This document shows positions 1-64,000 of a stretch of DNA of 64,000 nt, piece by piece; within the stretch, counting starts at the first letter, position 1, and every line of letters begins with the position of its first letter. The DNA lies in the NCBI RefSeq assembly GCF_002854065.1, contig NZ_CP024147.1; one strand, given 5' to 3'. The DNA is from Escherichia coli (GTDB lineage: Bacteria > Pseudomonadota > Gammaproteobacteria > Enterobacterales > Enterobacteriaceae). The notes beneath the pieces are model-generated. The model saw nothing but the letters and a program-made list of their open reading frames with translations. It had not been told where the DNA came from and did not search any database. The position numbers and the translations under genes were made by a program.

Positions 1-2810
1 GTGAGTTTGCTTACGACGAAAACCACTGCATGACGCTGCACCGCCAGCCGGGCGGCGAAGGGTATTATTACCAGTGGGGCTGGTATGACGGTCCGGATGA
101 TGCGGCGTGGCGGGTAACGGGGCACCACACGGACAGCGGTGAACAGTACCGGCTGGCGTGGGACCTGGCGCAGCGCAGGCTGTGCGTGACGGACGGACTG
201 GGGCGCACGCGTTATCACCAGTGGGATGCGCAGAATCAGGTGACGGCGTACCAGGACGAAGCCGGACAGGTGACGACATTCCGCTGGAGCGACGAAGAAC
301 GACTGTTGCTGGGGATGACCGACCCTCAGGGCGGCAAATGGCGCTATGTGTATGACCGGCAGGGGCATATCACGGAGACGCACGACCCGCTGGGGCGGGT
401 GGCGCAGGCGCAGTGGCACCCGGTGTGGCACCAGCCGGAAACGGAGGTGGACGCGGCGGGAAACAGCTGGCGCTGTGTGTACGATGAACGCGGCAACCTT
501 CTTGCCGTGACCGACCCGCTGCAGCAGAACACCCGGTATCAGTATGACCACCACGGCCAGGTGGTGCAGATAACGGATGTCCGTGGGGGGAATAAATACC
601 TTCAGTGGAACGAAGACGGGCAGCTCATGCGGCATACGGACTGTTCCGGCTCGCAGACGGCCTGGTTCTACGACGAACGCACGCGGCTGATACGGATGAC
701 AGACGCGCAGAGCCACAGCACGCGCTACGGGTATGACGACAGCGGTCATCTGACGGAGGTGATACTGGCGGACGGCCGCACGGTGAATTACCAGTCAGAC
801 GCGGCGGGCAGGCTGGTGAAGTACACCAGCCCGATGGGGAGGATAACGCGCTGGCAGCGGGACGGGCAGGGCCGGGTGCGCAGCCGGACGGACGCGATGG
901 GGCGCAGGACGGCGTTCGGGTACGACGCTTACGGGCGTCTGGTCACGCTCACGAACGAGAACGGAGAACGCTACCGGTTCCGCCATGATGTGCTGGACCG
1001 TCTGGCGGAGCAGATAAACCCGGACGGCTGCCGCCAGTCGTACCGCTACAACGCGCTGAACGCGGTCACGGAAGTGGTGTTCACCGGGGACCGGGGCGGT
1101 GAAATCCGCCACCGGCTGGCGCGTGATGCGGCGGGCCGGCTCACGGCAAAGGAGACAGCCGATGGCCGTACGGAATACGTCCATGATGCGGCTGACCGGC
1201 TACTGGAAATCCGCCGCCGGCGGTCGGATGCCGGGGAAACGGACGCCCCGGAGATTATCCGCTTCAGCTACGACAGACTGGGGCGGATGCTGAGCGAGGA
1301 GACGGCGCAGGGCATCCTGACCCACCAGTACGATGAACTGGGCAACCGGACTGCCACCACCTTTCCGGACGGCAGAACGCAGCGCCATCTGTACTACGGC
1401 AGCGGCCATCTCCAGCAGATAAATCTGGACCGGGAAGTCATCAGCGAGTTCACGCGCGACCACCTGCACCGTGAAGTGCTCAGAAGCCAGGGGCGACTGA
1501 GCACGCGGCAGCTTTACGACCCCGGCGGGCGGCTGAAGCGCAGGGAGACATACAGCGGGATGCGCGGGGTGGTACCGGAGACGTTCACGGACCGGCAGTA
1601 CAGCTACAGTGGCGAGGATGAACTGCTGAAGACGCGGCACAGCCGGCGGGGGGAAACGGATTACTTCTACGACCCCACGGGGCGCATCACGGCGTGTCGT
1701 TCGGAGGATGAGGGGTATCTGGCGAGCTGGCAGTACGACGCGGCGGGAAACCTGCTGGGGAGGCGCGCGGGGGAAAGGGCCACGGCAGAAAACAGCGTGG
1801 TGCCGTTCAACCGGCTGATGTCTTACCGTGGTGTGCACTACCGTTATGACGAATTTGGCCGTGCGGTGGAAAAGGAGGGCCGGAGCGGAACGCAGAGTTA
1901 CCGTTATGATGCGGAACACCGGATGGTGGAAGTGACGACAGCGCGGGGGACATACCGGTATGTGTACGATGCGCTGGGGAGGCGGACGGAAAAACAGCAC
2001 ATCAGCCCTGACGGAAAACCGTACAACCGGACAAAATTTTTATGGGACGGGATGCGGCTGGCGCAGGAGAGCAGGCCGGAGGGGACAGGCAGCCTGTATA
2101 TCTACAGGGACCAGGGGAGTTATGAACCGCTGGCGCGGGTGGATAAGGCGGGGAAAGAGGGACCGAACCGGATACTGTATTTTCACACGGATGTGAACGG
2201 CGCGCCGGAAGAGATGACGGACAGTGACGGGAAAATCGTGTGGGAGACGGGGTATCAGGTCTGGGGTAACACGATACAGGAGAAGGACCACGGCAGGGTG
2301 GAGCAGAACCTGCGCTACCAGGGACAGTACCTCGACAGGGAAACGGGGCTGCACTACAATCTGCACAGGTACTATGATCCGGATGTCGGGCGGTTCATGG
2401 TAACGGATCCGATAGGGCTGCTTGGTGGATTAAACTTATACCAATATGCACCGAATCCGTTGGGGTGGATCGACCCGTTAGGTTTAAAGTGTGGGCAACC
2501 TGAATGGACAAATCATGGATACAAACATTTTCCTCCAAAAAACAAATCATGGAAGGATATAATTAAATCAACAAAATCAGGCCCGGCAAAATATTCTCCC
2601 GATATTGATATTAAAACGCTGGAATACGATGTTTTTAATACAGGCACACCTGTTACCAACGGTAAACCATGGAAAGTAAAAGATATGGGGAAAGTTATTG
2701 GGGCCAGTGAGGGTAAAGAATCTCAATGGGTTCGAGTTGAACTTAGCGGTGGGACAATACATGGACATCCCATATCACTTGATGAATTCCGAAGGCTAAC
2801 AACACCATGA
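1..2810 (+). CDS. Rhs-family protein, 5'-partial (YD-repeat core plus variable C-terminal toxin tip); ORF is open to the window edge
   Basis: Long ORF with repeated YD/RYxYD motifs; conserved core-end motif DPxGL (…NPLGWIDPLGLK) followed by a 107-aa lysine-rich tip; no in-frame stop upstream of the first ATG at 30. Confidence 0.9.
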   Translation, partial: EFAYDENHCMTLHRQPGGEGYYYQWGWYDGPDDAAWRVTGHHTDSGEQYRLAWDLAQRRLCVTDGLGRTRYHQWDAQNQVTAYQDEAGQVTTFRWSDEERLLLGMTDPQGGKWRYVYDRQGHITETHDPLGRVAQAQWHPVWHQPETEVDAAGNSWRCVYDERGNLLAVTDPLQQNTRYQYDHHGQVVQITDVRGGNKYLQWNEDGQLMRHTDCSGSQTAWFYDERTRLIRMTDAQSHSTRYGYDDSGHLTEVILADGRTVNYQSDAAGRLVKYTSPMGRITRWQRDGQGRVRSRTDAMGRRTAFGYDAYGRLVTLTNENGERYRFRHDVLDRLAEQINPDGCRQSYRYNALNAVTEVVFTGDRGGEIRHRLARDAAGRLTAKETADGRTEYVHDAADRLLEIRRRRSDAGETDAPEIIRFSYDRLGRMLSEETAQGILTHQYDELGNRTATTFPDGRTQRHLYYGSGHLQQINLDREVISEFTRDHLHREVLRSQGRLSTRQLYDPGGRLKRRETYSGMRGVVPETFTDRQYSYSGEDELLKTRHSRRGETDYFYDPTGRITACRSEDEGYLASWQYDAAGNLLGRRAGERATAENSVVPFNRLMSYRGVHYRYDEFGRAVEKEGRSGTQSYRYDAEHRMVEVTTARGTYRYVYDALGRRTEKQHISPDGKPYNRTKFLWDGMRLAQESRPEGTGSLYIYRDQGSYEPLARVDKAGKEGPNRILYFHTDVNGAPEEMTDSDGKIVWETGYQVWGNTIQEKDHGRVEQNLRYQGQYLDRETGLHYNLHRYYDPDVGRFMVTDPIGLLGGLNLYQYAPNPLGWIDPLGLKCGQPEWTNHGYKHFPPKNKSWKDIIKSTKSGPAKYSPDIDIKTLEYDVFNTGTPVTNGKPWKVKDMGKVIGASEGKESQWVRVELSGGTIHGHPISLDEFRRLTTP

Positions 2811-3100
2811 ACATTGATTTCTTAGGAAAAAAAGGGAATGTAATTTTTAATGACTTCTCCCTGAAACAAAGCATCCCTCTTAATGAACAGCGAGATGAAC
2901 TTAAGGAAGATATGCTCCAGGTTGAATATCCTGGTGGGTATCTTTTGGATGTTGGGTGGCGACCATCTTTTAATTTAAATGGGAATTTTTATATTTGTTT
3001 AATAAAGGATTTTGATTGGGATACTCCCATTTATAATGGTTCTGCGAAAGATATTGTCTCATTATTATTTGAAATTAACCAAGCTATAAATAAACTTTAA
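2807..3100 (+). CDS. Putative Rhs immunity protein (97 aa)
   Basis: Start ATG overlaps the Rhs stop (ccATGAac); AT-rich; position immediately after the Rhs tip is typical of cognate immunity genes. Confidence 0.6.
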   Translation: MNIDFLGKKGNVIFNDFSLKQSIPLNEQRDELKEDMLQVEYPGGYLLDVGWRPSFNLNGNFYICLIKDFDWDTPIYNGSAKDIVSLLFEINQAINKL

Positions 3101-3140
3101 AAAAGCCGGGAAGAAAATAACATCTTCCCGGCTTTTTTAT
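3101..3140. terminator. Bidirectional rho-independent terminator between convergent genes
   Basis: Perfect hairpin agccgggaag…cttcccggct flanked by A-run and T-run. Confidence 0.7.
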
Positions 3141-3143
3141 TAT

Positions 3144-3473
3144 TTAACTCTCGTCCAGCACACTAAACATCCCGTTCCGCATCCCCTTAACCACCTGTTT
3201 AACCTGATAAAGTTCCTCCCGCAGCTCCTGCACCTCGTCACTGTCAGCGATAATGGTCAGGCACCCCTCCGAAATCTTCACCGTGACACCCCGCCCGGTA
3301 TCAAATCCGGCCTCTTTCAGCCAGTCGCCCTTAAGGTTCAGGCAGGGGTGTCGTGAGTAGTACGTGGTCATGTAGGTTTTGCTGTTTATGTGGCGGGCTC
3401 TGACATAGCCGACTTTATAGCGGCGCTGTGTTTTGGAAATGGTGACTTCTGGCGTAATATCGTGTTCAGCCAT
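3144..3473 (-). CDS. SymE-like type I toxin (AbrB-fold endoribonuclease family)
   Basis: 109-aa ORF; segment LKGDWLKEAGFDTGRGVTVKISEGCLTIIAD aligns with the SymE core ([31 protein letters not shown]) as I remember it. Confidence 0.7.
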   Translation of the reverse strand: MAEHDITPEVTISKTQRRYKVGYVRARHINSKTYMTTYYSRHPCLNLKGDWLKEAGFDTGRGVTVKISEGCLTIIADSDEVQELREELYQVKQVVKGMRNGMFSVLDES

Positions 3474-3601
3474 GATTAACTACCTTGATGAGTTGCTTGC
3501 GGGGAGCGCGCTTTCGTAATCTTGCCCTGCTAGCGGATTAACTTCACAAAAATCATTTCCCAACGTCTACACTTACTCCTGTTAATATCTCAGGAGCAGT
3601 A

Positions 3602-4111
3602 ATGAATCAGCAACGATTTGATGACAGCACCCTAATCCGTATCTTCGCCCTTCATGAGTTACATCGACTGAAAGAACATGGCTTAACGCGCGGGGCGCTT
3701 CTCGATTATCACAGCCGCTATAAACTCGTCTTTCTGGCTCATTCCCAGCCGGAATACCGCAAACTTGGCCCGTTCGTGGCTGATATTCACCAGTGGCAAA
3801 ATCTGGATGACTATTACAACCAGTACCGCCAACGCGTAGTTGTTTTGCTTTCTCACCCCGCCAACCGACGTGACCACACCAACGTTTTGATGCACGTTCA
3901 GGGTTATTTTCGCCCGCATATTGATTCCACAGAACGCCAGCAGCTGGCTGCGCTTATCGACAGTTATCGCCGTGGCGAGCAACCACTTCTTGCGCCGCTG
4001 ATGCGTATCAAACACTATATGGCGCTTTATCCTGACGCCTGGCTTTCAGGGCAGCGTTATTTCGAACTTTGGCCGCGTGTGATTAACTTGCGCCATTCAG
4101 GAGTTTTATGA
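3602..4111 (+). CDS. ybgA: DUF1722-family protein YbgA
   Basis: 169-aa ORF immediately upstream of and overlapping phr (ATGA overlap), as in the K-12 ybgA-phr operon. Confidence 0.85.
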   Translation: MNQQRFDDSTLIRIFALHELHRLKEHGLTRGALLDYHSRYKLVFLAHSQPEYRKLGPFVADIHQWQNLDDYYNQYRQRVVVLLSHPANRRDHTNVLMHVQGYFRPHIDSTERQQLAALIDSYRRGEQPLLAPLMRIKHYMALYPDAWLSGQRYFELWPRVINLRHSGVL

Positions 4112-5526
4112 CTACCCATCTGGTCTGGTTTCGCCAGGATTTACGTCTGCATGATAATCTCGCGCTGGCTGCCGCCTGCCGCAATTCGTCTGCACGCGTG
4201 CTGGCGTTGTATATCGCTACACCACGCCAGTGGGCGGCGCATAATATGTCGCCGCGTCAGGCTGAACTTATCAATGCTCAACTGAACGGGCTACAAATCG
4301 CGCTGGCGGAAAAAGGCATTCCTTTATTGTTCCGTGAAGTGGATGACTTTGCCGCCAGCGTCGAAATAGTTAAACAGGTGTGCGCGGAAAACCGCGTTAC
4401 TCATCTTTTTTATAACTATCAGTATGAGGTGAATGAGCGGGCGCGGGATGTGGAAGTTGAAAGAGTGCTGCGTAACGTGGTGTGTGAAGGATTTGATGAC
4501 AGTGTGATCCTGCCGCCTGGCGCGGTGATGACTGGCAATCATGAGATGTACAAAGTCTTTACGCCTTTTAAGAATGCCTGGCTGAAACGGCTGCGGGAAG
4601 GGATGCCGGAGTGCGTCGCTGCACCAAAAGTTCGTAGTAGCGGATCGATAAAGCCCGCGCCATCCATTACGCTGAATTATCCTCGTCAGTCTTTCGATAC
4701 TGCGCATTTCCCGGTGGAAGAAAAAGCGGCGATTGCGCAATTACGCCAGTTTTGCCAGAACGGTGCCGGAGAATATGAGCAACAACGAGATTTTCCGGCA
4801 GTGGAAGGCACCAGTCGTTTGTCCGCCAGCCTGGCAACGGGCGGGTTATCGCCTCGCCAGTGTTTGCATCGCCTGTTGGCGGAACAGCCGCAGGCGGTGG
4901 ACGGTGGGGCCGGTAGTGTCTGGCTTAATGAGCTGATCTGGCGCGAGTTTTACCGTCACCTGATAACGTATCACCCCTCGTTGTGTAAACATTGTCCGTT
5001 TATTGCCTGGACGGATCGTGTGCAGTGGCAGAGCAATCCCGCACATTTACAGGCCTGGCAGGAAGGCAAAACGGGATACCCGATTGTCGATGCTGCCATG
5101 CGTCAGCTTAATAGCACTGGCTGGATGCATAACCGGCTGCGGATGATTACAGCCAGTTTTCTGGTGAAAGATTTATTGATCGACTGGCGCGAAGGCGAGC
5201 GGTATTTCATGTCGCAGCTGATTGATGGTGATTTGGCAGCCAATAACGGTGGCTGGCAGTGGGCGGCTTCTACGGGTACTGATGCAGCGCCGTATTTTCG
5301 TATTTTCAACCCGACAACCCAGGGCGAGAAATTTGACCGCGAAGGCGAGTTTATCCGCCAGTGGCTACCGGAACTGCGCGATGTACCGGGGAAATCGGTG
5401 CATGAGCCGTGGAAGTGGGCTGAGAAAGCAGGTGTGAAGCTGGATTATCCGCAACCGATAGTCGAGCACAAAGAGGCGAGAGTACAAACGTTGGCAGCGT
5501 ATGAGGCGGCGCGGAAGGGGAAATAA
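4108..5526 (+). CDS. phr: Deoxyribodipyrimidine photolyase
   Basis: 472-aa ORF; N-terminus MTTHLVWFRQDLRLHDN and FAD-binding C-terminal region characteristic of photolyase. Confidence 0.95.
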   Translation: MTTHLVWFRQDLRLHDNLALAAACRNSSARVLALYIATPRQWAAHNMSPRQAELINAQLNGLQIALAEKGIPLLFREVDDFAASVEIVKQVCAENRVTHLFYNYQYEVNERARDVEVERVLRNVVCEGFDDSVILPPGAVMTGNHEMYKVFTPFKNAWLKRLREGMPECVAAPKVRSSGSIKPAPSITLNYPRQSFDTAHFPVEEKAAIAQLRQFCQNGAGEYEQQRDFPAVEGTSRLSASLATGGLSPRQCLHRLLAEQPQAVDGGAGSVWLNELIWREFYRHLITYHPSLCKHCPFIAWTDRVQWQSNPAHLQAWQEGKTGYPIVDAAMRQLNSTGWMHNRLRMITASFLVKDLLIDWREGERYFMSQLIDGDLAANNGGWQWAASTGTDAAPYFRIFNPTTQGEKFDREGEFIRQWLPELRDVPGKSVHEPWKWAEKAGVKLDYPQPIVEHKEARVQTLAAYEAARKGK

Positions 5527-7340
<1,814 letters not shown>

Positions 7341-7427
7341 TTAATATGTCAAAAGATTGGCTATCGACGAACAGGCGAGGTAACGCTATGTTAACGGTGT
7401 AGCTATCAGAATACGGAAGGCGCGAAG

Positions 7428-8171
7428 ATGAAAAACACCGAACTGGAACAACTGATTAACGAAAAACTGAACAGCGCGGCGATTAGTGATTACGCGCCGA
7501 ATGGTTTGCAGGTGGAAGGCAAAGAGACGGTGCAAAAAATTGTTACCGGTGTCACTGCCAGCCAGGCTTTGCTCGATGAGGCAGTGCGTCTGGGCGCGGA
7601 TGCGGTCATTGTGCATCATGGCTACTTCTGGAAAGGCGAATCTCCGGTCATTCGCGGCATGAAGCGTAACCGTTTAAAAACGTTGCTGGCGAATGATATC
7701 AACCTGTATGGCTGGCATTTGCCGCTTGACGCACATCCTGAGCTGGGCAATAACGCACAGCTGGCGGCGTTACTGGGGATCACGGTCATGGGCGAAATTG
7801 AGCCGTTGGTGCCGTGGGGCGAACTGACCATGCCTGTGCCGGGACTGGAGCTGGCTTCCTGGATTGAAGCGCGTCTGGGACGTAAGCCGTTATGGTGTGG
7901 CGATACCGGACCTGAGGTGGTCCAGCGCGTCGCCTGGTGCACGGGCGGCGGGCAAAGTTTTATCGATAGCGCCGCGCGTTTTGGCGTGGATGCTTTTATT
8001 ACTGGCGAAGTTTCTGAACAGACCATTCATTCAGCCCGCGAGCAGGGATTGCATTTTTATGCTGCAGGTCACCATGCCACTGAACGTGGTGGTATTCGCG
8101 CATTGAGCGAGTGGCTGAATGAAAATACCGATCTTGATGTGACCTTTATTGATATTCCTAATCCTGCATAA
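7428..8171 (+). CDS. ybgI: Nif3-family metal-binding protein (GTP cyclohydrolase 1 type 2 homolog)
   Basis: 247-aa ORF; synteny upstream of pxpBCA. Confidence 0.85.
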   Translation: MKNTELEQLINEKLNSAAISDYAPNGLQVEGKETVQKIVTGVTASQALLDEAVRLGADAVIVHHGYFWKGESPVIRGMKRNRLKTLLANDINLYGWHLPLDAHPELGNNAQLAALLGITVMGEIEPLVPWGELTMPVPGLELASWIEARLGRKPLWCGDTGPEVVQRVAWCTGGGQSFIDSAARFGVDAFITGEVSEQTIHSAREQGLHFYAAGHHATERGGIRALSEWLNENTDLDVTFIDIPNPA

Positions 8172-8193
8172 CGAATAATCAGAGGGATCGAAA

Positions 8194-8850
8194 GTGCAAC
8201 GAGCGCGTTGTTATCTGATAGGTGAAACGGCGGTAGTGCTGGAACTGGAACCGCCGGTGACGCTGGCTAGCCAGAAACGGATCTGGCGACTGGCGCAGCG
8301 TCTGGTGGATATGCCGAATGTGGTTGAAGCCATTCCCGGCATGAACAATATCACGGTGATTTTGCGTAATCCTGAGTCGCTGGCGCTGGATGCCATAGAG
8401 CGTTTGCAACGCTGGTGGGAGGAGAGCGAGGCCCTGGAACCTGAGTCTCGCTTTATTGAAATTCCGGTGGTTTACGGTGGTGCAGGCGGACCGGATTTGG
8501 CGGTGGTCGCGGCGCATTGCGGGTTGAGCGAAAAACAGGTTGTTGAATTGCACTCCTCCGTGGAATACGTGGTCTGGTTTTTAGGTTTTCAACCGGGCTT
8601 CCCGTATCTCGGGAGTTTGCCGGAACAACTACACACGCCACGGCGCGCTGAACCGCGCTTGCTCGTTCCGGCAGGTTCTGTCGGGATCGGCGGGCCGCAG
8701 ACTGGTGTTTATCCGCTGGCAACGCCGGGTGGCTGGCAGTTGATTGGTCATACCTCACTCAGCCTGTTTGATCCGGCGCGTGACGAACCCATCTTATTAC
8801 GTCCGGGAGACAGCGTGCGCTTTGTACCGCAAAAGGAGGGAGTATGCTGA
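8194..8850 (+). CDS. pxpB: 5-oxoprolinase subunit B
   Basis: 218-aa ORF (ybgJ); synteny; overlaps the next gene. Confidence 0.85.
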
Positions 8851-9776
8851 AGATTATTCGTGCGGGCATGTATACCACTGTGCAAGATGGCGGTCGTCAC
8901 GGTTTTCGCCAGTCGGGTATCAGCCACTGCGGCGCACTGGATATGCCTGCGTTACGCATTGCTAACCTGCTGGTGGGTAATGACGCCAATGCCCCCGCGC
9001 TGGAGATCACGCTCGGTCAGTTAACGGTTGAGTTCGAAACTGATGGGTGGTTTGCTCTGACGGGTGCCGGTTGCGAAGCGCGGCTGGATGATAATGCCGT
9101 CTGGACCGGCTGGCGATTGCCGATGAAAGCAGGCCAGCGTTTAACGCTTAAACGCCCGCAGCACGGGATGCGCAGTTATCTGGCGGTCGCGGGTGGTATT
9201 GATGTTCCGCCGGTAATGGGGTCATGCAGCACCGATCTCAAAGTGGGGATTGGCGGGCTGGAAGGCCGTTTACTGAGGGATGGTGACCGGCTCCCGATTG
9301 GCAAAGCGAAGCGTGATTTTATGGAAGCGCAGGGCGTTAAACAGCTGCTGTGGGGCAACCGCATTCGCGCCTTGCCGGGGCCGGAATATCATGAGTTCGA
9401 TCGCGCCTCGCAGGATGCATTCTGGCGTTCGCCCTGGCAGCTTAGCTCGCAAAGTAACCGAATGGGTTATCGCTTACAGGGGCAAATTTTAAAACGCACC
9501 ACCGATCGCGAACTGTTATCTCACGGTTTGTTACCGGGTGTGGTGCAGGTGCCGCATAACGGGCAGCCCATTGTGTTGATGAACGACGCACAGACCACCG
9601 GTGGTTACCCGCGTATTGCCTGTATCATTGAGGCTGATATGTACCATCTGGCGCAAATTCCGCTCGGTCAGCCGATTCATTTTGTCCAGTGTTCACTGGA
9701 AGAGGCACTGAAAGCGCGGCAAGATCAGCAACGTTATTTCGAACAATTAGCGTGGCGGCTGCACAATGAAAATTGA
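8844..9776 (+). CDS. pxpC: 5-oxoprolinase subunit C
   Basis: 310-aa ORF (ybgK); overlapping operon arrangement. Confidence 0.85.
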
Positions 9777-10500
9777 CCTGAACGCCGATCTGGGCGAAGG
9801 CTGCACCAGCGACGCAGAGCTATTAACGCTGGTTTCCTCTGCCAATATTGCCTGTGGATTTCATGCAGGCGATGCGCAAACCATACAGGCTTGCGTGCGT
9901 GAAGCAATAAAAAATGGTGTCGCGATTGGCGCTCATCCGAGTTTTCCCGACAGGGAAAATTTTGGTCGCAGCGCTATGCAGCTGCCGCCAGAAACCGTTT
10001 ACGCCCAGACGCTGTATCAAATTGGCGCGCTGGCAACGATTACCCGTGCGCAAGGCGGTGTAATGCGTCATGTCAAACCGCACGGCATGTTATACAACCA
10101 GGCGGCGAAAGAGGCACAACTGGCAGACGCCATCGCCAGAGCGGTATACGCTTGCGATCCAGCATTGGTTCTCGTTGGGCTGGCAGGAAGCGAGCTGATT
10201 CGTGCAGGCAAGCAATATGGCCTGACAACGCGCGAGGAAGTGTTTGCCGATCGCGGTTATCAGGCTGACGGCTCGCTGGTGCCGCGAAGCCAGTCAGGCG
10301 CGCTGATTGAAGACGAAGAACAGGCGCTTGCGCAAACGTTGGAGATGGTGCAACACGGCAGAGTCAAAAGTATCACCGGCGAATGGGCAACGGTCACGGC
10401 GCAAACGGTCTGCCTGCATGGCGACGGCGAGCACGCACTGGCGTTCGCCCGCCGACTACGCTCTACCTTTGCCGAAAAGGGGATTGTTGTCGCAGCATAA
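9766..10500 (+). CDS. pxpA: 5-oxoprolinase subunit A (LamB/YcsF family)
   Basis: 244-aa ORF (ybgL); overlaps pxpC. Confidence 0.85.
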
Positions 10501-10535
10501 CCCCGATTAATAAAGAATGAAAAAAGGATATCACC

Positions 10536-11327
10536 ATGCCTGAAGGCCCGGAGATCCGCCGTGCAGCGGATAACCTGGAGGCGGCGATCAAAGGCAAACC
10601 ACTAACTGATGTCTGGTTTGCCTTCCCGCAGTTAAAAACTTATCAATCACAACTTATCGGTCAACACGTTACCCATGTGGAAACGCGTGGTAAGGCGTTG
10701 TTAACTCATTTTTCCAACGACTTAACGCTCTACAGCCATAATCAGCTTTATGGCGTCTGGCGCGTGGTTGATACCGGCGAAGAGTCGCAGACCACGCGAG
10801 TATTGCGGGTAAAACTGCAAACGGCTGACAAAACCATTCTGCTTTATAGTGCCTCGGATATTGAGATGTTGACCCCGGAACAACTGACCACGCATCCGTT
10901 TTTACAACGCGTTGGTCCCGATGTGCTGGATCCGAATCTGACGCCGGAGGTGGTAAAGGAACGATTATTGTCGCCGCGCTTTCGTAACCGTCAGTTTGCT
11001 GGATTACTGCTCGATCAGGCGTTTCTGGCAGGACTTGGCAATTATTTGCGGGTGGAGATCCTCTGGCAGGTTGGGTTGACTGGAAATCATAAAGCGAAAG
11101 ACCTCAATGCGGCGCAACTGGATGCACTCGCACACGCGTTACTGGATATTCCTCGGTTTTCTTACGCTACGCGGGGGCAGGTGGATGAGAATAAGCATCA
11201 TGGGGCGCTGTTTCGCTTTAAGGTTTTTCATCGTGATGGCGAACTGTGCGAACGCTGTGGCGGCATCATTGAGAAAACCACGCTGTCATCTCGCCCGTTT
11301 TACTGGTGTCCGGGCTGCCAGCACTAG
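10536..11327 (+). CDS. nei: Endonuclease VIII (DNA glycosylase/AP lyase)
   Basis: 263-aa ORF; N-terminal MPEGPEIRR (Fpg/Nei catalytic Pro2-Glu3) and C-terminal zinc finger CxxC…CxxC. Confidence 0.95.
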
Positions 11328-12370
11328 GCCGTACGTTTCGGCGCATAGGTTGAAATAAACCGCGCAATGGCAGGCCCTGTCAGCAAAATACTGAACAGGC
11401 GCAGGGTTTGCATCGCCATAATGAGCGCCATATTGGCATTGCTCCCTGCGGCGATGACCGCCACGGTATCAAGCCCGCCGGGGCTGGTGGCGAGGTAGGC
11501 AGTCATAAAATCAATGTGCATAAACCGGGTCAGTCCCCACGCCATACCCGCACAAATAGCCAGCAGAGCAAAAATCGACAGCAGGATTTGTGGTAGCGGG
11601 CGTAGTGCCCGCAGTAAGATTTGTTTATCGAAACCAAGACCAATCCGCCAGCCAATTGCCATATACGCCATCGCCAGCAGCCATTCCGGTAGTTCGATGG
11701 TGATGAGCTGACCAGACTGGAGCACTGCGCCCGCCAGCATCGGGATGAGCATCGTGCCGGAAGGAAGACGCAGCAAGCATCCCACTGTACCGGCAACGAC
11801 CGCGAGCAAAATAGTAAGCAGGAGATTAATGCTCACTGGCGGGAACCAGACGATATGCTGGTTAACCGCTTCAGCGTTATCGCCCAGCATCATTCGCGTG
11901 ACCAGAACTGCGGCCCCCGCGACAAACAGCACTCGCAGATACTGCATAAACGCCACCAGGCGGATATCTGCGCCGTAATCCTGCGCCATCGCGACCATTG
12001 CCGCCGCCCCGCCAGGCGAGGAGCCCCAGGCACCAGTATTTCCGGGCAGTGAGCTATAGCGCACCAGTAGCCATCCCACGATAGCGCTGGAAAGCAACGT
12101 CACCAGTAAAATAGCTAACACAATCGGCCAGTTAACCGCCAGCGTGGTCAGGATCGAGCCGGTCAAATTTTGCGCAATCATGCAGCCAAGAATGGCCTGC
12201 GCGGCGAGAAAAGCGGAGCGGGGGAGTTGCAGGGTAACCCCGCGCATACTGAAGATGATCCCGGCGATCATCGGCCCAAGTAATAATGCCGCCGGGAGAT
12301 GTACCGCGAGGAAACCAATAGAAAGGAGAAGTGATAGCACACATAACATTCCCCACTGCAAAACTGGCAT
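11324..12370 (-). CDS. abrB: AbrB-family putative membrane regulator/transporter (YbgN)
   Basis: Polytopic membrane ORF; synteny; start chosen at MPVLQWGM (the ORF track begins five codons earlier), so the exact start is uncertain. Confidence 0.8.
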
Positions 12371-12518
12371 CCTTTGCTCCCTCATTATTTACTCTTTGGT
12401 GTATCGATACAGCATAAAGAATGCCGGGCATGGAAAAAATAACGGTAATCAATAAAAGCCGGAAAATTGGCAATTAACCGAAGAAGCCCTCTCCGGCTGG
12501 AAAGGGCAATAGGCTAAA

Positions 12519-13580
12519 TCAGTTGTAGTTAATTTTGAAAAGTACCACTGTATCAAAGGGACCAACGTCGATGGGCGTACCCGGCGTGGATGACAATTCT
12601 GCCGTGTAGGTTTTTTCATACACTAACAGGTCGCTGGTAAAATCGGCATACTCACTGTATTTGTTGAAAGTATAGGGTGAGGCATTTTCATCCAACAATC
12701 GAAGCTTCAGGCCATTGCCAATGAGCAGTGATTTATCTTCGTCGATAAGGGTTTCATCGGTATAAAACGAAGAGCTGACTTTAAAACCGTCGGTACACTG
12801 GTCGTTTTGTGATTTGGTTGTAGTTATTTTAAATTGCTGCGACATCGTATGGCGACGAATATCCAGCACGTTAAATCGGCCAAAATCAACGACCTGGGTT
12901 TCAGGTGAGATAGCAAAGTTGACGCTGCAATCCAGCACGCGGATATTTTCCAGACCGGTAATGTGATATTTCAGATTCTTCGCGGTAGGGTCTTCGTTCA
13001 CGCTGCCTGCGCCATCAAACTGTACGACGATGTAATCGCTGAGTTTGCTCTGATAACCATGGGGCGGCATGGCGCGAACTTTAACGTAAAGCCGCATACG
13101 CGCCACAAACGTCCGCGATTTGTGCATAACGGTTGGATCGCCGGAGCAAAGTTTATTTTGCCAGCCCATCGCAATGATCTGCTCCGGGGTGTAAATATCA
13201 ATATTCTTACTGTCGATGCACTGATTCGTGTCGATGCGGCTTTTCCCAAGGCTTGCGTCATAGTCCACGCCTTCATAGGTTACGCCCAATTGATAATAGG
13301 GATCCTGAATACCGGGGTAAGGGTTTACCCAGGCGTAGACGTGCTCGCTTTCAAAATTACCGTTTGTGTTGTTGTCACAGTAGACCGGAATTTTTATATC
13401 GTCAGATTCCCAGATTTTATCGCCGGGTTTGGAATTGGCCGGAACGGCGAAGGGCATAATAGCTTCTGATTTTTCTACAGCGCCGTTTGCGGTACCAAAA
13501 TAGCAGTTCAGCGCCAGCGCCGCTTTTAGCGGCAAAAAAATCAGACAGATGGCGAGCAACACGCCTTTGGCGAATCTCAT
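12519..13580 (-). CDS. ybgO: Fimbrial adhesin-like protein
   Basis: 353-aa ORF with signal peptide, last gene of a chaperone-usher cluster. Confidence 0.8.
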
Positions 13581-14308
13581 TTTTTATTCTCCACCGGCTG
13601 CAGGCGGCATTGCCGCTGGCAGGAGAGCGTGTTCATACGCAATGCGCCGTAGTCGTCCATGTAGCCAAGATAAAACTGCTTGCCGCTATAGCTGCCCGTG
13701 CTGGTGGTGACCGAACTGAACGGTGCGACCATCGTGCTTTTAAAGCCAGGCAGCACGCCTTTCTCATCCCGCCCAAGATAGGCAATAGTCAGATAGTATC
13801 CGGTCGGGTTTTTCAGGGTAAGCTGGTTATTCTGCTGGCTAACCTGTAGCTGTTGCTCAACATGATCGCCCATTTTTTTGCGTAATGCGGCGGGTCGCCA
13901 GAATAGCTTAATGCGACTTTGGACGGCGACTTGCAGGATCGCATGGCCCTCGCTGCCTTCCGGGACAGGCGGAATTTCACGCAGGTTATAGTAAAAGAGA
14001 GATTCGCGATCGGTGGGTAATTTCGCGGTGGCGGCTTGTTTCATGATCCGAACCTGCGAAGCCGCTTTTGGCTCCAGTCGCTGGATAGGCGGCAGGGCGA
14101 CGAGAAATTCATCGCTTTTCTCTCCCTTTTCATTTTCTATCCATGAATAGGCGAGGTAGGGGAGTTTATCGCTGCGGTTTTCCACGCGCAGGCTGGTTGC
14201 TTTATCTTTGCTATTAAAGATGATGCGCGTGCGGTCAGGCTGCACTGCGCCGTGGCTGCACATACTGGCAACCAGAAGAATCAAAGGGAATCCTTTAACA
14301 AATGTCAT
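13577..14308 (-). CDS. ybgP: Periplasmic fimbrial chaperone (PapD-like)
   Basis: 243-aa ORF with signal peptide; overlaps ybgO; chaperone-usher synteny. Confidence 0.85.
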
Positions 14309-14322
14309 CGTCTTTTCCTTAA

Positions 14323-16782
14323 TTAATGACAGGGTAAAATCAGGCGCTTAGTCACATCTTCCAGATGTTCCGGCAGATGAATGGCACACGTTTTCTGGTC
14401 GCCCCAGTGCACGGTAAATTGTTGATTTTCATCGACCCCACTCAGCCATGCGTGACCGTTTTCGCCAACCATCCCGACGCTGACACCGCCTTCAGCCTGG
14501 CGAACATCGGCACCGAGCGGCGGGAAATGCCCGTTAGCATCGCTGATAATGACGTTGAGATCTTTCCCGGCGCGGGACGCCAGCGATTTAAAGCCGATGG
14601 CGCCTTCGGTCCAGGTTTCTTTCACCACGTTTTCGGAAACGGTAACGCCGTCAGGCAAGTCGTTCATATTGACCGCCACCGTCGTAGGCTGGTAGCTGGA
14701 AACAAACGGTACCACGGCAATACCAAAGCGGTTGGTGTAGTCAATATTGCCCTGAATCGGAATATCGCCCACGCCGTCGGTGCTGACCATCAGGCGTGGT
14801 TCATTGGTGGAACTGCGGCGATGGAATGCCGCGCCATGTTGAGTCGCGGTAAACGAGCCGCTCCAACTGGCACTGGCGGAAGTGTAATCATTGGCGGCAT
14901 AGGTTCCGGTCAAATCCCATTCCCCCGCCGAACTGAGGTGTTGGTAATTGCCGCTGACCTGCGCACCGTTATCCGGGCGATCGGATTGTATTCCAGCCGA
15001 CATTCCCCAACTGTTTCGTTCATCCAGGGTATCGTTCCACGACATGCGGTGGGTGGTAGTATTACTGTTGTTCTGCATGTCATAACCCAGTCGACCACTT
15101 TCCCCAATCGGTAAGGAGATCGAAAAGTAAATCTGGTTGTCGCGATCTTTATCTTCATAATGGGTGGTGTTGAACGAGGTCGAGACAGAAATATCTTTCC
15201 AGTCGCCAATGTCGACGTTAAAACCGGCGGTAATGTTGGCCGTGGTGGAGGTATCCGCATTCCACCAGCTCTGATGCAGGATGTTGGCGTAGAGATTAAG
15301 ATTCAGCGGAGTAATAGGCTGACCGAAGGAGAGGCTGATGGTTTGCTTTTCATCCTGCGCGTCGGCGTCATTGTATTTGTGATCAATGTAGTTAGCGTAG
15401 CTGTGAAAATGGCGATCGGAGAAGCGATAGGCTGCCAATGAGATGGTGCTGTTGGTCGCATCAACCTGTTTGCTGTAGTTAAAGCGGTAGCTGTAACCCT
15501 GCTCATCCTGTTGAGTATCAAAATGGCTGTCGGCCCAGGTCACGTCAAACGACAGCGCCCCCAGCCAGAGCATATTTTGCCCAATACCCAGCGCGCCGGA
15601 ACGATAGTCATCGCCTGCGAGAAGCATGCCGCCATATAGTGAAGTGTTGGAGAGCATCCCCCAGGAGACTTCATGGCTAATGAAGGTTTCATCCTCGGTG
15701 TGGTGCGACATAGAGGAACGCGGGCGACCGGCAGCCAGTTTATAGCGCACCTGGCCCTGACGCGTCAGGAACGGGGTAGAGGCCGCTGAAACCTGGAAGT
15801 TATTCACCCGTCCATCTTCTTCGCTCACTTTGACATCCAGTGTACCTTGCACTGACTGATTCAGGTCATCAATAATAAATGGGCCTGGCGGAACTTTTTT
15901 CTGGTAAATCACGCGACCAGAATGGCTTATCGTGACCGTGGCGTTAGTCTGTGCGATGCCGCTGATTTGCGGCGCGTAGCCGCGTAACTCCCAGGGGAGC
16001 ATTCGATCGTCGCTGGCTAACGCCGCACCGGTATAGGAGAAACCATCAAAAATGTTAGAGCTAAAATCGGTTTCGCCCAGGGTTAATCGGGAACCTATTT
16101 GCGGTAACGGGCGGAACAGGTAGGTCCGTGAAATCGCCCCGGATTGTTCACGGTTGTCGCCGCTATCGGACTGGCTAAGCTGATAATCGCTGCGCAGACG
16201 CCATGCCCCGGCGTTGAGGCCCGTGGTGCCATAGGCGTTCAGGTTGTTGCTGCTGCTGCCGCTTTGTGGGCGATAAGTGCTGGCAAACAGGTTGTAATCC
16301 ATCAGGAAGCCAGGAATACCGTTATTCCACGTTGAGGGTGGCGTCCAGTTTTCTGAATGCCACGCCAGCCATGCCTGCGGGATTGTAATATTGAGCTGTT
16401 GATTTGCCTGATCGAAAGTAAAGATGATTTCAGGGAAGACACTAAAATCGACACATTCTTTTATTGCAGGTAATTTTTTACGAAAGTCAGATTTAAGTCC
16501 GAAGAGTTCGATCAGCGATTCATTGATACAAGGAATAATTTTATCGCCAGATTTTTGCCAGCGAATTTGTTGCCCATTACTGATTTTATTATTATTAACC
16601 GTAACACTAACAAAGTAATCGCCGGGAGCTACGACGCCTTTTTGATTGAGCAACGAAATATCAACGCTATCCCGAATCGACTTATCGAGAACGTTAAGGT
16701 TAAATTCAGCTGTCAGCGCAGGAGGGGTTACCATTGCCAGACAGGAAAGAACAGAGAGTCGATAAATATTCACGGCATCCAT
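14323..16782 (-). CDS. ybgQ: Outer-membrane fimbrial usher
   Basis: 819-aa ORF, size and position typical of ushers; exact start uncertain. Confidence 0.85.
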   Translation of the reverse strand: MDAVNIYRLSVLSCLAMVTPPALTAEFNLNVLDKSIRDSVDISLLNQKGVVAPGDYFVSVTVNNNKISNGQQIRWQKSGDKIIPCINESLIELFGLKSDFRKKLPAIKECVDFSVFPEIIFTFDQANQQLNITIPQAWLAWHSENWTPPSTWNNGIPGFLMDYNLFASTYRPQSGSSSNNLNAYGTTGLNAGAWRLRSDYQLSQSDSGDNREQSGAISRTYLFRPLPQIGSRLTLGETDFSSNIFDGFSYTGAALASDDRMLPWELRGYAPQISGIAQTNATVTISHSGRVIYQKKVPPGPFIIDDLNQSVQGTLDVKVSEEDGRVNNFQVSAASTPFLTRQGQVRYKLAAGRPRSSMSHHTEDETFISHEVSWGMLSNTSLYGGMLLAGDDYRSGALGIGQNMLWLGALSFDVTWADSHFDTQQDEQGYSYRFNYSKQVDATNSTISLAAYRFSDRHFHSYANYIDHKYNDADAQDEKQTISLSFGQPITPLNLNLYANILHQSWWNADTSTTANITAGFNVDIGDWKDISVSTSFNTTHYEDKDRDNQIYFSISLPIGESGRLGYDMQNNSNTTTHRMSWNDTLDERNSWGMSAGIQSDRPDNGAQVSGNYQHLSSAGEWDLTGTYAANDYTSASASWSGSFTATQHGAAFHRRSSTNEPRLMVSTDGVGDIPIQGNIDYTNRFGIAVVPFVSSYQPTTVAVNMNDLPDGVTVSENVVKETWTEGAIGFKSLASRAGKDLNVIISDANGHFPPLGADVRQAEGGVSVGMVGENGHAWLSGVDENQQFTVHWGDQKTCAIHLPEHLEDVTKRLILPCH

Positions 16783-16831
16783 ACCTGAACAATATTCGCA
16801 AAAGGCGGCTAATCAGCCGCCTTAAAAAGGA

Positions 16832-17398
16832 TTATTGGTAATCCAGAACGTAAGTTGCGTTAGCAGTAACGGCCCCCGCGGTAACCGAAACTGCGTTATC
16901 CATCTGTTCCATCCAGGCAAAGAAGTTTAACGTTTGTTCTGTTGAACTTGCCAATAAGTCAATTGTTGGCGCTTCTGTTCCCAATACAACAAATGATTCA
17001 TCTTTGTTCATGAGACGTACGCCAACGCCGGTAGCCTCGCCAGCACTGATGTTACTAAGGAGCGGCGTTGCACCTGTCGTTTTAGCTGTGCTGTCGAAGG
17101 TCACGCCTACCTTTGAGACCACGCCACCGTTGCCATCATCCCAGCCTGCAATATCACAGTTGATTAAGCGAATATTGACAGGTTTTTTCTCGCTATGATG
17201 TTCTCGATTTATGTGGGATGTGGTTACTTCACCCAGGTCAATGTTCATATCAAGGTCATCAGGGTGAATTTCACAAGGTGCTTCAATAACTTCACCTTTA
17301 AAGTGGATTTCACCAGATCCTTCATCTGCAGCAAAAACAGGTGAAGCGAATAGTAGAGATATGGCCAGGGCGGCCAGTGTTTTTTGTCCTTTAAACAT
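16832..17398 (-). CDS. ybgD: Fimbrial major subunit
   Basis: About 188 aa with signal peptide (…LLFASPVFAA); first gene of the ybgDQPO cluster. Confidence 0.8.
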   Translation of the reverse strand: MFKGQKTLAALAISLLFASPVFAADEGSGEIHFKGEVIEAPCEIHPDDLDMNIDLGEVTTSHINREHHSEKKPVNIRLINCDIAGWDDGNGGVVSKVGVTFDSTAKTTGATPLLSNISAGEATGVGVRLMNKDESFVVLGTEAPTIDLLASSTEQTLNFFAWMEQMDNAVSVTAGAVTANATYVLDYQ

Positions 17399-17723
17399 AC
17401 ATGAATCCTTCATGGGCTATGATAAAGTATACTAATTATTCCGACAGAATAGTGGTTTTTTGTTCATGTAATAATATTAATGTTGCTACATTATGTTTGA
17501 GAGTTTCTCAAAGCTCTCGAATCATAAATAAAGTGAATTAATCCTATTACGAGTTTATTTAATTGTGGGTGCTACCCAATGTATTCTACATCGATTGGCG
17601 GGATAACGGTGGTGGTGAATGAAAAATTAGGATTTTATTTAGTTATCGGATATGTATTCTTGTAACGTGTAATTATGTATTTGTGTCCGATTACGTTTTT
17701 TTGTCGATAGACATAACTAACGA

Positions 17724-17759
17724 ACAAAAAAAAGCCCGCCAGATATTCAGGCGGGCTAA
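17724..17759 (-). terminator. Rho-independent terminator downstream of gltA
   Basis: Minus-strand hairpin gcccgcctgaatatctggcgggc followed by a T-run. Confidence 0.7.
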
Positions 17760-17784
17760 ACGATATATGGTTCAAATCAGATAA

Positions 17785-19068
17785 TTAATGTTTAACATCT
17801 GATTTAAAGTCTCGTTTTTCATAGCCGGTGTACAACTGGCGCGGACGGGCGATCTTCATGCCGTCACTGTGCATTTCGCTCCAGTGAGCGATCCAGCCAA
17901 CGGTACGGGCCATAGCGAAGATGACGGTGAACATGGAAGACGGAATACCCATCGCTTTCAGGATGATACCAGAGTAGAAATCGACGTTCGGGTACAGTTT
18001 CTTCTCGATAAAGTACGGGTCGTTCAGCGCGATGTTTTCCAGCTCCATAGCCACTTCCAGCAGGTCATCTTTGGTGCCCAGCTCTTTCAGAACTTCATGG
18101 CAGGTTTCACGCATTACGGTGGCGCGCGGGTCGTAATTTTTGTACACGCGGTGACCGAAGCCCATCAGGCGGAAAGAATCATTTTTATCTTTCGCACGAC
18201 GAACAAATTCCGGAATGTGTTTAACGGAGCTAATTTCTTCCAGCATTTTCAGCGCCGCTTCGTTAGCACCACCGTGCGCAGGTCCCCACAGTGAAGCAAT
18301 ACCTGCTGCGATACAGGCAAACGGGTTCGCACCCGAAGAGCCAGCGGTACGCACGGTGGAGGTAGAGGCGTTCTGTTCATGGTCAGCGTGCAGGATCAGA
18401 ATACGGTCCATAGCACGTTCCAGAATCGGATTAACTTCATACGGTTCGCACGGCGTGGAGAACATCATATTCAGGAAGTTACCGGCATAGGAGAGATCGT
18501 TGCGCGGATAAACAAATGGCTGACCAATGGAATACTTGTAACACATCGCTGCCATGGTCGGCATTTTCGACAGCAGGCGGAACGCGGCAATTTCACGATG
18601 ACGAGGATTGTTAACATCCAGCGAGTCGTGATAGAACGCCGCCAGCGCGCCGGTAATACCACACATGACTGCCATTGGATGTGAGTCGCGACGGAAAGCG
18701 TGGAACAGACGGGTAATCTGCTCGTGGATCATGGTATGACGGGTCACCGTAGTTTTAAATTCGTCATACTGTTCCTGAGTCGGTTTTTCACCATTCAGCA
18801 GGATGTAACAAACTTCCAGGTAGTTAGAATCGGTCGCCAGCTGATCGATCGGGAAACCGCGGTGCAGCAAAATACCTTCATCACCATCAATAAAAGTAAT
18901 TTTAGATTCGCAGGATGCGGTTGAAGTGAAGCCAGGGTCAAAGGTGAACACACCTTTTGAACCGAGAGTACGGATATCAATAACATCTTGACCCAGCGTG
19001 CCTTTCAGCACATCCAGTTCAACAGCTGTGTCCCCGTTGAGGGTGAGTTTTGCTTTTGTATCAGCCAT
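17785..19068 (-). CDS. gltA: Citrate synthase
   Basis: 427-aa ORF; N-terminus [36 protein letters not shown] matches type II citrate synthase. Confidence 0.97.
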
Positions 19069-19776
19069 TTAAGGTCTCCTTAGCGCCTTATTGCGTAAGA
19101 CTGCCGGAACTTAAATTTGCCTTCGCACATCAACCTGGCTTTACCCGTTTGTTATTTGGCTCGCCGCTCTGTGAAAGAGGGGAAAACCTGGGTACAGAGC
19201 TCTGGGCGCTTGCAGGTAAAGGATCCATTGATGACGAATAAATGGCGAATCAAGTACTTAGCAATCCGAATTATTAAACTTGTCTACCACTAATAACTGT
19301 CCCGAATGAATTGGTCAATACTTCCACACTGTTACATAAGTTAATCTTAGGTGAAATACCGACTTCATAACTTTTACGCATTATATGCTTTTCCTGGTAA
19401 TGTTTGTAACAACTTTGTTGAATGATTGTCAAATTAGATGATTAAAAATTAAATAAATGTTGTTATCGTGACCTGGATCACTGTTCAGGATAAAACCCGA
19501 CAAACTATATGTAGGTTAATTGTAATGATTTTGTGAACAGCCTATACTGCCGCCAGGTCTCCGGAACACCCTGCAATCCCGAGCCACCCAGCGTTGTAAC
19601 GTGTCGTTTTCGCATCTGGAAGCAGTGTTTTGCATGACGCGCAGTTATAGAAAGGACGCTGTCTGACCCGCAAGCAGACCGGAGGAAGGAAATCCCGACG
19701 TCTCCAGGTAACAGAAAGTTAACCTCTGTGCCCGTAGTCCCCAGGGAATAATAAGAACAGCATGTGGGCGTTATTC

Positions 19777-20166
19777 ATGATAAGAAATGTGAAAAAACAA
19801 AGACCTGTTAATCTGGACCTACAGACCATCCGGTTCCCCATCACGGCGATAGCGTCCATTCTCCATCGCGTTTCCGGTGTGATCACCTTTGTTGCAGTGG
19901 GTATCCTGCTGTGGCTTCTGGGTACCAGCCTCTCTTCCCCTGAAGGTTTCGAGCAAGCTTCCGCGATTATGGGCAGCTTCTTCGTCAAATTTATCATGTG
20001 GGGCATCCTTACCGCTCTGGCGTATCACGTCGTCGTAGGTATTCGCCACATGATGATGGATTTTGGCTATCTGGAAGAAACATTCGAAGCGGGTAAACGC
20101 TCCGCCAAAATCTCCTTTGTTATTACTGTCGTGCTTTCACTTCTCGCAGGAGTCCTCGTATGGTAA
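19777..20166 (+). CDS. sdhC: Succinate dehydrogenase cytochrome b556 subunit
   Basis: 129 aa starting [16 protein letters not shown]; first gene of sdhCDAB. Confidence 0.95.
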
Positions 20167-20507
20167 GCAACGCCTCCGCATTAGGACGCAATGGCGTACA
20201 TGATTTCATCCTCGTTCGCGCTACCGCTATCGTCCTGACGCTCTACATCATTTATATGGTCGGTTTTTTCGCCACCAGTGGCGAGCTGACATATGAAGTC
20301 TGGATCGGTTTCTTCGCCTCTGCGTTCACCAAAGTGTTCACCCTGCTGGCGCTGTTTTCTATCTTGATCCATGCCTGGATCGGCATGTGGCAGGTGTTGA
20401 CCGACTACGTTAAACCGCTGGCTTTGCGCCTGATGCTGCAACTGGTGATTGTCGTTGCACTGGTGGTTTACGTGATTTATGGATTCGTTGTGGTGTGGGG
20501 TGTGTGA
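20160..20507 (+). CDS. sdhD: Succinate dehydrogenase membrane anchor subunit
   Basis: 115-aa hydrophobic ORF overlapping sdhC and sdhA. Confidence 0.95.
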
Positions 20508-22273
20508 TGAAATTGCCAGTCAGAGAATTTGATGCAGTTGTGATTGGTGCCGGCGGCGCAGGTATGCGCGCGGCGCTGCAAATTTCCCAGAGCGGCCAGA
20601 CCTGTGCGCTGCTCTCTAAAGTCTTCCCGACCCGTTCCCATACCGTTTCTGCGCAAGGCGGCATTACCGTTGCGCTGGGTAATACCCATGAAGATAACTG
20701 GGAATGGCATATGTACGACACCGTGAAAGGGTCGGACTATATCGGTGACCAGGACGCGATTGAATATATGTGTAAAACCGGGCCGGAAGCGATTCTGGAA
20801 CTCGAACACATGGGCCTGCCGTTCTCGCGTCTCGATGATGGTCGTATCTATCAACGTCCGTTTGGCGGTCAGTCGAAAAACTTCGGCGGCGAGCAGGCGG
20901 CACGCACTGCGGCAGCGGCTGACCGTACCGGTCACGCACTGTTGCACACGCTTTATCAGCAGAACCTGAAAAACCACACCACCATTTTCTCCGAGTGGTA
21001 TGCGCTGGATCTGGTGAAAAACCAGGATGGCGCGGTGGTGGGTTGTACCGCACTGTGCATCGAAACCGGTGAAGTGGTTTATTTTAAAGCCCGCGCTACC
21101 GTGCTGGCGACTGGCGGAGCAGGGCGTATTTATCAGTCTACCACTAACGCCCACATTAACACCGGCGACGGCGTCGGCATGGCTATCCGCGCAGGCGTAC
21201 CGGTGCAGGATATGGAAATGTGGCAATTCCACCCGACCGGCATTGCCGGTGCGGGCGTACTGGTCACCGAAGGTTGCCGTGGTGAAGGCGGTTATCTGCT
21301 GAACAAACATGGCGAACGCTTTATGGAGCGTTATGCGCCGAACGCCAAAGACCTGGCGGGCCGTGATGTGGTGGCGCGTTCAATCATGATTGAAATCCGT
21401 GAAGGTCGCGGCTGTGATGGTCCGTGGGGGCCACACGCGAAACTGAAACTCGATCACCTGGGTAAAGAAGTTCTCGAATCCCGTCTGCCGGGTATCCTGG
21501 AGCTTTCCCGTACCTTCGCTCACGTTGATCCGGTGAAAGAGCCGATTCCGGTTATCCCAACCTGTCACTACATGATGGGCGGTATTCCGACCAAAGTTAC
21601 CGGTCAGGCGCTGACTGTGAATGAGAAAGGCGAAGATGTGGTTGTTCCGGGGCTGTTCGCGGTAGGTGAAATCGCCTGCGTATCGGTACACGGTGCTAAC
21701 CGTCTGGGCGGCAACTCGCTGCTGGACCTGGTGGTCTTTGGTCGCGCAGCGGGTCTGCATCTGCAAGAGTCTATCGCCGAGCAGGGCGCATTGCGCGATG
21801 CCAGCGAGTCTGATGTTGAAGCATCTCTGGATCGTCTGAACCGCTGGAACAATAATCGTAACGGTGAAGATCCGGTGGCGATTCGTAAAGCGCTGCAAGA
21901 ATGTATGCAGCATAACTTCTCGGTCTTCCGTGAAGGTGATGCGATGGCGAAAGGGCTTGAGCAGTTGAAAGTTATCCGCGAGCGTCTGAAAAATGCCCGT
22001 CTGGATGACACTTCCAGCGAGTTCAACACCCAGCGCGTTGAGTGCCTGGAACTGGATAACCTGATGGAAACGGCGTATGCAACGGCTGTTTCTGCCAACT
22101 TCCGTACCGAAAGCCGTGGCGCACATAGCCGCTTCGACTTCCCGGATCGCGATGATGAAAACTGGCTGTGCCACTCCCTGTATCTGCCAGAGTCGGAATC
22201 CATGACGCGCCGAAGCGTCAACATGGAACCGAAACTGCGCCCGGCATTCCCGCCGAAGATTCGTACTTACTAA
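20507..22273 (+). CDS. sdhA: Succinate dehydrogenase flavoprotein subunit
   Basis: 588 aa from [24 protein letters not shown] (FAD-binding GxGxxG); TGATG overlap with sdhD. Confidence 0.97.
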
Positions 22274-22288
22274 TGCGGAGACAGGAAA

Positions 22289-23005
22289 ATGAGACTCGAG
22301 TTTTCAATTTATCGTTATAACCCGGATGTTGATGATGCTCCGCGTATGCAGGATTACACCCTGGAAGCGGATGAAGGTCGCGACATGATGCTGCTGGATG
22401 CGCTTATCCAGCTGAAAGAGAAAGATCCCAGCCTGTCGTTCCGTCGCTCCTGTCGTGAAGGTGTGTGCGGTTCCGACGGTCTGAACATGAACGGCAAGAA
22501 TGGTCTGGCCTGTATTACCCCGATTTCGGCACTCAACCAGCCGGGCAAGAAGATTGTGATTCGCCCTCTGCCAGGTTTACCGGTGATCCGCGATTTGGTG
22601 GTAGACATGGGACAATTCTATGCGCAATATGAGAAAATTAAGCCTTACCTGTTGAATAATGAACAAAATCCGCCAGCTCGCGAGCATTTACAGATGCCAG
22701 AGCAGCGCGAAAAACTCGACGGGCTGTATGAATGTATTCTCTGCGCATGTTGTTCAACCTCTTGTCCGTCTTTCTGGTGGAATCCCGATAAGTTTATCGG
22801 CCCGGCAGGCTTGTTAGCGGCATATCGTTTCCTGATCGATAGCCGTGATACCGAGACTGACAGCCGCCTCGACGGTTTGAGCGATGCATTCAGTGTATTC
22901 CGCTGTCACAGCATCATGAACTGCGTCAGTGTATGTCCGAAGGGGCTGAACCCGACGCGCGCCATCGGTCATATCAAGTCGATGTTGTTGCAACGTAATG
23001 CGTAA
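22289..23005 (+). CDS. sdhB: Succinate dehydrogenase iron-sulfur subunit
   Basis: 238-aa ORF with cysteine clusters for 2Fe-2S/4Fe-4S/3Fe-4S centres. Confidence 0.97.
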   Translation: MRLEFSIYRYNPDVDDAPRMQDYTLEADEGRDMMLLDALIQLKEKDPSLSFRRSCREGVCGSDGLNMNGKNGLACITPISALNQPGKKIVIRPLPGLPVIRDLVVDMGQFYAQYEKIKPYLLNNEQNPPAREHLQMPEQREKLDGLYECILCACCSTSCPSFWWNPDKFIGPAGLLAAYRFLIDSRDTETDSRLDGLSDAFSVFRCHSIMNCVSVCPKGLNPTRAIGHIKSMLLQRNA

Positions 23006-23009
23006 ACCG

Positions 23010-23150
23010 TAGGCCTGATAAGACGCGCAAGCGTCGCATCAGGCAACCAGTGCCGGATGCGGCGTGAACGCCTTATCCGGCCTACAAGTCATTACCCGTA
23101 GGCCTGATAAGCGCAGCGCATCAGGCGTAACAAAGAAATGCAGGAAATCT
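23010..23150. repeat. REP/BIME elements between sdhB and sucA
   Basis: Repeated gtaggcctgataagacgcg…cgcatcaggc and gccggatgcggcgtgaacgccttatccggcctac units. Confidence 0.8.
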
Positions 23151-23305
23151 TTAAAAACTGCCCCTGACACTAAGACAGTTTTTAAAGGTTCCTTCGCGAG
23201 CCACTACGTAGACAAGAGCTCGCAAGTGAACCCCGGCACGCACATCACTGTGCGTGGTAGTATCCACGGCGAAGTAAGCATAAAAAAGATGCTTAAGGGA
23301 TCACG

Positions 23306-26107
23306 ATGCAGAACAGCGCTTTGAAAGCCTGGTTGGACTCTTCTTACCTCTCTGGCGCAAACCAGAGCTGGATAGAACAGCTCTATGAAGACTTCTTAAC
23401 CGATCCTGACTCGGTTGACGCTAACTGGCGTTCGACGTTCCAGCAGTTACCTGGTACGGGAGTCAAACCGGATCAATTCCACTCTCAAACGCGTGAATAT
23501 TTCCGCCGCCTGGCGAAAGACGCTTCACGTTACTCTTCAACGATCTCCGACCCTGACACCAATGTGAAGCAGGTTAAAGTCCTGCAGCTCATTAACGCAT
23601 ACCGCTTCCGTGGTCACCAGCATGCGAATCTCGATCCGCTGGGACTGTGGCAGCAAGATAAAGTGGCCGATCTGGATCCGTCTTTCCACGATCTGACCGA
23701 AGCAGACTTCCAGGAGACCTTCAACGTCGGTTCATTTGCCAGCGGCAAAGAAACCATGAAACTCGGCGAACTGCTGGAAGCCCTCAAGCAAACCTACTGC
23801 GGCCCGATTGGTGCCGAGTATATGCACATTACCAGCACCGAAGAAAAACGCTGGATCCAACAGCGTATCGAGTCTGGTCGCGCGACTTTCAATAGCGAAG
23901 AGAAAAAACGCTTCTTAAGCGAACTGACCGCCGCTGAAGGTCTTGAACGTTACCTCGGCGCAAAATTCCCTGGCGCGAAACGCTTCTCGCTGGAAGGCGG
24001 TGACGCGTTAATCCCGATGCTTAAAGAGATGATCCGCCATGCCGGCAACAGCGGCACCCGGGAAGTGGTTCTCGGGATGGCGCACCGTGGTCGTCTGAAC
24101 GTGCTGGTGAACGTGCTGGGTAAAAAACCGCAAGACTTGTTCGACGAGTTTGCCGGTAAACATAAAGAACACCTCGGCACGGGTGACGTGAAATACCACA
24201 TGGGCTTCTCGTCTGACTTCCAGACCGATGGCGGCCTGGTGCACCTGGCGCTGGCGTTTAACCCGTCTCACCTTGAGATTGTAAGCCCGGTAGTTATCGG
24301 CTCTGTTCGTGCCCGTCTGGACAGACTTGATGAGCCGAGCAGCAACAAAGTGCTGCCAATCACCATCCACGGTGACGCCGCAGTGACCGGGCAGGGCGTG
24401 GTTCAGGAAACCCTGAACATGTCGAAAGCGCGTGGTTATGAAGTTGGCGGTACGGTACGTATCGTTATCAACAACCAGGTTGGTTTCACCACCTCTAATC
24501 CGCTGGATGCCCGTTCTACACCGTACTGTACTGATATCGGTAAGATGGTTCAGGCACCGATTTTCCACGTTAACGCGGATGATCCGGAAGCCGTTGCCTT
24601 TGTGACCCGTCTGGCGCTCGATTTCCGTAACACCTTTAAACGTGATGTCTTCATCGACCTGGTGTGCTACCGCCGTCACGGCCACAACGAAGCCGACGAG
24701 CCGAGCGCAACCCAGCCGCTGATGTATCAGAAAATCAAAAAACATCCGACGCCGCGCAAAATCTATGCTGACAAGCTGGAGCAGGAAAAAGTGGCGACGC
24801 TGGAAGATGCCACCGAGATGGTTAACCTGTACCGCGATGCGCTGGATGCTGGCGATTGCGTAGTGGCAGAGTGGCGTCCGATGAACATGCACTCTTTCAC
24901 CTGGTCGCCGTACCTCAACCACGAATGGGACGAAGAGTACCCGAATAAAGTTGAGATGAAGCGCCTGCAGGAGCTGGCGAAACGCATCAGCACGGTGCCG
25001 GAAGCGGTTGAAATGCAGTCTCGCGTTGCCAAAATTTATGGCGATCGCCAGGCGATGGCTGCCGGTGAGAAACTGTTCGACTGGGGCGGCGCGGAAAACC
25101 TCGCTTACGCCACGCTGGTTGACGAAGGCATTCCGGTTCGCCTGTCGGGTGAAGACTCCGGTCGCGGTACCTTCTTCCACCGCCACGCGGTGATCCACAA
25201 CCAGTCTAACGGTTCCACTTACACGCCGCTGCAACACATCCATAACGGGCAGGGCGCGTTCCGCGTCTGGGACTCCGTACTGTCTGAAGAAGCCGTGCTG
25301 GCGTTTGAATACGGTTATGCCACCGCAGAACCACGCACTCTGACCATCTGGGAAGCGCAGTTCGGTGACTTCGCCAACGGTGCGCAGGTGGTTATCGACC
25401 AGTTCATCTCCTCTGGCGAACAGAAATGGGGCCGGATGTGTGGTCTGGTGATGTTGCTGCCGCACGGTTACGAAGGGCAGGGGCCGGAGCACTCCTCCGC
25501 GCGTCTGGAACGTTATCTGCAACTTTGTGCTGAGCAAAACATGCAGGTGTGCGTACCGTCTACCCCGGCACAGGTTTACCACATGCTGCGTCGTCAGGCG
25601 CTGCGCGGGATGCGTCGTCCGCTGGTCGTGATGTCGCCGAAATCCCTGCTGCGTCATCCGCTGGCGGTTTCCAGCCTCGAAGAACTGGCGAACGGCACCT
25701 TCCTGCCAGCCATCGGTGAAATCGACGAGCTTGATCCGAAGGGCGTGAAGCGCGTAGTGATGTGTTCTGGTAAGGTTTATTACGACCTGCTGGAACAACG
25801 TCGTAAGAACAATCAACACGATGTCGCCATTGTGCGTATCGAGCAACTCTACCCGTTCCCGCATAAAGCGATGCAGGAAGTGTTGCAGCAGTTTGCTCAC
25901 GTCAAGGATTTTGTCTGGTGCCAGGAAGAGCCGCTCAACCAGGGCGCATGGTACTGCAGCCAGCATCATTTCCGTGAAGTGATTCCGTTTGGGGCTTCTC
26001 TGCGTTATGCAGGCCGCCCGGCCTCCGCCTCTCCGGCGGTAGGGTATATGTCCGTTCACCAGAAACAGCAACAAGATCTGGTTAATGACGCGCTGAACGT
26101 CGAATAA
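23306..26107 (+). CDS. sucA: 2-oxoglutarate dehydrogenase E1 component
   Basis: 933-aa ORF; N-terminus [38 protein letters not shown]. Confidence 0.97.
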
Positions 26108-26121
26108 ATAAAGGATACACA

Positions 26122-27339
26122 ATGAGTAGCGTAGATATTCTGGTCCCTGACCTGCCTGAATCCGTAGCCGATGCCACCGTCGCAACCTGGCATAAAAAAC
26201 CCGGCGACGCAGTCGTACGTGATGAAGTGCTGGTAGAAATCGAAACTGACAAAGTGGTACTGGAAGTACCGGCATCAGCAGACGGCATTCTGGATGCGGT
26301 TCTGGAAGATGAAGGTACAACGGTAACGTCTCGTCAGATCCTTGGTCGCCTGCGTGAAGGCAACAGCGCCGGTAAAGAAACCAGCGCCAAATCTGAAGAG
26401 AAAGCGTCCACTCCGGCGCAACGCCAGCAGGCGTCTCTGGAAGAGCAAAACAACGATGCGTTAAGCCCGGCGATCCGTCGCCTGCTGGCTGAACACAACC
26501 TCGACGCCAGCGCCATTAAAGGCACCGGTGTGGGTGGTCGTCTGACTCGTGAAGATGTGGAAAAACATCTGGCGAAAGCCCCGGCGAAAGAGTCTGCTCC
26601 GGCAGCGACTGCTTCGGCAGCGCAACCGGCTCTGGCTGCACGTAGTGAAAAACGTGTCCCGATGACTCGCCTGCGTAAGCGTGTGGCAGAGCGTCTGCTG
26701 GAAGCGAAAAACTCCACCGCCATGCTGACCACGTTCAACGAAGTCAACATGAAGCCGATTATGGATCTGCGTAAGCAGTACGGTGAAGCGTTTGAAAAAC
26801 GCCACGGCATCCGTCTGGGCTTTATGTCCTTCTACGTGAAAGCGGTGGTTGAAGCCCTGAAACGTTACCCGGAAGTGAATGCTTCTATCGACGGCGATGA
26901 CGTGGTTTACCACAACTATTTCGACGTCAGCATGGCGGTTTCTACGCCGCGCGGCCTGGTGACGCCGGTTCTGCGTGATGTCGATACCCTCGGCATGGCA
27001 GACATCGAGAAGAAAATCAAAGAGCTGGCAGTCAAAGGCCGTGATGGCAAGCTGACGGTTGAAGATCTGACCGGTGGTAACTTCACCATCACCAACGGTG
27101 GTGTGTTCGGTTCCCTGATGTCTACGCCGATCATCAACCCGCCGCAGAGCGCAATTCTGGGTATGCACGCTATCAAAGATCGTCCGATGGCGGTGAATGG
27201 TCAGGTTGAGATCCTGCCGATGATGTACCTGGCGCTGTCCTACGATCACCGTCTGATCGATGGTCGCGAATCCGTGGGCTTCCTGGTAACGATCAAAGAG
27301 TTGCTGGAAGATCCGACGCGTCTGCTGCTGGACGTGTAG
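26122..27339 (+). CDS. sucB: Dihydrolipoyllysine-residue succinyltransferase E2 component
   Basis: 405-aa ORF with lipoyl domain ([11 protein letters not shown]) and Ala/Pro-rich linker. Confidence 0.97.
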
Positions 27340-27344
27340 TAGTT

Positions 27345-27545
27345 TAAGTTTCACCTGCACTGTAGACCGGATAAGACATTATCGCCTTCTCCGGCAATTG
27401 AAGCCTGATGCGACGCTGAACGCGTCTTATCAGGCCTACGGGAAGCACCGATGTAGGTCGGATAAGGCGCTCGCGCCGCATCCGACAAGCGATGCCAGAT
27501 GCGACGCTTGCGCGTCTTATCAGGCCTACGGGTGACCGACAATAC
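27345..27545. repeat. REP/BIME elements between sucB and sucC
   Basis: Multiple copies of the gcctgatgcgacgc / gtaggcctgataagacgcg palindromic unit. Confidence 0.8.
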
Positions 27546-27614
27546 CCGGGAGCGATACGAAATATTCGGTCTACGGTTTAAAAGATAACGATTACTGAAG
27601 GATGGACAGAACAC

Positions 27615-28781
27615 ATGAACTTACATGAATATCAGGCAAAACAACTTTTTGCCCGCTATGGCTTACCAGCACCGGTGGGTTATGCCTGTACTACTCCGCG
27701 CGAAGCAGAAGAAGCCGCTTCAAAAATCGGTGCCGGTCCGTGGGTAGTGAAATGTCAGGTTCACGCTGGTGGCCGCGGTAAAGCGGGCGGTGTGAAAGTT
27801 GTAAACAGTAAAGAAGACATCCGTGCTTTTGCAGAAAACTGGCTGGGCAAGCGTCTGGTAACGTATCAAACAGATGCCAATGGCCAACCGGTTAACCAGA
27901 TTCTGGTTGAAGCGGCGACCGATATCGCTAAAGAGCTGTATCTCGGTGCCGTTGTTGACCGTAGTTCACGTCGCGTGGTCTTTATGGCCTCCACCGAAGG
28001 CGGCGTGGAAATCGAAAAAGTGGCGGAAGAAACTCCGCACCTGATCCATAAAGTTGCGCTTGATCCGCTGACTGGCCCGATGCCGTATCAAGGACGCGAG
28101 CTGGCGTTCAAACTGGGTCTGGAAGGTAAACTGGTTCAGCAGTTCACCAAAATCTTCATGGGCCTGGCGACCATTTTCCTGGAGCGCGACCTGGCGCTGA
28201 TCGAAATCAACCCGCTGGTTATTACCAAACAGGGCGATCTGGTCTGCCTCGACGGCAAACTGGGCGCTGATGGCAACGCACTGTTCCGCCAGCCTGATCT
28301 GCGCGAAATGCGCGACCAGTCGCAGGAAGATCCGCGTGAAGCACAGGCTGCACAGTGGGAACTGAACTACGTTGCGCTGGACGGTAACATCGGTTGTATG
28401 GTTAACGGCGCAGGTCTGGCGATGGGTACGATGGACATCGTTAAACTGCACGGCGGAGAACCGGCTAACTTCCTGGACGTTGGCGGCGGCGCAACCAAAG
28501 AACGTGTAACCGAAGCGTTCAAAATCATCCTCTCTGACGACAAAGTGAAAGCCGTTCTGGTTAACATCTTCGGCGGTATCGTTCGTTGCGATCTGATCGC
28601 TGACGGTATCATCGGCGCGGTAGCGGAAGTGGGTGTTAACGTACCGGTCGTGGTACGTCTGGAAGGTAACAACGCCGAACTCGGCGCGAAGAAACTGGCT
28701 GACAGCGGCCTGAATATTATTGCAGCAAAAGGTCTGACGGATGCAGCTCAGCAGGTTGTTGCCGCAGTGGAGGGGAAATAA
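27615..28781 (+). CDS. sucC: Succinyl-CoA synthetase beta subunit
   Basis: 388-aa ORF; N-terminus [18 protein letters not shown] (ATP-grasp). Confidence 0.97.
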
Positions 28782-29650
28782 TGTCCATTTTAATTGATAA
28801 AAACACCAAGGTTATCTGCCAGGGCTTTACCGGTAGCCAGGGGACTTTCCACTCTGAACAGGCCATTGCATACGGCACCAAAATGGTTGGTGGCGTAACT
28901 CCAGGTAAAGGCGGTACTACCCACCTCGGCCTGCCGGTGTTCAACACCGTGCGTGAAGCTGTTGCTGCTACTGGCGCTACCGCTTCTGTTATCTACGTAC
29001 CAGCACCGTTCTGCAAAGACTCCATTCTGGAAGCCATCGACGCAGGCATCAAACTGATTATCACCATCACTGAAGGCATCCCGACGCTGGATATGCTGAC
29101 CGTGAAAGTGAAGCTGGATGAAGCAGGCGTTCGTATGATCGGCCCGAACTGCCCAGGCGTTATCACTCCGGGTGAATGCAAAATCGGTATCCAGCCTGGT
29201 CACATTCACAAACCGGGTAAAGTGGGTATCGTTTCCCGTTCCGGTACACTGACCTATGAAGCGGTTAAACAGACCACGGATTACGGTTTCGGTCAGTCGA
29301 CCTGTGTCGGTATCGGCGGTGACCCGATCCCTGGCTCTAACTTTATCGACATTCTCGAAATGTTCGAAAAAGATCCGCAGACCGAAGCGATCGTGATGAT
29401 CGGTGAGATCGGCGGTAGCGCTGAAGAAGAAGCAGCTGCGTACATCAAAGAGCACGTTACCAAGCCAGTTGTGGGTTACATCGCTGGTGTGACTGCGCCG
29501 AAAGGCAAACGTATGGGCCACGCGGGTGCCATCATTGCCGGTGGGAAAGGGACTGCGGATGAGAAATTCGCTGCTCTGGAAGCCGCAGGCGTGAAAACCG
29601 TTCGCAGCCTGGCGGATATCGGTGAAGCACTGAAAACTGTTCTGAAATAA
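28781..29650 (+). CDS. sucD: Succinyl-CoA synthetase alpha subunit
   Basis: 289-aa ORF; N-terminus [45 protein letters not shown]. Confidence 0.97.
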
Positions 29651-29750
29651 ATATCTGTAATAAGAAATAGCCCTCGCCGCTTCCCTCTACAGGAATGGCG
29701 AAGGGCTGTCGGTTTCGACATGGTTGGCCATCGTATGATGGCCTTTTTTA
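29651..29750 (+). ncRNA. sdhX: Candidate SdhX (RybD)-type 3'UTR-derived sRNA ending at the sucD terminator
   Basis: Sequence shows two hairpins after the sucD stop, the second (ggccatcgtatgatggcc + T-run) a rho-independent terminator; SdhX is known to derive from the sucD 3'UTR in E. coli; the sRNA sequence itself is not verified from memory. Confidence 0.45.
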
Positions 29751-30316
29751 TGCCTTAAACGGTTAACCACGGTCGAAATCTGACTGCAGGCTTGACTGCA
29801 TGACCACAGCCACTGTGGATTGCCGCAACCGACCGCAAGCCACGAATAAGAACGACGGCGAATTTCGAATCGTTACCTGATGCACTGGCTTCCCAGCGTT
29901 TGACCGTAGCGTTAAGTAAATCAACAAAAGCGATGTTCACCGCTTTTCGTCAAGTCGTGCCATTTGTCAGCCAGGATCGGGTCTTTACCCCGGATATTGC
30001 AGCATCGCAAAAATTCTTAGAGGGATATGCTATAAATCAAAAATAAAATCTTTGTTGATTGTTTATCATAATATCCACAGATATGATAAATGATATCAAT
30101 TTAATAATTTTCACTTAATGTGATTCCGGATAATTCGAAAGGCGCTGTGCTTTTCGGATTATTATTATCTGATTAAGATATTTGTCACGCCAGGCTTACT
30201 GGTTTATAAATGTCAATCATGATTCTTATAAATTATTTATTGCTGCTTTGGTTACCATTACTTCGTAATAAGTAATGTATTTTTGATTGTTTAAACTATT
30301 TTTAAGGGACGGCATT

Positions 30317-30418
30317 ATGCGAGGGAAAATACCTAAAACGGAACTGCTGGTGACTTTTGAGGTCGTCGCACGTCATGAAAGTTATACCAGAGCGGCAGAG
30401 GAGTTAGCGTTAACCCGG
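30317..30418 (+). pseudogene. LysR-type transcriptional regulator, N-terminal 34 codons only, truncated by IS1
   Basis: MRGKIPKTELLVTFEVVARHESYTRAAEELALTR resembles the LysR winged-HTH start; the reading frame runs into the IS1 terminus and stops on IS1 sequence. Confidence 0.6.
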
Positions 30419-30431
30419 TAATGACTCCAAC

Positions 30432-30935
30432 TTATTGATAGTGTTTTATGTTCAGATAATGCCCGATGACTTTGTCATGCAGCTCCACCGATTTTGAGAA
30501 CGACAGCGACTTCCGTCCCAGCCGTGCCAGGTGCTGCCTCAGATTCAGGTTATGCCGCTCAATTCGCTGCGTATATCGCTTGCTGATTACGTGCAGCTTT
30601 CCCTTCAGGCGGGATTCATACAGCGGCCAGCCATCCGTCATCCATATCACCACGTCAAAGGGTGACAGCAGGCTCATAAGACGCCCCAGCGTCGCCATAG
30701 TGCGTTCACCGAATACGTGCGCAACAACCGTCTTCCGGAGCCTGTCATACGCGTAAAACAGCCAGCGCTGGCGCGATTTAGCCCCGACGTATCCCCACTG
30801 TTCGTCCATTTCCGCGCAGACGATGACGTCACTGCCCGGCTGTATGCGCGAGGTTACCGACTGCGGCCTGAGTTTTTTAAATGGCGGAAAATCGTGTTGA
30901 GGCCAACGCCCATAATGCGGGCGGTTGCCCGGCAT
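30432..30935 (-). CDS. insB: IS1 InsB (C-terminal transposase domain, expressed as InsAB' by -1 frameshift)
   Basis: 167-aa ORF …[47 protein letters not shown]… matches IS1 InsB. Confidence 0.95.
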
Positions 30936-31129
30936 CCAACGCCATTCATGGCCATATCAATGATTTTCTGGTGCGTACCGGGTTGAGAAGCGGTGTAAGT
31001 GAACTGCAGTTGCCATGTTTTACGGCAGTGAGAGCAGAGATAGCGCTGATGTCCGGCAGTGCTTTTGCCGTTACGCACCACCCCGTCAGTAGCTGAACAG
31101 GAGGGACAGCTGATAGAAACAGAAGCCAC
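30854..31129 (-). CDS. insA: IS1 InsA (transposition inhibitor / N-terminal part of the InsAB' transposase)
   Basis: 91-aa [46 protein letters not shown]… matches IS1 InsA. Confidence 0.95.
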
Positions 31130-31184
31130 TGGAGCACCTCAAAAACACCATCATACACTAAATCAGTAAGTTGGCAGCATCACC

Positions 31185-31655
31185 CACCACGATTTGCAAA
31201 ATTTCATTGTGCGCCATGGCATCGACAATGCTGGTGGGGAAAGCATGCGAAATAAATACTTTTAGCGTAAAGGGTTCTGCCGCGACCACTCCGGTGGTTT
31301 CGGCACCGTGTGCAACAAAATTAATTCCTGTACCTGGCATGAAGAAATTTACCGTTATCAAGCCTAAGGCAATTGACAGCAATGAGGCGCAAATAAATAA
31401 AAAGAGTGTTTTAGAAAAAATACGACCAAGGGCTTTGGCATCGCCCATTTTAGCAATACCTACCACCAGGGTAGAGACCACTAACGGAGCGATAATCATT
31501 TTTATCAGTCGTAAGAAAATCGTCGTGAATATCGATATTTCTTGCGCATAGAGTTTTGCGGTTTCCGGTGAAGCAGTGTTATTGAGCACTACGCCGATAA
31601 TCATTCCAAGTACCAGCGCCAAAAGAATCATCGTGGTTAAACTTATTTTCTTCAT
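31185..31655 (-). pseudogene. Glutamate/dicarboxylate:cation symporter (DAACS family, GltP/DctA-like), N-terminal ~157 codons, 3'-truncated by IS1
   Basis: IFLRLIKMIIAPLVVSTLVVGIAKMGDAKALGRIFSKTL… aligns with the GltP N-terminal region; GGAGG RBS before ATG at 31655; the ORF continues into IS1, where it terminates. Confidence 0.8.
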
Positions 31656-31815
31656 TTTTTCCTCCATCAGGTGCACGGCGATAAATCAGAATCAGGAGAA
31701 GTAGATGCCTGAATAGAGATTCAGGCATCTACCTGCTATTACAACCTTACAAATAGCTGAAGTGTTGAACTGCAATAAGTGACGGGATGTCAGTTGGCTA
31801 AAAGTATTCGGATTT

Positions 31816-32133
31816 TTACAAATCGAAACTCATATTTAATAAAGGTGCATGTTGCTGTGCACCATAGACATCATTGTCACCTACATTCCCGGAGATAATA
31901 TCTCGTGGCATGACGATTTTTACTGCGTTAGAAGGATCAAACCAGACAATACGATGAATAAAGTCAGGTTCAACATGATATAAGCGCGCAATCAGTTCTG
32001 GGGTTAATTGCCCTGATGATTTAACTCGCTCATAGTTTTCTTTCGTTTTAAATAAAATATCTAAAACCAGTTCGTAAGGTCCGGCATTTTTCGAACGAAT
32101 GACTTGCGCCAGTGAGACAATTGACTGTTTCAT
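31816..32133 (-). CDS. DUF4387-family protein (105 aa), function unknown
   Basis: Small ORF translationally coupled (ATGA overlap) to the upstream DUF1446 gene; family assignment is from memory of the AtuA-partner family. Confidence 0.6.
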   Translation of the reverse strand: MKQSIVSLAQVIRSKNAGPYELVLDILFKTKENYERVKSSGQLTPELIARLYHVEPDFIHRIVWFDPSNAVKIVMPRDIISGNVGDNDVYGAQQHAPLLNMSFDL

Positions 32134-33500
32134 GCCTGAACTCCTTCTGGCGTCACCTGTTCAATATGGAAATCAAAACGCAGAGCGTCGTTGGCTTCAA
32201 TCAGGTGATATATGGAAAATTCGTATACCGGCCCGCCCTGGATATCAGAAGGGGAGAACGGGAACGCCAGGTTGCCTGCGGTAGCGATGCGGTTTTCATA
32301 GCCGTAGTGCAGCATGGTAGAGCGCACCAGCGAGCAAACGCTATTGGCAATTTCCTGGGTCGGTGCAACTACATCAAGGACAATCCCCAGCTCATGCCCG
32401 GCAGTTTGCATCGGTTCATGGTCGCCCATCACCCCGTTTTTACCGTACAGGTGGAAAATGATGCGAATGCTGTCATCGTCTAACGACAGGTTACGCGAAA
32501 CGCTGGTTTTGACTTCATCGATGATTTTATCGATCCCGGCGATCATGATCGGGTCGCGCGTTCCGGCGATGGTCAGACAGCGGAAGCCCACCCGTCGCGC
32601 ACCTTCCAGTTTCAGGGCATACGGCGTTTCTTCATGCTTAGAACCGCTGACGTACACTTCGCCGTCATTGACTGCTTTAAATGTGCAGCCTTTCAGGTTC
32701 AACACGCCGCCAGGTCCTGGCAGGAAGTAGGGATCGGATTTCTCATACAGTGTGTGTGCAGCTGCTGACGTTTCGGTAAATTTACGCTTCGGATTAAATG
32801 TCTTCAGCGTAAAGCCGTTGTCATCAATGATGCCCATCGCACAGTCAGAGCCTGAGCCGGGCGTTGCGGCGATTGCTGCGCACTCAAGGATTTTCCCACA
32901 ATGCAGCGCCAGACCTTCATCAAAGCCTTGCATGATCGGTAGCGCAGCAAAGCAGGCCGGGTCGTAAGCGCGCCCACCCAGCACCACTTGCGCGCCTTCT
33001 TTCAGCGCCCGCTGGAAGGGTTCGATGCCCATTTGCGCGACGATATACGTACTTTCGTCAATCGCGTCGTGGGTTAACGGCGGGACAAAATCCAGCGCCG
33101 TGATTTTGCCGTTATCCAGCGCCTGGTGGACGATGGCTTTGTCAACGTCTGCCGGGATCAACGCCATCGAGAACGAGAGGTGCTCTTCCTGGGCAATCTC
33201 ATGAATTATTTCTCGGCACCACTCCAGGTGTGGTGCGGCACCAGAACCGCCAGCCGTTCCGATCACCACCGGTATATTATTTTGCACGCCTGCGGTGATC
33301 ATATAGCGCAGATCGCGCTTGACCCCTGCGCGATCGGTAAACGGTTTGCCTGCCCCGAGGTAGTGGGGGCCTGGATCGGAAGAGCCTGCATCAACGGCGA
33401 TCAGATCGGGCGATTCTGCCATCGCTTTACGGAAGCTCTCTTCCGGGAATCCATACCCGAGGATTGCCGTTGGCGATAAGACTTTAAAAGAACGAGCCAT
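32130..33500 (-). CDS. DUF1446 / AtuA-like protein (456 aa), function unknown
   Basis: ORF immediately downstream of the methylaspartase gene (3-nt gap); AtuA-like assignment from sequence recollection, not a search. Confidence 0.6.
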   Translation of the reverse strand: MARSFKVLSPTAILGYGFPEESFRKAMAESPDLIAVDAGSSDPGPHYLGAGKPFTDRAGVKRDLRYMITAGVQNNIPVVIGTAGGSGAAPHLEWCREIIHEIAQEEHLSFSMALIPADVDKAIVHQALDNGKITALDFVPPLTHDAIDESTYIVAQMGIEPFQRALKEGAQVVLGGRAYDPACFAALPIMQGFDEGLALHCGKILECAAIAATPGSGSDCAMGIIDDNGFTLKTFNPKRKFTETSAAAHTLYEKSDPYFLPGPGGVLNLKGCTFKAVNDGEVYVSGSKHEETPYALKLEGARRVGFRCLTIAGTRDPIMIAGIDKIIDEVKTSVSRNLSLDDDSIRIIFHLYGKNGVMGDHEPMQTAGHELGIVLDVVAPTQEIANSVCSLVRSTMLHYGYENRIATAGNLAFPFSPSDIQGGPVYEFSIYHLIEANDALRFDFHIEQVTPEGVQA

Positions 33501-33503
33501 TTG

Positions 33504-34745
33504 TTAATCCTTAGCCTGCAACAGCGCGATAGTACGATTCATTTCGTTGAAGACGATATCGAGGCCTTCGTCAAAACCCATCCCTGGTTTTACCAGCATA
33601 CGCATAGGGCGAGCGGCAAGGGCGACGTGGACACAGGTGCGGGCACTAACATCAGTTTCATTGCAGGTGCCGCCCTGGTACGCTTCCATGCTGTGGCTGT
33701 TGCAGTAAAGAACCGCATCGACGATGTTGTGAATACTTCCAAGATCCGGGGTTTTGATTTGCACCATGTGACAACTGGCGGCATCAGTGAAATCAACAAT
33801 ATCCTGGTAGGTGTTACACCATTCATCGGCCACAATTTTCACGCCGGAACCGAGGCGCGTCAGCTCTTTGGTAATCGCGGTCAGCAGGCGAATTTGGTCG
33901 GGCTTGTTACCGGCATCGACCGGCCCTTCAATGTAGAGCGGCAGGCCTTGCGCTTCTTTTTCCAGGCTGGCGATGTATTGCGCACAGCGAAGCGGATCCA
34001 TATCGAAGATCAGACCGATAGTGCCGTATACATCGATGTGCAGGGTAGGGTGGTAGCGTGCGCTGGTGCGCTTGCTCAGAATGCGATCCGACAGCCAGCG
34101 GACATATTCGCGCAGTTTTTCACCTTTAAAGCCCAGCTTCTCTTCGACGTTATTAATCAGCGCATGGGGCAGCACGTCGATGCCCTTAAGGATCATCTTA
34201 TCGACGGCGATATATCGATCGTCGCCGCTCTGGCCAAATAATGGAATGGATTCCGCCACGTGTGGCAACTGCCATTCATCACAGACCACTTCAGTTTTCA
34301 GACGGCCGGTTGCCAGCGCAGTAGCATCAAGCAGCGCCTGTGATAATCCGTAGCGCACGGCGGTATGCAGCAAGTTGCCGTCAATACGCAGTTTGTCGAA
34401 GAAACGGGCATTCGGCAGGAAAGCATCCACATCGCGGCCTACCAGTAATGGCTTGATATGGTCGTTGAGGAACGGAATAAAGTGCTCTGCGAGGAACAGT
34501 GGATCGCGACCACCTGCCCCGGAATACTGTACGGCAGCACAGTCACCTACAGCGACCGCGCCGTTTTCCAGAATCAACTGTACCGATACGCACTCCCCGG
34601 CCTGACGAACGGCGTTAAACCCCTGTGTTACCGGCTCCCCGGTATAAAAAAAGCCGTCATGACCCGCTCCGTTTTTTATCGCCTGCTGGTCATCGAAATA
34701 GAATGAGGAGTAGCCAGCGGTGAACAGAGCCTGTTTTATTTTCAT
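33504..34745 (-). CDS. mal: 3-methylaspartate ammonia-lyase (methylaspartase, enolase superfamily)
   Basis: 413-aa ORF; strong similarity to clostridial methylaspartase as I remember it (…FYFDDQ.AIK.GAGHDGF.YTG…CAAVQYSGAGGRDPLFLA…HMVQIKTPDLG…). Confidence 0.9.
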   Translation of the reverse strand: MKIKQALFTAGYSSFYFDDQQAIKNGAGHDGFFYTGEPVTQGFNAVRQAGECVSVQLILENGAVAVGDCAAVQYSGAGGRDPLFLAEHFIPFLNDHIKPLLVGRDVDAFLPNARFFDKLRIDGNLLHTAVRYGLSQALLDATALATGRLKTEVVCDEWQLPHVAESIPLFGQSGDDRYIAVDKMILKGIDVLPHALINNVEEKLGFKGEKLREYVRWLSDRILSKRTSARYHPTLHIDVYGTIGLIFDMDPLRCAQYIASLEKEAQGLPLYIEGPVDAGNKPDQIRLLTAITKELTRLGSGVKIVADEWCNTYQDIVDFTDAASCHMVQIKTPDLGSIHNIVDAVLYCNSHSMEAYQGGTCNETDVSARTCVHVALAARPMRMLVKPGMGFDEGLDIVFNEMNRTIALLQAKD

Positions 34746-36190
34746 TATGGTCTTTCTATTAATTTACTGTGGGATACAGCATTGATGTCATCTACAACCA
34801 TCTGGAATGTCGGTTGGCGTCCTTCAAAGCGTGCGCGTTCCGCGACGTAATCGTGGTGGAGGTCGAGAATATCTTTTGGCAATGGAACGGCTCCGGCTTC
34901 CAGTACGCGTATCGCGCCGGTGTTGTCACGGACCGGAAGAATATTGCCCGCGTTGCAGGCGGCTGGCGCAAACGGCACATCCAGTACGCCCGCTTCAAAT
35001 GCCAGCACCGTACCGCGCGCAATATCACCATTACCCAGTTCGAACACTTTATTCAGTACCGCGCGAACCTCGCTCTTAATCAGTTCAATTTCCAGTTCAA
35101 CCGCAGGGCACGGCGGGAATTTCTGCTCATTGACCATGTTGAGCATCTGGCGGGAGGCTTTCAGCCCCTGAATGTTGGCAGCGGCAGTCGGGATACCCCA
35201 GGCTTCGTGCGGACTTTTGGTGATGACTTTGGTGGCACCAGACATCCCCGCGACGGCTGCGCCCCAGGAGATAATAGCGAACGCTTTCGATTCGTCTTCC
35301 GGAAAGCCGCCCATCCACTGGTGAAACACGGTACTCAATTCATAGTCGGTATAGCCATAGCTCTGAAAGTATTCGTGTGCAAGTTCACGCAGAGACTGGA
35401 TCGCCGCAACATCCTGCGTCAGGCTGCCGACCTGGCCATAACCAACGGTGATAGATTTCACACCCTGTTCCAGTGCCAGCAAGCCTTCGATTATCGCGAT
35501 AGAGTGCGAGATAAACGGCGGGATCAGCGTACCCGTTAGTGGGCCAAACGGTTCGCGGTTGATGCGGATCCCGTGTTCTTCATACATCCCCATTAAACGG
35601 TCGCAGTACTGCCAGTCGCGGATCGATTTTTCCAGCGTTACGCGTTTGGCATACGGAATGTTGTAGGAAATGCCACCGCCTTCATAACTGGTAAAGCCGC
35701 TGGCCATTGAGATTTCAGCCAGCAGACGCGCATCTGGCGTGCCGTGGCGGATCTGTAGCGGTTTTTGCAGGGTTTCGGTGAGGCGACGGCAAGCTGCGAC
35801 ACCATGGTTAACTACCGGTAAACCGTTCAGTTTAGAGGTTCCGGCTTCGATGGATTTTTTAATCCCTACAGCCGCTTCTTCGTACCGATTCAGACGGGTA
35901 TATGCATCGATGGTGCTTGGCAGCAGATCGCACTCTTCTTGTAGTGTTTTCAGCAGTTCGATGTGTTCGTCCATCAGCGCCACACCTGCGCGCGGTTGGC
36001 TAAGGGTTTTACCTTCCTTGTCTGCTTTCAGCAGCGCAAGAGAGAAGCGTTTATGCTCAGGGATGGTTTGTTGGTATTTAACGCCATCTTCAAAGATTTC
36101 AACATCCTTGCCGGTTTCCCAGGTTTTCAGTACCTGTTGCCGCTCGGTCATGAATTCGTCATGGGTTAATTTCTTATTTCGAAGTTCCAT
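34745..36190 (-). CDS. glmE: Glutamate mutase E subunit (methylaspartate mutase epsilon chain)
   Basis: 481-aa ORF, 1-nt stop/start overlap with mal; size and position match GlmE/MutE. Confidence 0.85.
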   Translation of the reverse strand: MELRNKKLTHDEFMTERQQVLKTWETGKDVEIFEDGVKYQQTIPEHKRFSLALLKADKEGKTLSQPRAGVALMDEHIELLKTLQEECDLLPSTIDAYTRLNRYEEAAVGIKKSIEAGTSKLNGLPVVNHGVAACRRLTETLQKPLQIRHGTPDARLLAEISMASGFTSYEGGGISYNIPYAKRVTLEKSIRDWQYCDRLMGMYEEHGIRINREPFGPLTGTLIPPFISHSIAIIEGLLALEQGVKSITVGYGQVGSLTQDVAAIQSLRELAHEYFQSYGYTDYELSTVFHQWMGGFPEDESKAFAIISWGAAVAGMSGATKVITKSPHEAWGIPTAAANIQGLKASRQMLNMVNEQKFPPCPAVELEIELIKSEVRAVLNKVFELGNGDIARGTVLAFEAGVLDVPFAPAACNAGNILPVRDNTGAIRVLEAGAVPLPKDILDLHHDYVAERARFEGRQPTFQMVVDDINAVSHSKLIERP

Positions 36191-36208
36191 TGATTGCAGC
36201 CTTAATTG

Positions 36209-37597
36209 TTATAGGGTTAAGCATTGAATACTGGTGCGCGCGGCGGCCAGCGGATCGACTCTGGCGACGTTTGCCAGCAGTGGTAATAGCCCCCGGGAAT
36301 CGCGGTAATATTCAAATTCGGTCGGTAAGAGAATGCGTTTACCGTCGTCGTTTAACTCGCGGTATTTCAACCAGTGATGCATATCGAACTGACTGGCACG
36401 CGAGAGCCATCCGCCGGATCCGACGACTTTACGCACGGTTGTCAGGTCACGTCCCATCTGTAAATCGACATTGCCGACGCAGGTGCAGACCTCTTTTTTG
36501 GTGCCCGCATGTCTTTCGGTGGCATAACCCACACACAGTCCGGCCAGGACGGTATCGAAATATTTCTCTTCTGCATTTGCGGGTAAGTAGTCGGGATGAG
36601 CGACTAGATGACGGAGGTAATGATAAAAAGCGTCCAGCTGTGCGGGTTGCTGAGCAAAATTCACATTGACTAACTCTTTCGCACTTTCACCAACCACCAC
36701 TGCCGAGACGCGCATTCCCAGATCGCCTTCCACCGTCCGTTTTACGAAGGGTTCCGGTACGCCGTGTAAAACGGTGTCGGGCGAGAGCGTGTTGGCACAG
36801 GCGGAATAAACATCGGTGGTTGCGCCGCCCATGTCGATCAGCATGAACTCTTTCCAGCTGTGATCGACGTTACTGATTGCCTTGACCAGTTCAAAGACCG
36901 TCCATGGTGTCGGCATTGGTTCTTCGCCTGTTTTATCAACAATGACATCCAGCCCTTTCCCTTTAACGATGCGTTTAAGGAATATGTCGCAAATAGCCTG
37001 GCGTGCGGCTAAAGGGTTCGGATGGTCAAGATCGGGCAGAACATTGTCGACGATGGTCAGGTCTTTATGCCCGAGGATCTCCTGCACCTCGTCCTGAATA
37101 TCCCGGTTTCCGGCATAAATAATGGCGCAGTCGAGTTTGGATTCTGCCAGCACACGGGCGTTATTCAGTCCGTAGCTTTCTTCTCCGCCGTCGGTGCCGC
37201 CGGTGAACAAGAGAATATCGGGCTGCGTTTCTTCCAGTGCCTGGATATCACGGCGGTTCAGCTTGTAGGCGTAATATTGCGCAATTTTAGCACCCGCAGA
37301 GTGAGCGGTTACTTTCGCGGTTTCCAGGGTGATAGAAGGCACCAATCCCATTGCGGCAACCGCCAGCCCACCTTTGGCAGAGGAGGAATACTTCAATGCA
37401 ACCTCACCGCTGTTTAACAGGGGGAGGGCATTATCTACGTTTAACACCTGGTTCAGGCTGGAGAAAAACCCCTTCGCCAGATGATGGGTGGTGGTTGGGG
37501 TCAGTACGTGGTTAACCAACGTTAACGCGTCCCCCTCCCGGGTGAAGAGGGCTGCTTTGGTCCACGTCGATCCAATATCGACAGAGACGATTTGCAT
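36209..37597 (-). CDS. glmL: Glutamate mutase-associated protein GlmL/MutL (ASKHA-fold ATPase-like)
   Basis: 462-aa ORF between glmS and glmE, as in clostridial glutamate mutase operons. Confidence 0.8.
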   Translation of the reverse strand: MQIVSVDIGSTWTKAALFTREGDALTLVNHVLTPTTTHHLAKGFFSSLNQVLNVDNALPLLNSGEVALKYSSSAKGGLAVAAMGLVPSITLETAKVTAHSAGAKIAQYYAYKLNRRDIQALEETQPDILLFTGGTDGGEESYGLNNARVLAESKLDCAIIYAGNRDIQDEVQEILGHKDLTIVDNVLPDLDHPNPLAARQAICDIFLKRIVKGKGLDVIVDKTGEEPMPTPWTVFELVKAISNVDHSWKEFMLIDMGGATTDVYSACANTLSPDTVLHGVPEPFVKRTVEGDLGMRVSAVVVGESAKELVNVNFAQQPAQLDAFYHYLRHLVAHPDYLPANAEEKYFDTVLAGLCVGYATERHAGTKKEVCTCVGNVDLQMGRDLTTVRKVVGSGGWLSRASQFDMHHWLKYRELNDDGKRILLPTEFEYYRDSRGLLPLLANVARVDPLAAARTSIQCLTL

Positions 37598-38046
37598 CAG
37601 ATAGCCTCTTCAAGAATACGAGTATCAACGTCATGACGTTGGTTGATATCGTGGGCCATCAGCTGACAAACATCTTCTAAGTCATGACTTGGGGCAAAGA
37701 CGCGATCAAATCCCATCTCTTTGAATTTGGTTTCCACGTCAGCGAAGTCATGTTTTCCGACCACCAGGTTACCGCCCACATAGAGCAGGATGTCCCCCAG
37801 TCCACGCTCGATGCAGCGTTCGCGCATGCCCAGACAGTCGATATCGCCATGCCCATAGATAGAGGAGACGACAATCGCGTCAGCGCCAGTTTCAATGGCC
37901 GCATCAATATATTCGTCCTGGCTGACCATTACGCCCAGATTAATGACTCTGAAGTCGTGGTTGCTAAAAACGCGGTCCAGAACTTTATTGCCTACTGCAT
38001 GGCAGTCCGCGCCAATAACGCCAATCACAAGTGTTGCTTTCTTCAT
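37597..38046 (-). CDS. glmS: Glutamate mutase S subunit (B12-binding sigma chain)
   Basis: About 149 aa from [24 protein letters not shown]…; cobalamin-binding DxHxxG motif (ADCHAVG); TGATG overlap with glmL. Confidence 0.9.
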
Positions 38047-38592
38047 GGGTAATCCTTTGTAAGACAGAGAGTAAAATAAGTTACACACGTCGTATTTATG
38101 GCCGTTCATAACGGCACAGGTTTAATATCACAGGAGTGTCTTTATCTGACCGTAATGTTGCAATTGATCTATTTTCAAAATGTCTTTCGGGAAATGATTG
38201 TTTAAAGTGTGTTTTTAAATTCCCATGTTAATTCAGTATGTTATGTCAACTAATGTCATGAATGTTAAATTTTTAAAATTAACTTGATTTAATGTATTGA
38301 GATAATTGTGATCTACTTCTAATTTGCATTTTAGTGATATGGGTTTAGCCATGAGTAAATGCATTTCATAAAATTTAAGTCGAATTTCACTGCAATTCAT
38401 CTCTGCTTAATGTAAAAATAATGTTGAAAATAACAAATGGTTAATGATTCATGCGAATTATGACGTTAGTTAGCTCTTTTGATTTTTCGTAAAAAAGAGA
38501 GGTACATGAAGGTGCTACCAGTATGAGTAACGTTAATCAAAGGTTTTATTACGTCTGGCAATAACGCAGGCCATTTTCGCGACTGGGTGGAT

Positions 38593-39015
38593 TTAATCAG
38601 TATAATCCTCATACAATATTTCAGGATTAACTGAACCGTTAACCGGGTTTTGGTGTTGAAATTTAGAAATGGCGGAGTCAATCAATGAAGACAGTATCGA
38701 AAAAATAACTGTGTCAGAACTAATTTCAATTAATCCTTCTCGTTGTTGACCAAAAAAGATATTTATCTTGATTTCATTTGTACTACGGCAATCAATATGT
38801 AGTAATTTTTGATCGCTGAGATTTTCTGTTTCATAAATGTTTTTGGCGATAGTCGGATGTATTGATGCCAGACATCTGCTCAGATAAGCCAGATCCTTTA
38901 GGGAACACCCCGCTGAGTAGAGGATGTCAGAGAATTTTTGTGTGTCAACTGTTGTCTCTGAAGCGTATGTTGCATTGACAGGAAGGGTGTTGAAAGAGAT
39001 TTGAGATGGGATCAT
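38593..39015 (-). CDS. Hypothetical acidic protein (140 aa) in AT-rich segment
   Basis: ORF in a strongly AT-rich region; no recognisable motif. Confidence 0.5.
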   Translation of the reverse strand: MIPSQISFNTLPVNATYASETTVDTQKFSDILYSAGCSLKDLAYLSRCLASIHPTIAKNIYETENLSDQKLLHIDCRSTNEIKINIFFGQQREGLIEISSDTVIFSILSSLIDSAISKFQHQNPVNGSVNPEILYEDYTD

Positions 39016-39096
39016 TATTTAAATCTTTCCGTGAGTAATAAAAATTAATCCCCAGGCATTGTTTAACAATATTTGCCATAGGGGATATATAGAAAA

Positions 39097-40041
39097 TTAA
39101 AGTATTTTATTGGCTTCGGTTAACTGATCTATAACCAGTGCCAGATTGGTAAACATTTTGAAAAAGCGATACTGGCTCGGAATATCTCTTTCAAAGACGA
39201 AACATTCAAGGTCATTGTTTGAAAAATAAAGGACTAGTGTTGCTGATTCGTCAGGGAAAACATGGAAATGTATCTGGTTACCAGAAGGAGGATAGTCCAG
39301 AAGAAGGGTATCTTTGCCCGTCACATACCTGTTGTTGTCGTGGACGCTACGCTCACACTTCATCAGAGGTGTCAGGATACTCATGTATTCATCTGATGTT
39401 AATTTATTAAAATCATCATTCATTTTAAAGAAACGATAAAGTAACAGTACATCCTCTTGCGTAACCGGTTCGTTTGTTTTTAGAGGGAAATAAGCGGGAA
39501 CCAGAAGATGAGGTTCTAATCTATTTTGTTGAGCGCTATAACTGAATTTGAACATAAATTCCGGATCGCTCATCAATTGAGCGACATAATTATGCCTGGC
39601 TTCGAAAATTTTAATTTTTATCAGGTTAAATAAGTCTGTTTCGTCATCCTGTATTAAAAGACATTGGCCATAGCAGCCAGGCTTTTTTTCATTATAAGCA
39701 GAAACGGTTATTCTGTCAGAGGTGTCAACGTTATATTCAAAAGCCAGATAGTGACCTTCTTCATCGCGATTTGTTTCCAGGTTATTTAAATTCATCACAT
39801 GAAGTGTTTGCAATGCTGATTCAATGAGCTGTTGACTCTCTGAGGTAAATGTTTCGCGCTGCGTTGTATAAAGTGTATCAATTCCAACGACTATCCGATG
39901 TGGGTCAAGGATGGCGGCAATCATCTTTATTACCTGCACAGTCACGGGTGATGTCATTGATTCTTTATCTGTTTTTAGAGAATCATTAGATGGCCAACCT
40001 GAGAAGCGATTGACAGCCGAACCGATATTATCAGGACTCAT
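39097..40041 (-). CDS. Hypothetical protein (314 aa) in AT-rich segment
   Basis: ORF with Ser/Asn/Pro-rich N-terminus, no transmembrane segments, no recognisable catalytic motif; co-directional with the 140-aa ORF. Confidence 0.55.
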   Translation of the reverse strand: MSPDNIGSAVNRFSGWPSNDSLKTDKESMTSPVTVQVIKMIAAILDPHRIVVGIDTLYTTQRETFTSESQQLIESALQTLHVMNLNNLETNRDEEGHYLAFEYNVDTSDRITVSAYNEKKPGCYGQCLLIQDDETDLFNLIKIKIFEARHNYVAQLMSDPEFMFKFSYSAQQNRLEPHLLVPAYFPLKTNEPVTQEDVLLLYRFFKMNDDFNKLTSDEYMSILTPLMKCERSVHDNNRYVTGKDTLLLDYPPSGNQIHFHVFPDESATLVLYFSNNDLECFVFERDIPSQYRFFKMFTNLALVIDQLTEANKIL

Positions 40042-40547
40042 AGCAGCAACCTCATTGTAATCAAGCGAGGCGCTGAGCGTACTCGGCTATAGAAAAACTA
40101 ACTTGCAAAAATCGCTCATTTTTCATTTATCAGGCGAAAGTGGTCTCTGTACACTCAGAAACAATCACTCCCGCTAAGTCATACCTGTTTCATCGATACA
40201 TTTAAGTGATTATTACTAATGAAACAATAACATAACGGGCTTACGGTCGGTGCTCATAAAGGCAACAATCAATTAACTTTGATAAAAATATGTTATGTAA
40301 AATAGCAACAAATTGGCTACTCTAATCAATTGGTATTATAAAAAGTGGATAAGGCGGTTCTGTTAAATAAAATACTGGTTTTTTATCTATACCTTTTCAT
40401 TGTAATAATTGTGTTGCATAAATATTTCACAATAAATTAACAATAAAATCACCAATGATCTATGGTTTATACATAATTAACATATTTGGTTGGTTTTGAT
40501 ATAAATCAATTTTTAATTCTTGAAAAAAATCTGCAAAACACGATAAA

Positions 40548-40561
40548 TTGTCGTAGATCAA
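40548..40561. promoter_or_regulatory. Putative FNR/CRP-family site in the cydA upstream region
   Basis: ttgtcgtagatcaa matches TTGAT-N4-ATCAA with one mismatch; cydAB is known to be FNR/ArcA-regulated. Confidence 0.3.
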
Positions 40562-40846
40562 ATTGATGAGATCGTGACAATTTCGCTATAAATTGATCAC
40601 TGTCGAAAAATGCAAATTTGCTCAATAAAAACCTGTTTATTGTAAGGATTTTGCGGCGTAATATAATTACGGGATCAATTTGGTTTATTCATTAACATAT
40701 TTGTAACTTTTTTATCATTGTCTTTTCCTCTTTTGATGAAATGGCAACGATAGGGGCGAGCAAATAATTTTGTATTGGGGCATGCGTGTGACCCTTTCTA
40801 ACGGGGTTCACTCTCGGAGTCTTCATGCGATGAGCAAGGAGTCATG

Positions 40847-42415
40847 ATGTTAGATATAGTCGAACTGTCGCGCTTACAGTTTGCCTTGACCGCGATGTAC
40901 CACTTCCTTTTTGTGCCACTGACGCTCGGTATGGCGTTCCTGCTGGCCATTATGGAAACGGTCTACGTCCTTTCCGGCAAACAGATTTATAAAGATATGA
41001 CCAAGTTCTGGGGCAAGTTGTTTGGTATCAACTTCGCTCTGGGTGTGGCTACCGGTCTGACCATGGAGTTCCAGTTCGGGACTAACTGGTCTTACTATTC
41101 CCACTATGTAGGGGATATCTTCGGTGCGCCGCTGGCAATCGAAGGTCTGATGGCCTTCTTCCTCGAATCCACCTTTGTAGGTCTGTTCTTCTTCGGTTGG
41201 GATCGTCTGGGTAAAGTTCAGCATATGTGTGTCACCTGGCTGGTGGCGCTCGGTTCAAACCTGTCCGCGCTGTGGATTCTGGTTGCAAACGGCTGGATGC
41301 AAAACCCAATCGCGTCCGATTTCAACTTTGAAACTATGCGTATGGAGATGGTGAGCTTCTCCGAGCTGGTGCTTAACCCGGTTGCTCAGGTGAAATTCGT
41401 TCACACTGTAGCGTCTGGTTATGTGACTGGCGCGATGTTCATCCTCGGTATCAGCGCATGGTATATGCTGAAAGGTCGTGACTTCGCCTTCGCTAAACGC
41501 TCCTTTGCTATCGCTGCCAGCTTCGGTATGGCTGCCGTTCTGTCTGTTATTGTTCTGGGTGATGAATCCGGCTACGAAATGGGCGACGTGCAGAAAACCA
41601 AACTGGCTGCTATTGAAGCTGAGTGGGAAACGCAACCTGCGCCTGCTGCCTTTACTCTGTTCGGCATTCCTGATCAGGAAGAGGAGACGAACAAATTTGC
41701 GATCCAGATCCCTTACGCGCTGGGCATCATTGCAACGCGTTCCGTGGATACTCCAGTTATCGGCCTGAAAGAACTGATGGTGCAGCATGAAGAACGCATT
41801 CGTAACGGGATGAAGGCGTACTCTCTGCTCGAGCAACTGCGTTCTGGTTCTACCGACCAGGCGGTTCGTGACCAGTTCAACAGCATGAAGAAAGACCTCG
41901 GTTACGGTCTGCTGCTGAAACGCTATACGCCAAACGTGGCTGATGCGACTGAAGCGCAGATTCAACAGGCAACCAAAGACTCCATTCCGCGTGTAGCGCC
42001 GCTGTACTTCGCGTTCCGTATCATGGTGGCGTGTGGCTTCCTGCTGCTGGCAATCATCGCGCTCTCTTTCTGGAGTGTCATCCGCAACCGCATTGGCGAG
42101 AAAAAATGGCTCCTGCGCGCCGCGCTGTACGGTATTCCGCTGCCGTGGATTGCTGTAGAAGCGGGCTGGTTCGTGGCTGAATATGGCCGCCAACCGTGGG
42201 CTATCGGTGAAGTGCTGCCGACAGCTGTGGCGAACTCGTCACTGACCGCAGGCGATCTCATCTTCTCAATGGTGCTGATTTGCGGCCTGTATACCCTGTT
42301 CCTGGTGGCAGAATTGTTCTTAATGTTCAAGTTTGCACGCCTCGGCCCAAGCAGCCTGAAAACCGGTCGCTATCACTTTGAGCAGTCTTCCACGACTACT
42401 CAGCCGGCACGCTAA
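40847..42415 (+). CDS. cydA: Cytochrome bd-I ubiquinol oxidase subunit I
   Basis: 522 aa from [28 protein letters not shown]. Confidence 0.97.
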
Positions 42416-42430
42416 GACAGGAGTCGTCAA

Positions 42431-43570
42431 ATGATCGATTATGAAGTATTGCGTTTTATCTGGTGGCTGCTGGTTGGCGTTCTGCTGATTGGTTTTGCAG
42501 TCACTGACGGTTTCGACATGGGGGTGGGCATGCTCACCCGTTTCCTCGGTCGTAACGACACCGAGCGTCGAATTATGATTAACTCCATCGCACCACACTG
42601 GGACGGTAACCAGGTTTGGCTGATCACCGCAGGCGGCGCACTGTTTGCTGCCTGGCCGATGGTCTATGCCGCTGCGTTTTCCGGCTTCTATGTGGCGATG
42701 ATCCTCGTGCTGGCGTCTTTGTTCTTCCGTCCGGTCGGTTTTGACTACCGCTCCAAGATTGAAGAAACCCGCTGGCGTAACATGTGGGACTGGGGCATCT
42801 TCATTGGTAGCTTCGTTCCGCCGCTGGTGATTGGTGTAGCGTTCGGTAACCTGTTGCAGGGCGTACCGTTCAACGTTGATGAATATCTGCGTCTGTACTA
42901 CACCGGTAACTTCTTCCAGTTGCTTAACCCGTTCGGCCTGCTGGCAGGCGTGGTGAGCGTAGGGATGATCATTACTCAGGGCGCGACTTATCTGCAGATG
43001 CGTACCGTGGGCGAACTGCACCTGCGTACCCGTGCAACGGCTCAGGTGGCGGCACTGGTGACACTGGTCTGCTTCGCACTAGCTGGCGTATGGGTGATGT
43101 ACGGTATCGATGGTTATGTCGTGAAATCGACAATGGACCATTACGCAGCCTCTAACCCGCTGAATAAAGAAGTGGTTCGTGAAGCTGGCGCATGGCTGGT
43201 TAACTTCAACAACACGCCAATTCTGTGGGCTATTCCGGCACTGGGTGTGGTTCTGCCGCTGCTGACCATCCTGACTGCACGTATGGATAAAGCCGCGTGG
43301 GCGTTTGTGTTCTCCTCCCTGACGCTGGCCTGCATCATCCTGACTGCCGGTATCGCAATGTTCCCGTTTGTGATGCCGTCCAGCACCATGATGAACGCAA
43401 GTCTGACAATGTGGGATGCAACTTCCAGCCAGCTGACACTTAACGTCATGACTTGGGTTGCGGTGGTTCTGGTACCGATCATTCTGCTCTACACCGCCTG
43501 GTGTTACTGGAAAATGTTCGGTCGTATCACCAAAGAAGATATTGAACGTAACACCCACTCTCTGTACTAA
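42431..43570 (+). CDS. cydB: Cytochrome bd-I ubiquinol oxidase subunit II
   Basis: 379-aa hydrophobic ORF immediately after cydA. Confidence 0.97.
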   Translation: MIDYEVLRFIWWLLVGVLLIGFAVTDGFDMGVGMLTRFLGRNDTERRIMINSIAPHWDGNQVWLITAGGALFAAWPMVYAAAFSGFYVAMILVLASLFFRPVGFDYRSKIEETRWRNMWDWGIFIGSFVPPLVIGVAFGNLLQGVPFNVDEYLRLYYTGNFFQLLNPFGLLAGVVSVGMIITQGATYLQMRTVGELHLRTRATAQVAALVTLVCFALAGVWVMYGIDGYVVKSTMDHYAASNPLNKEVVREAGAWLVNFNNTPILWAIPALGVVLPLLTILTARMDKAAWAFVFSSLTLACIILTAGIAMFPFVMPSSTMMNASLTMWDATSSQLTLNVMTWVAVVLVPIILLYTAWCYWKMFGRITKEDIERNTHSLY

Positions 43571-43584
43571 GTAAGGAGCTAAAA

Positions 43585-43698
43585 ATGTGGTATTTCGCAT
43601 GGATTCTGGGAACGCTTCTTGCCTGTTCGTTTGGGGTAATCACCGCGCTGGCGCTTGAGCACGTCGAATCAGGCAAAGCCGGTCAAGAAGACATCTGA
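43585..43698 (+). CDS. cydX: Cytochrome bd-I small subunit CydX (37 aa)
   Basis: Short ORF MWYFAWILGTLLACSFGVITALALEHVESGKAGQEDI with RBS aaggag; not in the ORF track because under 60 aa. Confidence 0.9.
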   Translation: MWYFAWILGTLLACSFGVITALALEHVESGKAGQEDI

Positions 43699-43991
43699 TG
43701 AGTAAGATTATCGCAACCTTGTATGCGGTAATGGACAAGCGCCCCCTGCGGGCGCTTTCCTTCGTGATGGCGCTTCTGTTAGCAGGATGTATGTTTTGGG
43801 ACCCATCTCGTTTTGCCGCGAAGACCAGTGAACTGGAAATCTGGCATGGTTTATTGCTGATGTGGGCCGTCTGTGCTGGTGTGATTCACGGCGTGGGCTT
43901 TCGTCCGCAGAAGGTTCTTTGGCAAGGGATTTTTTGCCCATTGCTTGCCGATATTGTTCTCATTGTCGGGCTGATTTTCTTCTTCTTTTAA
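43698..43991 (+). CDS. ybgE: Inner membrane protein YbgE
   Basis: 97-aa hydrophobic ORF overlapping the cydX stop. Confidence 0.85.
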   Translation: MSKIIATLYAVMDKRPLRALSFVMALLLAGCMFWDPSRFAAKTSELEIWHGLLLMWAVCAGVIHGVGFRPQKVLWQGIFCPLLADIVLIVGLIFFFF

Positions 43992-44007
43992 ATCAGAATT
44001 CTCTTTA

Positions 44008-44040
44008 AAAAATTATGGGCCGCTCCAGGCCCATAAATTT
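44008..44040 (+). terminator. Rho-independent terminator after ybgE
   Basis: Hairpin ttatgggccgctccaggcccataa followed by a T-run. Confidence 0.6.
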
Positions 44041-44140
44041 TTACGCTCCCTTAACTTGCCCTCATTCCCAAACCTCAATCGCGCGCGTATAGTAGCAGCG
44101 TTTAAAAGCTCTAACTTTTGTTGCATTACCGGGATGTAAA

Positions 44141-45234
<1,094 letters not shown>

Positions 45235-45237
45235 GCC

Positions 45238-45666
45238 ATGGCCAGAGCGCGTGGACGAGGTCGTCGCGATCTCAAGTCCGAAATCAACATTGTACCGTTG
45301 CTGGACGTACTGCTGGTGCTGTTGCTGATCTTTATGGCGACAGCGCCCATCATCACCCAGAGCGTGGAGGTCGATCTGCCAGACGCTACTGAATCACAGG
45401 CGGTGAGCAGTAACGATAATCCGCCAGTGATTGTTGAAGTGTCTGGTATTGGTCAGTACACCGTGGTGGTTGAGAAAGATCGCCTGGAGCGTTTACCACC
45501 AGAGCAGGTGGTGGCGGAAGTGTCCAGCCGTTTCAAGGCCAACCCGAAAACGGTCTTTCTGATCGGTGGCGCAAAAGATGTGCCTTACGATGAAATAATT
45601 AAAGCACTGAACTTGTTACATAGTGCGGGTGTGAAATCGGTTGGTTTAATGACGCAGCCTATCTAA
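45238..45666 (+). CDS. tolR: Tol-Pal system protein TolR
   Basis: 142-aa ORF (ExbD family). Confidence 0.95.
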   Translation: MARARGRGRRDLKSEINIVPLLDVLLVLLLIFMATAPIITQSVEVDLPDATESQAVSSNDNPPVIVEVSGIGQYTVVVEKDRLERLPPEQVVAEVSSRFKANPKTVFLIGGAKDVPYDEIIKALNLLHSAGVKSVGLMTQPI

Positions 45667-45730
45667 ACATCTGCGTTTCCCTTGCTTGAAAGAGAGCGGG
45701 TAACAGGCGAACAGTTTTTGGAAACCGAGA

Positions 45731-47026
45731 GTGTCAAAGGCAACCGAACAAAACGACAAGCTCAAGCGGGCGATAATTATTTCAGCAGTGCTGCATGTCA
45801 TCTTATTTGCGGCGCTGATCTGGAGTTCGTTCGATGAGAATATAGAAGCTTCAGCTGGAGGCGGCGGTGGTTCGTCCATCGACGCTGTCATGGTTGATTC
45901 AGGTGCGGTAGTTGAGCAGTACAAACGCATGCAAAGCCAGGAATCAAGCGCGAAGCGTTCTGATGAGCAGCGCAAGATGAAGGAACAGCAGGCTGCTGAA
46001 GAACTGCGTGAGAAACAAGCGGCTGAACAGGAACGCCTGAAGCAACTTGAGAAAGAGCGGTTAGCTGCTCAGGAACAGAAAAAGCAGGCTGAAGAAGCCG
46101 CAAAACAGGCCGAGTTAAAGCAGAAGCAAGCGGAAGAGGCGGCAGCGAAAGCGGCGGCAGATGCTAAAGCGAAGGCCGAAGCGGATGCTAAAGCTGCGGA
46201 AGATGCAGCGAAGAAAGCGGCTGCAGATGCGAAGAAAAAAGCAGAAGCAGAAGCCGCCAAAGCCGCAGCCGAAGCGCAGAAAAAAACCGAGGCAGCAGCT
46301 GCGGCGCTGAAGAAGAAAGCGGAAGCGGCAGAAGCAGCTGCAGCTGAAGCAAGAAAGAAAGCGGCAACTGAAGCTGCTGAAAAAGCCAAGGCAGAAGCTG
46401 AGAAGAAAGCGGCTGCTGAAAAGGCTGCAGCTGATAAGAAAGCGGCAGCAGAGAAAGCTGCAGCCGACAAAAAAGCAGCAGAAAAAGCGGCTGCAGAAAA
46501 GGCAGCAGCTGATAAGAAAGCAGCGGCAGAAAAAGCCGCCGCAGACAAAAAAGCGGCAGCTGCAAAAGCAGCAGCTGCAAAAGCAGCAGCTGCAAAAGCA
46601 GCAGCTGAAAAAGCCGCTGCAGCAAAAGCTGCCGCAGAGGCAGATGATATTTTCGGTGAGCTAAGCTCTGGTAAGAATGCACCGAAAACGGGGGGAGGGG
46701 CGAAAGGGAACAATGCTTCGCCTGCCGGGAGTGGTAATACTAAAAACAATGGCGCATCAGGGGCCGATATCAATAACTATGCCGGGCAGATTAAATCTGC
46801 TATCGAAAGTAAGTTCTATGACGCATCGTCCTATGCAGGCAAAACCTGTACGCTGCGCATAAAACTGGCACCCGATGGTATGTTACTGGATATCAAACCT
46901 GAAGGTGGCGATCCCGCACTTTGTCAGGCTGCGTTGGCAGCAGCTAAACTTGCGAAGATCCCGAAACCACCAAGCCAGGCAGTATATGAAGTGTTCAAAA
47001 ACGCGCCATTGGACTTCAAACCGTAA
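45731..47026 (+). CDS. tolA: Tol-Pal system protein TolA (GTG start)
   Basis: 431-aa ORF; N-terminal anchor, long Ala/Lys/Glu-rich helical repeat domain, C-terminal domain. Confidence 0.95.
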   Translation: MSKATEQNDKLKRAIIISAVLHVILFAALIWSSFDENIEASAGGGGGSSIDAVMVDSGAVVEQYKRMQSQESSAKRSDEQRKMKEQQAAEELREKQAAEQERLKQLEKERLAAQEQKKQAEEAAKQAELKQKQAEEAAAKAAADAKAKAEADAKAAEDAAKKAAADAKKKAEAEAAKAAAEAQKKTEAAAAALKKKAEAAEAAAAEARKKAATEAAEKAKAEAEKKAAAEKAAADKKAAAEKAAADKKAAEKAAAEKAAADKKAAAEKAAADKKAAAAKAAAAKAAAAKAAAEKAAAAKAAAEADDIFGELSSGKNAPKTGGGAKGNNASPAGSGNTKNNGASGADINNYAGQIKSAIESKFYDASSYAGKTCTLRIKLAPDGMLLDIKPEGGDPALCQAALAAAKLAKIPKPPSQAVYEVFKNAPLDFKP

Positions 47027-47158
47027 TCGCGATGCTGACTGTTCCGACGGTCAACATCAGGCACCGGTTGCCACGGGGTTCTGGTAGTTTTGTGTATTTT
47101 AGTTTGTTAACATTCTGCTAAATTATCGTGGGCCATCGGTCCAGATAAGGGAGATATG

Positions 47159-48451
47159 ATGAAGCAGGCATTACGAGTAGCATTTGGTTTTCTCATATTG
47201 TGGGCATCAGTTCTTCATGCTGAAGTCCGCATTGTGATCGACAGCGGTGTAGATTCCGGTCGTCCTATTGGAGTTGTTCCTTTCCAGTGGGCGGGCCCTG
47301 GTGCGGCACCTGAAGATATTGGCGGCATCGTTGCTGCCGACTTGCGTAACAGCGGTAAATTTAATCCGTTAGATCGCGCTCGTCTGCCACAGCAGCCGGG
47401 TAGTGCGCAGGAAGTACAACCAGCTGCATGGTCCGCGCTGGGTATTGACGCTGTAGTTGTCGGTCAGGTCACTCCGAATCCGGATGGTTCTTACAATGTT
47501 GCTTATCAACTTGTTGACACTGGCGGCGCACCGGGTACTGTACTTGCTCAGAACTCGTACAAAGTGAACAAGCAGTGGCTGCGTTATGCTGGTCATACCG
47601 CCAGTGATGAAGTGTTTGAAAAACTGACCGGTATTAAAGGTGCGTTCCGTACCCGTATTGCCTACGTTGTTCAGACCAACGGCGGTCAGTTCCCGTATGA
47701 ACTGCGCGTATCTGACTATGACGGTTACAACCAGTTTGTCGTTCACCGTTCACCACAGCCGCTGATGTCCCCGGCGTGGTCACCAGACGGTTCTAAACTG
47801 GCTTATGTGACCTTCGAAAGCGGTCGTTCCGCGCTGGTTATCCAAACGCTGGCAAACGGCGCTGTACGTCAGGTGGCTTCATTCCCGCGTCACAACGGTG
47901 CGCCTGCATTCTCGCCAGACGGCAGCAAACTGGCATTCGCCTTGTCGAAAACCGGTAGCCTGAACCTGTACGTAATGGATTTGGCTTCTGGTCAGATCCG
48001 CCAGGTGACTGATGGTCGCAGTAACAATACCGAACCGACCTGGTTCCCGGACAGCCAGAACCTGGCATTTACTTCTGACCAGGCCGGTCGTCCACAGGTT
48101 TATAAAGTGAATATCAACGGCGGTGCGCCACAACGTATTACCTGGGAAGGTTCGCAGAACCAGGATGCGGATGTCAGCAGCGACGGTAAATTTATGGTAA
48201 TGGTCAGCTCCAACGGTGGGCAGCAGCACATTGCCAAACAAGATCTGGCAACGGGAGGCGTACAAGTTCTGTCGTCCACGTTCCTGGATGAAACGCCAAG
48301 TCTGGCACCTAACGGCACTATGGTAATCTACAGCTCTTCTCAGGGGATGGGATCCGTGCTGAATTTGGTTTCTACAGATGGGCGTTTCAAAGCGCGTCTT
48401 CCGGCAACTGATGGACAGGTCAAATTCCCTGCCTGGTCGCCGTATCTGTGA
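47159..48451 (+). CDS. tolB: Tol-Pal system periplasmic protein TolB
   Basis: 430 aa from [21 protein letters not shown] (signal peptide); beta-propeller protein. Confidence 0.95.
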
Positions 48452-48461
48452 TAATAATTAA

Positions 48462-49007
<546 letters not shown>

Positions 49008-49016
49008 GAGAATTGC

Positions 49017-49808
49017 ATGAGCAGTAACTTCAGACATCAACTATTGAGTCTGTCGTTACTGGTTGGTATAGCGGCCCCCTGGGCCGCTTTTGCTCAGGCA
49101 CCAATCAGTAGTGTCGGCTCAGGCTCGGTCGAAGACCGCGTCACTCAACTTGAGCGTATTTCTAATGCTCACAGCCAGCTTTTAACCCAACTCCAGCAAC
49201 AACTCTCTGATAATCAATCCGATATTGATTCCCTGCGTGGTCAGATTCAGGAAAATCAGTATCAACTGAATCAGGTCGTGGAGCGGCAAAAGCAGATCCT
49301 GTTGCAGATCGACAGCCTCAGCAGCGGTGGTGCAGCGGCGCAATCAACCAGCGGTGATCAAAGCGGTGCGGCGGCATCAACGACGCCGACAGCTGATGCT
49401 GGTACTGCGAATGCTGGCGCGCCGGTGAAAAGCGGTGATGCAAACACGGATTACAATGCAGCTATTGCGCTGGTGCAGGATAAATCCCGCCAGGATGACG
49501 CAATGGTGGCATTTCAGAATTTCATCAAAAATTACCCTGATTCAACTTACCTGCCAAACGCCAATTATTGGCTGGGTCAGTTAAACTACAACAAGGGTAA
49601 AAAAGATGATGCGGCGTACTATTTTGCTTCGGTAGTGAAAAACTATCCGAAGTCACCAAAGGCTGCAGATGCGATGTTTAAAGTCGGTGTCATCATGCAG
49701 GACAAAGGTGACACCGCAAAAGCGAAAGCCGTATACCAGCAGGTTATCAGTAAATACCCTGGTACTGATGGCGCTAAACAGGCACAAAAACGTCTGAACG
49801 CGATGTAA
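49017..49808 (+). CDS. cpoB: Cell division coordinator CpoB (YbgF; TPR protein)
   Basis: 263-aa ORF with signal peptide, coiled coil and TPR region; last gene of the tol-pal cluster. Confidence 0.95.
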   Translation: MSSNFRHQLLSLSLLVGIAAPWAAFAQAPISSVGSGSVEDRVTQLERISNAHSQLLTQLQQQLSDNQSDIDSLRGQIQENQYQLNQVVERQKQILLQIDSLSSGGAAAQSTSGDQSGAAASTTPTADAGTANAGAPVKSGDANTDYNAAIALVQDKSRQDDAMVAFQNFIKNYPDSTYLPNANYWLGQLNYNKGKKDDAAYYFASVVKNYPKSPKAADAMFKVGVIMQDKGDTAKAKAVYQQVISKYPGTDGAKQAQKRLNAM

Positions 49809-49817
49809 TGCATAACA

Positions 49818-49852
49818 CACGACCAGAAGTCGCATTATTTCTGGTCGTGTCG
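49818..49852 (+). terminator. Rho-independent terminator after cpoB
   Basis: Hairpin cacgaccagaa…ttctggtcgtg. Confidence 0.6.
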
Positions 49853-49972
49853 TGCGAATCATAAGCAGTTGAGTGATCTACATCGAAATTTTTGTTGCGC
49901 TCAAGTCTGAAATCAGTAATATATGCCGCCGTTGCCACGGGATATCAAACAAACCGAAAGCAACGAAAAAGT

Positions 49973-50048
49973 GGGTCGTTAGCTCAGTTGGTAGAGCAGT
50001 TGACTTTTAATCAATTGGTCGCAGGTTCGAATCCTGCACGACCCACCA
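49973..50048 (+). tRNA. lysT: tRNA-Lys (anticodon UUU)
   Basis: 76-nt GGGTCGTTAGCTCAGTTGGTAGAGC…CTTTTAATC…GGTTCGAATCCTGCACGACCCACCA. Confidence 0.97.
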
Positions 50049-50083
50049 CTAACCTAGTTAGTTGTAGTATCCAGCGTAGTATC

Positions 50084-50159
50084 GGGTGATTAGCTCAGCT
50101 GGGAGAGCACCTCCCTTACAAGGAGGGGGTCGGCGGTTCGATCCCGTCATCACCCACCA
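50084..50159 (+). tRNA. valT: tRNA-Val (anticodon UAC)
   Basis: 76-nt GGGTGATTAGCTCAGCTGGGAGAGC…CCTTACAAGG…GGTTCGATCCCGTCATCACCCACCA. Confidence 0.97.
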
Positions 50160-50161
50160 CC

Positions 50162-50237
50162 GGGTCGTTAGCTCAGTTGGTAGAGCAGTTGACTTTTAAT
50201 CAATTGGTCGCAGGTTCGAATCCTGCACGACCCACCA
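50162..50237 (+). tRNA. lysW: tRNA-Lys (anticodon UUU)
   Basis: Identical to the first tRNA-Lys copy. Confidence 0.97.
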
Positions 50238-50288
50238 CTAATTACGGTGGGTTCGGTGGAAGTAGTTTGTAGTATCCAGCGCAGTATC

Positions 50289-50364
50289 GGGTGATTAGCT
50301 CAGCTGGGAGAGCACCTCCCTTACAAGGAGGGGGTCGGCGGTTCGAACCCGTCATCACCCACCA
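50289..50364 (+). tRNA. valZ: tRNA-Val (anticodon UAC)
   Basis: As valT, with a T-arm variant (GGTTCGAACCC). Confidence 0.97.
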
Positions 50365-50367
50365 CTC

Positions 50368-50443
50368 GGGTCGTTAGCTCAGTTGGTAGAGCAGTTGACT
50401 TTTAATCAATTGGTCGCAGGTTCGAATCCTGCACGACCCACCA
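50368..50443 (+). tRNA. lysY: tRNA-Lys (anticodon UUU)
   Basis: Identical tRNA-Lys copy. Confidence 0.97.
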
Positions 50444-50589
50444 GTTTTAACATCAAACTCAGATGTTAAGCGTGAAGGATAACGTTGCGCCAGCAACGGC
50501 CCGTAGGGCGAGCGAAGCGAGTCATCCTGCACGACCCACCAATCTTAAAGATTGGCCCCGAGTAAAAATCTTTCAGGTAACACCCGTAT

Positions 50590-50665
50590 GGGTCGTTAGC
50601 TCAGTTGGTAGAGCAGTTGACTTTTAATCAATTGGTCGCAGGTTCGAATCCTGCACGACCCACCA
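50590..50665 (+). tRNA. lysZ: tRNA-Lys (anticodon UUU)
   Basis: Identical tRNA-Lys copy. Confidence 0.97.
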
Positions 50666-50698
50666 TCCTGAATGATTAAAGCAGCATAATCCCGCAAG

Positions 50699-50774
50699 GG
50701 GTCGTTAGCTCAGTTGGTAGAGCAGTTGACTTTTAATCAATTGGTCGCAGGTTCGAATCCTGCACGACCCACCA
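50699..50774 (+). tRNA. lysQ: tRNA-Lys (anticodon UUU)
   Basis: Identical tRNA-Lys copy, followed by a terminator. Confidence 0.97.
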
Positions 50775-50778
50775 ATGT

Positions 50779-50808
50779 AAAAAAGCGCCCTAAAGGCGCT
50801 TTTTTGCT
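50779..50808 (+). terminator. Rho-independent terminator of the tRNA operon
   Basis: aaaaaagcgccctaaaggcgcttttttgct; a second copy lies at 50935–50965. Confidence 0.8.
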
Positions 50809-51117
50809 ATCTGCGATACTCAAAGATTCGAACCTGCAGCAGGTTTGAGTTGAGCGTAGCGAAACAACGGAGCCGCTCGCGGCGACGGCCCGAAGGGCGA
50901 GCGAAGCGAGTCATCCTGCACGACCCACCAATGTAAAAAAGCGCCCTAAAGGCGCTTTTTTGCTATTCAGGCATCTCTCAATTTCAATTCTTGACCCTGA
51001 TGACATACTTCGCGCTTGCTGCGTAAACAACTTTACGTCGGAGGAATAAGACGCAAAGTGTGGCATTCGGCATCTCATACGTAATTCGAGTGACTTTTCC
51101 CCACCATTCGACTATCT

Positions 51118-51135
51118 TGTTTAGCATATAAAACA
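51118..51135. promoter_or_regulatory. Putative NadR operator upstream of nadA
   Basis: Palindrome tgtttagcatataaaaca (TGTTTA-N6-TAAACA type). Confidence 0.5.
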
Positions 51136-51207
51136 AATTACACCGATAACAGCGAATATCACGCTAATGTCGGTTTTAACGTTAAGCTTGTAAAACGAGA
51201 TGGTAAG

Positions 51208-52251
51208 ATGAGCGTGATGTTTGATCCAGACACGGCGATTTATCCTTTCCCCCCGAAGCCGACGCCGTTAAGCATTGATGAAAAAGCGTATTACCGCGAG
51301 AAGATAAAACGTCTGCTAAAAGAACGTAATGCGGTGATGGTTGCCCACTACTATACCGATCCCGAAATTCAACAACTGGCAGAAGAAACCGGTGGTTGTA
51401 TTTCTGATTCTCTGGAAATGGCGCGCTTCGGTGCAAAGCATCCCGCTTCTACGTTGTTAGTCGCTGGGGTGAGATTTATGGGAGAAACCGCCAAAATTCT
51501 CAGTCCGGAAAAAACAATTCTGATGCCGACACTTCAGGCTGAGTGTTCACTGGATCTCGGCTGCCCTGTTGAAGAATTTAACGCATTTTGCGATGCCCAT
51601 CCCGATCGTACTGTCGTCGTCTACGCCAACACTTCTGCTGCGGTAAAAGCGCGCGCAGATTGGGTGGTAACTTCAAGCGTTGCCGTCGAACTTATTGATC
51701 ATCTTGATAGTTTGGGTGAAAAAATCATCTGGGCACCCGACAAACATCTGGGGCGTTACGTGCAAAAACAGACGGGCGCAGACATTTTATGCTGGCAGGG
51801 TGCTTGCATTGTGCATGATGAATTTAAGACTCAGGCGTTAACCCGCTTGCAAGAAGAATACCCGGATGCTGCCATACTGGTGCATCCAGAATCACCACAA
51901 GCTATTGTAGATATGGCTGATGCGGTCGGTTCCACCAGTCAACTGATCGCTGCTGCAAAAACATTGCCACATCAGCGGCTTATCGTGGCAACCGATCGGG
52001 GCATTTTCTACAAAATGCAGCAGGCGGTGCCAGATAAAGAGTTACTGGAAGCACCAACCGCGGGTGAGGGCGCAACCTGCCGCAGCTGCGCGCATTGTCC
52101 GTGGATGGCCATGAATGGCCTTCAGGCTATCGCTGAGGCATTAGAACAGGAAGGAAGTAATCACGAGGTTCATGTTGATGAGAGGCTGCGAGAGAGGGCG
52201 CTGGTGCCGCTCAATCGTATGCTGGATTTTGCGGCTACACTACGTGGATAA
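51208..52251 (+). CDS. nadA: Quinolinate synthase A
   Basis: 347-aa ORF; N-terminus [18 protein letters not shown]; synteny with pnuC. Confidence 0.95.
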
Positions 52252-52288
52252 CGAATAATAAGGCGTAACGTTACGCTTTGGGGGAAAG

Positions 52289-53008
52289 ATGGATTTTTTT
52301 AGTGTGCAGAATATCCTGGTACATATACCAATAGGGGCAGGCGGTTATGATCTCTCATGGATCGAAGCGGTAGGCACGATCGCCGGGTTGCTGTGTATTG
52401 GCCTTGCCAGTCTGGAGAAGATCAGCAACTACTTCTTTGGCCTGATCAACGTCACCTTGTTTGGCATTATTTTCTTTCAGATTCAGCTGTATGCCAGCCT
52501 GCTATTACAGGTGTTTTTCTTTGCCGCGAATATTTACGGTTGGTATGCGTGGTCGCGACAAACCAGTCAGAACGAGGCGGAGTTGAAAATTCGCTGGTTA
52601 CCATTGCCGAAGGCATTAACCTGGCTGGCGGTTTGTGTCATTGCTATTGGTCTGATGACGGTATTTATCAATCCGGTGTTTGCATTTTTGACCCGCGTGG
52701 CAGTCATCATCATGCAAGCATTAGGATTACAGGTTGCGATGCCTGAACTACAACCGGACGCTTTCCCGTTCTGGGATTCTTGCATGATGGTGTTATCTAT
52801 CGTGGCAATGATTCTGATGACGCGTAAATATGTGGAAAACTGGCTGTTGTGGGTGATTATTAACGTGATTAGCGTCGTTATTTTTGCACTTCAGGGCGTT
52901 TACGCCATGTCTCTGGAGTACATCATCCTGACCTTTATTGCGCTCAACGGCAGCCGGATGTGGATCAACAGCGCACGCGAAAGAGGCTCACGCGCGCTGT
53001 CCCATTAA
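52289..53008 (+). CDS. pnuC: Nicotinamide riboside transporter PnuC
   Basis: 239-aa membrane ORF downstream of nadA. Confidence 0.95.
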
Positions 53009-53946
53009 TGGTGATGATGTGAATGGCCAGACACCCCTTCATTCAGGTGGCAGTCTGGCCCATGACAAGGTTGATATTCCATCTGAATGGTGGCGTGCTC
53101 AATCTGATAGTGATCCATCAGGTAGTGTTGGATCTGATCCAACAAGGCATCGTGATCGTGTGGCGGGATCACCTGCACATGCAACGTCATCACCGGCTTC
53201 TCGCCTACCATCCATACATGCACATGGTGCACATTGCGGACTTCCGGGATTTCCCGGCACATACGACGCTTCAGTTCAGCGATATCCAGCGATACCGGTG
53301 CACCTTCAAGTAATTCATTCACGCTATCTTTCAACAGTCGCCACGCGCTACGCAGAACCAGAAGCGACACCAGTATCGAGAGAATGGGGTCAGCAGGTGT
53401 CCAGCCGGTCCAGATAATAATCAACGCGGCAATAATAGCCCCAACCGAACCCAGCAGGTCCCCGAGCACATGCAGTGCCGCTGCTCGTACGTTGAGGTTT
53501 TTCTCTTCGCTGCCGTGATGAAGTAACCAGAAAGAAAGTATATTTGCCAGCAACCCAGCCACGGCAATTGCCATCATCATGCCGCCCTCGACCGGACGCG
53601 GCGTGCGGAAGCGTTCTATCGCCTCCCAGACAATCAAAATGGTAATTACCACCAGGGCGATGGCATTCACAAACGCCGCGAGCGTGGTCAGTCTTAGCCA
53701 ACCGAAAGTGTGGCGAATGGTGGGAGGACGACGTGAAAATTGCACGGCGAGTAGGGCGAAAAGCAGGGCGGCAGTATCGGTCAACATATGACCCGCATCG
53801 GCCAGCAAAGCCAGAGAACCAGAAAGAAAACCACCAACGACTTCTACCAGCATAAACCCGGCAGTCACGCCGAAAGCATACAACAAGCGACGAGCATTAT
53901 TATCTTCTGGCAGGTGTGAGGACGTGTGTGAGTGTGAGTGCGCCAT
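53005..53946 (-). CDS. zitB: Zinc efflux transporter ZitB (cation diffusion facilitator)
   Basis: 313-aa ORF with His-rich termini ([11 protein letters not shown]… …SGHSHHHH) and CDF membrane core. Confidence 0.95.
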
Positions 53947-54059
53947 GACGAGTCATCCCTTAATTATTCTCACTTAACTTTATGACATCATACTGCTTTT
54001 AGAAGTGAAAAATTAAAAGGGAGAGACTCCGCTCTCCCATTATTGGCTATTTTGCAGGG

Positions 54060-54440
54060 TTACTGCGTGGTACCGTCGGTTTTGGTATCGACATCATTAT
54101 TGATGCCATCACCGGTTTGTACCTTTTTATTGATATCCGGACAGCGACCATCTTTGCACATGGTGTTCTTGTGCTCTTCATCTTTAGTCATTCCGTCATT
54201 GTTCATTGAAGAACCATCCGGATGCAGCATTGTGCCGCCAGAACCGTTATTTACCCCGTTATTGTCGACGTTATTTGGCGCGACATTTTCACGGGCGTCA
54301 GGGGCTACCTGGCCCGCATCAGCTGCGGCGTTTGCCTGGCCGTTATTAGTTTGCGCTCCGCTATCGGCAGCCAGTGCGGCACCGCTGGCAAGGCTTAGAG
54401 TGGCAGTCAGAAATAGTGTGGCCAGTTTTGTCATTTTCAT
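54060..54440 (-). CDS. ybgS: Secreted Gly/Asn/Asp-rich protein YbgS
   Basis: 126-aa ORF with signal peptide and low-complexity N/G/D-rich body. Confidence 0.85.
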
Positions 54441-54667
54441 AGGATGCTCCTGTTATGGTCGTTATGTCGGATAACCTCTTCCAACAGTGCATTTGCAGGT
54501 GAATATAAGACATTGGTTTAAGATTTCAGCCAGGCAAAGAAATCCAGCAGAGAATCTTGAAATAATTAACAAACAAAGGAGTTACAGTTAGAAATTGTAG
54601 GAGAGATCTCGTTTTTCGCGACAATCTGGCGTTTTTCTTGCTAATTCCAGGATTAATCCGTTCATAG

Positions 54668-54685
54668 TGTAAAACCCCGTTTACA
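54668..54685. promoter_or_regulatory. TyrR box upstream of aroG
   Basis: tgtaaaaccccgtttaca fits the TGTAAA-N6-TTTACA consensus. Confidence 0.7.
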
Positions 54686-54755
54686 CATTCTGACGGAAGA
54701 TATAGATTGGAAGTATTGCATTCACTAAGATAAGTATGGCAACACTGGAACAGAC

Positions 54756-55808
54756 ATGAATTATCAGAACGACGATTTACGCATCAAAGAAATCAAAGAG
54801 TTACTTCCTCCTGTCGCATTGCTGGAAAAATTCCCCGCTACTGAAAATGCCGCTAATACGGTTGCCCATGCCCGAAAAGCGATCCATAAAATCCTGAAAG
54901 GGAATGATGATCGCCTGTTAGTGGTGATTGGTCCGTGCTCAATTCATGATCCTGTAGCGGCTAAAGAGTACGCAACTCGCTTGTTGGCGCTGCGTGAAGA
55001 GCTGAAAGATGAGCTGGAAATCGTAATGCGCGTCTATTTTGAAAAGCCGCGCACCACGGTGGGCTGGAAAGGGCTGATTAACGATCCGCATATGGACAAT
55101 AGCTTCCAGATCAACGACGGTTTGCGTATTGCCCGTAAATTGCTGCTTGATATTAACGACAGCGGTCTGCCAGCGGCGGGTGAGTTTCTCGATATGATCA
55201 CCCCACAATATCTCGCTGACCTGATGAGCTGGGGCGCAATTGGCGCACGTACCACCGAATCGCAGGTGCACCGCGAACTGGCATCAGGGCTTTCTTGTCC
55301 GGTCGGCTTCAAAAATGGCACCGACGGTACGATTAAAGTGGCTATCGATGCCATTAATGCCGCCGGTGCGCCGCACTGCTTCCTGTCCGTAACGAAATGG
55401 GGGCATTCGGCGATTGTGAATACCAGCGGTAACGGTGATTGCCATATCATTCTGCGCGGCGGTAAAGAGCCTAACTACAGCGCGAAGCACGTTGCTGAAG
55501 TGAAAGAAGGGCTGAACAAAGCAGGCCTGCCAGCACAGATGATGATCGATTTCAGCCATGCTAACTCGTCAAAACAATTCAAAAAGCAGATGGATGTTTG
55601 TGCTGACGTTTGCCAGCAGATTGCCGGTGGCGAAAAGGCCATTATCGGTGTGATGGTGGAAAGTCATCTGGTTGAAGGCAATCAGAGCCTGGAGAGCGGG
55701 GAGCCGCTGGCCTATGGTAAGAGCATCACCGATGCCTGCATTGGCTGGGAAGATACCGATGCTCTGTTACGTCAACTGGCGAATGCAGTAAAAGCGCGTC
55801 GCGGGTAA
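54756..55808 (+). CDS. aroG: Phe-sensitive 3-deoxy-7-phosphoheptulonate (DAHP) synthase
   Basis: 350-aa ORF; N-terminus MNYQNDDLRIKEIKELLPPVALLEKFPATENAANTV. Confidence 0.97.
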   Translation: MNYQNDDLRIKEIKELLPPVALLEKFPATENAANTVAHARKAIHKILKGNDDRLLVVIGPCSIHDPVAAKEYATRLLALREELKDELEIVMRVYFEKPRTTVGWKGLINDPHMDNSFQINDGLRIARKLLLDINDSGLPAAGEFLDMITPQYLADLMSWGAIGARTTESQVHRELASGLSCPVGFKNGTDGTIKVAIDAINAAGAPHCFLSVTKWGHSAIVNTSGNGDCHIILRGGKEPNYSAKHVAEVKEGLNKAGLPAQMMIDFSHANSSKQFKKQMDVCADVCQQIAGGEKAIIGVMVESHLVEGNQSLESGEPLAYGKSITDACIGWEDTDALLRQLANAVKARRG

Positions 55809-55827
55809 TTTATAGTCGAATCGCCAT

Positions 55828-55870
55828 GACTGTACGTTTGTAGCCCTGATAAGACGCGCAGCGTCGCATC
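55828..55870. repeat. REP element
   Basis: gtagccctgataagacgcgcagcgtcgcatcaggc. Confidence 0.7.
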
Positions 55871-55904
55871 AGGCAATGTGCTCCATTGGTAGCAACGACA
55901 AACA

Positions 55905-55940
55905 AAAAAGCCGACTCACTTGCAGTCGGCTTTCTCATTT
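55905..55940. terminator. Bidirectional terminator between aroG and gpmA
   Basis: Hairpin agccgactcacttgcagtcggct flanked by A-run and T-run. Confidence 0.7.
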
Positions 55941-55955
55941 TTAAACGAATAACGT

Positions 55956-56708
55956 TTACTTCGCTTTACCCTGATTAGCAACCGCCGCTGCTTTCGCCGC
56001 GATCTCGTCAGCATTACCCAGATAATAGCGTTTCAGCGGTTTGAAATTCTCGTCGAACTCATACACCAGCGGCACGCCTGTCGGGATATTCAGCTCAAGA
56101 ATCTCTTCTTCGCTCATATTATCGAGATATTTCACCAACGCACGCAGAGAGTTACCGTGTGCAGCGATGATCACGCGCTCACCGCTCTTCATACGCGGCA
56201 GAATGGTTTCATTCCAGTAAGGGATCACGCGGTCAATGGTCAGCGCCAGGCTTTCCGTCAGCGGCAGCTCTTTCTCGCTCAGTTTCGCGTAACGCGGATC
56301 GTGACCCGGATAACGCTCATCATCTTTAGTCAGTTCCGGCGGAGTCACTGCAAAACCACGACGCCACTGTTTCACCTGCTCGTCGCCATACTTTTCAGCA
56401 GTTTCCGCTTTGTTCAGACCCTGCAACGCACCGTAGTGACGTTCGTTCAGTTTCCAGGATTTCTCTACGGGCAGCCATGCCTGATCCAGTTCGTCCAGCA
56501 CATTCCACAGGGTATGGATAGCGCGTTTCAGCACAGAGGTGTAAGCAAAGTCAAAGCTGTAACCTTCCTCTTTCAGCAGCTTACCTGCTGCTTTTGCTTC
56601 GCTTACGCCTTTCTCAGACAGATCCACGTCGTACCAACCGGTGAAACGGTTTTCTTTGTTCCACTGACTTTCGCCATGACGAACCAGAACCAGCTTAGTT
56701 ACAGCCAT
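55956..56708 (-). CDS. gpmA: 2,3-bisphosphoglycerate-dependent phosphoglycerate mutase
   Basis: 250 aa from [17 protein letters not shown] (RHG catalytic motif). Confidence 0.97.
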
Positions 56709-56909
56709 ATACTTACTCCTCAAATCATCTTTTAATGATAATAATTCTCATTATATTGCCGTGACGAAGCAACAGCAATGCTTACGCATAACCATAGCGA
56801 AAATAGTGGCGCAGTGTAAGGTTGTTGTGAATATTGAGTTGCAAATATGTCGGCGTTTGCTGGTGATTTGAACAATATGAGATAAAGCCCTCATGACGAG
56901 GGCTTAACA

Positions 56910-57950
56910 TTACTCAGCAATAAACTGATATTCCGTCAGGCTGGAATACTCTTCGCCAGGACGCAGGAAGCAGTCCGGTTGCGGCCATTCAGGGTGGTTC
57001 GGGCTGTCCGGCAGAAACTCGCTTTCCAACGCCAGCCCTTGCCAGTCGGCGTAAGGTTCGGTTCCCCGCGACGGTGTGCCGCCGAGGAAGTTGCCGGAGT
57101 AGAATTGCAGAGCCGGAGCGGTGGTGTAGACCTTCAGCTGCAATTTTTCATCTGCTGACCAGACATGCGCCGCCACTTTCTTGCCATCGCCTTTGGCCTG
57201 TAACAAGAACGCGTGATCGTAACCTTTCACTTTGCGCTGATCGTCGTCGGCAAGAAACTCACTGGCGATGATTTTGGCGCTGCGGAAATCAAAAGACGTT
57301 CCGGCGACAGATTTCAGGCCGTCGTGCGGAATGCCGCCTTCATCAACCGGCAGATATTCGTCCGCCAGAATCTGCAACTTGTGATTGCGCACGTCAGACT
57401 GCTCGCCGTCAAGATTGAAATAGACGTGATTAGTCATATTCACCGGGCAAGGTTTATCAACTGTGGCGCGATAAGTAATGGAGATACGGTTATCGTCGGT
57501 CAGACGATATTGCACCGTCGCGCCGAGATTACCCGGGAAGCCCTGATCGCCATCATCTGAACTCAGGGCAAACAGCACCTGACGATCGTTCTGGTTCACA
57601 ATCTGCCAGCGACGTTTGTCGAACCCTTCCGGGCCGCCGTGCAGCTGGTTAACGCCCTGACTTGGCGAAAGCGTCACGGTTTCACCGTCAAAGGTATAAC
57701 GGCTATTGGCGATGCGGTTGGCATAACGACCAATAGAGGCCCCCAGAAACGCGGCCTGATCCTGATAGCATTCCGGGCTGGCACAGCCGAGCAGCGCCTC
57801 GCGGACGCTGCCATCGGAAAGCGGAATACGGGCTGAAAGTAAAGTCGCACCCCAGTCCATCAGCGTGACTACCATCCCTGCGTTGTTACGCAAAGTTAAC
57901 AGTCGGTACGGCTGACCATCGGGTGCCAGTGCGGGAGTTTCGTTCAGCAC
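56910..57950 (-). CDS. galM: Aldose 1-epimerase (galactose mutarotase)
   Basis: 346-aa ORF; last gene of the gal operon. Confidence 0.95.
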
Positions 57951-59092
57951 TGTCCTGCTCCTTGTGATGGTTTACAAACGTAAAAAGTCTCTTTAATACC
58001 TGTTTTTGCTTCATATTGTTCAGCGACAGCTTGCTGTACGGCAGGCACCAGCTCTTCCGGAATAAGCGCGACGATACAGCCGCCAAATCCGCCGCCGGTC
58101 ATGCGTACGCCACCTTTGTCGCCAATCACAGCTTTGACGATTTCTACCAGAGTGTCAATTTGCGGCACGGTGATTTCGAAATCATCGCGCATAGAGGCAT
58201 GAGACTCCGCCATCAACTCGCCCATACGTTTCAGGTCGCCTTGCTCCAGCGCGCTGGCAGCTTCAACGGTGCGGGCGTTTTCAGTCAGGATATGACGCAC
58301 GCGTTTCGCCACGATTGGGTCCAGCTCATGTGCAACAGCGTTGAACTCTTCAATGGTGACATCGCGCAGAGCTGGCTGCTGGAAGAAACGCGCACCGGTT
58401 TCGCACTGTTCACGACGGGTGTTGTATTCGCTGCCAACCAGGGTACGTTTGAAGTTACTGTTGATGATGACGACAGCCACACCTTTCGGCATGGAAACTG
58501 CTTTGGTCCCCAGTGAGCGACAGTCAATCAGCAAGGCATGATCTTTCTTGCCGAGTGCGGAAATTAGCTGATCCATGATCCCGCAGTTACAGCCAACAAA
58601 CTGGTTTTCTGCTTCCTGACCGTTAAGCGCGATTTGTGCGCCGTCCAGCGGCAGATGATAAAGCTGCTGCAATACGGTTCCGACCGCGACTTCCAGTGAA
58701 GCGGAAGAACTTAACCCGGCACCCTGCGGCACATTGCCGCTGATCACCATGTCCACACCGCCGAAGCTGTTGTTACGCAGTTGCAGATGTTTCACCACGC
58801 CACGAACGTAGTTCGCCCATTGATAGTTTTCATGCGCGACAATGGGCGCATCGAGGGAAAACTCGTCGAGCTGATTTTCATAATCGGCTGCCATTACGCG
58901 AACTTTACGGTCATCGCGTGGCGCACAACTGATCACGGTTTGATAATCAATCGCGCAGGGCAGAACGAAACCGTCGTTGTAGTCGGTGTGTTCACCAATC
59001 AAATTCACGCGGCCAGGCGCCTGAATGGTGTGAGTGGCAGGGTAGCCAAATGCGTTGGCAAACAGAGATTGCGTTTTTTCTTTCAGACTCAT
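57944..59092 (-). CDS. galK: Galactokinase
   Basis: 382-aa ORF; GHMP kinase motifs (PxGxGLSSSA). Confidence 0.97.
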
Positions 59093-59095
59093 TTC

Positions 59096-60142
59096 TTACA
59101 CTCCGGATTCGCGAAAATGGATATCGCTGACTGCGCGCAAACGCTCTGCTGCCTGTTCTGCGGTCAGGTCTCGCTGGGTCTCTGCCAGCATTTCATAACC
59201 AACCATAAATTTACGTACGGTGGCGGAGCGCAACAGAGGCGGATAAAAGTGCGCGTGCAGCTGCCAGTGTTGATTCTCTTCGCCATTAAATGGCGCGCCG
59301 TGCCAGCCCATAGAGTAGGGGAAGGAGCACTGGAAGAGGTTGTCATAACGACTGGTCAGCTTTTTCAACGCCAGCGCCAGATCGCTGCGCTGGGCGTCGG
59401 TCAAATCGGTGATCCGTAAAACGTGGGCTTTGGGCATAAGTAGCGTTTCGAACGGCCAGGCAGCCCAGTAAGGCACAACTGCTAACCAGTGTTCGGTTTC
59501 GACAACGGTACGGCTACCGTCTGCCAGCTCGCGCTGAACATAATCCACCAGCATTGGTGATTTCTGCTCGGCAAAAAATTCTTTTTGCAGGCGGTCTTCG
59601 CGCTCAGCTTCGTTAGGCAGGAAGCTATTTGCCCAAACCTGTCCGTGCGGATGCGGGTTAGAGCAGCCCATCGCCGCGCCTTTGTTTTCAAAGACCTGCA
59701 CCCATGGGTACGTTTTCCCCAGTTCTGCGGTTTGCTCCTGCCAGGTTTTGACGATTTCCGTCAATGCCGCAACACTGAGCTCTGGCAGCGTTTTACTGTG
59801 ATCCGGTGAAAAGCAGATCACCCGGCTGGTACCGCGCGCGCTCTGGCAACGCATCAGCGGATCGTTGCTTTCTGGCGCATCTGGCGTGTCAGACATCAAG
59901 GCCGCAAAGTCATTAGTGAAAACGTAAGTCCCGGTGTAATCGGGGTTTTTATCGCCTGTCACCCGCACATTACCTGCGCAGAGGAAGCAATCTGGATCGT
60001 GCGCAGGTAACACCTGTTTGGCTGGCGTTTCCTGCGCCCCCTGCCAGGGGCGCTTAGCGCGGTGCGGTGAAACCAGAATCCATTGCCCGGTGAGCGGGTT
60101 GTAGCGGCGATGTGGATGATCAACGGGATTAAATTGCGTCAT
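59096..60142 (-). CDS. galT: Galactose-1-phosphate uridylyltransferase
   Basis: 348-aa ORF with HPH active-site motif (…[11 protein letters not shown]…). Confidence 0.97.
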
Positions 60143-60151
60143 GGTTGTTCC

Positions 60152-61168
60152 TTAATCGGGATATCCCTGTGGATGGCGTGACTGCCAGTGCCAGGTGTCC
60201 TGCGCCATTTCATCGAGTGTGCGCGTTACGCGCCAGTTCAGTTCACGGTCAGCTTTGCTGGCGTCCGCCCAGTAGGCCGGAAGGTCGCCCTCGCGACGCG
60301 GTGCAAAATGATAGTTAACCGGTTTGCCGCAGGCTTTGCTGAAGGCATTAACCACGTCCAGCACGCTGCTGCCTACGCCAGCACCGAGGTTGTAGATGTG
60401 TACGCCTGGCTTGTTCGCCAGTTTTTCCATCGCCACGACGTGACCGTCCGCCAGATCCATTACGTGGATGTAATCGCGTACGCCAGTACCGTCTTCGGTC
60501 GGATAATCGTTACCAAAAATCGCCAGCGAGTCGCGACGGCCTACAGCAACCTGGGCGATGTATGGCATCAGGTTATTCGGAATGCCTTGCGGATCTTCGC
60601 CCATATCGCCCGACGGATGCGCGCCAACCGGGTTGAAGTAGCGCAGCAGGGCAATGCTCCAGTCCGGCTGGGCTTTTTGCAGATCGGTGAGGATCTGTTC
60701 CACCATCAGCTTGCTTTTGCCGTAAGGGCTTTGCGGTGTGCCGGTCGGGAAGCTTTCAACGTATGGAATTTTGGGCTGATCGCCATAAACGGTGGCGGAG
60801 GAGCTAAAAATAAAGTTTTTGACGTTAGCGGCGCGCATGGCGCTAATCAGGCGCAGAGTACCGTTGACATTGTTGTCGTAATATTCCAGCGGTTTTTGTA
60901 CCGATTCGCCAACGGCTTTCAGCCCGGCGAAGTGGATCACGGTGTCGATAGCGTGATCGTGCAGGATCTCGGTCATCAACGCTTCGTTACGGATATCGCC
61001 TTCAACAAACGTTGGATGTTTGCCGCCTAAACGCTCGATAACAGGCAGTACGCTGCGCTTACTGTTACAGAGGTTATCAAGAATGATGACATCATGACCG
61101 TTTTGCAGTAATTGCACACAGGTATGACTTCCAATGTAACCGCTACCACCGGTGACCAGAACTCTCAT
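60152..61168 (-). CDS. galE: UDP-glucose 4-epimerase
   Basis: 338 aa from MRVLVTGGSGYIGSHTC (NAD-binding Rossmann GxxGxxG). Confidence 0.97.
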   Translation of the reverse strand: MRVLVTGGSGYIGSHTCVQLLQNGHDVIILDNLCNSKRSVLPVIERLGGKHPTFVEGDIRNEALMTEILHDHAIDTVIHFAGLKAVGESVQKPLEYYDNNVNGTLRLISAMRAANVKNFIFSSSATVYGDQPKIPYVESFPTGTPQSPYGKSKLMVEQILTDLQKAQPDWSIALLRYFNPVGAHPSGDMGEDPQGIPNNLMPYIAQVAVGRRDSLAIFGNDYPTEDGTGVRDYIHVMDLADGHVVAMEKLANKPGVHIYNLGAGVGSSVLDVVNAFSKACGKPVNYHFAPRREGDLPAYWADASKADRELNWRVTRTLDEMAQDTWHWQSRHPQGYPD

Positions 61169-61179
61169 AATTCGCTCCA

Positions 61180-61290
61180 TTAGGCTTATGGTATGAAATA
61201 ACCATAGCATAACAAAGATGCGAAAAGTGTGACATGGAATAAATTAGTGGAATCGTTTACACAAGAGTTTTGCCATTTTTTATGTGCGAT
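61180..61290 (-). promoter_or_regulatory. gal operon promoter region (P1/P2, CRP site, GalR operator OE)
   Basis: Minus strand reads …tgtgtaaacgattccac… (OE, 61248–61263), ttattccatgtcacactttt (CRP site) and tatgctatggttatttcatacc (overlapping -10 elements). Confidence 0.8.
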
Positions 61291-61429
61291 TAAGTGATTA
61301 TAAAACAGAGGGTTTATGAATGATTGCGCTTTTTATCTGAAAAAAAGACGCGGTTTCATGCCTGCATGTGTCGAACCGTTGGCCGGAGAGGGCGCTTAGG
61401 CCGCCTCCGGCAAGGTCAGCACTACCGAC

Positions 61430-62902
61430 TCAATATATTTTTGTCAGCACATAGCGATAGAGTCCACCGTCCGGCACGAACTCAAGACGATGGGTAATAC
61501 AGGCAGGCGCATCTTCAGCGTGGTGCGAAACAAACAACAATTGCGTTTCACCTTCGCTAATCAGCACATCAACAAAACGGCGGATAAGCTGGCGATTCAG
61601 CGGATCAAGCCCCTGTAGTGGTTCATCGAGAATAAGCAACGTCGGATGTTTCACCAGTGCGCGGACAATCAGCGCCAGACGCTGCTGTCCCCAGGAAAGA
61701 CTATGGAACGGAGCGTCAGCCGTGCGTTTATCAATGCCGAGAATATCCAGCCACTGCTGCACCAGTTTTTGCTGGCGATCCGAAACGGCCTGATAAATGC
61801 CAATCGAATCGAAATAGCCAGAAAGAATCACATTACGCACCGTGGTGCTGACCCGGTAATCCAGATGCAAACTACTGCTGACGTAACCGATATGCTTTTT
61901 GATGTCCCAGATGGTTTCGCCGCTGCCGCGACGTCGGCCGAAAAGCGTCAAATCGTTGCTGTAACCTTGCGGATGATCGCCAGTAATCAGGCTTAATAAC
62001 GTCGATTTTCCCGCACCATTTGGCCCGACAATTTGCCAGTGCTCGCCAGGATTCACCTGCCAGCTAAGGTTATTAAGAATGGGGCGATCATTATAAGAAA
62101 CCACGCCATTATTCAGCACAATGCGCGGTTCGTTGGTGGGTAAGGCGTGACGTGCTGAAGGTTCATCCGGCTCCGGCAGTTGCACACCTACAAGCTGTTC
62201 GCTATGCGCCAGTTGCGCGACGAGTGCTTGCTGGAGCAGTTCCTCTTTAGCGCCAGTTTCCGCTAAAGTACAATCCGCCAGCACGCCAGCAAACTGGACA
62301 AATTCCGGGATCTCATCGAAGCGATTGAGCACCAGTACCAGAGTAATACCGGACTGATGTAACGAGGCGAGTCGCTCAGCCAGCTGCTGACGTGAGGCAA
62401 CATCAAGGCCATCGAACGGCTCATCAAGAATCAACAAGTCAGGCTCCGACATCAGAGCCTGACACAGCAGGGTTTTTCGCGTCTCGCCAGTGGAAAGGTA
62501 TTTAAAGCGTCGGTCGAGGAGGGCGGTAATACCGAACTGCTGTGCCAGTTGCATGCAGCGCGGTGCATCCTTTACTTCATCCTGAATAATCTCAGCCGTA
62601 GAGCGTCCGGTGTCATCTTCGCCAGGGCCGAGCATATCGGTGTTATTCCGCTGCCATTCGTCGCTGACGAGCTTTTGCAATTGCTCGAAGGAGAGACGAG
62701 TGATGTGGGAAAACTGGCTTTGCCGTTCACCTTTCAAAAGCGGAAGTTCCCCCGCCAGCGCGCGGGCCAGGGCCGATTTCCCGCTTCCATTCGAACCGAC
62801 AAACGCCCAACTATCCCCCGCGTTTAACGTTAGCTGAGGCAATTGCAGCGTTTTTGTGTCGCCAAGACGAAACGTGCCTTGCAAGATTTGCAATGATGAC
62901 AT
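61430..62902 (-). CDS. modF: ABC-type ATPase ModF (two ABC domains)
   Basis: 490 aa from MSSLQILQGTFRLGDTKTLQLPQL…; two Walker A motifs (GSNGSGKS, GPNGAGKS). Confidence 0.9.
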   Translation of the reverse strand: MSSLQILQGTFRLGDTKTLQLPQLTLNAGDSWAFVGSNGSGKSALARALAGELPLLKGERQSQFSHITRLSFEQLQKLVSDEWQRNNTDMLGPGEDDTGRSTAEIIQDEVKDAPRCMQLAQQFGITALLDRRFKYLSTGETRKTLLCQALMSEPDLLILDEPFDGLDVASRQQLAERLASLHQSGITLVLVLNRFDEIPEFVQFAGVLADCTLAETGAKEELLQQALVAQLAHSEQLVGVQLPEPDEPSARHALPTNEPRIVLNNGVVSYNDRPILNNLSWQVNPGEHWQIVGPNGAGKSTLLSLITGDHPQGYSNDLTLFGRRRGSGETIWDIKKHIGYVSSSLHLDYRVSTTVRNVILSGYFDSIGIYQAVSDRQQKLVQQWLDILGIDKRTADAPFHSLSWGQQRLALIVRALVKHPTLLILDEPLQGLDPLNRQLIRRFVDVLISEGETQLLFVSHHAEDAPACITHRLEFVPDGGLYRYVLTKIY

Positions 62903-62969
62903 TTTATATCCCATTTTGTGCAGCGATTACTGACAGGGATACGTGTTTCATAACAAATTGTCAACACGC

Positions 62970-63758
62970 TTAGCACAGCGTGGCGATAATCACGCTGTCG
63001 GCATTAAAGTAGGCCGTGACATTCTGTCCTTGCTGAAGAGAAGTCGCTTCATTTACCGGCACTGTGGCGCACAGTGTTTGCCCGTCCGGTAGCGCCATTA
63101 ATACTTCGCACTGCTCTGCGCCGCGCTCAATATGACTAATAATACCCGGTAATTGGTTGTCAGCGTTTTGCGCGACCGCTTCGTCCTGAGTAATGCCTAC
63201 CCACGGCGCTTTTAGCAATATCAACACTTCTTTGCCTTCATCCAGCCCCAGACGCGCGCCGCTTTGTGCGGTAATTGCGACTTTCAGGCGTGTTTTTCCA
63301 TCAGCCAGTAAGACATCAACATGCTGTTGAACGTCATCATGATCGCGGGCGGTGATGGTACCGAACCACTGGTTACGGGCGCTGGTTTGCAGTGAAAAAC
63401 GTGAGATCGCGGCCAGCAGGCTGTTCAGCGGCAGGGCGTCATCGTCACTTAACACATCAAAGGCTTTTTGCTGGATTTGCGCCAGTAAGTCATAGAGCTG
63501 AATCAGTCGCTGACCATAGCGGGTCAGTACTGCGCCGCCGCCACCTTTACCGCCTGTTGCACGCTCGACCAGAATATGCTCACTTAACTGATTCATCTCG
63601 TTAATGGCATCCCAGGCGCTTTTATAGCTGATACCGGCATCTTTCGCTCCCTGGCTAATGGAACCGGAAAGCGCAATGTGTTTTAGTAGCGAAATGCGGC
63701 GCGGGTCGGCGAATAATTTTTGTTGGAGCTTAAGGGTGAGAAGGATTTCGGCCTGCAT
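62970..63758 (-). CDS. modE: Molybdate-responsive transcriptional regulator ModE
   Basis: 262-aa ORF with N-terminal HTH and tandem Mop domains; synteny. Confidence 0.95.
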   Translation of the reverse strand: MQAEILLTLKLQQKLFADPRRISLLKHIALSGSISQGAKDAGISYKSAWDAINEMNQLSEHILVERATGGKGGGGAVLTRYGQRLIQLYDLLAQIQQKAFDVLSDDDALPLNSLLAAISRFSLQTSARNQWFGTITARDHDDVQQHVDVLLADGKTRLKVAITAQSGARLGLDEGKEVLILLKAPWVGITQDEAVAQNADNQLPGIISHIERGAEQCEVLMALPDGQTLCATVPVNEATSLQQGQNVTAYFNADSVIIATLC

Positions 63759-63868
63759 AACAATGTCCTGGCAAAAGTCTTATTGTGACGGAAAACGAAC
63801 GCCACGCAAAGCTGACCGCACAAAAGGGGAGTGCTTTTCTGTGCTTAGCGGTTAGAATAGTCTCATGA

Positions 63869-64000
<132 letters not shown>

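Follow-up and report, generated by a model that had tools for sequence, protein, structure and literature searches.

Orphan tRNA-Lys 3' ends in the lysT operon of Escherichia coli are very probably the tails of RtT-family spacer modules

The closest described relatives of the elements considered here are the RtT units (rttR, 178-bp repeats) of tyrT-tyrV, the founding locus of the family, where the four units of Escherichia coli K-12 score 133-138 bits against the Rfam model RF00391 (RtT RNA). According to papers citing Bosl and Kersten (1991), the rtT RNA of tyrT was detected as an RNA and modulates the stringent response or the response to amino-acid starvation. RtT-family RNAs beside Lys and Asn tRNA genes in Actinobacillus have been detected by Northern analysis (PMC4986893), and several RtT RNAs give RNA-seq signal in Klebsiella (PMC4147364).

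We analysed a stretch of 64,000 nt from E. coli (assembly GCF_002854065.1, contig NZ_CP024147.1), hereafter the window. It carries the lysT tRNA operon at positions 49973-50774 of the plus strand, on which all features described below also lie. The operon contains seven intact tRNAs in the order Lys-Val-Lys-Val-Lys-Lys-Lys, which ARAGORN calls as five Lys(UUU) and two Val(UAC); Rfam tRNA matches and the RefSeq annotation of the near-identical strain 100416 back these calls. On the plus strand there are seven copies of the 18-mer ATCCTGCACGACCCACCA, of which five form tRNA-Lys 3' ends and two stand alone as orphans; no chance copies of it are expected (100 shuffles). The first orphan (50524-50541) and the second (50913-50930) are exact copies of the last 18 nt of tRNA-Lys, running from the T loop to CCA. 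ARAGORN and a repeat search thus agree with the original prediction on the seven intact tRNAs and on the positions of the two orphan ends. That prediction had also described a common sequence of roughly 30 nt ahead of both orphans. Such a sequence exists as part of a 57-nt direct repeat of 93% identity (50493-50549 and 50882-50938) that comprises the common upstream stretch and the 18-mer, but one of the two variant positions claimed for it, a g/a difference, is g in both copies; the two copies of the 27-nt string that had been given differ only at the t/a position.

We consider it very likely that the lysT operon contains two spacer modules of the RtT family, referred to here as modules A and C, and that the orphan ends are their 3' tails. 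RF00391 matches the window at 50375-50541 with 54.4 bits and at 50805-50930 with 47.1 bits, relative to a curated gathering score of 45 bits, and both matches end exactly at the CCA of an orphan; the 5' part of the 54.4-bit match is borrowed from the body of lysY via a 44-nt insertion. The lysT-operon modules of four strains, all of those in K-12 included, score between 46.7 and 60.6 bits. The equivalent of module C is labelled 'RtT sRNA' by PGAP in strain 100416, K-12 and many other RefSeq E. coli. Alignment with the tyrT units reveals a common core of about 55 nt, consisting of AACGTTGC-loop-GCAACG, GCCCGNAGGGC, a third hairpin and GAGTMAT, beyond which the sequence switches to the local tRNA 3' end (ATCCTTCCCCCACCACCA at tyrT and ATCCTGCACGACCCACCA in the lysT operon). 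Modules A and C both have a tRNA upstream on the same strand and a tail that copies its 3' end with the CCA, the features by which RtT elements are recognised. Because the family has been described and is routinely annotated by the standard RefSeq pipeline, elements of this kind count as already known. Rfam matches to YrlA, Plastid-ycf2 and AgrB over the array were sub-threshold, and we attribute them to resemblance with tRNAs or terminators.

Module A is a short-type RtT-like element, defined by its RF00391 match and its fold, that begins immediately 3' of the lysY CCA and ends with the orphan CCA (50444-50541), occupying 98 nt at the start of the lysY-lysZ spacer (146 nt). Identical in sequence to the lysY module of K-12, it consists, in order, of a small AU-rich hairpin, a 5' arm, three core hairpins and the tail. 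The arm CGTGAAGGAT (50471-50480), which was delimited by single-sequence folding, RNAalifold, pair counts and an anchored swap test, is predicted to pair with the start of the tail, ATCCTGCACG (50524-50533), with one A x G mismatch. The conserved RtT core (50481-50523) was defined by alignment with the tyrT units and other lysT-operon units, by invariant columns and by covariation in the third hairpin; it comprises hairpin 1 (AACGTTGC-GCCA-GCAACG), hairpin 2 (GCCC-GTA-GGGC) and hairpin 3 (GAGCGAAGCGAG), followed by TC. In the predicted fold of module A (-32.7 kcal/mol, z = -3.5) the arm is paired with bases 1-10 of the tail, so that the outer arm/tail helix of RF00391 is predicted here and is backed by covariation.

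Module C is a long-type RtT element located behind the end of the operon (50806-50930) and recognised by RF00391 and by the PGAP 'RtT sRNA' label on the equivalent stretch. It is preceded by a terminator directly 3' of lysQ (ATGTAAAAAAGCGCCCTAAAGGCGCTTTTTTGCTAT, 50775-50810; -19.1 kcal/mol, z = -5.1), of which an identical copy follows it (50931-50966; centroid -19.1 kcal/mol, z = -4.4). The first copy has been described as the Rho-independent terminator of the operon, identical to that of lysV (PMC4176162). Plus-strand terminators were absent from the output of the consensus terminator scan and were checked by folding instead, which gave the same A-tract, 13-bp hairpin and U-tract for both copies. 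A consensus scan for promoters found no promoter-like site in 49700-51300. The duplication of the lysQ terminator block about 150 bp downstream, which the original prediction had also reported, proved to be a 54-nt exact repeat with a period of 156 nt (50757-50810 and 50913-50966) that covers the lysQ end or orphan tail plus the terminator. Since tRNA calls, repeats and terminator folds all agree, that description of the locus is correct. The layout at 50775-50966 is therefore one of tandem predicted intrinsic terminators with a core module and an orphan 3' end between them, and the operon ends in two identical terminators 156 nt apart because module C brings its own tRNA end and terminator. 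In K-12, the same terminator-C-terminator block is found behind lysV in the unlinked valU operon.

Module C contains a T-arm palindrome (50825-50850), read from the sequence and predicted to form a strong hairpin. Its first part, GATTCGAACCTGC (50825-50837), is the reverse complement of the 5' half and loop of the tRNA-Lys T arm; one A further on, GCAGGTTTGAGT (50839-50850) is a direct, slightly diverged copy of the T-arm half. The palindrome aligns with GAACCTTCGAC-AAGGTTCGA of the tyrT units. The internal hairpins of module C are present, but its outer arm/tail helix is degenerate, with pairs flagged by Rfam as non-standard, and is absent from the predicted fold (z = -1.7).

To relate these modules to a larger set, we searched for the core pattern GCRACGRCCCGWAGGGYGA in a collection in which each species is represented by a single genome, and obtained at least 120 loci. 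Among the matches listed, 60 of the 75 with a same-strand tRNA within 1.2 kb have an exact tail copy of at least 16 nt of that upstream tRNA (Lys 26, Tyr 23, Arg(ACG) 8 and Pro 3), and over the last 16 nt the tail is identical to the tRNA in 59 of 70 listed cases. Species-specific tRNA variants recur in the tails, such as ACGCCCC in the Lys tail of Citrobacter sp. FP75 and CCCCCGCC in the Tyr tails of two other species. Judged from these sequences, the tail evolves in concert with its neighbour gene, because tails are identical to the tRNA and mirror its species-specific variants.

The 5' arm follows the tail. A free-register helix search of the tail against 110 nt upstream was too noisy, and we replaced it with a register anchored on the invariant GGAT/ATCC, scoring six class-specific positions of the arm. 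With tails of their own class, arms scored 5.25/6 (Tyr), 5/6 (Lys) and 5/6 (Arg), versus 2.75-4.3 with swapped tails. For 21 distinct short-type modules of the Lys and Arg classes, RNAalifold recovered the arm/tail helix and the three hairpins. Paired cells amounted to 94.8%, versus 87.6 +/- 0.8% in shuffles (none of 500 reached the observed value) and 29-50% with slid partners, and the covariation score was 0.147 versus 0.052. Across these two classes, one pair of the outer helix switches between UA and GC, and in hairpin 3 five pair types occur at one pair; the outer-helix covariation represents few independent events, since few tRNA classes lie behind the signal. This comparative pattern shows that the predicted arm/tail helix and hairpins are under selection for pairing. 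The orphan ends are not bare footprints: each corresponds to one strand of a covarying helix of the element, which in module C is degenerate.

If the modules were instead decayed tRNA-Lys pseudogenes, created by tandem gene duplication and subsequent loss of the 5' two-thirds, one could point to a duplication-prone array, in which strain GPEC1210 has an additional tRNA-Lys unit, and to the T-arm-derived segments, inverted and direct, of the long-type module. The body of the modules, however, is unlike that of tRNA-Lys and has no ARAGORN or Rfam tRNA match, and other loci combine this body with Tyr, Arg, Pro or 5S tails. Its core is highly conserved with hairpin covariation rather than decayed, and no intermediates between tRNA-Lys and a module were found in any relative of the sample examined. 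We regard an origin by such decay as improbable.

A coding role, in which the modules would specify small basic peptides comparable to that of tpr, the ORF annotated as 'protamine-like' in the tyrT repeats, seems to us less probable still. The same frame is open through the core (tpr ...RRQRPEGRSAQR, module C ...RRRPEGRAKRVILHDPPM and module A ...QQRPVGRAKRVILHDPP...), but the ORFs of the Lys modules begin at TTG and continue through the tRNA tail. The RPEGR they have in common follows automatically from the conserved nucleotide core, and the changes in hairpin 3 are compensatory in the RNA while amino acids are not preserved.

The original prediction took partial tRNA 3' ends as classic footprints either of integrase-mediated site-specific recombination or of unequal crossing-over within tRNA arrays. 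Under the first of these, an integrase-carrying element, or its remnant, would have duplicated the tRNA-Lys 3' end in the attL/attR manner and left the orphan 18-mers behind. P4-type integrases typically duplicate the tRNA segment from T loop to CCA upon tRNA-targeted integration; the repeats at the lysT operon span these limits, and the presence of modules differs between strains. Against this, the repeats are only 80-138 nt apart and the DNA between them is the conserved RtT core. Elsewhere this core follows tRNAs for Tyr, Arg and Pro as well as 5S rRNA and carries the corresponding tails, so that integration would need many integrase specificities, and the modules are common to other genera. 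A search of the annotated neighbourhood, 20 kb to each side, found neither integrase nor prophage genes; the only features there are the cyd, tol-pal, cpoB, nadA, pnuC, zitB, aroG, gal and mod genes and two IS1. The IS1 copies lie some 18-19 kb from the locus. With no integrase nearby, a small insert of a conserved family and a further copy at lysV, the att-site reading is out for practical purposes, and we consider it highly unlikely. The RtT-module reading accounts for the same repeats as tails.

Unequal crossing-over within the array fits the variation among strains. We dissected twelve E. coli alleles, that of the window included, and write them with K for tRNA-Lys, V for tRNA-Val, a module and its length including the tail in brackets, numbers for spacers and t for a terminator. 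The window reads K-35-V-2-K-51-V-3-K[A98]-48-K-33-K t [C156] t, and K-12 reads K[B100]-35-V-2-K[A98]-51-V-3-K[A98]-48-K[B99]-33-K t [C156] t. Strain 536 has a bare array without any module. NRZ14408 and ECO_1_S have two tandem [C156]t units, and WP4-S18, O15_8X and HS-01 are without the C module. One V-K unit is missing in O139:H1 W13-16, one K-48 unit is added in GPEC1210, and O157:H7 6535WT has four Lys genes and module A only. The number of orphan tails per allele ranges from none (536) to five (K-12). Where a module is absent, the downstream spacer resumes exactly after the genuine CCA, and every module insertion or deletion is therefore bounded by an 18-nt direct repeat. Z1323CEC0008 has a chimeric gene, with the first ~25 nt from tRNA-Val and the remainder from tRNA-Lys, that is a crossover between valT and lysW. 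The differences in whole modules, in tandem 156-nt units and in tRNA units, together with this chimera, are those that unequal crossing-over would produce. A literature search for tyrT repeats in connection with unequal crossing-over returned nothing relevant.

The junction at the lysY site was found in at most 4061 of 5426 complete genomes, an upper bound with nearby pieces merged into one match, and the module C body in 3238 of 5426, with the lysQ and lysV loci not distinguished. Only 406 of the 5426 genomes had the full architecture of the window as a single collinear match. RtT was annotated in 17 of 34 rows covering the nadA side in an evenly spread sample. Junction-BLAST counts for tandem or absent C modules were discarded as inflated and mutually incompatible, neighbouring pieces having been merged. 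The original prediction had proposed a comparison with K-12 and other E. coli and held that fragments identical in all of them would be ancient spacer features rather than recent recombination scars. The comparison shows that the fragments vary between strains and that the locus is polymorphic; nevertheless, the modules are old by the evidence of sequence comparison. Among the matches listed, Lys short-type modules also occur in Citrobacter, Enterobacter, Pluralibacter, Phytobacter and an Enterobacteriaceae isolate.

The following model would combine these observations. In each module, three hairpins would form the core, and the 5' arm would close it by pairing with a tail that repeats the final 16-18 nt of the upstream stable RNA. 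The repeated tRNA ends, the whole tRNA-Lys genes and the tail-plus-terminator blocks would serve as substrates for unequal homologous recombination or slippage, which at repeats of 18 nt or longer may change copy number and homogenise the tails. In this way, recombination could add or remove modules precisely and keep each tail identical to the neighbouring tRNA. Module A, lying inside the operon, would be transcribed within the polycistronic precursor and presumably excised as a folded by-product of tRNA processing, like rtT RNA from tyrT. Module C would be reached by read-through only, and the second identical terminator would presumably act as a back-up site for processing or termination.

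In K-12, probes for lysT spacers detect a precursor of ~1100 nt; RNase P works on this precursor from its 3' end, and RNase E is able to cut its long spacers (PMC4176162). A transcript of ~1100 nt implies that most transcription ends before module C. Northern blots of wild-type K-12 with spacer probes have yielded no report of a stable spacer RNA from the lysT operon (PMC4176162), and a literature search for lysY/lysZ spacer RNAs found nothing relevant. A trans-acting role of the lysine modules, by analogy with the rtT RNA of tyrT, is conjectural, and any function of the modules would be dispensable, since natural strains such as 536 are without all of them.

Across Enterobacterales, the association of the core with stable RNAs extends beyond Tyr, Lys, Arg and Pro tRNAs to 5S rRNA. 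In some core matches the tail is AACTGCCAGGCAT, the sequence with which 5S rRNA ends. Pseudocitrobacter has a module of this kind, with a 5S tail and a complementary 5' arm (GGCAGTT), between a 5S gene and tRNA-Thr, and a further 5S comes next. Downstream of 5S in rrnB of K-12 come a terminator hairpin, the core again, an orphan AACTGCCAGGCAT-CAAAT and another terminator hairpin; in the coordinates of that locus (L136), 5S lies at 138-257, the core at ~361-412 and the orphan AACTGCCAGGCAT at 413-425, and both terminator hairpins are strong. This region downstream of 5S is that of the T1-T2 terminators. Alcanivorax sp. 24 has a core-sharing repeat at sites distant from tRNAs, with at least 20 copies that are often in tandem, and, among the matches listed, such a repeat also occurs in several copies in Pectobacterium, Arsukibacterium and Brenneria. 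This tRNA-free repeat had no Rfam family match at the gathering score.

Such repeats bear on the main live alternative, namely that the modules are selfish or neutral structured repeats of REP or MITE type, which would do nothing for the host and whose tails would be kept identical by gene conversion. The core-sharing multi-copy repeats of Alcanivorax sp. 24, Pectobacterium, Arsukibacterium and Brenneria are what it would predict, as are the free loss of modules among E. coli strains, down to none in 536, and the lack of any reported stable RNA in the wild type. However, the orientation of the modules is always that of the upstream stable RNA gene, and the 5' arm matches the tail in each tRNA class, for which gene conversion of the tail alone is insufficient. 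Moreover, Northern blots of Actinobacillus and RNA-seq of Klebsiella have revealed RtT RNAs, and citing papers relate both detection of and a phenotype for the rtT RNA of tyrT. The covariation between predicted arm and tail also argues against a purely neutral state. We hold the selfish or neutral reading to be possible but distinctly the less probable account.

A broader extension of the RtT-module reading is possible, which we put forward tentatively and ourselves doubt. The RtT core might be an ancient gamma-proteobacterial family of cassettes behind stable RNAs (Tyr, Lys, Arg and Pro tRNAs and 5S, including rrnB T1-T2) that always carry the 3' end of the host RNA and a co-evolving arm, with the repeats of Alcanivorax and Pectobacterium as members. 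Such cassettes might mimic the mature 3' end, perhaps serving the 3' processing or termination machinery (RNase E, P, T or PH) as decoys or landing sites, or insulating the upstream RNA so that it folds undisturbed. The general rule that the core carries the 3' end of the preceding stable RNA, rrnB T1-T2 included, was not found in the literature searched.

For annotation, these results imply that partial tRNA 3' ends within or after tRNA operons are not automatically integration scars. They also identify a housekeeping tRNA operon as a hotspot of modular recombination in which spacer modules, terminator copies and tRNA gene number vary, with consequences for strain typing, for studies of tRNA dosage and for engineered strains. 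The rrnB T1-T2 terminator fragment, which is in wide use, contains this core as well, and the combination of core, upstream RNA 3' end and compensating arm offers a concrete, testable handle on the RtT RNA family. We rate the interest of the locus as low to moderate; it stems mainly from the modular polymorphism and from the core/3'-end pattern across stable RNAs.

Four known systems resemble the lysine modules to different degrees. The att sites of tRNA-integrating elements are likewise direct repeats of the 3' part of a tRNA from the T loop onwards that flank an insert; in the lysine modules, by contrast, the insert is a structured 80-138 nt, no recombinase is nearby, and the insert is also found with other tRNA and 5S tails. 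Spacer-derived regulatory RNAs such as 3'ETS-leuZ are excised from tRNA precursors and can act in trans, their activity depending on pairing with small RNAs and on Hfq. The lysine modules would likewise be RNA segments released in the processing of a tRNA precursor, but they hold a tRNA 3' end and an RtT core, whereas RNAs of the 3'ETS-leuZ type, to our knowledge, carry neither.

With the RtT units of tyrT-tyrV, the lysine modules have in common the core (AACGTTGC-loop-GCAACG, GCCCGAAGGGC and the third hairpin), a same-strand site 3' of a tRNA, a tail equal to the tRNA 3' end including CCA, the arm/tail closing helix (as predicted for module A) and a tendency to tandem copies. They differ in that their tail and 5' arm are specific to tRNA-Lys and in their scores of 47-54 rather than 133-138 bits; in addition, module A is shortened and without the internal T-arm-like hairpin, and module C is without the outer helix and sits behind a terminator. 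The rrnB T1-T2 region has the same succession of stable RNA gene, terminator, RtT-like core, orphan 3' end and second terminator, although its upstream RNA is 5S rRNA, its T1 and T2 are different hairpins whereas the lysQ pair is identical, and the 5S-type element is not called RtT at the Rfam gathering score (as tested on the related locus L086). Because rrnB has the same order, the tail and second terminator after lysQ can be seen as the tRNA-operon counterpart of this rRNA-operon design.

Downstream of lysV in the valU-valX-valY-lysV operon of E. coli K-12 (L135, the extracted K-12 locus, 854–1116), the same succession is found as after lysQ, namely a terminator, the long RtT-type module C, its tail and a terminator, with one base different. 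The 12 nt past lysV's second terminator match the start of another unit, and the lysV-side block carries no annotation in MG1655's own record.

At the sequence level, the orphan tail of module A, the short module in the lysY-lysZ spacer, has a single substitution (ATCCTGCACGAGCCACCA) in three strains (L004 1055–1200, L131 and L133); within E. coli, such tails can therefore diverge from the tRNA that they copy. An identical substitution is present in both tRNA-Val genes of the operon in E. coli O157:H7 6535WT (GGAGGGGGGCGGCGG vs GGAGGGGGTCGGCGG in the window and K-12; L128 2135–2210 and 2340–2415), which suggests that these two copies have been homogenised. The valT position of E. coli Z1323CEC0008 (NZ_CP148461.1; L130 1276–1351) is occupied by a chimeric tRNA gene, to which tRNA-Val contributes the first ~25 nt (the acceptor 5' strand and the D arm) and tRNA-Lys the remainder, including the UUU anticodon. 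Both PGAP and ARAGORN call this gene tRNA-Lys, and the predicted acceptor stem of its product contains two mismatches.

Both lysine modules contain mini-ORFs with a TTG start (50485–50565 and 50850–50936 in the window). These have an RPEGR/RPVGR motif in common with tpr, which is annotated as a 'protamine-like' ORF in the tyrT repeats (L005 1288–1377), and all of them pass through the conserved core in one shared frame. This same-frame reading of a conserved core places the status of tpr as a real gene in doubt.

At 49000–49046 of the window, Rfam's model of the CpoB/ybgF thermometer RNA gives a match that stays below threshold (37.9 bits, with the gathering score at 51). The match is clipped at its 5' end, where the searched stretch begins; the complete element is probably located just upstream, before cpoB.

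The RtT core is also found behind 5S rRNA. Between the two rrnB terminator hairpins of K-12 (L136 258–470, NC_000913.3 4171757–4171969), the core (GAACGTTGCGAAGCAACGGCCCGGAGGGTG plus hairpin) is followed by an orphan 5S rRNA 3' end (AACTGCCAGGCAT-CAAAT) immediately before terminator 2. Seven further loci were grouped with this case (L113, L086, L013, L094, L095, L116 and L120), and in other genera the 5S-tailed version of the core module is located between 5S rRNA and tRNA-Thr. Rfam made no RtT call at gathering score for the 5S-tailed modules, as tested on L086.

Core hairpins 1 and 2 (attgccgggagcaatttttaacgttgc..GCGACGGCCCGAAGGGTGA-hairpin-TCATAAAAAA) recur in a repeat of Alcanivorax sp. 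24 (L031–L045) and other loci (L046, L082–L083, L090–L093, L101–L102, L057, L114 and L119), which occurs in many copies, frequently in tandem with a period of ~74 nt, and distant from tRNA genes. At least 20 copies reside in the single genome of Alcanivorax sp. 24, and the repeat reaches the gathering score of no Rfam family. It may be related to the RtT core as an element of the REP or MITE type.

Follow-up and report, generated by a model that had tools for sequence, protein, structure and literature searches.

Identification of the site

The 18-bp sequence at positions 51118 to 51135 of the 64-kb stretch of DNA analysed here (referred to below as the window) is, with a probability of about 95%, the NadR operator at the nadA-pnuC promoter of Escherichia coli. 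The site is already well known, and it is neither a new member nor a variant of the NadR box. It is the same element as the nadA-pnuC NAD box of Salmonella and E. coli, with which it agrees in sequence (that of K-12), gene context, consensus and taxonomic range. The additions made here are modest, being a phylogenetic footprint at base resolution and a promoter model (a -35 element, a -10 element and a box from -8 to +10) that agrees with published maps of transcription start sites (TSSs). Nothing new is learnt about NadR itself, and the value of the case is as a positive control in which a genuine operator with experimental support was recognised from sequence alone. A NadR box upstream of nadA was what the first-pass annotation had called, and the consensus, the motif of the regulon, the position relative to the TSS, the conservation and the published function all agree with that call.

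The window is E. coli chromosome, a 521-nt query over the site having matches, at up to 99.8% identity, in 5425 of the 5426 complete E. coli genomes. The gene order is pal, cpoB, seven Lys/Val tRNA genes, nadA, pnuC and a convergent zitB. The features needed at this point are as follows.

51118..51135, strand not assigned (.), NadR operator (NAD box) TGTTTAGCATATAAAACA, spanning about -8 to +10 from the main TSS of nadA-pnuC
51208..52251, + strand, nadA (quinolinate synthase), first gene of the operon, a 347-aa ORF matching Pfam PF02445 NadA with E = 2.9e-107 and annotated as nadA in E. coli genomes
52289..53008, + strand, pnuC (nicotinamide riboside transporter), second gene of the operon, matching Pfam NMN_transporter with E = 4.8e-50
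49973-50774, tRNA genes lysT-valT-lysW-valZ-lysY-lysZ-lysQ

The 18-mer tgtttagcatataaaaca is read exactly at 51118-51135 on the + strand, which confirms the position given for a NadR-type near-palindrome in the first-pass annotation. The distance given there, about 70 bp upstream of the nadA start, is also close to the measured one, with 72 nt between the end of the 18-mer and the ATG at 51208. In K-12 the 18-mer is unchanged and lies equally far from nadA. Compared with TGTTTA-N6-TAAACA, the published NadR box (PMC2330245, PMC2330246), 11 of the 12 specified positions agree and the sole mismatch is an A for a T at box position 13 (51130). The sequence is an imperfect palindrome with 5-bp arms, TGTTT and AAACA, and a central A-T pair.

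This 18-mer is the only match to the consensus with one mismatch or fewer in the 64-kb window. Shuffled sequences gave an expectation of 0.20 such matches, with at least one match in 18 of 100 shuffles, and when two mismatches were allowed the window had 6 matches against 2.07 expected. The window-wide count is by itself not significant and proves little, so the case for a NadR site rests on position and conservation.

Conservation of the box

A scan with the NadA protein of species-representative genomes gave 80 loci, 24 from Enterobacterales and 56 from other Gammaproteobacteria including Vibrio, Shewanella, Aeromonas, Pseudoalteromonas, Acinetobacter and Alcanivorax. The box was searched for in the 300 nt upstream of each nadA, and E. 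coli was aligned with the 24 other Enterobacterales to give 25 sequences. All 24 of the other Enterobacterales had an aligned box, at 65-77 nt from the ATG, with one mismatch or fewer in 20 of them and two mismatches in 4. These four in-register boxes with two mismatches were found by alignment and belong to Serratia, Pectobacterium and two Rahnella. For Pectobacterium and Rahnella the best hits of the consensus scan lay 137-147 nt upstream; these were rejected in favour of the in-register boxes from the alignment. Upstream of the 56 nadA genes from outside the Enterobacterales, no box with one mismatch or fewer was found (0/56) and the modal best score was 4 mismatches.

The information per alignment column is near its 2-bit maximum from 51113 to 51135 and is at background from 51137. 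Within the box, 14 of the 18 positions are invariant in the 25 Enterobacterales and 2 more are nearly so. The HTH domain of NadR is reported to be confined to enterobacteria (PMC2330245, PMC2330246) and the HTH-bearing NadR to Enterobacterales, no other member of the regulon being as well conserved as nadA-pnuC (PMC5343134). The taxonomic range of the box mirrors the range of HTH-NadR given in these three papers. The comparative evidence is decisive for a NadR box. Conservation of a box that overlaps the TSS could partly reflect constraint on the promoter or on the initial transcribed sequence and not contacts with NadR.

The A at position 13 (51130) is the only departure of the nadA box from the published consensus and is common to 21 of the 25 Enterobacterales. 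A T at this position, giving a perfect box, was found only in two Photorhabdus species. Position 13 lies at about +5 and hence the conserved A is not explained by the -10 element.

Within E. coli, the 53-nt promoter and operator region is identical in 4541 of the 5421 matching genomes, and the remaining 880 differ by one or two bases. Two of the variants were examined. One alters box position 8, a C/T position that also varies between genera, and the other has a change in the -35/-10 spacer together with one base outside the box.

Promoter and transcription start

The footprint extends upstream of the box into elements that can be read as a promoter.

51090..51095, + strand, putative -35 hexamer GTGACT, with GA (51092-93) in 25/25 and C (51094) in 23/25 sequences
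51113..51118, + strand, -10 hexamer TATCTT, with TAT(C/T)TT invariant or nearly so in the 25 orthologous regions, 7-8 nt upstream of the mapped TSS
51125..51126, + strand, main nadA-pnuC transcription start, mapped in K-12 and carried over by identical sequence

We infer that GTGACT is the -35 element from its spacing and from the TSS. The spacer between the two hexamers is 17 nt, constant in length and variable in sequence, and the alignment is gapless between both elements in all 25 sequences. Position 51108, within this otherwise variable spacer, is a T in 25/25 sequences and is preceded by two W positions; this T does not belong to a TGn motif of an extended -10 element. The -10 hexamer and the box share one base, 51118, with which the former ends and the latter begins. 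The -35 and -10 elements derived from the footprint predict a start near 51125.

Two published cap-based datasets for K-12 place the main start at this point. Cappable-seq (PMC4782308) gave a start at U00096.2 781226 with a score of 136.3, which is window position 51126 (the ATG is at 781308), with neighbouring calls at 781238 (score 1.6) and 781275 (score 3.8). SMRT-Cappable-seq (PMC6131387) gave a full-length transcript at NC_000913.3 782002-784184, starting at window position 51125 and spanning b0750|b0751, i.e. nadA and pnuC. The K-12 sequence is identical over 51088-51140 and the K-12 TSS data can therefore be transferred to the window. In both cap-based datasets the TSS is at the centre of the box, so that, counted from 51125 or 51126, the box extends from about -8 to +10. 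A start at U00096.2 781272 with 5 reads, which is window position 51172, was reported by Kim et al. 2012 (PMC3415461). This start is minor, the two cap-enrichment datasets favouring 51125/51126.

A strict sigma-70 scan of 50700-51300 found 0 promoters. This negative result is uninformative because the real promoter, with 4/6 matches in each hexamer or 8/12 overall, scores one below the threshold of 9 of 12. A TATAAA within the box (51127-32) was considered as a -10 element, which would explain the conserved A at position 13. It was rejected because there is no conserved -35 element at a suitable spacing and the mapped TSS lies upstream of it.

The published Cappable-seq (score 30.6) and SMRT-Cappable-seq data also contain a transcript of pnuC only, from an internal start at about 52247-52248 at the nadA stop codon. 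A -10-like hexamer, TACACT, is found near this start at 52236-52241. No NadR box with two mismatches or fewer was found near the internal start and some pnuC expression may therefore escape control by NadR.

Other boxes of the NAD regulon in K-12

The first-pass annotation had proposed that the site be compared with annotated NadR sites. In K-12, nadB has a perfect box, TGTTTAGTAAATTAAACA, whose end is separated from the ATG by 6 nt, and pncB has a box with one mismatch, CGTTTAGTACAATAAACA, about 30 nt upstream of the start codon. The nadA, nadB and pncB boxes have the extended half-site TGTTTAG(C/T)A in common. Thus the nadB and pncB boxes have the same 18-bp inverted repeat and the same half-site as the nadA box and lie, as it does, upstream of genes for NAD biosynthesis or salvage. 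Their placement differs, the nadA box covering about -8 to +10 and the pncB box about +12 to +29 from a TSS with 180 reads, while that of nadB is close to the ATG. Given that the pncB box is outside the core promoter, the NadR motif is not simply a promoter element.

This bears on a different reading of the conserved block, namely that it is only a core promoter, a discriminator and an initial transcribed region, and that its resemblance to a NadR box is incidental. The overlap of the box with the last base of the -10 hexamer and with the TSS does mean that promoter constraints touch some of the same bases, and the number of consensus matches in the window as a whole lacks significance when taken alone. 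Sigma-70 promoters need no invariant sequence from +1 to +10, and the invariance observed there is not a requirement of such a promoter. In addition the 18-bp motif, with its TGTTTAG(C/T)A half-site, recurs at nadB and at pncB, where it is out of reach of the core promoter, and it is missing exactly in the lineages reported to be without HTH-NadR. The operon is also de-repressed in nadR mutants (PMC9645810). Taken together these observations make an incidental resemblance very improbable and argue for a NadR operator.

At nadB a second box, TGTTTAGCAACTGTAACA, with 2 mismatches (positions 1823-1840 of the K-12 nadB locus L003) has its centre 74 bp upstream of that of the perfect box, and an isolated TGTTTA half-site (L003 1858-1863) is present at the expected place of the -35 element. 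The arrangement points to repression of nadB from several sites or by looping, in contrast to nadA with its single box. The surroundings of nadR in K-12 contain no box at two mismatches or fewer, and autoregulation of nadR in E. coli is therefore not supported.

NadR and repression of the operon

Several enterobacterial operators are AT-rich inverted repeats of 18 bp with a 6-bp centre. A different regulator with a similar repeat, for instance one of the TyrR type (TGTAAA-N6-TTTACA), could on this ground be supposed to bind the site instead of NadR. Of the 12 specified positions, 5 are mismatched when the site is compared with the TyrR box and 1 when it is compared with the NadR box. The motif is found at nadA, nadB and pncB together, that is to say in the NAD regulon, and its taxonomic range is the same as that of NadR. 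In Salmonella, moreover, EMSA and ChIP put NadR on the nadA-pnuC promoter (PMC12421817). Binding of another regulator in place of NadR is thus extremely improbable.

NadR of K-12 has an N-terminal HTH_3 domain, a CTP_transf_like domain (cytidylyltransferase-like; adenylyltransferase) and an AAA_28 kinase domain. The nadR gene is outside the 64-kb window. The 195 nt coding for the HTH are present in 5424 of 5426 complete E. coli genomes, and from this near-universal presence it is very likely that the source genome has nadR. The primary footprinting papers on NadR are reportedly those of Penfound & Foster (1999) and Grose et al. (2005).

The binding of NadR to this operator, the logic of its effectors and the de-repression in nadR mutants are taken from the literature. 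In the published model NadR is a dimer with NAD as co-repressor (PMC2330245, PMC2330246). Salmonella NadR binds the nadA-pnuC promoter as judged by EMSA and ChIP-qPCR, its binding is antagonised by ATP and by c-di-GMP and restored by NAD, and deletion of nadR raises nadA and pnuC mRNA 8- to 10-fold (PMC12421817). In lines of the E. coli long-term evolution experiment, all of which carry mutations in nadR, nadA-pnuC, nadB and pncB are up-regulated (PMC9645810).

A mechanism can be proposed on this basis. The NadR dimer would sit on the box, at about -8 to +10, by way of its N-terminal HTH domains, and would cover the stretch in which RNA polymerase has to melt and load the DNA. At ample NAD, the NadR-NAD complex would bind and block initiation of nadA, for de novo quinolinate synthesis, and of pnuC, for nicotinamide riboside uptake. 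When NAD is low and ATP is in the nucleotide site, or when c-di-GMP is bound, NadR would leave and the operon would be transcribed. Since the box overlaps the -10 hexamer and spans the TSS, repression is probably by steric occlusion of the promoter.

Through this site enterobacteria shut off the de novo synthesis of NAD and the uptake of nicotinamide riboside at sufficient NAD, and it is the target that is lost by nadR mutations, for which the E. coli long-term evolution experiment has selected time and again (PMC9645810). NiaR, NrtR, NadQ and the nadA-motif NAD+ riboswitch have the same role, feedback control of nadA or of genes for NAD synthesis. They are unrelated proteins or RNAs, with other operators and in other taxa than the NadR box.

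The leader of the nadA-pnuC transcript

The minimum free energy structure downstream of the box contains one stem-loop.

51142..51174, + strand, 5' leader stem-loop (ACCGAUAACAGCG...CGCUAAUGUCGGU), at about +17 to +49

In E. coli the 50 nt that follow the box give z = -4.1. Hairpins like this one, with stems that are compensatory in part, are found in E. albertii, Citrobacter, Enterobacter sp. Ag1 and Erwinia psidii. Each leader was folded by itself, the sequence alignment having lost the register of the covarying stem, and in the leaders of Yersinia, Serratia and Photorhabdus folded singly in this way no clear hairpin was found. An Rfam E-value scan of the nadA leader gave no known RNA family, riboswitches included.

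The weak secondary TSS calls at 51172-51175 (5 reads of Kim et al.; Cappable-seq score 3.8) fall within the 3' arm of this hairpin. The ends at 51172-51175 could come from a minor promoter, from a processing site or from noise. A second, minor promoter may escape occlusion, as from a start at 51172 the box would cover -54 to -37.

These observations allow the reading that NadR control is real but partial, with the leader stem-loop (51142-51174), the minor start (about 51172-51175) or both forming a second layer independent of NadR and acting through mRNA stability, through translation or as a constitutive basal promoter. The z-score of -4.1 in E. coli, the occurrence in close relatives of similar hairpins whose stems are partly compensatory, and the weak TSS calls at about 51172 and 51175 are consistent with it. 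The hairpin, however, is not kept across the Enterobacterales, where the mean z is -1.3 and 8 of 25 leaders are below -1.5. The downstream TSS signals, for their part, fall short of the main one by a factor of about 35 and, lying within the 3' arm, are possibly processing products or noise, and the leader is without a match to an Rfam family. A second layer of this kind, whichever of its forms is chosen, is therefore unlikely.

It is similarly doubtful, though conceivable, that the conserved A at position 13 and the stem-loop at 51142-51174 are functional tuning elements. If they were, the weakened right half-site could set the NAD threshold of nadA-pnuC apart from that of nadB with its perfect box, and the 5' hairpin could act without NadR on the stability of the mRNA or on its translation. 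As far as the literature searched shows, neither tuning by position 13 nor control by the hairpin has been described.

The spacer between the tRNA genes and nadA

The first-pass annotation had described an AT-rich stretch of about 400 bp between the tRNA array and nadA. The length is borne out by a spacer of 433 nt between the last tRNA gene, which ends at 50774, and nadA. Its overall GC content of 46.2% is unremarkable against a window mean of 51.3% (sd 6.1%, 433-nt windows), and the description as AT-rich stands only for the nadA-proximal 241 nt (41.1% GC) and for the promoter and leader (37.5% GC). The first 192 nt of the spacer (50775-50966) have 52.6% GC and consist of a terminator, an RtT repeat and a terminator of the tRNA operon.

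Two RtT elements (Rfam RF00391) are present in and after the Lys/Val tRNA array, at 50375-50541 (54.4 bits) and at 50805-50930 (47.1 bits), the gathering score being 45. They contain copies of the tRNA-Lys 3' end (ATCCTGCACGACCCACCAAT). The second element is labelled in RefSeq as 'RtT sRNA, processed from tyrT transcript', yet it is located in the lysT operon. An exact 54-nt direct repeat (50757-50810 and 50913-50966) lies either side of this second element and comprises the tRNA-Lys 3' end and the terminator hairpin AAAAAAGCGCCCTAAAGGCGCTTTTTT. It follows that the tRNA operon carries the same terminator twice, at a distance of 156 nt.

Follow-up and report, generated by a model that had tools for sequence, protein, structure and literature searches.

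The window analysed here (the whole stretch of Escherichia coli DNA, 64 kb in length) carries the aroG gene on its + strand and, divergent from it, ybgS (54440-54060, - strand), the two genes being separated by a common intergenic region of 315 bp. The aroG annotation is shared by 5425 E. coli genomes at this locus, and the aroG-ybgS arrangement is that of K-12, in which the neighbour divergent from aroG (b0754) is likewise ybgS (b0753). Between the two genes lies a palindrome composed of the hexamers TGTAAA and TTTACA, the downstream one of which coincides with a predicted -35 element. The features of the region are collected in the table below, together with the loci of other Enterobacterales in which the promoter occurs without the upstream hexamer.

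Table. Features of the aroG locus in the window, and compared loci with the promoter but without the upstream TyrR half-site
Feature	Position	Strand	Basis and remarks
aroG CDS	54756..55808	+	ORF, 350 aa, Phe-sensitive DAHP synthase; aligns to K-12 b0754
TyrR box (strong; aroG operator)	54668..54685	.	TGTAAA and TTTACA around ACCCCG; direct reading of the letters
Full perfect palindrome	54667..54686	.	7-nt arms, 6-nt non-palindromic centre; repeat search, 100% complementary
Predicted -35, TTTACA (right half of the TyrR box)	54680..54685	+	Promoter scan
Predicted -10, TAGATT	54703..54708	+	Promoter scan; invariant in 38/38, 0.95 identical across 81 sequences
Predicted transcription start zone	54714..54719	+	Inferred 6-9 nt downstream of the -10, plus conservation
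Shine-Dalgarno region of aroG, CTGGAA	54745..54750	+	G-8 = 54748; conserved across compared loci
Terminator-like hairpin and T tract	55907..55933	+	10-bp stem, 5 GC pairs, tail CTCATTTTTA; consensus match only
Promoter without TyrR left half (Serratia, Yersinia, Hafnia, Proteus, Erwinia)	L039, L050, L052, L053, L057, L058, L060, L064, L069, L079, L080; ~80-100 nt before aroG		

The 18 letters of the box, TGTAAAACCCCGTTTACA, match the TyrR consensus TGTAAA-N6-TTTACA at 12/12 positions, and repeat searching extends the pairing to arms of seven nucleotides (GTGTAAA at 54667-54673 and TTTACAC at 54680-54686) that stand 6 nt apart. The initial annotation had described the element as a near-perfect palindrome about 70 bp upstream of the aroG start. 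The palindrome itself was correctly recognized and its quality understated, the match being perfect; the distance also holds as a figure to the start codon, the box ending 71 nt before the ATG at 54756, although the distance of relevance is instead that to the promoter, with which the box overlaps at the -35. A strong TyrR box has been defined as one that agrees with the consensus at 10 or more of the 12 positions and has an invariant G and an invariant C with 14 bp in between (PMC4374768). The aroG element combines its full score with G54669 and C54684, between which 14 bp intervene; its right half forms the -35 of a predicted TTTACA-N17-TAGATT promoter, and its half-sites are better conserved than the neighbouring non-coding DNA, as detailed below.

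The exact pattern is found only once in the 64-kb window and in none of 100 dinucleotide-preserving shuffles, and simple arithmetic gives a chance expectation of ~0.004 exact boxes per window (64000/4^12), or ~0.3 per 4.6-Mb genome. When up to two mismatches to the consensus are allowed, the window contains 2 sites against 2.19 expected, and the additional site (10699-10716) is hence at chance level. We also searched the ybgS-aroG intergenic region for a further, weak TyrR box of the kind that might allow cooperative or hexamer binding, and found none near the strong box. The sole other candidate with the G-N14-C arrangement in that region (54558-54575) scores only 7/12 and lies 110 bp upstream; it was rejected as a weak partner, and the aroG operator is for this reason treated as a single-box operator. 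A full-text literature search with the letters of the 18-mer themselves returned no match.

Comparison with the K-12 aroG promoter revealed that positions 54546-54770 of the window, a segment of 225 bp encompassing the box, the promoter and the start of b0754 aroG, are identical to K-12 MG1655. The K-12 aroG operator (aroGo) is thus the same box at the same gene; identity starts 210 bp before the ATG and continues into the coding sequence, with no promoter differences. The two strains are distinguished by 6 substitutions in the intergenic region, all of them in its ybgS-proximal part (54510 and 54535-54544), where they cluster near a promoter-like site on the - strand (54529-54502). Of 5426 complete E. 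coli genomes, 5425 match the 360 bp around the box at 95-100%, with the gene annotated as aroG every time; 5300 of these 5425 share the 71-bp promoter core (54650-54720) at an identity of 99% or more, and the remaining 125 fall below that level. In the E. coli species representative among the compared genomes (L002), the box lies 88 nt before aroG and its spacer reads ACGCCG rather than ACCCCG; the N6 spacer is therefore variable among E. coli strains, whereas neither half-site changes. The tyrR gene itself lies outside the 64-kb window; 5415 of 5426 complete E. coli genomes possess it, and on the basis of the species it is almost certainly present in the source genome as well.

The promoter scan predicts a single sigma-70-like site on the + strand upstream of aroG, with a 5/6 match at the -35 (TTTACA), a spacing of 17 bp, within the 16-18 bp range of sigma-70 promoters, and a 4/6 match at the -10 (TAGATT), for 9/12 positions overall. 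Because the right half-site is this -35 hexamer, bound TyrR would occlude the -35. An alternative promoter with a -10 element (TAAAAC) inside the box was also considered and rejected; the hexamer has no terminal T and no TG extension, and it is absent from the promoter scan. Judging from the position of the -10, transcription of aroG is predicted to start at about 54714-54717, which corresponds to K-12 785591-785594. The 5' end of aroG mRNA was reportedly mapped by Baseggio, Davies and Davidson in 1990 (J Bacteriol 172:2547), as the title of that work has it. Just past the -10, the motif ATTGC (54715-54719) is conserved in at least 90% of 38 Enterobacteriaceae sequences at 54715-54716 and is invariant at 54717-54719, a probable mark of the transcription start and of the initial transcribed sequence. 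Farther upstream, ~63-70 nt from the predicted start, 6 of the 7 positions of the motif TCCAGGA (54646-54652) reach at least 90% conservation in the same 38 sequences amid variable surroundings; the motif may represent an UP-like element or the site of another factor.

Downstream of the promoter, the aroG leader is also a target of the small RNA GcvB. aroG has been reported to be repressed by both TyrR and GcvB, and pairing of GcvB was examined in 2025 with a G-8C mutation at aroG and a compensatory change in the GcvB seed R3 (PMC11878033). GcvB acting at the Shine-Dalgarno region represents a second, post-transcriptional layer of control in the aroG leader. At the level of the enzyme, AroG, which catalyses the first step in the synthesis of the aromatic amino acids, is feedback-inhibited by phenylalanine, a further layer alongside TyrR and GcvB control. 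At the other end of the gene, the terminator-like hairpin begins 99 nt past the aroG stop codon and plausibly corresponds to the 3' end of aroG mRNA that was mapped in 1990.

To compare the box across Enterobacterales, we assembled the aroG loci of 80 species-representative genomes; the profile of all loci comprises 81 sequences. A profile built from box-bearing loci alone would be circular, and conservation was hence recalculated on all loci and on a main set of 38 Enterobacteriaceae sequences picked at 91% or higher identity of the AroG protein, independently of the box. A 12/12 box is present in 54 of the 80 loci, located 76-94 nt before the ATG (mostly 88) and enclosing many different N6 spacers, and the exact TTTACA-N17-TAGATT promoter accompanies it in 54/54 of these. 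In the main set, the left half, the right half and the -10 each show an identity of 1.00, compared to 0.76 for the N6 spacer, 0.66 for the upstream flank and 0.60 for the spacer between -35 and -10. Conservation is thus selective for the two half-sites and the -10, and the box holds a constant position relative to the promoter.

A different regulator might read the same DNA. The palindrome could additionally, or instead, be a site for CpxR~P, of the GTAAA-N5-GTAAA type, which would tie aroG to envelope stress. aroG is listed in the RegulonDB CpxR regulon (PMC7657598, Table 2) and is among the CpxR-regulated genes raised in silver stress (PMC13339815), and positions 54669-54683 (GTAAA and GTTTA around ACCCC) agree with the CpxR tandem at 8/10 positions. 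The arrangement there is GTAAA-N5-GTTTA, however, rather than the tandem that defines a CpxR box, and an 8/10 score is nearly uninformative in this window, where sites with at most two mismatches are common (70 against 48 expected). Furthermore, aroG was not recovered as a direct CpxR target by ChIP-exo (PMC7657598), and what is conserved is a pair of invariant arms in inverted rather than direct repetition. Taken together, these observations make a CpxR site at this position quite unlikely. The number of CpxR-like sites does exceed that of shuffled sequences throughout the window (70 versus 48 +/- 7, with 0/100 shuffles reaching 70), an excess that probably reflects codon usage or composition and not regulation. 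An exact GTAAA-N5-GTAAA match (GTAAAGCGAAGTAAA) occurs elsewhere, on the - strand at 55955-55969, at the gpmA 3' end in the convergent spacer between aroG and gpmA; arithmetic gives an expectation of ~0.12 such exact tandems per window.

The box might also control the divergent ybgS instead of, or along with, aroG. It lies within the intergenic region common to both genes, TyrR is able to activate as well as to repress (PMC4374768), and the - strand promoter-like site at 54529-54502 offers a candidate ybgS promoter. Yet the centre of the box is separated by ~150 bp from that candidate, which lies downstream of it, and by 228 bp from the start of ybgS, far above the approximately three helical turns described for class I activation by TyrR (PMC4374768), whereas the register of the box with the aroG -10 is fixed in every box-bearing locus. 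The literature covered contained no report that TyrR controls ybgS, and we regard such control as very unlikely.

In the profile of all 81 sequences, identity drops from 0.97 at the right half to 0.82 at the left half. The promoter is kept exactly in 12 loci, from Serratia, Yersinia, Hafnia, Proteus and Erwinia, in which the sequence at the left half-site position is unrelated. The promoter therefore works without the box, and promoter function alone cannot explain the conservation of the left half. Although the retention of the right half where the left one is missing, and these 12 boxless promoters, are what would be expected if the site were a mere -35 region of aroG whose upstream half is a chance or structural palindrome without a repressor role, such a reading is extremely unlikely in view of the invariance of the left half in 38/38 sequences whose flanks and spacer vary at 0.6-0.76, of the rarity of the exact box by chance (including its absence from all shuffles), and of the site mutations and TyrR-dependent repression that the available accounts of the operator describe (PMC4374768, PMC10949920). 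It follows that the left half owes its conservation to a constraint beyond RNA polymerase, as expected of a dimeric repressor site, and that the right half is under two constraints, from RNA polymerase and from TyrR.

We therefore conclude with high confidence that the palindrome is a single strong TyrR box, the operator of the E. coli aroG promoter, with phenylalanine and tryptophan as co-repressors. The site, its rarity, its identity with K-12, its geometry and the selective conservation of its half-sites come from the present analysis, and TyrR binding, the co-repressors and the effects of operator mutations from the literature. In its statement on aroG, which cites Baseggio 1990, PMC4374768 describes repression with phenylalanine and tryptophan through a consensus-perfect strong box over the -35. 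That paper is inconsistent in its placement of the box, which is at the -35 in its Introduction and at the "-10 element" in its Discussion, and the predicted geometry supports the former over the latter. Relief of TyrR-dependent and phenylalanine- or tryptophan-dependent repression by mutations in the box is credited to Baseggio 1990 in the passages concerned of PMC4374768 and PMC10949920, and the second of these presents that study as the RegulonDB curators' example of in vivo site-mutation evidence. We sought the coordinates of the aroG site in the supplements of the RegulonDB gold-standard paper and did not find them there. AroG also figures among TyrR regulon members said to come from genomic SELEX (PMC5791370). 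In one engineering study, a TyrR mutant in the helix-turn-helix showed no significant change in aroG mRNA, which agrees with the known weakness of the repression and is not positive evidence for it. The initial annotation had considered the site consistent with known TyrR repression of aroG, with comparison to the K-12 promoter and the conservation and positioning of the site as the checks, and on this point the K-12 identity, the conservation in fixed register and the literature (PMC4374768, PMC10949920) agree. The operator is accordingly an ordinary feature, already described in 1990 and curated in RegulonDB.

As a TyrR operator, the element would function through a TyrR dimer that reads the half-sites TGTAAA and TTTACA via its C-terminal helix-turn-helix, with phenylalanine or tryptophan, as bound co-repressor, strengthening the binding. 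TyrR and sigma-70 RNA polymerase would then compete, presumably through steric hindrance, for the same DNA at the -35, since aroGp uses the right half-site as its -35 hexamer. The predicted outcome is a modest, end-product-responsive drop in transcription of the major DAHP synthase when aromatics are plentiful.

Such an arrangement has counterparts among characterized TyrR targets. At the K-12 operator, the box likewise overlaps the -35, according to what PMC4374768 reports from the work it cites. The tyrP promoter resembles that of aroG in having a strong box over the -35 and repression by blocking of RNA polymerase (PMC4374768). The co-repressor at tyrP is tyrosine, in contrast with phenylalanine and tryptophan at aroG, and aroG has a single box. 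Repression of tyrP involves an adjacent weak box and hexamer formation. In Enterobacter cloacae, the akr-ipdC boxes follow the same TGTAAA-N6-TTTACA rule and the same strong and weak classes as at aroG (PMC4374768), but there a strong box upstream of the -35 activates ipdC and an atypically spaced weak box represses akr, whereas aroG has one perfect box that represses from the -35.

As a textbook operator mapped in 1990, the aroG box has little discovery value. It serves as a positive control, a functional transcription factor site recognized from raw sequence, and it is relevant to the metabolic engineering of aromatic compounds, where deletion of tyrR or replacement of the aroG promoter is routine.

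What is mildly new is confined to the lineage pattern among the 80 loci, in which the promoter is conserved and TyrR control, as judged from the box, occurs in Enterobacteriaceae and Rahnella and is missing from several other families. Rahnella (L044, L047) carries a perfect box, Chimaeribacter one of 11/12 and Pantoea sp. 1.19 one of 10/12. This distribution suggests that TyrR control of aroG has been gained or lost by lineage. A more specific scenario, which we put forward tentatively and consider possible but doubtful, is that the aroG core promoter predates its TyrR control and is also more widespread than it, the left half being an add-on fixed in Enterobacteriaceae and Rahnella and absent in Serratia, Yersinia, Hafnia, Proteus, Erwinia and Pantoea, such that a -35 equal to a TyrR half-site could be recruited or released as an operator through changes in the six upstream bases only. 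The comparison across genera thus illustrates how one hexamer may be subject to two constraints, as a -35 element and as a repressor half-site, and how TyrR control appears as a lineage-specific property of an otherwise conserved promoter.
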